A stretch of 52,591 bases of DNA, from the NCBI GenBank assembly GCA_000934665.2, contig JYFJ02002704.1, positions 1 through 52,591 on the forward strand, read 5' to 3'. The translations under genes were made by a program, and so were the position numbers. Of the stretch, positions 1 through 52,591 are shown in pieces. How positions within the stretch are numbered: position 1 is the first letter of the stretch; each line of letters starts with the position of its first letter. Source of the DNA: Catajapyx aquilonaris. Taxonomy: Eukaryota. A model generated the notes under the pieces. It had not been told where the DNA came from and made no database searches. It saw only the letters and a program-made list of their open reading frames with translations.

Positions 1-142
1 TGTGACGTCATGAAACTCCCGAAATCTTAAAGGCGTCGTACGCAAAAACTATGCAAGTTAGCCCAAAACTACTTCCACATCCCTATATTAGTTTTGCAAG
101 TCCTATCAGGCTACGTGGCCACTTTCCGCGAGTTTTTGAGCA

Positions 143-496
143 CCCTTATATGAACTGAAATTTTGAATAATAAATTTCTGGAGCAATATGCAAATGTTTA
201 TTTTCGCCCTGTGAACGGACGTTGTTACCGTGTCATTGTCTAACATAAGCGAAACACTGAATTCTTCCTGCTGGCTTAAGTTACCCCATATGGGGGGGGG
301 GGGGGGGTAACTTAAGCCACGCCCTCCTTTTTTTGTTGTTTTTATCATACATGTTGTAGGAAACTTTCATCCATGTATACGTCGACCGTAAGTGTAGACC
401 CATGTTTTACAACAATTAGTTAATCTCTAAAGTCAATGCTCTTGAATTGGCAGATGTCTGAAATTGAAAAGTGGCTTAAGTAACCCCGAGTGACGG
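143..496. mobile_element. Right part of a pogo/Tigger-like non-autonomous element
   Basis: Ends GGCTTAAGTAACCCCGAGTGACGG|TA, near-reverse-complement of the TA|CCGTCAAACGGGGTTACTTAAGCC start at 38018. Bases 143-280 closely match 38871-39008. Confidence 0.7.
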
Positions 497-2068
497 TACG
501 TCGGTACCTATTGAATTAGTAGCCTACTTAAGAGAGTGTTGATGATGTTTGGTGTTTGAGATGTAATGGAAGAGCCGAGGAATTTATTTCATGCTGCCAT
601 ATGTCAGGATTGATGAATTTTACCCTGTTCATGATAGTCAATATTATGGAACTCATTATGATCCAAGGGTGGCCTTCCCATTAGAATTTTACGTCGATGC
701 TGAGAAATGTTTGAAAACAGGGTTCCAATATAAGGCGTAGGCCCATAATACAATCTTCCAACTTCAATTCTCGTAAAACTCGAAATCGATCTAATGTAAC
801 TCCTGTAGTTCTGCATTTCAAGTGTTCAATTAATTGACAAATAAAATTATGGCTTAAGGTGAATGCGATATCAAAACTAGAAATCAACGAGTAAGTGTTG
901 TTCACCAAAACGTTCTGTTCGCCCCCAAGTCTTATAACCCCAACCCCACTCGCAGGCAATCTTCAAGCTTGAGTTTGGAGCCGATCATGTGAAATCTTGG
1001 CGCGTCCTCACGACAGTAGTTTTGGGGAGGAAGTAGAGTCGTAAAACCAAGTAGGGAAAAGGGCGTCTCTCTTTCACCAAGCGCTGATGAAAGCGGATTG
1101 AAAACGGTTTTTTTTTGCACCGTCATAAACGTCTCAAGTCCTTACGTAACTTCGGGCAATCCCGCAATAAACAATTGGCCAACGCGGCCTACATTTAGCT
1201 GCATAGTCACACTGTCATGTGCCTATGAGTAAATTCCCAATTTTAAAATAGCGAATAACTGCTTCTTGTACAGTGCCCACAGTTCTTTCCCTTTTCCATC
1301 TCTGTCTCCTCCTTCCTGATGCTTCATGCCTTGGGTGCCATTTAAATGCATGGCGAAACCGAGACACGGGAGCACAATGGCCAAAAATGCTAATGGAACT
1401 AACACATCCAGTTCCGAGACTGGAAAGAAAATCCCAGGAAACTCGTGGCGCGCTTAATGAGTCACGAACGTGACAAGGCGGTGACAGCGGCAAGATGAAG
1501 TCCAAAAAATCCGGCATAAGCCAGAATTGCCGCAATACCCACCACACTGTGAAATGCCCTAGATCTGTCTTCATGCTGGAAGAAAATTAGCCGGAGTGGA
1601 GTATAGCCCACATATCCTATATTTTGAGTTGCGAGGTCTTATCAGGACGGTAGCGTACGCTATATTTATTTTCACTTCAAATGTGCTTCTACATATTTAA
1701 TAAGTTTTTAAAAGACAGTTTGTGCATAAAATTAAGGCCTGAACTTATTCGTGGAACGCTATAATGTAAGATCTAAAATGAATGGTCACCAAAGCACTGA
1801 GCAGCCAATTAATGGCAAAATAGAAGCTGTCTAAAAGAACCTGTGTACATGAGATGTGATGTTGCGCAACTTTCCAGGTGAATTGTACTCTTCCGTGGTC
1901 ATTAAATACTGTAGATATTCTTGAAAGGAATGTATCGTTTCATGTGTAAATATGTGGTAATTATATTTTTTTTTAATAGCCACAAATCAGTGGAACTTGC
2001 TCTATGCTGTATAGTGTATACAGTATGCCACCCTTTATAGAGGTCAGAAAACTAGTAACTTAGACATT

Positions 2069-2584
2069 AGGGTCATTCCCACGTGCCACAGGGATCATGA
2101 TCCTTACCCCCGAAAATCGTGATTGGGGTGTTCCCACATGCCCTTCCTCCACCCGAACGCGTTTACGAAGGTGACTGTGGCAGCCAGCTTGTAGAAGTTG
2201 ACTGCCACCTTATGAGTCGCGATCCTGACGTCACTCCCCCCTCCAGACCGGGCAACATGGCGGCTCCCTGCTTGGCCCCGTCTGCCCACGTGTCTGCCCC
2301 CTCGCTCTGCGGGTAGCCAGGACCTGTGTAATAACGTAGATAGCATGCCTCCATGCTATTACAGCCAGGCCTATCGTAGAGTCACCCGTGCCTTTGTCCG
2401 GGAGCCGAAGCGAGAGTCATTTTTTCGCCAGGCGGGTGGGCGTGGTTACAGACCACTCCACCGAAAATCACGAAAAGTACGTGGCCCGTGGAAACAGTCA
2501 CCAAACGATCCTGATCACATCCTGATTTTGCCAGTCAGAAACGTGGTTCAAGATCGAGATTTTGTGGCACGTGGGAATGACCCT
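2069..2584. mobile_element. MITE with AGGGTCATTCCCACGTGCCACA terminal inverted repeats
   Basis: Perfect 22-bp TIRs flanked by ATT/ATT (or TA/TA if the TIR is read one base shorter). Confidence 0.8.
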
Positions 2585-3014
2585 ATTGTGTAGCACATGA
2601 TTCCGTATATGCTGAATTACCACACACAACGTTTGAGAGTTTTACAAATCATGCCTGTTCCGCTTGCTATTACATCTATTGCACAACAACATAAAGCTCT
2701 TACAGTTACATAAATTATTATTCAAACACGATTCAATTACATGAAAGTAATGTTGCCTTTATCTGATTATTATAAAGTGATGCTTGATTACCTGTATATA
2801 CGGGGGCTTCGTCTCGGGTGGTATTTCCACAAACTAAACCACCCGGGGAGTTCACTAAAAATGGCCACATTAAGACGTTGCACTGCACCTTGCACATCCC
2901 CTCCTGCCATCCTGCCCGTGGGCCCGGGTGTTACGTATAAAGGCTCCAATGTACACGACAAAATAAATAAAGGTCCGTGCTACATACCTCTGATGAGGTC
3001 AAGCACTACCCCGG

Positions 3015-3015
<1 letters not shown>

Positions 3016-3078
<63 letters not shown>
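3016..3078. repeat. (TTA)n microsatellite
   Basis: Pure trinucleotide run; source of the poly-Y/poly-N ORFs. Confidence 0.95.
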
Positions 3079-3080
<2 letters not shown>

Positions 3081-3086
3081 TGTATA

Positions 3087-3432
3087 GGGGAGGTGTATAG
3101 ATGGCCGAGATGGTAACGTCTCGGCTTGCTGAGTGAAAGGCCCCAGGTTCGATCCCCGCCTGGGGAACTTTCCTTTCACCTGCGTCAGGAGGGTCTCTGA
3201 CCTGCACCAAGGAGGTGTCTGGCAACCTAACCTCCTGGGGGACTGCACATGACCCCTTTACCGACATTGCACTTGCACCAATGTTCCCTCCCCAAAAATC
3301 CCTATCCCTACCCTACATCCTTGACTCTTTGCACCGGTGAATGAAGTTAATACAGGAAAATGGAGTGAAATGGTGGTATTCCATCCCCCTAAAAAGGCTC
3401 AGTCTTATCACTGGGTAACGTAAAAAATATAT
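3087..3432 (+). mobile_element. tRNA-derived SINE, family A
   Basis: A box TGGCCGAGATGG, B box GGTTCGATCCC, flanking direct repeat ATTACCTGTATA. Homologous to 15199-15860 and 51750-51895. Confidence 0.85.
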
Positions 3433-4267
3433 ATTACCTGTATATACGGATGAATTTGTTTTTACAGTTTACAGCACTGTTAATGTAAGTATAAGAAGTG
3501 CAAGTATAAGTCATATTCAAATAAGACGCTCAAAACTTGCCCAGCAACTATCACATTCACCAGTCAGCATTCATTAGGAAGGACGTGATATTTCATGACA
3601 TAAGCAGGAACTCAAGACATAGAGCAAAGAAATCCATTACTTTCTCTGCCAATAGCAAAATATTTGGGCCATCTTTGGGCCAACTTGTCAAAATTGGAGT
3701 TGTAGAGGGAATATATCCATCCCTTTTATAGATACCGCATCAAGAACAACTGACCTGAACTCCTGGTGACTCCCATACAGCTAACCTCGAAGGTGTTTCT
3801 GCGTATTCTGGAGCAGGAAGCCCTCAGGCCGGGAGAATAGGCTGAGTGAGGGATTATGTGGAATGAATATAATTATGCATATACACTCAACTTCCCAGAA
3901 ATCGACCTCATTCATCCATAATTGTAAAACTATCCTAATGATTCAAATTAGTAAAAACGAATAAGTTGAAACTAGACATAACACGTTCGAACTGGTCAAT
4001 ATTCCTTACTTCGCATGTGCATAAATCAATGACTTAATATTACTGTCAGTTATGGAAAACAAACATCTTGATTACTAATGAGGAATATAGCCTAACGAAA
4101 GGTTCAACCGTTGACCTCTATTAAGTTATGTCAATATTGTGGTGTTGCCCTAATTTTCAAACTACTACCCCATCTCCCTGATATATACTATACTCAACAC
4201 CATATAAGTTTTTAGAACTTTTTGCTGCTTCTGGATTGTAACCGGTTTGAGAACTACATAACTTTTG

Positions 4268-4276
4268 ATTATTATT

Positions 4277-4333
<57 letters not shown>
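4268..4333. repeat. (ATT)n(GTT)n microsatellite
   Basis: Directly visible. Confidence 0.95.
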
Positions 4334-5568
4334 ATTTCTGGAACTTAGCAGAGTTGTCGAATAGCATTAATTAGCATCTGGTAAAGTTGTGGTTTGTCAC
4401 ACACGGTAGTTGTTGCAACTGTGTATAGGGGTCAGTCAGAAAACCATCCCCCCCCCTCCCCCCGGGTATAAAAATATGGCAATTTTATAATCCTTTAAAG
4501 TTTGGTCTGTAAACAAATGGAAGTGTGCTCGACAAGTTAAAAGTAGAAGAGTAGCATCGCAGGCCAAAGATAGCATCTGGAAACTTCCAGGCACCTTTGA
4601 TATACGACGTTATGACCACTTTTCCAAATGGATGGGTCGGAATGGCGCAGAGGGAGATGCGGAAGGAAAAAAAAGGAAAACAAAAATTCCATTCACGGTT
4701 GTCTTTCAACTCCCTCCAAAAAGGACTACAGGGGGTTCCTACGTATAAGAAGTATATTGAGCCTCGCATGAAGTCATATGCAATGAATGTGCCAGATAAA
4801 TGGGGAGTGTGAGTTGGATGGGGGTTGAAAAGATGGAGGTGGGTGAGACTAAGAATATACCTGACACCCTCCCCCAACTGTGAGGATTCCTCTTTTATTG
4901 CATTTCTACGTAAATTCTCAAATTACACGAATTGGAGTTTTCTCACGTTTTCGATCCCCCCTTCCATTCTCTCCCTCCCTTCCCCCAGACTCTCATACTA
5001 TAGTGATAAACGCATCCCTCGTCGCCTGTAGGCTAAAACACGCACAAGATGCCCAAAGCTGTTCATACACCCGTCCAGGGAATTAGCGGCGGAAAATATT
5101 GCTCGCACTACATGCAATAATGGACCACACTCATGCTGCCGCGCCGGTATGGTTAGTAACAATAAAGCATAGCAAAAAAAAAAAAAAAATTGCGGCACAA
5201 TTTGAACATGGCTTGTTTATCTCAATTGTCGCAGAGATCTTTTATGAAATTGTGATGTGAATATACGTAGTAGGTCTAAGGACTCGTTAGTGGTTTTAAA
5301 TATTGCAGTTGTGTTACGATGGATGTTACGGATGTGGGAGGAAACCTAATTCAGTAGACTAATCGAATTAAAGTTTGTTTCAAATAAATATTTTTGGAAG
5401 CCTTCCCCGCGTAAGGTATTACATACGAGCTTTGAACAGTAGATGCCGGCGACATCTCTCCGCCAGTATTAGAAGCAAGTAGCTTGCACACATCAATAAT
5501 ACTGGTAAGTCTGACTTGCATAAGAAATGTCCCACATAGATCGTAATATTTGTCTCTCTCTCATTATA

Positions 5569-5586
5569 TGATGATGATGATTATTA

Positions 5587-5658
<72 letters not shown>
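5569..5658. repeat. (TGA)n(TTA)n microsatellite
   Basis: Directly visible. Confidence 0.95.
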
Positions 5659-5660
<2 letters not shown>

Positions 5661-5973
5661 GGAAAAATGTTGGATTGATTCAGTTATTATCAGTGATGCG
5701 AGCATTGTCAATTTGGGGAAACTAATCTAAACAATGTAATTGCTCTTAATTCATATTTATTATTGATCAATTATTATATGATTACATTCTCCTGTTTGTT
5801 TCACGTTAATTAAGGGTACATTTCGTGTACATTGCATTAACACTGTAGCCTCTGTGTTATTAGCATGCATTTTCCAGGTCAGGTCAAGATAAATATTAGA
5901 AGTGGATGACTTGTATACAAAATGAGCTACCTGGAAATCACGGGTATCATAGTAATAAGGAAATAAGGATCAT

Positions 5974-7158
5974 GGGCCGGATTCATCATACGCGATTTTT
6001 TACGATTTAACAGAGATACGTACAACATGTTTACGTACAATATCCGTGGAAACCTTGCGATACGTAGGCCTAACTCTACAACATGCCGGATTCATCAAGA
6101 TTTTTCTCGTAAATAGTGAAGTTCGTAGGTAGGTCGTAACTCGATCATCGTTTTGTTGCCTTATGCAACAATAGGAGTAAACACAGTGTCACCAAAAAAA
6201 AACAATGTTCAAAACAATGAACAAAACGATGACATGGATCGTTCTTTCATTTAACGGACTTTACTTTTAGGCTACCTACTCTCCTAGGCGCCCCCCTCCT
6301 GAGTGTTTATGGTGCATAGTACACGGAAGCCCGCAGGGGAGGAAAAAGCGTGTTTATACAGGGTGTTACAAATATGTTGGTGGGTCTTTTTTAATAACTG
6401 ATATCGACTGACAGTAGTTATTTTTGTAGCTACAAGCTATGTAGCTGCATTTTTTTGTAGCTATAGAAAAAGTAACTACCGTCAGGCGATATCAGTTATT
6501 AAAAATAACCGACCCACGAACTTGGAACACCCTGTATTTTCGCGTGTCCCGTTACGAATGCGGAGCCAAAACGTACACTGCATGTCATTTATGGTCAACC
6601 CTATGATAGCAGGAGAGAGGAATAGCATTATCTGCTACTGAGGCGCAGAATTGTATGTTAGCCTATAGCTGTAACTGGCAGTAGGTGTTATTTTTAGTAA
6701 CAACAATATACATAGTGACAGTTATTGCAAAGTAGAGTCGGTTATTTCCAACCTACCGCTCCGATACGCGACAAGGGTCCCGGATTCGGATGATCGGAGG
6801 ATCTGGGATAGCTATATGTGATGTAAAATATTTGCAGACCTTCCTTTGACTTCAGCTGCATCTTTTTTACCACACAGTCACGGCACAGAGAAGGGGAAAA
6901 TCCATGCGGCATCAGGCATCTCAAAATGCGACTGCTGGTGCACCGCGGACAGTCCGACCAGATATCCGACACACGTAAACAACTTACAACACCTCTTGAG
7001 GTGCTGTATCTCTTACGAGATTTTTAAATAACTTACCTCTCGTAGCAGCTACGACCCTTGGTTAAATAAAAAATTCTCGCAGCGGTTACTAAGGTTACGG
7101 CCGGTTACAACAAACACTTGACTTATGACCTGCTTACGACCTTTCGTGAATCCACCCC
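5974..7158. mobile_element. PIF/Harbinger-like non-autonomous element
   Basis: Imperfect TIR GGGCCGGATTCAT...GTGAATCCACCCC with 3-bp CAT/CAT flanks. Confidence 0.6.
6359..6534. mobile_element. Tc1/mariner-type MITE nested in the Harbinger-like element
   Basis: TA|CAGGGTGTT...AACACCCTG|TA with internal inverted arms. Confidence 0.8.
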
Positions 7159-10100
7159 CATAACAACAACCTGTATAAAAACGATGATGTGCTTTTCTTG
7201 CTGGAAATTCATTTTCCTGCAAGGACTCAAAACAGTTTATTTATCGCTTTGTTATCTACAGAACTTACTCAGGTTCCCAATATTTCAGATCGTAATATAA
7301 TTTTCAACATTAGCCTCCTCACTGTTTGCCATGACGAAATCACACTACTAGCATTTCCGTAATAATCTGCTGGAAACCACCCGAATAAACCACTTAATAT
7401 GGCTTGTTGCACCAAGCCCAATATTGTTATACTGCATAATCATCCGCAAATTTTGTAATCGAAAACAAGAGTGCATCGAAAGGCCACAGTTAGGGAAACC
7501 ACATTAATGCGGTTTCCCATGTTTAGATTCTGTTGCGGGGTCCTATAACCGGAGGCGATTGTGGAGAAACTGCGCCTGTAAACACGCTGCCAATGTCCTT
7601 TCACACAAAGGAGCGTAAGCCCGTAGCAACTCGCACCCACAGCTCGTTAACATTTTAAATTAGAGCGTTAACAAGCACTTTGGGCAACCTCTTATGCGCT
7701 ATCAAATTCCATTCTGTCTCCCCAAGAACTTAATGGGGTTAATTTATACAGAGTTACTGGGAATTGCCCCTGGAAGTGAAAGGCCAATATGCCAATATGC
7801 AAACACTGAATAAAACGGAACTAAGTGACGGTACTCATGTACATTCAAGAGCAAAACGATGGGAACGGATCCGGTTCAGGACCTCTAACAAGTTCACTGT
7901 AAAACCACACAAAGATCAATATAATATAGTGAACATGCAAGTCCAATTTAGGCAGTTTTCAGTTATGTACACGTATGTAGCATTTTTCCTGCCCTATCGC
8001 CTGGTGAAGTTTATTCAGTCCTATATTCATAATGAGTCAGCCAGGTAGAAATTTCTGCATTCACTATAGCGTGTAAACATGTTGAAGGTAAAACTTTTCC
8101 CTTGGATTATTACGAAACTTGTATCGTGCCCATGATTACTAATAATATTACTCTTTTCAGTTGAATGATTGGAGCTCCTGTTCCAGTCTGTTCCAATCTT
8201 TTTGCTCGTGATTGTACAATGCGACTCCTTTTGCTAACAGTAATTTATTTTTATTTTTATTTTATTTTCAATACCCCTGTGGGCTGTACAAAAGCCTTTG
8301 GGGGGCTAACAGTAATATAACAACAATTTTGTCATCTCAGCAGATATCCCGGATGCCTTTTGGTGTACCTCCAGAACTTTGGTCCGGGGAAATATTGTCG
8401 ACATATTCGATTACTTAGACTTCTCCCTGCAGGGTTAAGGTGTGGTAATACCTTATTTGAGAGAAGAGGCATATAAATTAGAATCCCGCTGAGCGTGGTG
8501 GGATCATAACTTGCGAATTTGGCAGCGGAAGATTAAACGCGCACAAACTCCAAGTTGTTCGGCAAGTCTTGTTGTTCTGGCTGTTTCAAGACGAGATTCT
8601 GGGTAACCCTCACCAGTACTAATTTTTATGCGGTTATACTTGCAGCGCTACTCTTGGTACTGTAGTAATAATGCTCTGCTTACTGGATATTAACTATTTA
8701 TTGAACATACGACATTGGCCTGTGATTCCGAATGGTACATGAGGTTACAAAATATGATCAATTTGTTCTTCTCAGTCCGATGTAAGTTCAATAATATTTT
8801 TAAAAATATGAAGTTCAATAGGGAAACATGATAGCATGTAAAAGTTTTACATGTGATGTGCTCTGTACAGGGTATTTCATAATAGCTGGAACGGAAAGCC
8901 AGTTAGTGACCTATAAAGTGGTGCAGGCAACTCCCTGCTGAACTTTAAGCTGAGAAACAAGTATAAATCAACGTCAGAGAGATATTTACGGATGTGAGCT
9001 CAATTATGAAACTGCTGGTATATAATGACTTTTGATTGCAGTTTGCTAGCACAAGAGGAACCAACTTCCGCCATATTTTTAGACTTGCAGAATATCTCGT
9101 TGCACTATAATGTTGCCCGTATAGGACTCTAAACAGCTTGCAAGACAAAATCAGTTATCGGCATTTTTTTTTCCTTTTTACTCAGCCAGTTTTATATCTC
9201 TCAAGCATTCTTTCGCCTCTATTTAACGAATTCGCCCTTGGCGAACCAACCTGGATAGATTCCCCCCTCCCCTCCCCCATTTATTACACAGCAGAATTTC
9301 CCAAAGAAATGATTATCGATTTTCAAACTTTCCTCTTAGTTGCAAGGGTCTTTACAGTTGCCCGAACAATATATACAGGCCGATAAGTTGATTACCGTGC
9401 ACTCAGAGGGCTTCAAACAACAGTGACATGGTAGTGTCGATAGTGCCAAATTGAGTTTTTCACAAACCACTCGTCGCTTGAAGGCTCATTTTTATTGCAT
9501 TAGGTAGTTTCAACACTAGTCGTGCTATACAAGGTACCACATTAATTTTTGCAGAGGCCTACGGTCAGTTAATTATTTATTGACCATAACATAATTAGTG
9601 GTAAAAGCCAGGTGTAGTGAGGCATGGGTTGTGCTCTTATTACTCTTCGCTCAGAGCAGCTTGAACTTTGTGACATAATTAGGTGGCATTGCCCAGCTGT
9701 TCAAAGCCGATATCTAGTAAATCCATTTTTCTTCCTTTCAAACTGGCATTGAACTCACTATTCACCTGTCTTTCCTACCGTTGTGTCCTGGAATCCGATA
9801 ATTCCTACTGGACACAAAATCGAAGCAGCTGTTCTATTGTTACCCCCTGCTAAGTTGGCTAGGTTGCTCCATCATCCAGTTTAAAGAAAAGCAACAATAT
9901 TGTGACAAGTGTGTTGCTCCACTTCAGTGGTTCCTGGGGTTTAAAAACCCAAAAGTGATCCACTTATAGATCCCTCTTGAACTGGGGACTTTGGCAGTGC
10001 ATTACTCTGTGTAGCATTAGAAAGTCTACCTCACTGTACTTTACCGGGGTGTCAAAAATTTCATTTGCGTTAACTTACATATTTTACGCGTATTCCTCCC

Positions 10101-11659
10101 CTCTGGAATATACCAGATGGGGCAAATTAAACTGTGAATCATGCATACATTTTAATAGTGTGAACATTTTTGCATAACCTGCAAACCGCTGAAAGCATTT
10201 GTTTCTCTTTTTTCAGTACAGAACTTTGGCTGACTATATAGCCATTTTCTGAATTCTGCTTTTGCAATTTTTTTCTCGTATTCAAATCACGCCTGTAAAT
10301 ACAATCCTCAAAAATATTTCCCGCAAGACAGAAATTGCACCCAGAGTGATTAGAGAGCTACAGTACTCCAAGAGTTACAGCAGTGGATTAACTCAAAATG
10401 CCGGGGCGATTAATACCCATGTCCTGGGGAGAGGGTGGCACACACAGAATACGGGAACAGGCAGAAAAATGTGGTGGCTAAAGTTGGCTTTTTGCATGTG
10501 ACGTCAGAGATAGCCTGATTAAGTCCGGCAGAACTGCTAAAACCACAATATTATCCGAACCTGTTTCATTTCCTTCTCCATGCTCGTTGAATTTTTGTTT
10601 CTGCTCCTTTCCAATAATCTGCGGTTACAGTTCATATCCAGCCGCAGGTGGTGGTGTCATTTTTTGTAATTGAAAAAAAAAAACTACAAAACTGTTCAGA
10701 TTTTACAAGTTACAGTGCTATATAGGCTGTAAAATCAGAACAGTGCAGATATTATAAACTATTGAGATTTTACTACCACTTATTCATCAACTGTTAGATA
10801 AATTATCTTATGAAATTGAAGTTATGGATGCTCATAACTTCAGAGTGTGTGCATCCCAAAGGGCCAGCTGTAAATAAAATTATTTCAATTTTCTCCCTTT
10901 CATTTGATCCACTCTCGTAGTTGTGTTGCTTTCTGTTTTGTGATATGCGGCCCAGGAGGTTCAGTTCATTGTGGGCCTCTTCATCGCTAAGGGTCTACGT
11001 GAAAATCCATGTGCATGCAAGTCTTAATCATTAAAATTTGAAACGAGTTTTACCACTGCAGTTACTCCCACTTCCTCCAATGCCCATGTTGGCACTACCG
11101 TGAAACTTTTTGAGAGGCCTTCACGACTTTGGATGTAGTCCGTTCACAAATCTAGCGGGCATGGTGGCAAGGGCATTGTTGTTGCAGGCTTGCCTCAAAC
11201 CACAGTGGATTGTCCATGCATCACAACTACGGTTAAATTGGGGATGCTAATGAACTCACGTTGCTCCAGGTGGGCGCCATGGACCAGAAAAACAATGCAG
11301 GCTGTGAAGGGGCGCTTATATGGGGCCAGCCATTAGTGACGCTTCTAAAAAAAAAGAACCCAAATAGTCATAAAACTGTACAGTTCGAGTGTCCTTGCGA
11401 CATGAAACCCTACTCATTCCCTTTAAAGTGATGGTACAGACCAGTATGTTGTGTTCTCATGACATTATTGTTTTCCGCATTTTTGGGTAATTGTTTTGTA
11501 TCAATCACAATAATACGTTGCTGTAAAACTTTTGTTGTACTTTATAATTATGTTCGTTGTGGCTTTAAAATTCATTTGAAACGGTGTTGCAAAAATAAAT
11601 GGATGACGTGGTTGTATTCATTTCATGAAAATGCCTTATTCCGCATTGCCATTCCTGTA

Positions 11660-11935
11660 CCGAAGCTGGTTGGCATAGTGGATAAGGCGTCCGACTGCTA
11701 ATCGGGAGGTCCTGGGTTCGAATCCCGGGGCCGGCAACTCTGAACGTGGTTTTCTCTGGTTTCCCACGGTCATTCCAGGAAAATTCCGGAGTTACTTCCG
11801 TAATATAATAGCCTACAGCCGCTTCCTTCCGTCCCTGTCCTAGCCCAAAGAGCACAGTAAAATGAAAGCAAAGAGTTCCAGGCAAAAACAAACTTCCCCC
11901 CTAAAGAGCCGATGGCTGATAACGGGGTATGAATA
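11660..11935 (+). mobile_element. tRNA-derived SINE, family B
   Basis: A box TGGCATAGTGG, B box GGTTCGAATCC, TSD ATTGCCATTCCT(G/A)TA at 11645 and 11936. Homologous to 27505-27872. Confidence 0.88.
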
Positions 11936-12502
11936 ATTGCCATTCCTATAGAGACCTATATTACCCAATATACGAAAGAAGAACATACAAGTAGGCTATT
12001 AAACGTGATTTTAAAAAGAGTCACAACCATACACAGTACAAAATTTCGGCGCATAATATTATTCCCTGCTATATACACCATTCTGTTTGGCAATACTGTT
12101 GATAATGATGAAGTGCATTCTCCACGACCATAGTATGTGGAATTATATCTGAAAAATTCCCTGGAAATGTTGCAATCAGGTTCAGGTACGTTATTATCAG
12201 TCTGAGCGAACAATGGGGGAAGTAAAAATTTTAACAACACTTGAATATTGCATAACATAATTAAGTACTGTAGCACAGTGCTTTCACACGTCAGTGCAGT
12301 CCACGCTCGGCAGCAGTTTTTCAACATAGGCTATAATAATTACTTGATAATTATTGAAGATTTTTTTTTCCGAAACCAGGCTTATTAGGGACAATTATTA
12401 CAGGTCTCCACTTCTGGAGGGGCATTTTCACTTCAGATTATTATGGAGGTATATAGAATATTTAAATTAGTTATTTTCTGTTGACATTAATTGTCATAAC
12501 CA

Positions 12503-12703
12503 GTTATAGATTGACTACTTTCAGAAAGGGAAGTGACTATGTTGACGTATCCGAAAGCACCAATCGGAGGCACGATCATCTCCCTCCTGCCCGCTCCCGC
12601 CCAATGAATTTCAAGTATCCCATCTGATCGTGCCCCTGATTAGTGCTTTATGAAACGTCATCATATATGTCACGTCCCTTTCTGGAAGTGGTCATGCTAT
12701 AAC
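12503..12703. mobile_element. Old palindromic MITE
   Basis: Degenerate inverted arms (gactactttcagaaaggga...tccctttctggaagtggtc; ggcacgatca...tgatcgtgcc). Confidence 0.6.
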
Positions 12704-12834
12704 TTTACTCGTGAGCTACGAGGGTAATTTCAATGGTAAAATCTTAAGCTTGGATAACTGCGTTTTCTGTCATCTAGATATTCTCATAAAAATATGGATA
12801 TGGTTATTGTGGCTCGTCGTCAAAGGCGTGTATA

Positions 12835-13284
12835 CAGGGTGTTCGTGAACCAACCAGTCAGACCTGTACCCGTGGCTCCATTTACACCAGAGGATCATGT
12901 TATTTAGAGGAGTCATTATATGTCTGGGCAGCCTCATTACTGACATAATTGCCTTCAAAGTACAAGTACAAATTGGTACAAAGTATCCTGGGAGGTATGG
13001 AAACCTTCAGCCCTGAAATCGTATCACGGGTGAAAATAGCAGCTTTTCCATTTGGCTACTAGCATGTCGCATGTGTACTGCATGTCGCATGTGATCTGTG
13101 ACAATCTGGGACAATCTGTGACAATCTGTGACAATCACTCTTAGACCCAATCGCTAAATCGCAAATGATCAATTATCTCAGTAATGAGGCTGCCCAGGCA
13201 TAATGACTCCTCTACATAACATGATCCTCTGGTGTCAATGGAGCCACGGGTACAGGTCTGACTGGTCGGTTCACGAACACCCTG
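12835..13284. mobile_element. Tc1/mariner-type MITE
   Basis: TA|CAGGGTGTTCGTGAACC...GGTTCACGAACACCCTG|TA with long inverted arms. Confidence 0.9.
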
Positions 13285-15198
13285 TATAAATATCTTGTGA
13301 AAACTAATATTGTTAACTAAGGCTACACCAAACCTAAACACACATTAAATCATGCGACCACAAGACAATTCTGGCTATGCTTGAACAGTGAGCTCTAATG
13401 TCACTTTTGAGTTCTCATATGGCTTGCGGCACACTCCATTCTTTGTGCCTCTTGGAAGTAGAAACGCTCTACAACACTTGCACGACTGTATTAACCGTCC
13501 TATCTACTTATAACCCATGCTCCATACGCCTGCTTAATTGATTACCCTTAACAACACATTAACACGTGCCAAACTGAGTCAGTATCAAAACGCGACACGT
13601 CTATTCTGCTTAGAAGCCGCACAATGACGTAATCTGTGATTAACTCCCAACTAAGTCAGCACCTGAATGGGCCGCGTGGTGGATCAGGTGGAAACATACT
13701 GTATAGGTTTCCCATCGGGACTTGGTTGATCAGGTAATGCAGAGCTGGCAGAGGACACCTCTTTCAAGGCTTTCCCTTTGATCTCAGGACAGAGATAGTC
13801 GGTGTTGGGATGGAGTTAGGTGAGTTTTGGAAGGGGAGGGTGGAGTGGAGGGAGGCGATAGAGACTGTGGGGGAGGAGGTGAGGTGTGCAGGAGGGACCG
13901 ATGGAAGGTATTTCTGACGTTTTGAAAGCTTTGGGAATGGGAATGGCGCAGTAGTGCTTCATACATGAATGCAATGGAGGAGTGAAAAGAAGATGGGGGA
14001 GGGAGGTGATTTTTTTTTTTTGTTCCTCTCACCCCTTGTCCCCTCCTCTCTGATTCGTCACACCACCCACACACTTTACTCGTGACCATAGTAGTGACTC
14101 TTACGACACTATTCTTTGATGCGGTTTGTCAGTAGTCCTCCGGAAACGGTGGGGATCCTGTTTGAATTGCAACCTGGTTGCATTTAGTGGCGTCCGGTTC
14201 AAATGCCAGTCCCATGAGGCATATAAGCACATGTTGAGTATGATGGCACAATTAAGGCAGCATTGTCAAAAATATGACATCCACCAGACATGAAACAGTA
14301 GCCTACGCAACTTAAATGGTCATTATTGAACCGGGTTTCAGTTTTTCCTATACCCACGCGCCTGAAATTTCTCTACTGCCTCCGAACTAACAGTGTCAAT
14401 TTGCTGTATGCTTACATTGTCGGCAGATAATTCAAATTTACGAACTAATTTTAATGCGAAAGACAACGCCTGAAATGAAGAACTGCGAGAGTTCAGTTTT
14501 TTTGCGTAAAAATTGACATAGCCCTTGAGATAGAAGCTGGTCAAGTCAGCAATTTTCTGATATATAGCAATATTGATGCCTCCTAGAGAAATGAATACCA
14601 AAATGTAAAATGTCATCTTCAAGTTTCAAATCCTTACATCTTGAAATCACTCTAATGTGACTGTATATTCTGTGTTCTGTATTTTATTAGACAAATTTTG
14701 ATAAAACCAGTGACTCTCTATTCTGCTACATTATTTTGTAATGGTTGTTCATACCTTATTGGAAACTTTCTTTAAATGTGTTTATAGACTGAAAAATGAT
14801 AAAACTGGAAGGGCTGTGTATGGCCCAATCTATATTGGTAATATAACGAGAGGGACCGCCAGTATAGAGATTCCTCTCCCCTCTAGTGAAAGGGAGTCGA
14901 AGCACCAGCATCCGTTACGCTGCTAGGATAGTATAGGCCGTCTAGGAAAATACTGCATGGGTTTTCTGGGGGATTGAAGTAGAGTTGCTAGACGCAAAAG
15001 GAACCCGGAATACCCCACATCCACGTTGGGGGGGGGGGGGNAAAAATCTCCACCTGGCTACTCTATTTATTTAACATATAATAGGTAAACATAGGGACTA
15101 GGGAGGTAGGGAGGGGGCTAAAAAGGTTAGAAAACCCCACCTAATCCCCGCAGTCTCTCCTTGGTTCGCTTTAGTCGTCTAGTATATACCTCTTTATT

Positions 15199-15860
15199 GG
15201 TGTGGTGGCCGAGATGGTAACGTCTGCATCTCGGCTTGCTGAGTGAAAGGTCCCAGGTTCGATCCCCGCCTGGGAGTTCCCTTTCGCCTGCGTCGGGAGG
15301 GTCTCTGACCCTTACCTTGGAGGTGTCTGGAAACCTACCTCCTGGGGGACTGCACATGGCCCAAACTTGAGACATTGCACCTGCACCCGTGTCCCCTCCC
15401 CGAAAATCCCTATCCTTACCCAATCTCCTTGATTCCTTGCACCGGAAAAATGGTGGCGTACACGTACAGTGCTGGACAAAATAGCCGTCGCTGAATGTTT
15501 TTTTTTCGGCGGCGGAGGCGGCGGCGTTACCTGGCCACCCTGTCCGGCGGGCCAATTCAAACATCAGCCCATGGAGACTGCTTCCATTGTTGCCACTGTT
15601 TACAAATCGAACGAGTGACGCGGACGACCCAGCGACGGGTCTCTTCTGCCTGCGCACTCACTCACTCGATTTGTAAACAGTGGCAACAATGGAAGCAGTC
15701 TCCATGGGCTGATGTTTGAATTGGCCCGCCGGACGGGGTTGCCAGGTAACGCCGCCGCCTCCGCCGCCTGAAAAAAACATTCAGCGACGGCTATTTTGTC
15801 CAGCACTGTACCACCCCCCTATAGAACCCGTAAGGGTCATCACGGGGTACAGTAAATAAA
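15199..15860 (+). mobile_element. SINE family A copy interrupted by a MITE
   Basis: Head and body match 3087-3432; the tail (...atcacggggta) resumes after 15810. Confidence 0.8.
15467..15808. mobile_element. Near-perfect palindromic Tc1/mariner-type MITE
   Basis: TA|CAGTGCTGGACAAAATAGCCGTCGCTGAATG...CATTCAGCGACGGCTATTTTGTCCAGCACTG|TA; arms about 150 bp. Confidence 0.92.
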
Positions 15861-17189
15861 AATAATTTTGCAGCAACACACATTGCAGGGGTAGGAAATT
15901 AGGTCTGGTATCAGTAACTGGTTGGACATTGGTCATTGGTCATTGTTTTGGACCAACGATTACTCAGGCGGCGATTTCTTTGACTAGTAAGAAACACCCT
16001 CTACAGTCTACAAAACAGCCCATAATAAAAATTAACGTGATATGATAATAATTTATTTAATACAAAGTAAAATAACAAATTGTGAAAGTCGGACAGCAAC
16101 CACTACAAGTACAGTACATGCTAATTACGTTAATGACACCAATAAAAGCACACAAGCGCATGTCAAATTAATGTGCGACCTGAATTATTTTCCTGGAACA
16201 TCTTGTCACCCACAACAAGTTGACTGCATGCCTATAAAAATTAATTTGACTTGCTAGGGTATAGATTTCATTCAGCCAGACAATATGCTGACTTAGGAAT
16301 TGGCAACAATATCTGTCAAGTGTCAACATTGATAATGAAGGCATGTGACATCAATACTCTTCTCTGGTTGAATTAAGTGTAAGTGGCATATTTTCAAAAT
16401 ATAGCACTTATAAATACAGGGTAGTGGTTTTGACACCAAGGGGTTCCACTACCACTGGAGTACCAAAATTCAAGAAGTACCTGGGAGTACCACTGCAAGT
16501 GTACACAGGAGTACCAAAGTGGTGGTTAACCCCTGACACTTTTTAATGCAGCCCATGTAACAGCAAACTACAGGCCTACCCACTTTTTCCATGCGGGTAA
16601 CACCACTGTAGAAAGTAGTACATACATTTTAAAGTGCGTGTCAGAAGGTTCATAATCGTGTGAGACAAATGCCGCGTCAGGGAACCAATATGCGAAATGC
16701 AAGCACATGTGCGATGCCTCGCGTTTGGCCAATCGCGTATCTCTCCCTCTCTCCTCCAATCCCCCGATAAGAGAGAGAGGAGAGAGAAAGAGGGATTCAA
16801 AATGGCCTTCGTTGGCAAAGCAAGGCCGAACCCTTGCTCCAGTCTGTTGAACGCGTTGAAGGTCACCTGTTAGAATCATTTTTGAGATTTTTCCATTGAA
16901 TGACAATATATTAGAGTGGCTGAACAGCATCCATTTCGATCCAACTCCCCTAAGTTGCCAAGTTTCAGTGATCTGATCAGTATAATTCTATGTGTAAGCT
17001 AACAAATATAGCTATATGGGCAATAACATTAACAGCTCCTGGTGCAGAAAATGAGGCAACGTTATGTCATGAGAAGAGAAACTTGGCCACAGAAAACTGC
17101 CTATACAAGGTTGTCACTTGCAAAATGAAACAGCTTCATCGAATTTTTCCATCAACGAAAAACTAGTCTGTGACAACACAGGGGGGAAA

Positions 17190-17441
17190 TTACGGGCAGA
17201 TGAGGTTTTGTGTGAGTATTTCGAACACCATCCGCTTTCGAAAATAAGGCATGTCATACTGTGAAAAGGTAATCTGGGCATCTCTTGACAAGTATTCTGC
17301 ATATTTGCATGCGAACATCCCACAGTCGCTTCCATTTCCCTGATGCGGAATGTCAGGCACATTGATGAGACTCCAGTCGCTTGTGTCAAACAGTAATTTC
17401 TTCTTGTCCATGCTCTCATCAACCAAATACTGGAGAATGGC
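17190..17441 (-). CDS. SENP1: SUMO-specific protease (SENP1/2-like, peptidase C48), last coding exon
   Basis: Translates AILQYLVDESMDKKK...IPHQGNGSDCGMFACKYAEYLSRD...FSQYDMPYFRKRMVFEIL*, the C-terminal half of the Ulp1/SENP catalytic domain with the oxyanion Gln and catalytic Cys. Acceptor CAG at 17444-17442, phase 0. Symbol denotes family likeness, not proven orthology. Confidence 0.93.
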   Translation of the reverse strand, partial: AILQYLVDESMDKKKLLFDTSDWSLINVPDIPHQGNGSDCGMFACKYAEYLSRDAQITFSQYDMPYFRKRMVFEILTQNLICP

Positions 17442-17996
17442 CTGCATGGGGATATGATTTGTTAGTACACCGAATCATGTCAAAGTATTCTTTTTTCAGT
17501 CTTCCATCAATACTATTATTTGTCAATGCCTTTAGCAGACCTTGGATATAGCAGAAACTTGTATATTGAGGAAAATCTTTTACAGTCCCAGCAGCAAAAT
17601 TGGATTTCCCATGTGTTTTTGTCTGCCATAATGGAACTTGGCTAATGAAGAAAAAGGGAACATTTTCATGCCCAACCCTGTCTGTTGTGGAATTAATACG
17701 ACATAACAGACTGCTTCACACATTCTCTGAACAGGAAGTGTGGCAAATTATTGCACTTGAGGGGCTTGCTGGTGAAAAAAAAAACACCCAGGTGGGAGAA
17801 AACTTGTTTATGTGCCTTAAATTATTTTTCTATGAGTAACCTACTGTCCTATACAGCAGCAATTTGTCTACTAAGGAATATTTTTGGAGAATAGAAAGAT
17901 TGCGCTATATACAGATTTCATTATATAATAATAACGTCAACAGGAATGAATGGCCTGCCATTACTTACAGAAGCAAAAGAAATTAAGACAGCTTAC

Positions 17997-18550
17997 CTGA
18001 AGACACTGATCATTGTGACCTCCCAGGCTGTCAAAGTAGCATATGCTTCTCTTTCTGAAGTCTACTACAGCCAGACACCAGTGAATCTCAAGGTGCACTG
18101 GTATGATTATGAGGTCATATTTAAAGAGGTCTGTCTTTTTGGTCAATCTTTTGAGGACTGCATGGCCTCCAGACAACAGCTTGGGGTAGAAGGAGGTACT
18201 GAAGGCATATGCTTTGGGCAAGCCATCAGTGCCTCCCCTGTTAGCCACCATGCACAAATAGAAGTTGATCACATGGTCATTGAGCCAAGTCTGGCCTTTC
18301 AGTGTCAACATGTCTTGGCGACGGATTGTCAACGTGAACCCTTCTGATAGTATATCTGGACCTGGACCTGGCTTTAGTCCCCACGCAATCTTTGTTTTCA
18401 TTTCAGGAGTGAGTTCTGGTAGTGATGTTTTTGGGTCAGGAATTTCTCGTAATTCTTCCCGAACCTGGGCTTCATACTCCTTCTTGCAACTGTCTTTTGC
18501 TGTCGTTGTTTCTCCTTGACTGTCTGAGTCCGTCGAAGCACTATGGGAAT
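17997..18550 (-). CDS. SENP1: SENP1/2-like protease, exon with N-terminal half of the catalytic domain
   Basis: WLNDHVINFY, IPVHLEIHWCLAVVDFRKRSICYFDSLGG (catalytic His and Asp). Acceptor TTTAG ends at 18551; donor CAG|GTAAGC at 17996 is phase 0 and matches the last exon. Confidence 0.93.
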
Positions 18551-18682
18551 CTAAAGTGAGCCAAGTTAATCCAATAATATATAACATGGAAACATACCGT
18601 GAACACATTGATAGCAATAGGTACAAGTAGCTCACAATTGGAATCACCAGAATGTTGGCTAAAAATCATATACAAAACATAC

Positions 18683-18794
18683 CAACGTTTGGTGAAGATG
18701 GTGCTGAGAGTGAAGAGAGTTCAGGGGATGCGCCAACTGGCTTCAATCCCGTCCCGAGTGACGCTCTTGTGTGCTGCTGGAGCAGCTGGTAGCC
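18683..18794 (-). CDS. SENP1/2-like protease, internal exon
   Basis: TTACAG acceptor and G|GTATGT donor. 112 nt, open (GYQLLQQHTRASLG...SPNV). Its phase-1 end matches the phase-1 start of exon 17997-18550. YQLLQ resembles the YRQLLQ motif upstream of the SENP1 catalytic domain. Confidence 0.7.
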
Positions 18795-19179
18795 CTGTAA
18801 TATCAGTTGTATCACATCAAAATTGCAACAAGTAGAATTTGGAAAGGGTAAATGTTCGACCCATTCTTAAAGATTGCTGATTTTTCACTGCACTTTAACC
18901 CTTTGAGGCCTACGGACATCATTATGATGTCCTGCTGGTTTTTGAACTGGGAGCGCTAGAGTTTAGACAGAAATGGCACCGTTCTAGAGGGCGCGCCCTT
19001 CACATTCGGGCTATAGTCATTGGGCACCACCGGATGCGGGCGGCGGCCATGTTGCCCAGGGAGTGCACAGGGAGATCGCTGAGTGGTGAGCCGCACTACC
19101 ATGTGAGATTGTAGCAGCAATATTATTATCACGGTAAGTGGCCAGAATTTGAGAAAATTCATAGTATTACGCAGCCCGA

Positions 19180-19395
19180 CTTCAAGCAGTGTAGACCAGG
19201 GCGCGAAAAACTCTGCAGCCGGGGTCGGACGGAGGATACTTATGTGGATAGAGTTTTGATGGGTTCTCTCCGTGTTCGCGTGGGTTCTCTCGGGGTTCTC
19301 CCGTTTCCTCCCACTATCAAAATCCATCACATTACAGGCAAATGATTAAAGTCGGTTATTCAAATTCGGCCAAGGGGCCTATCACGGGGTATCAC

Positions 19396-19453
<58 letters not shown>

Positions 19454-19532
19454 CATTATTATTATTATTATTATTATCATTATTATTATTAATAATACTA
19501 ATACTAATAATAATAATAATAATAATAATAAT
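19180..19532 (+). mobile_element. SINE family C with V-domain-like core and (TTA)n tail
   Basis: GTTCTCTCCGTGTTCGCGTGGGTTCTCTCGGGGTTCTCCCGTTTCCTCCCAC at 19263-19314 resembles the V-SINE central domain; atcacggggta tail then (TTA)n. 5' boundary uncertain. Confidence 0.65.
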
Positions 19533-19896
19533 CTTGGAATTGTGTGGCACTATTTTCGGTCCCACCTCTGAATTCTGAACCCTCAAAAGCATGGTTATTT
19601 CGTACCAAACATGACCATGTGGCCGAAAAGTTTATTTTCCGACTGTTAGCGGCCATATTTAATGTTATAATGATAAAGTGGGCTTTTAAAATTATTTAAC
19701 ATTGCAATGGAGTGTTAAACTCCAACTTGTGTGAAAATAACATGTCATACAAGATAAAAGAGCGGGATTCCGCAATATATATTTTTCCTGATGACCGCCA
19801 TATTGATAAATTAATTATGGGCTAATACATCATGGGCCATATACGGTTTGGACATCATGGGGCATGTGATAATGAGTAAAGTTTAATGGAGCTTAA

Positions 19897-21011
19897 GGTA
19901 GTTCTTGCGCTAAGTCCATTTATTGACAATTTCGTGAAAATCACACCATCCATTCCTGGGCATGTCGCACATACTCCTGTGAAGTTTCAAGAGGTTCGGC
20001 TATCTCGTTTGTGAGATATTAATTTTCAAAGTTGGGCTTCTGGCGGCCCCTTATGCATGGAGCCTTATAGGAGCTGGTCTGCGGGCCTCGAGAAAAGTGT
20101 CCCTGGCTTCTTTAAAAATATTAAGATGTTAACAAAAAACCATATTCATGTGGGGGAAAGTCGGGAGATTAATTTAGTGGCGATTTTCATAGGGGTCACC
20201 TTGGTCCTTGCCCCGCAAATCGTCACTTTGTGAGGAGCCGACTCTACAGTTGGCGTCGAAGTGGCAACGCTGTAAGCGATGGTCGTCATGGCGGCCTTCG
20301 CTCGGGATTTGAAAGTCCCGAGCCGCCTAGGTTTCAGAATGGCATGTAACTGACAAGGGAAGTGCAAGTGTTGTCCGTGGAGTTTCTGAATGAAACGCCG
20401 GTCCGGTACTGTAGGATTGTGTATGATTGTGTATGGGAGATTGGTCTCTGATCTCAAGTTATTGATCGACTAGACAGTTACCTGAGTTACCAGCAAAGGA
20501 GGTACGTTCGAACGGGGCGGCGGAGATGGGACTATCGATGTATTGATATCGATATATCGATGGTTTACTTATAAAATATCGATGTCTGATAAGCTCAAAT
20601 CACTGTAATTTTATTAAAATATCGATATAATATATTGATAGTTGGGATAACTATCGAGAACTCGATATATCGCTGGGGGGAAATATCGATACATCGAAAC
20701 ATCGATACTTTGTTGATAAGTGCAGCCAACGTATGCAACGTTGCCGGATTTCCCGCACTTTTTCCGGTATTTGGAACAGCCATATTTCTGCTCTTCTCCG
20801 GGACAAAAGTGCACGGGGGAATTATTATCCCCCAAATAAATGTTCACGTAACGTATCCGACGCGAAACACGTACTCAAAATTCTGTTTCAGAGAAATACT
20901 AGCAGAAATGTCTTACAATCGCAGAAGTTGGTATTGGCCAGCTCGACCCATGTATAAACATAGGCTCAACACCCCTCCCCCTTCCCTCCGTTTCCAAGCG
21001 CAAGAACTACC
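19897..21011. mobile_element. Kolobok-like non-autonomous DNA transposon
   Basis: TTAA|GGTAGTTCTTGCGCT...AGCGCAAGAACTACC|TTAA (15-bp TIR, TTAA TSD, RR..YY termini). Confidence 0.8.
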
Positions 21012-22084
21012 TTAAGAAAAAAAAATCTACATAGAGTATAGACCAAGGTATAGACATAAGGACATAACAAATTAAAGATGAAGAGGTTCTGCCCATAAGA
21101 ATCGATGACTGTGACTGTCAAGGCACCCGGGCCTGACACACAACACCTCTATGTATGATGATGATGATTGTTATTATTATTATTTAGAAATTTTAAAATA
21201 AAGTTTCTCTTTCTCAGTACACTACAGGCTTACAAATATTGGGGTTCGAAGGTTTGCCACCTTTAGAAGTAGACCTCGTACAGATCTGGGCGTCCGCGGC
21301 ATTTGTTCTGATTGCCTAGAATGTTTCCTAATAATTCTTCCCTTGTAGGTATGCTATGTCAGGGCCTCTTTACCTGGAGTGCCCTCTATGAATTTAATAT
21401 TTTGGCCCAAAACATCGACACAGTCCAAATCGGGCAATGTTGGACATGACACTGACTTGAATAAAAGAAATTTTTGGCTGCTGATACGGCGGATTTGGAG
21501 CTTTGAATGAGGAATCTCATGGACAGCCGGTATGAAAAAGGTTAAACTGTTTTAAAAAATGAAGGAAAGAAAATAAAGTAGGCTATTAATTACGCCTGGA
21601 ATAGGGGGTGCGAGAAGCAGCGATGCTAATGTGCGGGTATTTATCCGAATTTCGGATATTTCGGACGCTTGCGGGTAATGGTGCGGGTAATATGGAAATT
21701 TGGGTAAAATCGGGTATTTTTGCGTGAATGGTTAATTTCATTGGTGTTTAAAACTCCGAAGCAAAAATGTGCAGGAAATGGCGACAATTCTGCAACTGAC
21801 CATAATATCAGCCAACCGGATGACACTCCCCGCCATTTTGTGTGAGCTTCGCTCTGCTCCCCCACCGACGCGACGGGGGTGGGCCACAGGCGGCGCTAGT
21901 CTCACTATCCTATAAAATTTATTTTATTAATTTTTTAAAATTTCAGTTATTTTTTAATTTATAAAAATAACCGCGGCCTCTCATCGCCCCCCTGGACCTG
22001 CTCCATGGCCCCCTTGGGGGGTCGTGACCCCCAGGTTGGGAACCCCTGCACTAAATGAAAGCAAAAAATACCACTTTTCCTAAA

Positions 22085-22610
22085 TTTGCATCTCATTTAT
22101 CAAAAATCTATACCACGTTTTGATATTATTTCATCACAGAACCTGCCTTTCCTTTATGAAAAATAATAATTTAAAACAATATTGCATATTAAAAATGGCG
22201 TTTTACAGATATTAATTTTTGAAATGTGCATGTATTTGCATGAAAACAAAATTCTCCGCTCAGTAATAAATTCGTATCTCACTGAATACAAATATATACC
22301 AAATTTTGATAACTTATAATTTAATAGAACGCATTCTTACTTTGTTACAGAAAAATTAAAATTAAAAAATTAAAACGGCTTCGAGAAAATATACACTTGG
22401 GTGGTGTATATTTTTGAAGTGTGCATATTGTAGCACAATGACTAAAGTTGTCACCTCACAAATTTTTGTATCTCACTTATAAAAAATATATACCGGGTTT
22501 TGACACTACTTAACTTTATAAAATGTCTTTCCTTGTGAAATAAAAATTAAAAATAAAATATTATAAATGGCTTTTTTGAGAAAATAATTTTTGAAATATG
22601 CATGTTTTCG
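22085..22610. repeat. Degenerate AT-rich tandem repeat, about 190-bp period, 3 copies
   Basis: atctca....aaa.tataccNNNttttga recurs near 22090, 22276 and 22470. Confidence 0.55.
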
Positions 22611-22848
22611 CTTGTTGCCATATTTTCACCTCGCATATCTCAACTACACGCGGAGCTAACGAAGGTTTTATTTCATAACCTGGAGGGGGTCACCGATTAT
22701 ATCACAAAATATAATCAGCACAACCGTCACGTTTACCATGACGGTGTATTAAATTGCGAAATATGCGAATTTTGACCAAAATATGCAAGATTTGAGATTT
22801 TTTTGAAGGTGAGTGTACCATTAAATAAGGTAAATTCATGCATTACAT

Positions 22849-22881
<33 letters not shown>

Positions 22882-23586
22882 CGACATTTCCCTATGAGGG
22901 GTAGTCAGCGATGAAGGGAGACGCAAGCTAACCCAATATATTAACTAATAAAAAAAACCTAAAAACAACCCGGACATAACAGTGCATTATTCCAAAAGCA
23001 TGACTTTAAAATTTCATATTGGTTTCCAGAACAGTTCACGAAATATACTCATTGAAACCAATGGAAAAAGTGCATCTTCCAGTATAATTGCGATTTTGGT
23101 ACCCCTTATAAGAAATATTAATAACTCGATAACTAAATTTAATCTGGTAAAACTGATTGTTCCATAAGAGTTCAATTGGATGTGGGTTTCACATATATAT
23201 TTTGTTCAATAAAATCTATCACTATGACTTGACACCTTTTTTCACTCACTGGCTGATCTGAAATGGAACCACCCTAGAACATCTACGTGAAAAGAAAAGG
23301 TGAGAATATTCATGTATTACTGAGACCAATACACTAAACTGGCCATCACGGTATGGTTAACCCTAGTCTAAGTTTTGCCTGGCTTAGAGGCCATAGTTAC
23401 TGACACACGTACTCTATGAGTTTCAGCTTCAGGAACTTCCAAACGTATTTATTATTTGCGATGTTACAACCGTACCTTGTTACAACCGACCCCGATGTAC
23501 TATGGGGCTCAAATTGTTTTGGCCACTTTATCCTGGTCTTGAAGCAACCCTTCACACACACACACACACACCCACACACACAAACT

Positions 23587-23934
23587 CATGTCTTGACTAA
23601 GGCGTGGGGACGGACATTGATCACTTTTCACTGCGAGTGTAAACTGATCTAACCTAACCCAACCTAACCTAACCTAACCTACCCTAACCTACCCTACCCT
23701 ACCTACCCTACCCTACCCTAAGTAACCTAGGCTGAGAAAAATGGACTTTTGTGAAACCCTACAAATGAAAATAGTGGGGACATGTCCCCACTAATTTACA
23801 CATGTCCCCACTGTAATGGTACACTTCGCGTGTGTGAGACTGTGGGGACCGACAAATGTCCCCACAATTGGAACTGGTCCCCACAGCTACAGTAAAACCA
23901 CAGACTTCCGTCCCCAGACCTTAGTCAAGACCTG
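23587..23934. mobile_element. CMC/EnSpm-like element next to (CA)n, with an internal (CCTAA/CCCTA)n tract
   Basis: TIR CATGTCTTGACTAAGG.GTGGGGACGGA...TCCGTCCCCAGACCTTAGTCAAGACCTG, repeated GGGGAC/GTCCCC motifs, adjacent to (CA)n at 23553-23582. Superfamily is inferred. Confidence 0.65.
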
Positions 23935-23987
23935 ATCACTCACTCAACGTGGGGCCTGTGCTAAGGGTTGCTTCAAGACCAGGTTAA

Positions 23988-24611
23988 CCTGTTGAGGGCC
24001 ACGGGAAGTCATATGACCGCCGAGGAAAGACGTGCCTCAGGGCCCACGGCGGTCATATGACCGTTTGCTACTTGTGCGCTCATTTGTTCTAATTTTAAAA
24101 GGAGCCAGATGATTCAGTGGATATGAACTTACAGCACATCCTGTAGATTGATTTCCCCGTCCACAGACCGTCATCATTAGGCCTACATTGCATTACCCTC
24201 AGGACACGCGCAAAATCCGACCTGGCGAAAATCATTTCCAAAGCGGCCCCTGGGCCGCCCCCAAACCACAGTTCGCCCTTGGTCACACTCGACACCATTG
24301 AAACGCATTGCAGCGAAAAATCCGACCTGGAAAAATACACTTACATAGCGGCCCCGGGGCCGCCCCCGGGCCGCCCGCAAACCACAGTTCGCCCCTGGTC
24401 ACACTCGACACCATTGCAATTCACAAGCAATTCATTGCATTTGTGTGAGGACACGGCCGAAAATCCTACCTGAGGCAACGCACTTACAAAGCTGCCTAAG
24501 AAAACTAACAAGTAAAGGTCACGTCACTCATTTTTATCGCCTGAATTTGGGGGAAAAAAAACTCGGGCTGTGGGGGCTTGCAATTGAAAAGAAAACCTGG
24601 CCCTCAACAGG
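23988..24611. mobile_element. piggyBac-like MITE
   Basis: TTAA|CCTGTTGAGGGCCA...TGGCCCTCAACAGG|TTAA; internal direct repeat of about 105-115 bp (about 24212-24420). Confidence 0.88.
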
Positions 24612-25734
24612 TTAAAGTGGCCAAAACAATTTGAGCCACATAGTACCTTACATAGTCATGAAAAAAAGCATGAAAATTTTTACTTAATCCACTTTCAAAA
24701 CAAAATCCTGCACAGAAAGACTGCTGACATTGACCTCCTAATTTTGCCAGGGAGGGCTACTTTCAACTACAGAAATCGTAGTAGTATAGATATATAATAC
24801 ATACTACGTATCTCCATCTCTGTCACTTTCAACCCTAGTCAGCATATTCTACCCAAAAGTGAGCACAAGACTGTTTTCCATCTCAAATCATATTACTTTC
24901 CATATTAACTAATGGTTATTAGGAGGGGGGAGGGGGCTCCGATGAGGCAGCTATGGCTCCTCTCAGAGGTGAGTCAGAAGTGTCAGTAGTGGAGGTGGCC
25001 AAAAGAGGTATGGGTGATCAGCTTGTGGTTTTTCTTCTTTACTTCAATACCTAGATGTGCATCAAAAATGTTGCACAATGAAAGGAGAGTAATAAAACAA
25101 AAAAAATGCTGAAGATGGATCTCCGATGAATCTCTTCACATTAACCCCGACCTGAGTTCTTTTCTGATATGTGACCAAAAATTCCATAAAAATGCTGATC
25201 AGTCTCCGTGGACTTTCAGACTTCTTCAACCATAATTGTATAACTTGGGGGCCGTCCATAAATCACGTGATGCTGCCAGGGGGGGGGGGGGGGTATGCCT
25301 CAGAGTCCGGTTGGTCACATGGGGGGGTCTGAGCATACGTGACATTTATACATGGTGAAAATGGATGGGCACATTTCCTTATGGATCTAGTTCCTTAATA
25401 TGTGAGACATTTTTAACACGATTTTGAAATTAGTACTAACCTCATGCACAGTAAACTCCTTGCTCCTAGGCGTGACACTTGCAGAAGCCAGCACTGCAAA
25501 ATAATTGCAATAAGTGCTATGCATAACATGTCATAAGACAACTTTCCACATTTGGGAAATTCCATAACAAATAATGCAACAATCATCATCCGCTATATCT
25601 GGATATGATTGCAATTTGGTGTGAGGCCTCTTTGCAGTGAGGTAAGTAACTTTATGCATGAGGCGCATGCGTCTGGAAAGATTCCAGTGAACAAGAAGTT
25701 ATATTGGATGAGATGTTTCTCAGTCAGCACCAAC

Positions 25735-26519
25735 CTTGACTGCAGGCAGTCAATGGTCCAGTGCCATTAACTGCGATGCGGTGACCATTGCTGAAGCTGT
25801 ACTGATACCTGAGTGGGATAAATGGCTTTCTTTGAGTCTTGGGTAATGACGTGTTTGTCATCTCAAACAAGTACTGAACTTCATTCTGTAAAGGATAAAA
25901 AAGTTACATTTTTGCACTTCAATACTCAAAATAGTAGGCTTATGCAGTTATCAAACCTGGGGCTTGTAGGTATCAGCGCTGACAATTCCCAAAATGTTCT
26001 GATGCTGCTGACTGCTGCTATTTGGGACATTCATCTCTGTCGAACCTTTGAATTCCTGAACCTTCTGGGTCCTTGGCACCATTTCAGGCGACATGCTGGG
26101 TGGTGAAGTGGCTTCACCCATGTGTGTAACTGTAATGCAAAAAAAGAAAGGGTAAGTACTACTGTGGCAAATTACTGTATGTTGGTCAAATCATGCTTTC
26201 CATATATTCTTCCACTGCACTGCCATAAATTGCGAGGAAATGTTCATATTTTGGGCAAGTTGAAAAAAATGACAGTCCAAGAGGGTTAACTTTTCGCTAA
26301 TCCTCCTCTATGCATTATCTGTGTGAGGTTTGGTGCAATCAACACTGAAGCCAGTGACCACTTGGCCGCTAATTATTCTTACAATTCCCACTGAGCATTG
26401 TTACCTGCCAACCCTCTTGGGTAGAGGTCTCCTCTCGGGAAGTTGAAGTTCTCAGGTATAAGAGGCCTGCGCTGCCGCTTACTTGGGGGTGGACCTAGGC
26501 TGTCATCACGGAAACAGGG
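25735..26519 (-). CDS. Three putative 5' exons of the SENP gene (26405-26519, 25957-26129, 25735-25885)
   Basis: Each has canonical AG/GT ends and the phases chain (0/1, 1/0, 0/1) into an open frame including PPPSKRQRR, an NLS-like motif as in SENP N-termini. The link to exon 18683-18794 is unresolved. Confidence 0.5.
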
Positions 26520-27504
26520 CTGTAAGAAATGGAAGATGATGAGCATGGCACGCCATGACAGGTTCCAATGCATGTATGGCAACAGGCCAACAGCCCATCC
26601 CTTCCCACCACTGCACTGGTGCGTTTGTGAGGTTCGAAGCCTGTAAAGTACCGTGAGTGTACAAGCACTGTTCCCATGGCAGCAGGGCAGCGACTGGGGC
26701 TGGTCCTAGTGGGCGACCATTAATGTACAGGTGTTCTGGTCGTCGTCGTCATCGTCCGGAGTCTCGTCCTGGGCCAGTTGGCGACCCTGTTGACCGTGTT
26801 CCGGAAGGTTATTTGCATACGACCTGTCTAATGGCCTGGCGCCGCACTGCCCTCACCCCAAACAGGCGATGCGAACATCGACAATAGTCTAAAGCCTCCC
26901 TCTCGCCTCGGTTTAGTCGGTTACCACCACTCCTGACTTCTACTAGTCGCTTGCCCGAGTGCCCTTTCCCAGGAGGGTGAAACTGGAGAGGCGGAATTGG
27001 TTCCTAGACTATGTAGTTCGGAAGTATTACGATGGCGCACTGCGGTCGATCAATTCGCAAAACCTGATTATGAATAGTATTTATTTTAATGCTGCATGTA
27101 ATTAAAGTGATAATGAAGTCTAATTACTTACGTAATTTTGTAAACGATTAATAATTAAATGGAGTCACGTGACATGGCGCGTGTCATTTGTCATGCAATT
27201 TTTTATTCCAAACCCCGGGGTCATCGACCTCTTCCCGCCATTGCATATTGAATTTATTAAGATTCGAACTAAAGAAATACGTGTGTGAGCAATATTTGAA
27301 ACATCTGCCTCCTACTATGCTCGAAACTGGGCTACATAATTAGGCCTATGTGCCCTTCCAGGTGTTCCCCATGACCCATCTTTCTGTGGAAACCTGCTAG
27401 TGAATGTGAAAGCGGATACTATTTCTACACCAAAAATGAAATACGTGGTGAGCATTTAGAAGCTGAGCCACCACTTCGCCAGGACATGCTGACAACCACC
27501 CGTG

Positions 27505-27593
<89 letters not shown>

Positions 27594-27872
27594 TTCATAC
27601 CCCGTTATCAGCCGGCGCGGCGGCTCTTTAGGGGGGAAATTTTTGTTTTGACTGGAACTCTTTGCTTTCATTTTACTGTGCTCTTTGGGATAGGATAGGG
27701 ACGGAAGGAAGCAGCTGTGGCCTGTTGTTACGGAAACGACCCCAGAATTATCCTGGAAGGACCGTGGGAAACCACAGAAAACCACGGTCAGGGTCGCCGG
27801 CCCCGGGATTCGAACCCAGGACCTCCCGATTAGCAGGCGGACTCCATATCCACTACACCAACCTGCTTCGGT
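27505..27872 (-). mobile_element. tRNA-derived SINE, family B, with (TTA)n tail
   Basis: Reverse-complement match to 11660-11935; B box GGTTCGAATCC; the plus-strand (ATA)n run at 27505-27589 is its tail. Confidence 0.88.
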
Positions 27873-28685
27873 ATGATTTAAGAATTATTATGCACACCAT
27901 CCAATCCTATAAATTGTACGTTACTCTGTGGTCATGTATTAAATTAGGACAGTAGACTAGCTCATACACACTGTGTAATACAAAATGTTTTAAGTTAGCC
28001 TATATTCTTTTACTATTTTTCTCGTATATTATTGTAAGTTATGTATGATATTAATACTAGAGTGACATCTATAAATTGTTCATCTTTGTCACACCACGTG
28101 TAATTATTAGCTCTCTAGTAATATGTCACACAATTGTTATCGATTGTTATCTTCATCATGTCATTTGTATAGTAAATGTGTAAATATTTGTAAAATATTT
28201 ATAAATTTTTTTCAACAGAACAGGAATATAAACTATATTCTACTCTATTTGTTGTTTTGTTCAATGAGGAAATCAATTGCGGTTTCTACTCAATATCTAC
28301 GACATCAGTGCAGATTTTCTTCGTACCATAGGTACCGGCTTTTCTGGTGATAAAAGTGCCAGGAAGGCTTCATATAGGTCCCCATGCAACCTCATCGTAG
28401 TCATGTGAGATAGGGTATACAGACTATACAGTGACATGGGAAGGTAATATGGTCACCTGCTGATCATTTTGGGCAACTAATGTGTTGTTGCTTATTGGTG
28501 AAGGAGCTGGAACCTCTTCGACATCTGGAACCTTGTCTCCCATCAGCTGCTGCTGTTGTATCCCTTCTGGTGTAGACAGGAAGGGCGGTGTACTTGGCAG
28601 TGGGTTCAGCATAGGCGGTGAGGCTGCCCCAACGTGATGTCTTCACTTGGTGTTCCTTTTTCCCATCTTGACTGTATGTCTAAGA

Positions 28686-29000
28686 CTACCTGTCTTTATT
28701 TGCATATTTACAGGACTGGAGTTGGAACTGTACTGATAGTATTGACTGTATAAGCATACACCGGATTTGGGTACAGGTGCAGGAGACAGTGGACTGGGGA
28801 TTTCTGAACAGGGTGCAGAGCTCACTAATTGACAATTCCATGCAAAGCCACACCAGGAACAAACCCAGTGCAATTCGCACAGAATGCACATCAGAAGGCT
28901 TGACCACTCTCTCCAGGAAGGATAGGACAAGCTGGAACTGTTCTTTTGTCAAACGTGTCATTGAATGTACATCATCATCAGTTAAGGAATTATTGCCAAA
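28686..29000 (-). mobile_element. Decayed ISL2EU/Harbinger-type transposase fragment (helix-turn-helix region)
   Basis: NSLTDDDVHSMTRLTKEQFQLVLSFL...SVRIALGLFLVWLCMELSISELCTLFRNPQSTVS resembles the TGLT..QF / ALxxFLxxLR.xLS..xL..LF....STVS pattern preceding DDE_Tnp_4 domains. Stops in flanking sequence. Confidence 0.6.
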
Positions 29001-30451
29001 GTGGATATGGGAGGGTGTTGAAGTAATGAAGTAGTAGTCGTGGTGTATCCAGGGACTGCAGAAAGAGCTGTAAAGCTTCTCCCATAGGACAATTCAGTCT
29101 GGTCAGCTTCCACAGCCTTGTCAAACTTCACTCCAAGGTTCAACATGCCATACAGTCTAACATGCAAACTGCAGAGGCAAAGTTTCATACTGCAGTAAAC
29201 ATCTGACTGGGTGGCCTTGGTCACCCATCTTTGAGGCCATCCCAGGAAGGTTAAAAAATTGGAGGCCACAAGCCATGCATGCACATCGCCTTAATTTGGC
29301 TGTACTGTAGGAACAGTTTGAACCACAGATGCAGAAGTTTCGGAAAGGGAAGAAACAGTTGTCATGCAAGACAATGCCAAAGCAATAGCAATAAGTGAAA
29401 AACCACAGTAAAGGCTGTAAAATAAAAAAAATGGATGGTAAGTGATGCAACTTACATGGAACCCTTATTGTACCATCCATGAAATACAACAACTCAAGAT
29501 TTATGGCATGCTGACAGACCTCTGCAAGCACAAATTAATAATGTCAGTCAGGTCATTCAAATTGTTGACATGAACATGACAGCTCTATAAAGCTCCTACA
29601 TTCATAATTAGATTTAAAATAAATATCATGACATTCAATTTGTGTCACTCTTAAGCACCAAGTCCTATCAAAGAGTCAGTCATGATTTTGTACATGTCAT
29701 GTTTTTACATAATACAGGGTGTCCACAATGAACCTCCCTCGTTTCAAAGTGTGGTAAAAAAATAGAAATGAGGAAGTATAATTATAATAAGGTTTTGGTT
29801 GTTTAAACAGTCTGGAGAATCATCAATACAAGTTTCATACTGAATTTTTGGAACAGCCTATGTGATGCGGTGGTGCTCCTGTGGGGGATGCTGTCGAATA
29901 GCATCTACAATGGGGAAAATGCAAGTTGTGTGGTGGTTAGCCGAACTTAATTTGATCACAGAAGTGCTGGACATGCTGAATATTTCGCCTTTCCACAACT
30001 CCAAGACACAGTCTATGCAACTAAAGTGGACAGCACAAATAATGACGTGTCCTCCATCACCCTTGACATGCTGGAGAGAACCTCGGGGGAGGAAGACTTT
30101 CGGCTTAAAATTGTGCTTGATACTAAACCAACAATATAGTGGAAGGCTACTTATTTTTTTTACGTAAACTTGATGAGTGTCCCTTATCATTTCGCCACCA
30201 TGGTCCAGTACTTACTCTCTACAATGTACAGTTTCAATATCTCAAAATCACACATACACAACAAGCAACACACAATCATCACAGCATTGCCCCATGAAGG
30301 AGTAGCCAGCAATGGCAGGTGATGCATCACCTAGCCATCTCATTGACATTGACAATGTATCCTCTGGCAACTGATCAAATCAGGTTTTGCCATTATGAAT
30401 ATAATCGACATTCAAAGCTATACAGTATATATATAACATTATACTTTATGC

Positions 30452-30985
30452 AACAGTTCCAGCTTGTCCTATCCTTCCTGATATAGTGGTCAAGCCCTCT
30501 GATGTGCGTTCTGTGCAAATGGCACTGGGTTTGTTCCTGGTGTGGCTTTGCATGGATTATTGTCAATTAGTGAGCTCTGCACCTTGCTAAGAATCCCCCA
30601 GTCCACTGTCTCCTGCACCTGTACCCAAATCCGGTCTGTGCTTATGGTCAATATACGTAGTCAATACTGTCAACTGTACAGTTCCAACTCCAGTCCTGTC
30701 AATATGCAAATAAAGACATACAGGCCTTAGTCAGTCAAGATGGGAAAAAGGAATACCAAGTGAAGACATCACGTTGGGTCGGCCACAACCTATACCACTC
30801 CTACGCCTCATCGCCTATTCTGAGCCCACTGCCAAGTGCACCGCCCCTCCTGTCTACACCGGAAGGGATACAACAGCAGCAACTGATGGGACAAGGTTCC
30901 AGATGTCGAAGAGGTTCCAGCCCCTCCACCAACAAGCAACAACACATTAGGTGTCCAAAATGATCAGATGTGTACAGGTGACCGT
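30452..30985 (+). repeat. Inverted duplicate of about 28450-28942
   Basis: Colinear reverse-complement match over about 500 bp with scattered substitutions and indels. Confidence 0.92.
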
Positions 30986-31434
30986 GAAGGTAATACGGTC
31001 ACCTGTACACATAGTGACACTACCAGGTAGTGTCACTATTTTCGGAAAGGATACTTTATGAGCTTTAATTTCAGAATTGCTTAAGTAAAAATATGGTGCA
31101 GCTTACATCAATTCGTGAAGGTCTTACTTGCGCCTGCCTTGTTTCACTACTTTCATTTCGCCACGGAGGTCTTACTCTCTTTTTTAAATGAAGGGAATGT
31201 TTTTGCTCTTATACAGTACATAACAATATATGGGTAAATAATCAGCACGAACTTGACAAATGCACACAATAATAATGCAAGCTTTTTACTACCCTATCAC
31301 CAGATAATCACATGACTCTGCAGGGAAGGCTCTCAACATCATCTTCAGCTTCATTATAGGTTAGAAAATATGTGCAAATACCTCATCAATTATGCATTGC
31401 ATATTCATTCACTGTGCACAGTCTGTCACTAATA

Positions 31435-32041
31435 CCGTAAAACTTCTACAAGTCGAATCTCTATAGGACCAGAAAAACTTCGAGTCATAGAAGATTTGAG
31501 TTAGATAAGGTTGGGTTTTTTGAAGCACATAACTCTATAAGGAAGCCTACAGTCTTTATATTCGGCGACGAAAAATGTTCAAAATTTTAAAATAACTGTC
31601 ACTATCACACTTACAATGTTCCTCGTTGTTTTGTTGTAAAAAAAAAACTCCATTATGGACATTTGCCTACTCTTAGATTCAAGGATTCAATTGTCCCTAT
31701 CGAGTCAAACACTTCTTTCGGTAGGTCTGGTCGACGAAGATCAGGATATTGAGATTTTCTGTACATGTGGCCTACTCTCTACCCTTCGGCTGGGAAATGA
31801 GAACATTTTCCGTACTCTCCAACATGAACTTCAACTTAGGGAGACTGAAAATGAATTGATATTCCATGGTAAGGCCCTGCCAGCACTTCGAGTTATAGAC
31901 CTTCCAGTTTGGGGAGTTTATGTCCTGTTATTTTACATTGTGACCAACCAGCAAGCTCATAATTTATTTTCTTCGACTTGTAGAGAACTTCGACTTAGGG
32001 AACTTCGACTTAGGGAAGTTCGACTTATGGAAGTTTTACTG
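31435..32041. mobile_element. Tigger/pogo-like MITE
   Basis: TA|CCGTAAAACTTC...GAAGTTTTACTG|TA with subterminal GAACTTCGACTTAGG repeats. Confidence 0.8.
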
Positions 32042-33475
32042 TAGTTTGTTCATTGACACTGACATTGACTTTCCACATCTTCCTGGTAGTTATGACAGGA
32101 GTAAGAATAAGGCTAAGTGGCCAAAACTACTGCAAGCAAATCAGCAAGCAATATGCATGTGACTACCCTGTATCAAAATAATGCTGTCAAGTTTGTTGCA
32201 TGTTATGATTTTCATAAGCAGTTGCTATGCCAATGTAATGCATTCTTAATGTCACTGTTACCACAGTCATTATAACTGTTTGACTGTTTGCAATTCCTCA
32301 ATGACTCTTCATGTTATATAGATAAAACAACCTTAGTTAGAAAATGAAGCAGAAACTATCTCCATCATGATAATGAAACAGAACATGTGCACATAAATAT
32401 AGCAATTGCATTTTAAAAAACAGGTTACATTGACAGCAATCAATACAGCAGTTGTGTATGGTATTCAGCATAATTATATAGAGTATACTCACCATTCATG
32501 CATCCTTGAAAATGGACCATGTCTGTAGAATCACCATCACGGCATCACTATACAAGCAAGTCCCACCAACCTCACTACTATGACCGGAAGTGTCATGCTG
32601 GCCATCACCACAATACGAGGAGTCATCAGCATGCACAAAACCAGAACCACCAAGTGATTCAACAGTACCAGATGTACCAGAAGTCCACAAGGAGTAGTGC
32701 TGCCACATTGCCAGAAGCAGCTTGTTCCAGTCACATCACTTGTATGCTTGTATCAGGCACTAGGCCTACATTAGTGGGCTGACAGTGAGCTCCTGAAAAA
32801 TCAGAAATAAACTATTTTACGGACATCACAGTCTTATGACCATCATCATATCCACTGTGACTGACGTTTCCAGCTGGTTCTGTACCTTTTAGTGGCTGGA
32901 AACAATATTGTTGTTAGCCATATTTTTACAACAAACACAGAGTGCAACAATGGTTCAGGTCTCAATAAAGAGGCTTGCCCCCAGCACACAGGTCGCTTGC
33001 GGTGGATGTGATAATAGGCCATGTGGTACCAGAAATATACTGTTGCAAAGCAACCCATATTATCAGGTTTTTTCTGTTGAATATTGTATTACAACTGGAC
33101 AGTAACAGCAGTAGGGGCCTATATGCAGCATATATTGGTCGCACTTACCACAGCAAATCCTAGCATGCAACCCTTGCACGCATGTCCATCAACACCTCCA
33201 GACACTTTTGGTGCGGCCAAGTTTGGTTCCAGTGTGTGTACCGGCCGAACGGGAGGTGTAAGGTCAGGGTAAGGTAATGGAAGGCGATCAATGCGATGTA
33301 GTGGTGTCCCGAAGGTCAGGGACGGAGAGCGACGGAACAACGAAGGTAGGCCGATCATATGTACGACGACGAAGACCTGACGAAGACGACGAGTATGGCA
33401 AGGCCCCTCTTCGCCGTCGTTGCCCTGGGAGCTGCGGCAACGTCGCATCCGTCGAGGTGGGAGCAGGAGTGAGGN

Positions 33476-33515
<40 letters not shown>

Positions 33516-33519
33516 ACAG

Positions 33520-33620
33520 GCAGCACCCTTGGCGCATGCGCCGTGCCCCATCATACGTCACTACGGTGGAAGGTATGACGTCACATGCGAAGGCTCGGTG
33601 GTGACGTGGCCAGTGGCGAG
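33520..33620. promoter_or_regulatory. CpG-rich promoter-like cluster
   Basis: NRF1-type GCGCATGCGC at 33532-33541 and CRE TGACGTCA at 33576-33583 within a GC-rich island. Confidence 0.35.
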
Positions 33621-35644
33621 GGGGAGAACAAGGCCGCGAAGGAGGCGGCAATTCAAATGCAGTTAGCAGAAGCCTTCTACGTCCCTGCTCCGCGACCGTG
33701 AAGCACCTATCATGGCTAGAAATATGCAATGCATACCAAATGAAAGCTCTTCAAGCTCCGTCTAATGAGGCGCATGTCCATCGGAGAGTTTGAGCGGGGA
33801 GAGGTTGGTTAACTTGATCTGGTACTTTTGGTATACGCCACGGATGGCGATAGCTGGCAGGGCATGATCGCCTACTGATAATCGGAGGCTAGCGCTTCTG
33901 GCTATGCATCATAGATGGAGTTGCTGAAATGCCGCGGTACGCTCGAAAAGTTCCAAACACTCCATTTTTGAGGAAATAGGACAAGGTGTTGCACAATTTC
34001 CTGAATAAGGGCCCTTATTCAGGCCACAGGATGACATTCTTGTGTGACACAGTAATGTTCAAAGCCATCACTCCCGGGACCCGCAACATTGACATAATTA
34101 TCATATCTGACTTAGTTCATTCCATGCTTTACGAACACCATTCATTTAAGGTCAATTCCCGTGCGAATGACGGGTGGCCTGCTGGTTCCCCATAGGCCTC
34201 AATATCCCCAATTCGTAACGTCTGAGTCACACGCTGTGAGCTGATTTGCACGGATCGGTAATTTTTTGATGCCTTTGGAAAAAATCAGACCTCATAAATA
34301 AAGTACGGAAAATGAGAGAACGATCTGAAGTCATCAAGGTTTCCATGGAAATACCCTCACAGAACAATATGAGTAGTATACATAAATAATGTCAACAAAA
34401 GGCAACAATGGAAGAAACGATGACGTCAGATCGTTCTCTCGTTTCGGTACATTATGGAGTGAGATGCAGTTTGTTAGTTGCATAGAATTACCTGATAGTG
34501 AGTTGCAGGTTAATATGAACCTTAACGTGGCAATTTTAATTCCCAAAGTTACGAGCTTAAATGTCAGCCAATCGGCAGGCAGGAGTTCCAACATGGCCAT
34601 CTCAGTGAAGGCCTCGGTTGCCAGGTTCAGCCTCTACCTGACCAAACCCCAGGAGAGGGGAGGAGGAGAACGCGGGATAATTTCCACCTGGCACCTGTGA
34701 TCCCCTTCCTTCTCGCACATCCTCAGATGGCGGTCGGGTGCTATTAGCCGTTTCCCCTCTTTTTATTGTTCAGGTCCTCCCCTTTGTTGTTTTGAGCCGA
34801 GTTAAGTCGTACCTTTGTCGCACATCCCGTCCCGCCTGCACAGTCCGTAGCAACCTGTGACAGAGAAGGTGCCGACTGTCGAGAGACGCGGCATCGAAGT
34901 CTGTTCGCGTCGGGTCCACGTGTCGGGTCTATCTCCATGCAAGGCTGGCGCATCACGAAGGAGGTGAGTCTCAGTCTACTCATAATGCGTCTTTATTACA
35001 ACGGTTTGTGTGCACGATGCACGTGAACGGATGCTGGACAATGAACCAGCTCACTTTTTTGGCAATGAAAGGTCAAATGCATGTAATACTCTAATTATTA
35101 ATGTAATAGCATAGTGATCCTAGTTCTAGGGGGGAAACTGTGCGTGAGATTGTTAACTCTTATTCATAGCAGGTAAAATCAATCAGGTAGAATATGGCCC
35201 TGCGTTTTAAGATATCTACAGGTGCCAGGTGGGGTCGTATGTTCCCATAGTCCACAGAGCATTGAATGACATTATCCAAGTCTCCCCTAGCAGGTGACTG
35301 GCTTAAACATAGCATCGATAAAAAGTAGAAATTCTGGGTTTTGAAATATTGCTGTCAAAGTCCATTAAAGAGGCAAAACGATCATATTGACCTTTATGGC
35401 ATTTAGGATAGCATCCCACAAAAAATGTAGCCTAGACGGTTTGAATGGTATGTAATATCAGGAGGTGAGATGATTTACTGCAATTTACGAATTCGCTTGC
35501 ATGCTTTTATTTTTTACCATGATGTTCTGGCACTTGACCTGCATTCTGTCCCATATGATGCTGAAAATCTAACGGTATCATGAAGATGGTAGCCTAGGGT
35601 TAATAAATGAAATAATAGTATTTTTAACTCTTATATTCACAATA

Positions 35645-35822
35645 CAGGTGACTCTAAAGTCTGGATACATACTGTAGGTAATTGGATTCTATTGTTGTTT
35701 TCCAGTTATGCCAACAATGCCAATGCAACCTTTACTGACTGTCAACAGTCTGCTAGTTGGCACAACTGGAAACCAACAGTACAATCAAATTACTTATGCA
35801 TCCATACTTTAGAGTCACCTTG
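35645..35822. mobile_element. Small TA-flanked MITE
   Basis: CAGGTGACTCTAAAGT...ACTTTAGAGTCACCT inverted arms. Confidence 0.65.
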
Positions 35823-35911
35823 TATATTATGGATGGACAAAAGTTTTATACACATTATATTGAGAAGCAAATTCCAGTTTATTGTGATTCACCCAAATGT
35901 TATGCTCGAAA

Positions 35912-36287
35912 GGGATAGAGTTGGCCTTACTGGCGTGCGGGAGGCGGGAGGGTAGTAGTTGGTGGGGACAGCGGGCTGTGTCGCAAAGGCAAGGATAAAG
36001 GATATGCGTGTACCCGCTGAAGATAGGTCTGTATGGCTGAAGATAGGTCTGTATGGCTGAAGATAGGTCTGTATCCGCAAGGAAGGAAGGTTAGGCTTGG
36101 TTAGGTTAGGTTAGGTTATAGGTTAGGTTGGTTGAGAAGAAGGAGAGAAGGGGTTGGTTACAGCATATCCCTTCCCAAATCCAAAACAATCAATCCTTGC
36201 ATCCTTGCCTTTGCGACACTGCCAAGCTGCCCCCAGCCACCACTCACCCTGCCGCCTCTCGCACGCCAGTAAGGCTTACTCTTTCCC
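35912..36287. mobile_element. Inverted-repeat element with an internal 20-bp tandem repeat and a (TTAGG)n-like tract
   Basis: Arms gccttactggcgtgcg...gtgtcgcaaaggcaaggat and atccttgcctttgcgacac...cgcacgccagtaaggc; GCTGAAGATAGGTCTGTAT x3. Confidence 0.7.
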
Positions 36288-36997
36288 AAGAAGGATGCAC
36301 AAGATGCATGGGTGTGCTGCCCATGGTAGCCTGACTAGGGGGCCTTAGTGTAGGCCTACTGCTGTAGCATTTGACAATGATTTGTCAAGTGCAACATAAC
36401 TGCTACCCCATGTATGTTGTATCAATAGTCAAGGGGTGCAGTGAAAGCACTTTGAAAGTAGCAACATTTTGTCAAGTTTCCACTGACACCATGTACACAA
36501 TAGATGTCAATGCAGAAGCAGCACTTCTAGGTTCCAGGGTTCAGGGGATTTCAGGAAATTTCACTTAAAAGATTGCCATTGCTATGACAATATATTTTTT
36601 GGTAAAATGCAGATTTACTGATTCCATGCCAGTAGTGGCAGGTTAGATAAATTATTAAGGACATGAGATTCTTCAGGTGTCATATCCCAATTTAATGGGA
36701 AATGACGTTGCCCCTTAGTATGCCAGTCCATCAAATGGATACTCTAGCAAGCAAGTATCAGAGATAGGGTAGTGAAGAAAGCTTAATTATCATTACACCA
36801 CACCAGCATGAACTCAGAAAATAGATCAATCAAATTAGATGGTGCAAGTGCAAGAGTCATTACTTGTCAAATCAACACAGTTTTCGGAATGACCACCTCA
36901 GATTTTGATAATTTTTGGCATACTTGCAGGTTTCATTGGACATGTGAAAAAGTGTCCATTTTCAGTCCTCGAACTTCATCGGTTCAATAGTTATTAA

Positions 36998-38015
36998 CCC
37001 TTTGATGGCGACGGACATCATATGATGTCCGAGCTTACATTGCTGGAGGGCCTACGGACATCATAATAATGATGTCCTGAGATTTGCCCTGCCAACTTGG
37101 GTCGTTTTTCAACTCAAAAAATTTCAACCTCACCGATTTTCTTCAAATTCGGTGCATTGGTAGCCCACACCAAGGGATGACAAACCCACCTATAGTTCCC
37201 TGCTCGACATGACCCTGTGACCCATATTGGAGAGGGACATATGTCAATGCACCGAATTTCAAGAAAATCGGTGAGTAGGGCTGTGCGATATCCGAAATTG
37301 CATATCGACTTTCGATACTTAAAAAATATCGAATCAAAGTCGATATATCGAAAATCGAAAAACCGACATCGAAAAATATCGAAAAATATCGCAAACCGAC
37401 AGCGCAAAATATCACGATGTCGGTTTGCGATATTTTGCGATGTCGGTTTTTCGATTTTCGATATATCGACTTCGATGAGATATTTTTTGAGTATCGAAAG
37501 TCGATATGCAATTTCGGATATCGCACAGCCCTACCTATCGGTGAGGTCGAAATTTTATGATTTGACCTCTGCCCCCCTCAAAATTGGGTCACGAGGTCAT
37601 TTTGATCAAGTAACTATAGGTGCGTTTTTCATCCCTTGGTGTGGGCTACCAATGCACCGAATTTCAAGAAAATCGGTGAGGTCGAAATTTTATGATTTGA
37701 CCTCTGCCCCCCTCAAAATTGGGTCACGAGGTCATTTTGATCAGGTAACTATAGGTGCGTTTTTCATCCCTTGGTGTGGGCTACCAATGCACCGAATTTC
37801 AAAAAAATCGGTGAGGTCGAAATTTTATGATTTGACCTCTGCCCCCCTCAAAATTGGGTCACGAGGTCTTTTTGATCAGGTAACTATAGGTGCGTTTTTC
37901 ATCCTTTGGTGTGGGCTACCAATGAACCGAATTTCAAGAATATCGGTGAGGTCGAAATTTTATGATTTGACCTCTGCCCCCCTCAAAATTGGGTCACGAG
38001 GTCATTTGGATCAGG
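36998..38015. mobile_element. piggyBac-like non-autonomous element (left part) carrying a 119-bp tandem repeat
   Basis: TTAA|CCCTTTGA..GGACATCATATGATGTCC start, shared with 18899 and 51273; about 4 near-identical 119-bp units at 37538-38015. Confidence 0.7.
37276..37537. mobile_element. hAT-type palindromic MITE
   Basis: TAGGGCTGTGCGATATCCGAA...TTCGGATATCGCACAGCCCTA with 8-bp TSD TCGGTGAG (37268-37275 and 37538-37545). Confidence 0.88.
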
Positions 38016-38017
38016 TA

Positions 38018-39007
38018 CCGTCAAACGGGGTTACTTAAGCCGGGTGGTTAACTTAAGCCATTTTGCTGCGTAAATTTCGGACACTGATTTTGGCAACACT
38101 GTTTTGAGTTGAAATGTTATTTTTCGTGACATAAGTTCCATATTTAAGTGCAGTTTTGGACTGCATATTTGAATATTGTGTTTGTGTCAAAGGTAACTTT
38201 GTAAAATCTTAATTATGTTTAGGATAATTGCATCATAAATTTATACCCTACGTAACTTTCATCGCCAACATCATCTGTTTGAATTTAATTCGCTATAAGA
38301 TGATGAAACATAACCTGCAACAGTCCTTTTAAGGTAGTTATACTGCACAGCTTAAATTTTCATTTTGGTGTCAATATATACTTAAAAATTAATTGTTGCG
38401 TCATGTACGGGGTAACATACAGGCCACTTGTTCCAAGCCTGGCAAGAAGTGCGGGGATTAGATTCTGGGGGTCAGGAGAGTATAGTTGCTATGGCTGTGC
38501 GATATTTCGATACATCGACTGTCGATGCGATATTTTCCTAATATCGAAGTTGCGATATCCGACGCTTGGCATGTGCGATGTATCGAATATCGCGATGGCG
38601 GTTTTCGATATTTTTCGATGTCGGTTCGATGTCGGTTTTCGATATTTGTCGATGTCGGTTCGATGTCGATCTGCGATATTTTGCGACGGTTTTCGATGTC
38701 GGTTTTTCGATTTTCGATATATCGACTTCGATTCGATATTTTTCGGATATCGCACAGCCCTAGTAGTTGCCTAGTTGGGAGCATTGTTGATGATGAAATG
38801 TATGTTCACATATCAGAAATATTGTTTGTTCTGTACAGACGGTGAGCATAAAGAGAGGAAGCCATACTTTCCCTTATATGAACTGAAATTTTGAACAATA
38901 AATTTCTGGAGCAATATGCAAATGTTTATTTACGCCCTGTGACCGGACTTGGTTACCGTGTCATCGTCTATCATCATCGAAACACTGAATTCTTCCTGCT
39001 GGCTTAA
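38018..39007. mobile_element. pogo/Tigger-like element, left part
   Basis: TA|CCGTCAAACGGGGTTACTTAAGCC terminus; 38871-39008 matches window positions 143-280. Confidence 0.7.
38490..38762. mobile_element. hAT-type MITE, same family as 37276-37537
   Basis: GGCTGTGCGATAT...ATATCGCACAGCCCTA; TSD (A/G)TAGTTGC. Confidence 0.82.
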
Positions 39008-39750
39008 GAGGGCCGGGTACCTGGCGACCGCGCCACTTTTCAGGCAAAGCGAGGAGAAAAACGGGTGCGGATTCATCGTCTTCGTTCGACATATCTTCGC
39101 TCCTATGGGAGGTACGGACATGCGGTTTTTTGCGTTGCACGGAGGGATGACCGGCGCTGCCTCCGGTGTTGGTCCGGTCTGGATCGGCCCACAAACACCG
39201 CATCTGGGACGGGAAACGCATTTGCCACAGGGGCGTCGAGCCGGAGGACGAAATTCAAAAAAGGAGCTTGGAGGTCCACNACCCCGCCTTGGCACACTGC
39301 GCCTTGGCAACCAGCTAGCTCCAGCTGGTTGCCAAGGCGCAGTGTTGCCGCTCTGTTCTTCCCTCCTTTTTGTCCGCTGTGTCTGTGTCCTTAGGGTCTC
39401 GTTTCGTGCAGCCTCACGTCCACAAAAACAGTCCCGGCGCACCCAAAAATCGTCAGCAGAGACATAGACAGTGGGCCTGTGGACCTCCAAGCTCCTTTTT
39501 TGAATGTCGTCCTCTGGCTCGACGCCCCTGTGGCAAATGCGTTTCCCGTCCCAGATGCGGTGTTTGTGGGCCGATCCGGACCGGACCAACACCGGAGGCA
39601 GCACCGGTCATCCCTCCGTGCAACGCAAAAAACCGCATGTCCGTACCTCCCATAGGAGCGAAGATATGTCGAACGAAGACGATGAATCCGCGCCCGTTTT
39701 TCTCCTCGCTTTGCCTGAAAAGTGGCGCGGTCGCCAGGTACCCGGCCCTC
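39008..39750. mobile_element. Long palindromic TTAA-flanked element (Kolobok-like termini) containing an N join
   Basis: TTAA|GAGGGCCGGGTACCTGGCG...CGCCAGGTACCCGGCCCTC|TTAA; about 270-bp inverted arms; N at 39280. Confidence 0.85.
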
Positions 39751-39774
39751 TTAACGTGGGTTGTTCTCTTGCAG

Positions 39775-40350
39775 ATGTCGATGTTCCCGAAGGCATGCTG
39801 CGAAAGGAGGCTGGAAGAGGTGAAGAGGATGGTGGAGGAGGGAGGGGGTGGGGTGGAGTGGTGTGTGGAGGTGAGGGATGAGGATGGAAAGAGTGCGCTC
39901 CACTGTGCTGCCGAGAGAGGAAGGGACGAGGTGGTCGCGTACCTGCTGGGTGAAGGGTGGCCTGTCGACCAGGGAGACATTTGGGGCAAGACAGCCCTCC
40001 ACTGGGCAGCATCGGAAGGACACATGTCCACGTGCCAGACACTGATGATCACGGGAGGGGCGGATGTGGGGGGAAAGAATAAGAATGGGACCCAGCCCAT
40101 CCACCTCGCTTCTTGTAGAGGCCACGTCCAGGTTGTGGAGTTACTCCTGGAGAATGGGGCAGAGCTGGAGGACAAGGGAGGATTGCGGGTATGGACTCCA
40201 CTCCACTATGCGGCATGGTTCGACCAACCCCAACTGGTTCGCTTCCTTCTGACCAAAGGAGCGGACAATGGAGCCAGAGACATCCAAATGAAGACACCCC
40301 TTGACCTCGCAGAGGAGGAGGGGCATGATGATGTCGTCGAACTTTTGAAG
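39775..40350 (+). CDS. Ankyrin-repeat protein exon (N-cap plus about 5 repeats)
   Basis: TTCTCTTGCAG acceptor ends at 39774; AAG|GTATTT donor at 40351. 192 open codons with DGKSALHCAA, WGKTALHWAA, NGTQPIHLAS, VWTPLHYAA, MKTPLDLAEEEGH. Confidence 0.88.
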
Positions 40351-40654
40351 GTATTTATTGACGGGGGGGGGGGGGGGAGTTGCAATTTGTTCTTACCAGT
40401 CCAGTTTCGATCAATAGAAGCAGTTGGGGAATTTATGAAATCGTAACTTTAGAAAGATATGGAGGTTAGAATCTGTCGGTAATGATGCTAATTAATCCTG
40501 CCATTTCTCCTAGTTGGCGTAGTACAATGTACTGTAATACGCAATAATGCTTTCCTTCCCACTTTCCGAAGAGGTCAAAATCATTCTTATTCTTGAAATG
40601 TTTGTCAAGAAGGAGATGGCAGAAGCAAATCGCGATTTTTTTTTGTCCCGCTAA

Positions 40655-42299
40655 TTAAGGGATTAAGTCCACTTTATCTTCCACTAGGTTTATCACTGGG
40701 GAGGGTAAAAAGTGAAAAAAACGTGCAATTCTTGTCCCAGCTAATTCCTGGCCTTAATGTGACATCTGAAAACCAGATAACATTTAAGGGATTAAGATAA
40801 CATTTAAGGGATTAAGGTGGATATGAAGCTAAGGCTCACAATTTGACATCGTTTTGAAATTCACAGGGTTTATAGAGTAAGAAGCCCTCTTCCCAATGGT
40901 GGAAAAAAAATCACCCCTAACCGGGCAAATAAGCTCGCAAAATGGCTCAGAATGTGCCGGCTGTCCATAAGCTCCCATGTTAAATTAAAACTTTATTTTA
41001 AAGCATCTTCACAATTTGACAGTTTGAAAGTAATATATGTGAAATGTGAAGAATAGTATAGTAATTACAAAGAACGCAAAAAAAACATATCAAACCGAAT
41101 GATTTAAATTGTTATCGTGGAAAAAAGAAAAATGGTGCGACGCTCGCCTGAGGCACGGGAGAAGTGGCAACATGGCCTTGTGCACGAGAAGGAGGGATGT
41201 TGTATCCATGGTAGTGTTTGTTTATTAAAGTGATTTTCCTACGAAATGGCGCGCCTGGCGCGCAGAGTGTCCGAATTTGAAATATGTGATCACAACCAGT
41301 TAATAACCAGTGTAATAAATAAAATAGAAATTAGAATTAGATGTTAAGACCAAACTCATGTTATCTCAGGACCCTGTCGCAACTTTTTGCTGACTATACA
41401 ATCTGACTGCGTCGTCCGCCCTCGGAGACCCTCCTGCCCCCACAACCTCCACAGGAGCACGACACGGGCGTCGCTAAGCGCACAAATACACTATATTTCA
41501 ACCTAGCCAGATCATCGTGCATTTGGAACACGCGCCGAACGCGCCATCTTGGACAGGGGGAGGGGCGAGACCGCGACAGCGGCGTTGCCACTTTTATGTC
41601 AACACTGGTTACCAACTTACCGTAAATTAAAGCCTATACTTATCCCCCTCCCTTTCCGAAGATAATGTGTATTATGTAATGGATGTAACACGACATTGTA
41701 GAGCCTCGTAACTGTCACCCACTACCGTCGCCTTTGATCCTAAATATGCTGCCTATGGCAAACTAAAAATTCTGGTGTGTACATTCCAGTAGGTTGGCAA
41801 TGTGTTGCAAGTGAACTAGGTTTTGCCCTGTAACAAATCGAGTTTACGGTGGATTTTAAAATGGAATGCATATTATTCCTCAGCATCCACTACTGCATTA
41901 GATGCATATGTTTCCCCGAATTTAACCGCTCTAATTAACGCTTTTGTTCTAGACACTGAATTGACTAGGGAGGTAGCTTCATATCCACCTTAAGATAACA
42001 TTTAAGGGATTAAGTCCACTTTATCTTCCACTAGGTTTATCACTGGGGAGGGTAAAAAGTGAAAAAAACGTGCAATTCTTGTCCCAGCTAATTCCTGGCC
42101 TTAATGTGACATCTGAAAACCAGATAACATTTAAGGGATTAAGATAACATTTAAGGGATTAAGATAACATTTAAGGGATTAAGTCCACTTTATCTTCCAC
42201 TAGGTTTATCACTGGGGAGGGTAAAAAGTGAAAAAAACGTGCAATTCTTGTCCCAGCTAATTCCTGGCCTTAATGTGACATCTGAAAACCAGATAACAT
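40655..42299. repeat. Compound tandem repeat (about 115-bp unit x3 plus 20-bp subrepeats), split by a transposon
   Basis: gtccactttatcttccactagg...gaaaaccagataaca starts at about 40667, 42015 and 42183, separated by (tttaagggattaagataaca)n. Confidence 0.9.
40816..41989. mobile_element. Kolobok-like non-autonomous DNA transposon
   Basis: TTAA|GGTGGATATGAAGCTA...TAGCTTCATATCCACC|TTAA; removing it restores the tandem repeat. Confidence 0.88.
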
Positions 42300-42689
42300 A
42301 ATTTACAAAGAAATAGGAGTGCCATTTGAGGTATTCGTGGCGCGTAACAATATTCAATCCGAAAATTATTCCATTGTTTTTCTTTAGGCCACAGAACATG
42401 AAAAGTCACGTCCGAGGCGTGTCTTAACCTTCCCTCGTAGTTTGGTACATTTCTATGCAAGGCATAAGATGTTATTTATTCACTTTTTATATTAGAGTAA
42501 TGGAGGAAGGAGAGAATACAGAAGGGAAAGGCTAGTGCATTCTTTGTCCTGAAGTTCCAAATTGCATCGATTTTATTGCAAGGGGAATTTTGTCCCGAGG
42601 TTTCCAGTCACGTCCGTGGGCAGAAACAAACACTGTTATAAAATCATCCAGGAAGCAGCACCATGCAGGGTTTTGGTCTCTTTGCTTGT

Positions 42690-42780
42690 GATTCGATGAT
42701 TCGATGATTCGATGATTCGATGATTCGATTTTTTCGATGATTTTTCGATGATTCGATGATTCGATTCGATGATTCGATGA
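42690..42780. repeat. (GATTCGAT)n 8-mer tandem repeat
   Basis: Directly visible; probably subterminal repeats of a hAT-type MITE remnant. Confidence 0.85.
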
Positions 42781-43300
42781 TATTGACACCACGTAACCAC
42801 TCTATATGGACACATTATGCATATATGCTGTTTCTACTCAAGCCTTTATGTAAATGATAGTCACTTATCATTACTTAATCTAATAATACAGAGACAAGCT
42901 ATCATTGAGAAATGGTCGGTAATGATAATAGCTATTATAACTATTATAAGTAACTATTATTAATAAAAACACCTAAAGGTGGAAATTTAAGATAGAAAGA
43001 TAATTTTTGGTACAGTTGTCCTTCATTACGTATGTTCTCAAACAGTGCGTAAAAGTCCCGGAGTGCCCGATGCTGGCTTCGTCGGGCGGACAACGCAAAA
43101 AGTACGTAAGTGACGGCTAGTTCGTACTCAACAGTTTCATATCGCATAACCTTCAATCACACCATCGCATATAGGCGTCCGCGGAGGCTCGAATGTGTGG
43201 AAAGGATTACTCTACCCACGTAAACTATCATAATGCAATTTGATGGCAGTAGTCGCAGCACACTGGCAGTTATTTGCGGAGAAAATGTTGTTAGCTCTAA

Positions 43301-43451
43301 AGGCCATTTCACAAAAAAACATGTCGCGCGGCAAACGGCGCGACTTGCGGCAAATTTTTATTTTTATTTATTGTTGCCAATTGTTGGCAACAATAAAATT
43401 TGCCGCAAGTCGCGCCGTTTGCGGCGCGACAATTTTTTTGTGAAATGGCCT
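43301..43451. mobile_element. PIF/Harbinger-type (Tourist-like) MITE
   Basis: TAA|AGGCCATTTCACAAAAAAA...TTTTTTTGTGAAATGGCCT|TAA, almost fully palindromic. Confidence 0.88.
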
Positions 43452-43482
43452 TAACCCTATAGCCGGGGTATAAATAAACAAA

Positions 43483-43517
<35 letters not shown>

Positions 43518-44009
43518 ATATTATTGACATGAGTCAGGTAGAATACTTTCTGTGTTCATTGCCAAACAGGCATGTTGGCTGTAAGAAACCTTGGTCATTA
43601 TTAAGATGCCTCGATGGCTCTTATATCCGGAGTCTACTGCGCATAATAAATCATTCAGTTACTTTCTGTCATGACGGACTCTGTGGCCTCTGAATGGTGC
43701 GAGACTGTGAATATGACGGGTCATGGCCTATCCTGTATGAAACATTGGATTCGTTCATTGGATTCGAAGTTCAGTAATCCCTTTTTCAAATGCTCACTAA
43801 TGCATTGCAATCCGTGGCCTGAAATGACGCTTATTCCCTTCCAGCCAATTACAGCTTGCATTCAAAATAATCTGTTTGATAATAACCGAATTGATTGGGA
43901 CACTTCAATATTGTGGAAGGAACAGTGACATTGCATGTGGTTTGAGAATGTTGCCTGCAGGACGTGTTTGGAGACTAGTGATCAATTCATTTCTTTTCCC
44001 TTATCGTAG

Positions 44010-44051
44010 GAGGCGAAGAAGAGGACCAGAAACCCCTGCAAGGTGAGCTGA
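44010..44051 (+). CDS. Putative short downstream exon of the ankyrin gene
   Basis: Pyrimidine tract plus TAG acceptor ending 44009. The phase-0 reading EAKKRTRNPCK continues the previous exon, then either the GTGAGC donor at 44043 or read-through VS* to 44051. Confidence 0.45.
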   Translation, partial: EAKKRTRNPCKVS

Positions 44052-45589
44052 AGGAGAAATGCGTTTTGGAGGCCACCTCACCAATGGTGACCACTGACGA
44101 CCAACCTCGTGCCCTCCTCCGCCGCAAAGAAGGACCACGTCCGATCAACACCACAACCTTCATTTTATTTCCATATGCGTGCTATTGTCGCCTTCGTCCC
44201 ACCTCCTCATACATGACATGTTTTGCCACTCTGCTCAAGTCATCTTCGGGCCAATCACACACATCAAGATGTATGGTGCGCAAAGTGCTTAGGGGTGACT
44301 GCAAAAGGTCCAAATCCATAATTAATGTCAAAATAATTATTAACAGCGAGGATGGAATAAGCCACTCTTCTCGGTGAGAAAAACACTTACATGGAGTGGG
44401 ACTTCCAACTTGAAATAATTGTATTAATTTATTGGCATGTGTATCAGTTGCATAACAATCAGTCGCAACAGCAAGGGACAGGATGACTTTATTGGCCGCT
44501 GACATGTGCGTAAATGCCATTACAATGAAGGAGGAGAGCTCTCTTATGACACGATGAATATGCGACTCGTTTGAGCGAAAGGAACATGTCGCGGTAATGT
44601 GATTTCAGTCGAATTATGTGTTTGCCTTGAGGACAACACTAATCCTTCATGACTGCATGAGAGGAGCGCTAGACGAGGTCAAAGCGCAGGCTGGGATATT
44701 GTACTGGCTGAGTTACGCACATTGTAATGCTGGATTATGCATGGATAAAAATGAGTATAAATAACAAAGATCATACTGTGCAACAATTCTGCACAACATG
44801 ATCTTTGTTATTGCAGCACGCAGACGCACTTAGGGGAAGCAGCCTACAGGATCTTCTAGTGAAGAGCAAGAAAGAGCTGCAGGATGTGATTGACAGAGTG
44901 AACAAGACCAAAGGTGGTTATTTCGATGTCATCATGGTGAAGTGAAAGCATGGTAGTTCTTATTGCGACGAGTGGCGAGGAAGACAAGGAGGAGGAACCA
45001 AGACACTACTCTCAAGAGATTTGGTTCCTGGAATATTTCATCCAAACCATTCGTAGTGCCATTTTGTTTAATCTGCAAGGTGTAGTTAGCTAGTCCATCA
45101 AAAAAGACGAATTTTCAGTGTTGTTTGCCTGCATGCTACTTGTTTATAAACTGTGATGATTTAGATATGACTGTGCTGTCGATGTCATGAAAGACATGAA
45201 TTCTAATCCGCCACCAATCATCTGGCCAATGGTCTGGCCCTGATTGGTGCACTGGTGTATTACTTATTGTCAGAGAGGTTTTGTTCTGTACAATGGCACG
45301 GTGGCGTCACGCATTATTCAGCAACCATTTCTGCAATATTCGAAGTAGCCTCAGTGTAGGCTTTTTCAACGGCCCTTTGCTGCTCGAGTCCTTTCCTTGC
45401 ACGCATGGTGTCTAGCCCAGATAAGATAAAGCTAAAATTGCTCTTCCTATCGCATGGAAGTGAGAAGAAGTCTTCTGTGCCTGGCAGAGAGCAAACACAT
45501 GTACAGTTGTATACGTTGTCGGATACAGCCATTCATTTTCGTTCAAAAGGTGAGTGCCAAATACAGGGTGTCACACTGCCCAACCGTGT

Positions 45590-45810
45590 GTGCGCGTCGG
45601 AGTAGTGTAACGTGACGCATGACTCTCTCTCCAGTGGCGCATGCGCACTAAAATCCTGCCTGCACATCGGGTTCTACCTGTGTGAAATGCGCATGAGCGA
45701 CTGGAGGTGCGACTCGTCCGTCTCACCGTTTACCCTTCGGAGTTAATCATTTCGGTGGTTGGCGATTTTTTTTGTGTGTGTCGCGATGCTGCTTGTTTTT
45801 AAGTACCGGG
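45590..45810 (+). promoter_or_regulatory. Candidate promoter and first non-coding exon of the ANK-kinase gene
   Basis: CpG-rich patch, NRF1-type GCGCATGCGC at 45637-45646, Inr-like TCATTT near 45747 and a possible donor CGG|GTAGTT near 45810, about 500 bp upstream of the 46290 exon. Confidence 0.35.
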
Positions 45811-46289
45811 TAGTTGTTTTTGTGGTTGATTTAAATATTAAAATGCGAGCAGGAATTAATTCAGACCCTCCCCTTTTGTCTAGTTTTTTTGGCTGACAAC
45901 TTTTTCATTTTACTTGCTTAATATGCACAATAATATTCAGGAATTGTGCCCGCAAATAGGGATGGATGAGGGTGGGTAGTGTGAGTTATGGGAAAGGACC
46001 ATAATCTGATGAAAAGTACTTGACACATCAGACGCGAACCTTGGAACCATCACCTGATCACGAAGTGTGTGACTAAATGTGTGTATATATATAGTAGAAG
46101 CCCACTGAGTTGCTGGGAAAATTGATATGTTATCAACACAGTGGAGTTCACTTTTTATCACTTTCCTTGGCAGACTGGGGGTCGGTTTCATTGCCTCTTT
46201 GTGTGCCCTGCTGGGAACAACCGCTTTCCCGATATACGTACACTAATCTATTGCAACATTTTAAATTAGTTTATTACTGCACTTTGTAG

Positions 46290-47300
46290 GGAATAATCAT
46301 GGCAGAATCATCAGCCGACACCAGCCTGGCAGACTTGCACCACGCGGCGGAGAATGGGTCTCTGTCCACTGTCGTGATATTGCTGGACTAAGGAGCGGAC
46401 GTGGACTGCAGAAGCAGGAATGGAGTGACCCCACTGATGGTGGCCTCCAGACGTGGTTGGATTCCAGTGTGCGAGGAACTGGTCAAGAGGGGGGCAAGGG
46501 TCAACCTGGCCTCCACTCACCAGGACAAGACTGCCCTGCACGAGGCATCAGAGTTCAACCACCTGCAGGTCTGCCGCCTTCTGCTGGAGGAAGGGGCACA
46601 CCCAATGGCCAAGACCAAGGTGGGGGACACCCCTCTGCACACGGCGGCGGAGGCTGTGGGAACGTCCAAGTGGGGAGGCTTCTCCTGGAGTGGGGGGCAG
46701 ATCCTGGAGACAAAAATGGGGACAGGAAGACGCCTCAGGGGGTATAGCAGTGAAGAAGGACAGAAAGGAGATGGCCAGGTTCCTCCTGGGCATGCACCAG
46801 GACATCCACGTCATGGCAGCCATGGGAAGGGAGGAAGACGTTGGCAGGTTGTTGGGAGAAAGAGGAGAAGAAGAGGTGAACAAGAGGAACGGACATGGGG
46901 AGACCCCCCTGATGGTGGCGTGTCGGACCAGGAAGGTGGGCGTCTGTCGGACCCTCCTGGGTCTGACTGGACAGGAAGAGGTGGACGCGAGGGACTTGGA
47001 GGGAAGGACAGCCCTCCACTGGTCTGCCAGGAGTGGTCTGGTCCAGACGTGCAGACTCCTCCTGGACAGAGGGGCTTCCTCGGACACCCGAACCATCCAC
47101 ACTGGCCACACCCCACTGCACTTGGCCTGCATGTTCGGCCATCTGGGCGTGGTCAATCTTTTGGTGGAGGGAAAGAGTGACCCCCAGGCCACGGACAAGG
47201 ATGGGGCCACACCCGCCTCCCTGGCCCTTCTCAAAAATCATGTACAGGTGCATCGATTCATCATGGATCACTTGAAGTCAGTTCATGCCATGCAGTCCAG
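46290..47300 (+). pseudogene. Ankyrin-repeat exon (about 10 repeats) of the ANK-kinase-ANK gene, disrupted
   Basis: TTTGTAG acceptor ends at 46289; ATG at 46299. Ankyrin motifs run through three frames (GVTPLMVAS, DKTALHEAS, GDTPLHTAA / GNVQVGRLLLEWGADP / GETPLMVAC, GRTALHWSA, GHTPLHLAC, GATPASLA). In-frame TAA at 46389-46391, frameshifts near 46656 and 46740, donor reads AG|ATGAGT. Confidence 0.85.
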
Positions 47301-47384
47301 ATGAGTGCACTTGGAATATTTTCTAGTGGTGCCTATGACGTATTACTCGTTTCATTGAGTGGTCATAGTGGGTGTTCTTTTCAG

Positions 47385-48444
47385 CACGAGTGACGAGGAT
47401 GACCCCGTTACAGGAAGTGAAAATCAGTTTGTGTCTCACTTCTTGTCAAATTTCACTACGGAAAAACCTTTGGGTCGCGGTGGGTTCGGATATGTCGTGA
47501 AGGCAAAGCTCAAGCTGACCCCAGCAGTGTTTGCCATAAAGAAGGTCACGATGGCTGCAGACCAGGAGCAGAGAGAGTTCATCCTCAGGGAAATCCGCTT
47601 ACTTTCAATATTGAACCACGAAAACATCATCAAGCTCTACAGCACATGGGAGGAGCTTCCCCCATGTTGGGCCGAAAAGGAGATTGACGTTGCCCTCATG
47701 ACCTACGACAGGTCAACCTCGCAAGGTCAAGAGGCGTCGACAAGGGCCACCGAGTACTTCGCAGCTCCAATCCCTGTCACTGGTCCAACCACATCTTTGC
47801 TCTTCATGCAGCTGGAGTTGTGCAGGGAGGAAACTCTGGGCCACAAGTTGGACAAGGGTCAAAAGCTTGCAAAGTTCATCTCCCTGACCTACTTCCACCA
47901 GGCAATGTCCGCAGTGTCCTACCTCCACTCCCAGAGAATGATCCACCGAGACCTGAAACCACACAACATCTTGTTTGGTTTGGATGGAAAGAGTGCGAAG
48001 ATTGGAGACTTCGGTCTGTCCACCTCCCTCCTGGCCTCTCCTCCTTCCCCCTCCCACCGTCCATGTCCAGTCCAACCATCCCAACCCGGAGTCCCCCCTG
48101 ATCAGTCCCAACCAGAGATGACTGCGGGTGTTGGGACCAGACTCTACTGCTCCCCCGAGCAGATGAGCGGGAGAGAGTACGGTCCAAAGACGGATGTGTA
48201 TTCAATGGGTCTGGTCCTCTACGAGATGCTGGCCCCATTCGGAGGGGACAAGGAGGGAAGGATGCGGACCTTCCTCTCCCTCAGGAATGGAGAGCAGTTC
48301 CAGGAGGACTTCACACATAAGAATGCTGAAGAAGCTGGGCTGATCCAGAAGATGCTGACAATCGATCCGTCCTCAAGAGTGTCCTCTTCTACGTGGAGCA
48401 ACACGTGCAGATGTCTCTGGACAGAAGGAGGAATATGGTGGTAA
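47385..48444 (+). CDS. eIF2alpha-kinase (PERK/EIF2AK3-like) catalytic domain exon
   Basis: LGRGGFG, AIKK, REI, STWEELPP..W (cf. PERK AWLEAPP..W), kinase insert, LFMQLELC, HRDLKPHNI, KIGDFGL, TAGVGTRLYCSPEQ, KTDVYSMGLVLYEML. TTTTCAG acceptor ends at 47384; GTAAGG donor at 48441. The exon is open but its host gene appears disrupted. Confidence 0.9.
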
Positions 48445-48542
48445 GGTATATTATTGCCCATTGTGCACTGTAGAGTACAATGCCTGGTAAATTAACTGAT
48501 TTTATCAGATTTTATACAGACGTTCTCTCCTGGTGATTTCAG

Positions 48543-48754
48543 TTGGACTCCCACAGTTTCCTCATAACGTGCAGGAATGGCGTCCTGTCCCAGGTAGAAG
48601 AGTGAGTTGACGTTATGGGAGTGGACATGGTGGGTTCGGTGCGAAGCATTTGACCAGAGACGAGTATGGTTGGTCACCTCTTGGTCTCGCAGAGAATAAC
48701 GGACATGATGAGGTCGCAAGATATTTGAGGTATTTGAGGGGTCCTCTTCTATAA
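48543..48754 (+). pseudogene. Terminal ankyrin-repeat exon of the ANK-kinase-ANK gene, disrupted
   Basis: TTTCAG acceptor ends at 48542. Reads LDSHSFLITCRNGVLSQVEE*VDVMG (N-cap, TGA at 48603), then in another frame from 48638 GAKHLTRDEYGWSPLGLAENNGHDEVARYLR...LL* (TAA 48752-48754). Confidence 0.75.
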
Positions 48755-49151
48755 CGAGGCAGGTGCCATTTTGGCTGGAAATAACTTTTTTCTGTGTTTT
48801 CCTGTGGCAAGTGTCACTTCTGCAGTTGCACTAAAAAGACTGTCCAACGAGCCTCCGTTCCGATAATATCTATACCGAAAGTTTTTAATGTCCATTAAGA
48901 AGGGTGTTAGAACGAATAAAAAAATGGAAGTGATATATTCGTGACTTATTGCGGTTGAAGTGTGACGTGAGACACAGCCATTCCTGCAAATAAATGTGAA
49001 ACCAAGAGCTAATAAATTATTATTAGCTCTTGAGGTGAAAGTACTAACCTGTCGATTACCGTTGACATTCAGCAGTTTCGCCACGATGTCTTTCGGAGAG
49101 GTCGCTTCTTCCGCGTCCAATGCAGGACATAATATATTATTGTCACACATA

Positions 49152-49964
49152 TTATACGAAATGGTGATCAATATGTGTTAAAACATGAGGCGAGCCTATA
49201 CTTTCAGTTCCATTAAAATCTGGTGTCCGATTACGCCTTGTTCTAATCAAGGAAAAACACTTCTTGCAACACACTCCCTTGAGAACAAACAGTTGTCGGA
49301 AGGTGTCCCTGAATTCCTTGCTCATCCTGCAGTAGAGAACAAAGTTGATGGCACTGTTCAGTAACACTATCACATCCAGAAGTCTGGCCATGTAGTAGGT
49401 GCAATCATCAAAGTACCATAATCCTCTGATTATGACTAGAAGAGACAGGATTCCTCCTGGAACCTCCGTGACCAGAAAGACAAAGAGGACCACCACCACC
49501 ATCCTGGTCGTCCTGTCAATGTTGCTGTCTACTTCAGAAGAACATCTGCTTTCTTGACTTATTGAGCAGCTTATGCTGTTCCTTAAGTACCTTCTCCTCC
49601 TCTTGGCCTCGACCAGTGCCCCAACGAGCCTCAGAGTCAAGATGGGCAGCACCAAGCAAGGACTCAGCTTCAAGAAGACGGCCGAGATCCAGAAATTGGC
49701 CGATACACTTGGCTTGAAAATATTAGTGGCATCGCTGAACTTCTCGCTGGTGTAGTACAATTCGTAGTATGACCCGCGTGCTAGCACTTGGTGGACGTAG
49801 TAGAAAGGAGTGTGCAGGATGACGACAGCGACGTACACGCCGACCACTGACCACTTGGCCCTCCTCTGGTTGCACCAATCTTTGCTTCTGTGGGGCCAAC
49901 ACACCACAAGGTATCGCCACACTGCCAGGGTCACGGTCAGCCAGATGGACACGGCGTGCATCAC
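49152..49964 (-). CDS. Rhodopsin-class neuropeptide GPCR (myosuppressin receptor/DMSR-like), exon 2 (TM3-TM7)
   Basis: HAVSIWLTVTLAVWRY, DRTTRMVVVVLFVFLVTEVPGGIL and LNSAINFVLYCRMSKEFRDTF are characteristic of myosuppressin-receptor-like GPCRs. Acceptor TCCCAG ends at 49965, phase 0. Confidence 0.9.
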   Translation of the reverse strand: MMHAVSIWLTVTLAVWRYLVVCWPHRSKDWCNQRRAKWSVVGVYVAVVILHTPFYYVHQVLARGSYYELYYTSEKFSDATNIFKPSVSANFWISAVFLKLSPCLVLPILTLRLVGALVEAKRRRRYLRNSISCSISQESRCSSEVDSNIDRTTRMVVVVLFVFLVTEVPGGILSLLVIIRGLWYFDDCTYYMARLLDVIVLLNSAINFVLYCRMSKEFRDTFRQLFVLKGVCCKKCFSLIRTRRNRTPDFNGTESIGSPHVLTHIDHHFV

Positions 49965-50130
49965 CTGGGAGAACGGAATGGATCAAACTAAAATCATTGC
50001 GAGCCAGGACACGGAACCCGCTCAAAAGTGTTGTGGTTTCGGAATCCTACTTATCGTAATAAACGTGTGCATTGAGTTAGGTAATGAGTCTCGATATTTT
50101 CATTTTAATGAGATTGTTGCAATGTTATAC

Positions 50131-50460
50131 CCGTTTTAATATTGTGAAGACCAGATAATACGCTGCCAACGAGAAGAACTTGGACGTCCCCTCCAGTCCA
50201 AACTCTGCCTTGTTCCCGTACATCTCCTGCATGATGGCGAAGCACATGTAGGGGATCAGCACCAGAAGGTCCGACACGGCCAGTCCCACCAGGATGGTGC
50301 TGGTGGGGGACACCATCCTCTTCTTGGACAGGACAACAATGCAGAGGATGTTGGACACGGAGCCCAATATGCACATGACAAGGGCCAGGTGAGGGTGGAC
50401 CAGACCAGTGAACTTGTTCATAAGGATTTTGAAGTCACCACTGCACAAATTGTACCCCAT
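50131..50460 (-). CDS. Myosuppressin receptor-like GPCR, exon 1 (TM1-TM2)
   Basis: HPHLALVMCILGSVSNILCIVVLSKKRMVSPTSTILVGLAVSDLLVLIPY. Donor CGG|GTATAA at 50130, phase 0. The spliced product is 380 aa. Confidence 0.87.
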
Positions 50461-51272
50461 CTTGGTGGTAAGTCCTGATGTATCACGCGCTGTGCACTGT
50501 TATAATTATACTGTATTCAAGGGACGGTCTTATTCTAGCGAACCCCAACCTGAAACAACTGATGCAACGACACGAAACAGTATAATTGCGGATATGCACA
50601 AACAAAAAGCCAGGGGAATTTTGTTGTCAAGCTATAAATATTCTCATTATCACACAAGCGACAATGAGCTACGAGAGACAATGGGACCCACTTGAATCAT
50701 TATTCTGCCTCTCAACACTCTTATAGGTGTCATTAACAACTTTCACAACAATATAGGATTTAAGTCATCCAGGTCTGAAATTAATACGGGACTAATATAT
50801 TGTGGTAAGTGATTTACCAACCTCCCTCATGGCTTCAGTTACTAAGTACGGTACTACGTGGTGAATCAGCAGAACTCACCTTGTAAAATTGATATAAAAG
50901 ACTACTTCTTTCCATCGAATGTTTGTCCAACCTGACAGTACAGTACCACCATCTCTCGCACGACCTGAGGGTGGCAAAAGTGAGAAAAGGAATGATGGGC
51001 CATCTATGCGTGAAGATTAGCACTGCATGGTAAGCATGGGAAAATAATTCATTGCTATGATTCAATTAAAATCCTGATTTGTAGGCCTCAGAATAAAACA
51101 AATAATGCATGCCATGCTGTTAGATCCTGCAAAGATCAATGTTCCAATAATAATTGGTTCATCATTGATATGCAGTATATACCACTGTCATTATTCGCGT
51201 TTGGCCAATGTTACTCGCAGGTGTAGCATACGAGGTATGCTACAAAACAATAATAACTGGTTAACGCGTTAA

Positions 51273-51700
51273 CCCTTTGATGACTACAGACATCATATGA
51301 TGTCTTGAGATTTGCCCTGAATACTTGGGACATTTTTCAACTAGTAAAATTACAACCTCACCGATTTTCTTGAAATTAGGCGCAATGGTAGCCCACCCCA
51401 ATAAGGGATGAAAAACGCACATATACTGTAATTACCTGCTCAAAATGACCCTGTGACCCATGTTGGAGGGGGGCATATGTCAATGAACCGAATTTGAAGA
51501 AAATCGGTGAGGTCGGAATTTTATTTGACCTCTTCCCCCCCTCAGGGTCACAGGGTCATTTTGATCAGGTAACTACAGGTGCGTTTTTCATCCCTTGGGA
51601 ATGCACCGAATTTCAAGAAAATCGGTGCGGTCGGATTTTGACTAGTTAACCTCTGCCCTCCTCAAAAATGGGTCGCGAGGTCATTTTGATCAGGTAACTA
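51273..51700. mobile_element. piggyBac-like element, same family as 36998-38015
   Basis: TTAA|CCCTTTGATG.CTAC.GACATCATATGATGTC start plus degenerate copies of the 119-bp unit. Confidence 0.75.
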
Positions 51701-51749
51701 GGTAATCCGGGCAGTCCGCGTATTATTATTCATTAATAACTTTATTCGT

Positions 51750-51895
51750 GTGCTGTTCCCCATGGGGTTAGGTTGCCAGACACCTCCTTGGTGCAGGTCT
51801 GACGCAGCCGAAAGGGAAATCCCGGGCGGGGATCGAAGCCGGGACCTTTCGATCAGCAAACCGAGCCCTTACCAGCTCGGCCACCGCACCTCCCC
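51750..51895 (-). mobile_element. SINE family A, 3'-truncated
   Basis: Reverse complement reads GGGGAGGTGCGGTGGCCGAGCTGGTAAG...TTCGATCCCCGCC...GACCTGCACCAAGGAGGTGTCTGGCAACCTAACC, matching the copy at 3087. Confidence 0.8.
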
Positions 51896-52144
51896 CAGCA
51901 GTACTCATATTTGCTGCAACACAAGAAGTTTATTTATCAATGGAAAGAGTGTAGTAAAGCACTTCTCTTTAGTCAACAACGTACTACTGTAATTAAATTA
52001 TTCATTTATCTGAACCCATCGGTATGGCGGCTAGATGGCAAAAAAATTTCGCCGGAGGTATGGATGTCCATCTTTGGAGTTGTCTTATATTGAGCTTTGA
52101 TATGCTGTGCTTTATTATTGCTCTACAGATTTAGCTCTTCACTG

Positions 52145-52591
52145 TTATACACATTCCGCTAACTGAGAGCCATATGTATGTGACACGTCTTCAAAGCCAT
52201 CTCTCCCGTGAACCTTTGTTCTAATCCAGGAAAAACACTTCTTGCAACACATTCCCTTGGGAACAAACATTTTCCTGAAGCGCTGAAGGTGTCCCTGAAT
52301 TCCAGCATGCTCATCGTGCAGTATAGGATGAAATTGATATTGCACTGTTCAGTAACACTATCACATCCAGATGTAGTAGTAGCAGCAGTCGTTAAAGTGC
52401 CCGAATCCCCTGATGGCTACCAGAAGAGCCAGAATTCCCATCGGAACCTCCATGAGCAGAAAGACAAAGAGAACCACGACCACCATCCTGCTGGTTGTCC
52501 TCTCCATCTTGCGGTCCACTTCAGAACAACTAGTTTCTTCGGATATTGAGCTGCTTCCTTGGTTCAGAATGTACCTTCGCCTCCAGGCCTC
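52145..52591 (-). pseudogene. Frameshifted tandem paralog of the myosuppressin receptor-like GPCR (3' part, truncated by window end)
   Basis: Nucleotide similarity to 49250-49610 (e.g. gcactgttcagtaacactatcacatccaga, ggaaaaacacttcttgcaacac). TM6/TM7-like translation is broken by indels near 52371, 52340 and 52280. Confidence 0.8.

Follow-up and report, generated by a model that had tools for sequence, protein, structure and literature searches.

A decayed locus of Catajapyx aquilonaris with an eIF2α-family kinase exon between ankyrin and ankyrin-like exons

Results

Layout of the locus and its ankyrin exons

The window, by which we mean the whole 52,591-nt stretch analyzed (Catajapyx aquilonaris assembly GCA_000934665.2, contig JYFJ02002704.1, forward strand), carries a three-exon locus in which a kinase exon is flanked by ankyrin repeats and the exon phases are compatible. 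The locus was compared with contigs from three DNA runs (X1–X3) and from an independent run of unstated kind (X5), which was taken as RNA because one of its contigs is spliced at GT..AG ends. The features are as follows.

46290..47300, plus strand: exon 1, about 10 ankyrin repeats (Pfam Ank, Ank_2 and Ank_4 on its frame pieces, acceptor, periodicity)
47301..47384, plus strand: intron 1, 84 nt (strong acceptor, AT at the donor)
47385..48440, plus strand: exon 2, 1056 nt, complete catalytic domain of the eIF2α-kinase family (Pfam Pkinase, E 2.7e-46)
48441..48542, plus strand: intron 2, 102 nt, GT..AG, absent from a transcript-like X5 contig
48543..48754, plus strand: exon 3, about two ankyrin-like repeats (phmmer, tblastn)

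An acceptor (ttgtag/GG) lies directly 5' of position 46290, and the ATG of exon 1 is at 46299. The original prediction was that three plus-strand exons join in frame. Its arithmetic at junction 1 is correct (47300 is codon position 2 and 47385 is position 3, with 84 nt between them) and the phases agree throughout, but splicing of intron 1 is not borne out by the contigs, as described below.

The frame pieces of exon 1 matched the Pfam families Ank (E 5.2e-17 and 4.9e-26) and Ank_2 (E 4.3e-17 and 2.2e-25). Once two 2-bp insertions are removed, the exon has a single stop in its 335 codons plus 2 nt, and its self-similarity peaks at lag 33, as for tandem 33-residue repeats. The repaired length and this periodicity together give about 10 repeats, in agreement with the ten that had been predicted. 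Protein searches with exon 1 returned generic ankyrin proteins, mostly at ≤40% identity; 4 of 120 contained kinases, none of them of the eIF2α type. An intact single-exon ankyrin ORF is also present in the window, at 39790-40443.

Exon 3 reads …FLITCRNGVLSQVEE up to a stop and then …DEYGWSPLGLAENNGHDEVARYL…, ending at the TAA at 48752-48754. Its 47-aa piece had phmmer matches in 39 of 120 ankyrin proteins and in none of the 379 kinase-set proteins, and it matches the ankyrin ORF at 40258-40350 (tblastn, E 2.3e-4). The ankyrin assignment of exon 3 is nevertheless weak because Pfam gave no match.

The kinase domain

The kinase ORF (47359-48444) spans 361 aa from stop to stop and contains the motifs GRGGFG, AIKK, HRDLKPHN, DFG and GTRLYCSPEQ, together with a Pro-rich insert in the activation loop. 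Its best 19 sequence matches in the PDB are all eIF2α kinases (PERK 152.9, GCN2 132, PKR 121 and HRI 112 bits), followed by a CDPK at 94 bits; neither RNase L nor IRE1 was among the best 60. With PERK, the sequence can be aligned from the juxta-kinase motif, across the β4-β5 insert, as far as DPxxR. Some 45 residues that separate …YSTWEE from LLFMQLELC are aligned over the PERK insert, and the αG region …KEGRMRTFLSLRNG… is aligned to …QMERVRTLTDVRNL… of PERK. In an AF2 model (pLDDT 85.2), residues from about 106 to 136, within the insert, have low pLDDT and no secondary structure. Foldseek placed PERK at ranks 1-9 (TMt 0.82-0.87) and PERK or PKR at ranks 1-14. The residues K52, E69, H187-R188-D189, N194, D208-F209-G210, T251 and P257-E258 fall in columns of a 40-sequence alignment that are invariant or at least 90% conserved; the activation-loop T251 is the equivalent of PKR T446. 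Named matches in protein searches were PKR, PERK, eIF2AK1 and proteins of GCN2 length, and the near relatives looked up (10) include a mite PERK and a cuttlefish eIF2α kinase. As judged from its sequence and fold matches the kinase thus lies inside the eIF2α-kinase family, as predicted, and by its residues it is catalytically competent.

Its place within the family is a separate matter. The label "PERK-like" fits only the best pairwise and fold matches: a quick ML tree built from 68 rows sets the window kinase outside the PKR+GCN2+HRI clade (support 98) and does not place it within the PERK group (support 85, polytomy), its terminal branch being long (1.23 changes per column). An AU test, which covered the PKR grouping only, did not reject the union of the window kinase with PKR (p 0.456), and for this reason the more specific proposal that a PERK kinase domain was shuffled onto an ankyrin scaffold is not supported.

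Pfam searches of all locus pieces detected no dsRBD (dsrm), z-alpha, HisRS, heme-domain or luminal signature, and no ribonuclease domain was found on the locus. Signal peptide, luminal domain and transmembrane segment all went undetected, as claimed, but the absence of a visible transmembrane helix does not hold strictly: a hydrophobic 37-aa ORF at 46127-46237 could join exon 1 with a 52-nt gap and phase 0, through a weak donor; no support for this ORF as an exon was obtained.

Lesions

The window copy is a pseudogene with seven lesions, which prevent it from encoding the proposed protein.

46389..46391, plus strand: in-frame TAA stop in repeat 1 (…VVILLD, stop, GADVD…)
46655..46656, plus strand: 2 extra bases, TG of TGTG, frame +2 (contigs and frame restoration)
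46744..46745, plus strand: 2 extra bases, TA of TATA, frame +2 (contigs and frame restoration)
47301, plus strand: donor G>A, giving AT at the start of intron 1
~48370-48390, plus strand: frameshift at the kinase C-terminus, frame 1 to 0 (paralog contig end)
48603-48605, plus strand: in-frame TGA stop in exon 3
~48633-48645, plus strand: frame change 0 to 2 in exon 3 (frame analysis)

The reading frame of exon 1 is broken three times. At the site of the TAA, the end of a paralog contig reads …TTGCTGGACAAA (Lys), with AAA in place of the stop. The two bases at 46655-46656 are missing from all listed X1–X3 contigs covering the place, including a 312-nt X2 contig that shows 1 other letter and 2 gaps relative to the window, and dropping them restores …TPLHTAAEAGNVQVGRLLLEWGADP. 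The two bases at 46744/46745 are likewise missing from diverged paralog contigs in X1 and X3, and the frame is again restored without them. Both insertions are absent from every listed contig and could be private to the window copy or errors of assembly. Four lesions (the donor A, the shift of frame in the kinase, and in exon 3 both the TGA at 48603 and the frame change) occur without differences in contigs of two samples. An X5 contig is identical to the window over 48542-48800, and the lesions of exon 3 are thus present in the second sample too. After 48390, a paralog contig end continues TAC GTG CAA CAA CAA GTG AAG AAG in frame 0.

Junctions and transcription

The two introns differ in their support. 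An X5 contig of 634 nt joins 48439/48440 to 48542/48543, skipping exactly 102 nt with GT..AG ends, and has 249 nt on the shorter side of the junction and no other letters, in keeping with the proposed 48440>48543 junction. The proposed 47300>47385 junction fared differently: the sole RNA-like contig spanning it (X5, 47273-47704, 432 nt) retains the whole of intron 1 unspliced, and the donor at the proposed site is CAG/ATGAGT, with AT where GT is expected. This contig has the A at 47301, as do 372-nt contigs of X1–X3. Within this one low-depth run, no transcript or paralog was found that joins the ankyrin and kinase exons, an outcome that had been named beforehand as counting against the fusion. 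X5 has zero cover on the ankyrin exon of the window copy, to which no weight was given. A weaker canonical GT donor of identical phase lies at 47276/47277. Two other accounts of intron 1 were considered and rejected: a U12-type AT-AC intron (the intron ends in AG and has no ATATCC donor) and read-through (ruled out by in-frame stops).

Several features of the sequence nonetheless argue for a joint message. The first Met in the frame of the kinase exon comes after the lysine of AIKK, so this exon needs a coding exon upstream. Given also a near-consensus donor (G>A at +1), a strong acceptor (ttcttttcag/C) and matching 2/2 phases, we infer that the ankyrin and kinase exons are, or formerly were, spliced into one mRNA. 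In addition, because the exon spliced 3' of the kinase is ankyrin-like, ankyrin repeats and kinase appear to share at least one transcript.

Diverged copies and the search for relatives

In X1, 196 contigs fall on the 2.6 kb of the locus, 133 of them less than 99% alike to the window. A different letter at a single site is carried by up to 9 distinct contigs on the ankyrin exon and up to 8 on the kinase exon. The evidence for copies is these counts of distinct contigs; summed depths are not copy numbers. Because so many diverged contigs from one individual cover both exons, there must be a multi-copy family. At the sites seen, some copies are free of the lesions, and paralog contig ends read as coding (LKLASLMFAVKK versus LKLTPAVFAIKK); no intact copy was seen among the contigs and the window examined. 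Of the paralog differences assigned to codon positions (40 of the 134 listed were taken, and 3 at a frameshift were left out), 11 of 19 in frame 1 of the ankyrin exon fall at position 3. The corresponding count for the kinase exon is 6 of 17, no excess at the third position.

Searches farther afield returned kinases of the family at some distance. Identity to relatives in protein searches was at most about 41%, a metagenome scan kept 80 of 533 loci (best 41-47% identity), a viral scan gave 4 loci, and no relative above about 47% was found in these or in an exhaustive search of representative proteins. There were no ankyrin repeats among the 379 nearest eIF2α-kinase proteins and no ankyrin match in the 84 related metagenome and viral loci. 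With neither close nor ankyrin-bearing relatives found, the fusion has no support from outside the locus. A protein atlas gave only generic kinase clusters for the window kinase; the gene adjoining the locus matches GPCR clusters of mixed phyla in the same atlas. A full-text literature search returned no description of an ankyrin-eIF2α-kinase in the titles and abstract openings seen, and the three "ankyrin" passages of PMC5666893 concern Shank1. The architecture therefore looks unrecorded in the relatives searched and in those parts of the literature, as the original prediction had supposed.

Discussion

We regard the three exons, their phases, the splicing of intron 2, the kinase family and the lesions as established, and likewise that one individual has several diverged copies of the ankyrin and the kinase exon. 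A functional protein fused from the ankyrin and kinase exons is a candidate. Our preferred reading, which we hold to be somewhat better than even, is that the locus is a transcribed dead copy of a lineage-specific multi-copy ankyrin-kinase gene. The intact form would be a protein of about 750 aa with some 10 N-terminal ankyrin repeats, a single-exon eIF2α-kinase domain and about 2 C-terminal ankyrin repeats, and would have no luminal or dsRNA-binding domain. Its ankyrin array might bind a protein or small ligand, and binding would drive back-to-back dimerization and autophosphorylation of the activation loop. We infer that intact members share the working mode of the known eIF2α kinases; they would be candidates for phosphorylating eIF2α at Ser51 and so shutting down translation, and might serve as cytosolic stress or immune sensors. 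A stronger version, which we consider possible but doubtful, is that intact paralogs are cytosolic eIF2α kinases with a ten-repeat ankyrin sensor, a fifth kind of input domain for the integrated stress response, and that the family arose and multiplied within one invertebrate lineage, acting in innate-immune translation shutoff. They would be analogous to PKR in function and similar to RNase L in architecture, and birth-and-death turnover would have left the present pseudogene.

An alternative that we judge rather unlikely, though to be taken seriously, is that two units simply lie side by side: a stand-alone single-exon ankyrin gene or pseudogene ending at the TGA at 47302-47304 and, inserted downstream of it, a 5'-truncated duplicate of an eIF2α-kinase gene comprising the kinase exon and the 3' exon, with a phase match due to chance and no fused protein at any time. 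Such an arrangement would account for a stop in the ankyrin frame 2 nt past the proposed donor, for the AT and for the unspliced X5 contig. It also sits well with the intact single-exon ankyrin ORF in the window, with the larger number of diverged contigs on the ankyrin than on the kinase exon, and with no ankyrin-eIF2α-kinase protein having been found elsewhere. However, a consensus GTGAGT donor in phase 2 would by itself yield the in-frame TGA, and CAG/ATGAGT departs from the consensus only at +1. An acceptor with a pyrimidine tract lies 84 nt downstream at a locus whose other intron is also short (102 nt), the phases do match, as chance would allow in 1 case in 3, and ankyrin-like sequence is itself spliced 3' of the kinase.

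We think it improbable that a fused protein exists whose kinase has left eIF2α behind for another substrate and acts as a signaling scaffold kinase, as other ankyrin-kinases do. The long branch, the position outside the named PERK, PKR, GCN2 and HRI clades and the low identity to relatives would fit such a change, but every hallmark of the family that can be read from sequence is retained, namely the juxta-kinase motif, β4-β5 insert, activation-loop Thr and αG region. Least probable of all is that the animal carries an intact gene and that the lesions arose during assembly or consensus building where near-identical paralogs were collapsed, for although the extra bases at 46655 are missing from every listed X1–X3 contig, in one of them with only 1 other letter over 312 nt, and a contig whose summed depth far exceeds that of the flanking sequence matches 46405-46641 without a difference, four lesions recur in contigs of two samples and studies and the substitution-type ones (TAA, TGA, AT) are untypical of assembly errors.

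Returning to the dead-copy reading, the eIF2α kinases are defined by their input: unfolded proteins, uncharged tRNA, heme, dsRNA or Z-nucleic acid. If real, a sensor built of ankyrin repeats would extend the range of inputs to the integrated stress response and would be an invertebrate candidate for a cytosolic, PKR-like arm of antiviral translation control. Immune arms races tend to yield multi-copy, fast-decaying families. The finding is best taken as a pointer to a family worth seeking in the full genome, with the protein as a candidate.

Among known systems, PERK (EIF2AK3) is the closest in sequence and fold, sharing with the window kinase the juxta-kinase SxxLxxF, the β4-β5 insert, a long activation-loop insert and the αG region. 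It differs in having a signal peptide, a luminal β-propeller-like domain and a transmembrane segment, which were not detected here and whose place is taken by ankyrin repeats. PERK matches carry PF13360/PF13570, neither of which was found at the window locus, and the window kinase, besides not being placed within the PERK clade (polytomy), is encoded entirely on one exon. PKR (EIF2AK2) and fish PKZ have the same general order, in which a cytosolic sensor at the N-terminus precedes the eIF2α-kinase domain. The longest alignments to the window kinase came from fish PKRs (91-99% coverage, 29-33% identity), and PKR, like the family of the window kinase, duplicates rapidly, as seen in fish multi-kinase PKR matches. 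Unlike PKR and PKZ, the window locus has no dsRBD or Zα; the sensor would be an ankyrin array, and there is an extra C-terminal ankyrin piece.

Ankyrin repeats and a kinase in one polypeptide are known from ILK, TNNI3K, ANKK1/RIPK4 and DAPK1. The same combination occurs in four of our ankyrin matches (P0381, P0397, P0425 and P0491), but their kinases score 29-45 bits against the window kinase, versus 78-190 bits for eIF2α kinases, and the kinases of these other ankyrin-kinases come from unrelated subfamilies. RNase L consists of 9 ankyrin repeats that bind 2-5A, a pseudokinase and a KEN ribonuclease. It resembles the proposed protein in placing about 9-10 N-terminal ankyrin repeats directly ahead of a kinase fold in the cytosol, and it is a precedent for ankyrin repeats as a ligand sensor driving dimerization. 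The window kinase differs in keeping all catalytic residues, in belonging to the eIF2α-kinase family rather than to the IRE1/RNase L type and in having no KEN/RNase domain, so that the output of an intact member would be phosphorylation rather than RNA cleavage.

Exon organization and splice junctions

Our favored interpretation, held with modest conviction, is that the locus at 46290-48754 is transcribed but decayed and comes from a family specific to one lineage. In its intact form, the gene would fuse roughly ten ankyrin repeats to an eIF2α-kinase domain carried on a single exon, with a short ankyrin stretch at the C-terminus. Three exon-like blocks lie on the plus strand:

46290-47300, plus strand: block 1, ankyrin exon, directly preceded by an acceptor (ttgtag/GG), with an ATG at 46299
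47385-48440, plus strand: block 2, kinase exon, within a 361-aa stop-to-stop ORF (Pkinase, E 2.7e-46)
48543-48754, plus strand: block 3, exon 3, reading …FLITCRNGVLSQVEE, TGA at 48603, a frame change, …DEYGWSPLGLAENNGHDEVARYL… and a terminal TAA

The ankyrin repeats of block 1 are spread over three successive frames, the pieces of which were assigned to Ank/Ank_2 by Pfam (E 4.3e-17 to 4.9e-26). When two extra dinucleotides are omitted, the block comprises 335 codons plus two bases with a single stop (TAA at 46389-46391), and the self-similarity of its translation peaks at a lag of 33 residues, in agreement with the ten repeats originally counted. Pfam called no domain in block 3. By phmmer, a 47-aa piece of this block matched 39 members of the 120-protein ankyrin set and none of the 379 in the kinase set; by tblastn, it also matched an ankyrin-repeat ORF of the window, at 40258-40350 (E 2.3e-4). 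This ORF (39790-40443, plus strand, about 218 aa; Ank_2 E 5.7e-42) is open and apparently single-exon, and its final repeat (…EEEGHDDVVELLKVF) resembles the exon-3 repeat (45% over 31 aa). Directly upstream of it is a 276-nt inverted repeat (arms 39004-39279 and 39479-39754, 98% complementary, 199 nt between, one N at 39280), which may be what remains of a transposon or the product of a recent inverted duplication.

Intron 2 (48441-48542) proved to be a clean GT..AG intron, as predicted. It is spliced in a 634-nt contig of X5, an independent run from another sample and study, and this contig joins 48439/40 to 48542/3 with 249 nt on its shorter side and differs nowhere from the window. The kind of run is unrecorded; because this contig is spliced, X5 was taken as RNA. 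The contig links the kinase exon to the 3' ankyrin-like exon. At junction 1, the predicted arithmetic holds (47300 is codon base 2, 47385 is codon base 3, and the gap is 84 nt). The acceptor is strong (gtgttcttttcag/C), and the donor, CAG/ATGAGT, is consensus except for A at +1; a weaker but canonical donor of identical phase lies 24 nt upstream (47276/47277). The anticipated junction reads from 47300 to 47385 did not appear: in X5, a single low-depth run, no read connects the ankyrin and kinase exons, and a 432-nt contig (47273-47704) crosses intron 1 unspliced, as a dead donor would yield. The main rival, which we consider unlikely, is that chance brought together an independent ankyrin gene and a kinase duplicate truncated at its 5' end. 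We instead infer that the 5' ankyrin exon was joined to the kinase exon, based on a donor that is dead but close to consensus, a strong acceptor, the phase match, and the lack of any start codon in the kinase exon ahead of its catalytic lysine.

Identity of the kinase domain

In a PDB sequence search, the best 19 chains were all eIF2α kinases, with bit scores of 152.9 for PERK, 132 for GCN2, 121 for PKR, and 112 for HRI; the next family, CDPK, scored 94. The PERK alignment begins at the juxta-kinase motif (NQFVSHFLSNF vs SGYISRYLTDF), spans two inserts, the β4-β5 one and the long one in the activation loop, and finishes at DPxxR. The catalytic Lys, Glu, HRD, Asn, DFG, activation-loop Thr, and PE fall in columns that are invariant or at least 90% conserved in a 40-sequence alignment. 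With an AlphaFold2 model built from this alignment (pLDDT 85.2, pTM 0.82), Foldseek returned PERK for the first nine ranks and PKR for the tenth. The PDB matches, PERK alignment, conserved columns, and Foldseek ranks thus give good support for placing the kinase in the eIF2α-kinase family. A kinase with a changed substrate is a lesser, improbable rival reading. The original label "PERK-like" suits the best sequence and fold matches but does not describe descent: a quick ML tree built from 68 kinase domains gives the window kinase a long branch (1.23) and places it beside the PERK group, not within it, and outside the clade of PKR, GCN2, and HRI (SH-aLRT 98), and an AU test did not reject a window + PKR clade (p 0.456). 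At the Pro-rich insert of the activation loop (48037-48135, plus strand), paralog contigs carry 3-nt insertions at 48037 and skips of 68-90 nt; loop length therefore varies among family members.

Lesions in the window copy

The window copy is a pseudogene with a total of seven lesions:

46389-46391, plus strand: in-frame TAA, ankyrin exon
46655-46656, plus strand: two extra bases (TGTG), ankyrin exon
46744-46745, plus strand: two extra bases (TATA), ankyrin exon
intron 1, plus strand: AT donor (A at +1, CAG/ATGAGT)
about 48370-48390, plus strand: kinase exon end, frame 1 (…IDPSSR) to frame 0 (…YVEQHVQMSLDRRRNMV)
exon 3, plus strand: TGA (48603) and a further frame change

Four of the lesions, namely the donor A, the frame change at the kinase C-terminus, and the two in exon 3, are present, identical to the window, in contigs of two samples, so they do not stem from faulty assembly. 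Less certain are the two 2-bp insertions: they are absent from every listed contig of the DNA runs X1-X3 that covers them, and one contig without the 46655 insertion differs from the window by one letter over 312 nt. Since contigs drop rare variants, these contigs do not prove the window wrong; they show an open frame at the insertion sites in other copies, or in a consensus of near-identical copies. Assembly error as the source of the lesions is a very improbable explanation. At the frame change in the kinase exon, the end of a paralog contig carries TAC GTG CAA CAA CAA GTG AAG AAG, in frame 0.

A multi-copy family

The locus belongs to a family and is not a singleton. In X1, 196 contigs fall on the 2.6-kb stretch, 133 of them less than 99% alike, and a letter other than the window's occurs in as many as nine distinct contigs at a single ankyrin site and as many as eight at a single kinase site; the contigs are too short to pair ankyrin and kinase paralogs as the same genes. 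Introns 1 and 2 and exon 3 match almost only the window's own contigs. Paralog contig ends read as coding sequence: one is …CTC AAG CTT GCT TCA CTA ATG TTC GCA GTC/AAG AAG (LKLASLMFAVKK; window, LKLTPAVFAIKK), and another has …TTG CTG GAC AAA at the place of the window's TAA. Codon positions were counted in 40 of 134 difference rows, minus three at the 46738-46746 frameshift. In the ankyrin part read in frame 1, third positions made up 11 of 19 sites, which hints weakly at coding constraint on the ankyrin copies; in the kinase exon they made up 6 of 17, no sign of such constraint.

Relatives elsewhere

Two word-indexed kinase searches (best 120 of 2809 longer and best 120 of 967 similar-length proteins) listed fish PKRs, arthropod and mollusc PERKs, HRI, and GCN2; among these matches identity did not exceed 42%, and Pfam ankyrin domains were absent from all of them. 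An exhaustive representative search yielded, at E ≤ 1e-30, 388 proteins, of which the best 150 reach at most 50% identity, over matched stretches only; Pfam found Ank in 0 of 31 of these 150. The window ankyrin pieces matched 0 of 379 kinase-search proteins in phmmer, the control being 120 of 120 ankyrin-search proteins. The 120 matches listed for the ankyrin exon were generic ankyrin proteins only. Four included kinases, which score 29-45 bits against the window kinase and so are not eIF2α-type. Among 80 metagenome and four viral loci there was no close relative, with an ankyrin match in 0 of 84. A literature search found no description of an ankyrin-eIF2α-kinase architecture (in PMC5666893, "ankyrin" refers only to Shank1), and it appears to be unrecorded.

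Neighboring features

49155-50499, minus strand: rhodopsin-type/Srw-like GPCR in two ORF pieces (7TM_GPCR_Srw E 1.6e-25; 7tm_1)
52184-52546, plus strand: ORF similar to the antisense reading of 49182-49364
46127-46237, plus strand: hydrophobic 37-aa ORF (MLSTQWSSLFITFLG…) upstream of the ankyrin exon
17964-18665, minus strand: ORF with an Ulp1/SENP-type Peptidase_C48 domain (E 1.2e-18)
37196-38035 (plus strand) and 38300-38850: tandem units of about 150 nt, translated …SKFYDLTSAPLKIGSRGHFDQVTIGAFFIPWCGLPMHRIS… four times

The GPCR is tail-to-tail with the ankyrin-kinase locus, and the resemblance of the 52184-52546 ORF to its antisense suggests a second GPCR copy at the window end. The hydrophobic ORF could join 46290 in phase 0 across a 52-nt gap, its donor being weak (TAC/GTACAC); neither a read nor a homolog supports this ORF. 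If real, it would provide a membrane anchor. The Peptidase_C48 ORF may be an exon of a host SUMO protease or else a ULP carried by a transposon, and the tandem units, to which related sequence occurs on both strands, are probably satellite or transposon sequence.

Proposed function of intact members

The original observation of an ankyrin-kinase-ankyrin locus was largely right; the window copy, however, is a pseudogene, and the fused gene, an eIF2α kinase with a new sensor, is putative. That intact paralogs constitute a real new sensor kinase is somewhat unlikely. By analogy with the eIF2α-kinase family and RNase L, the ankyrin array of intact members would bind a ligand or partner, and binding would lead to dimerization, autophosphorylation, and phosphorylation of eIF2α at Ser51.
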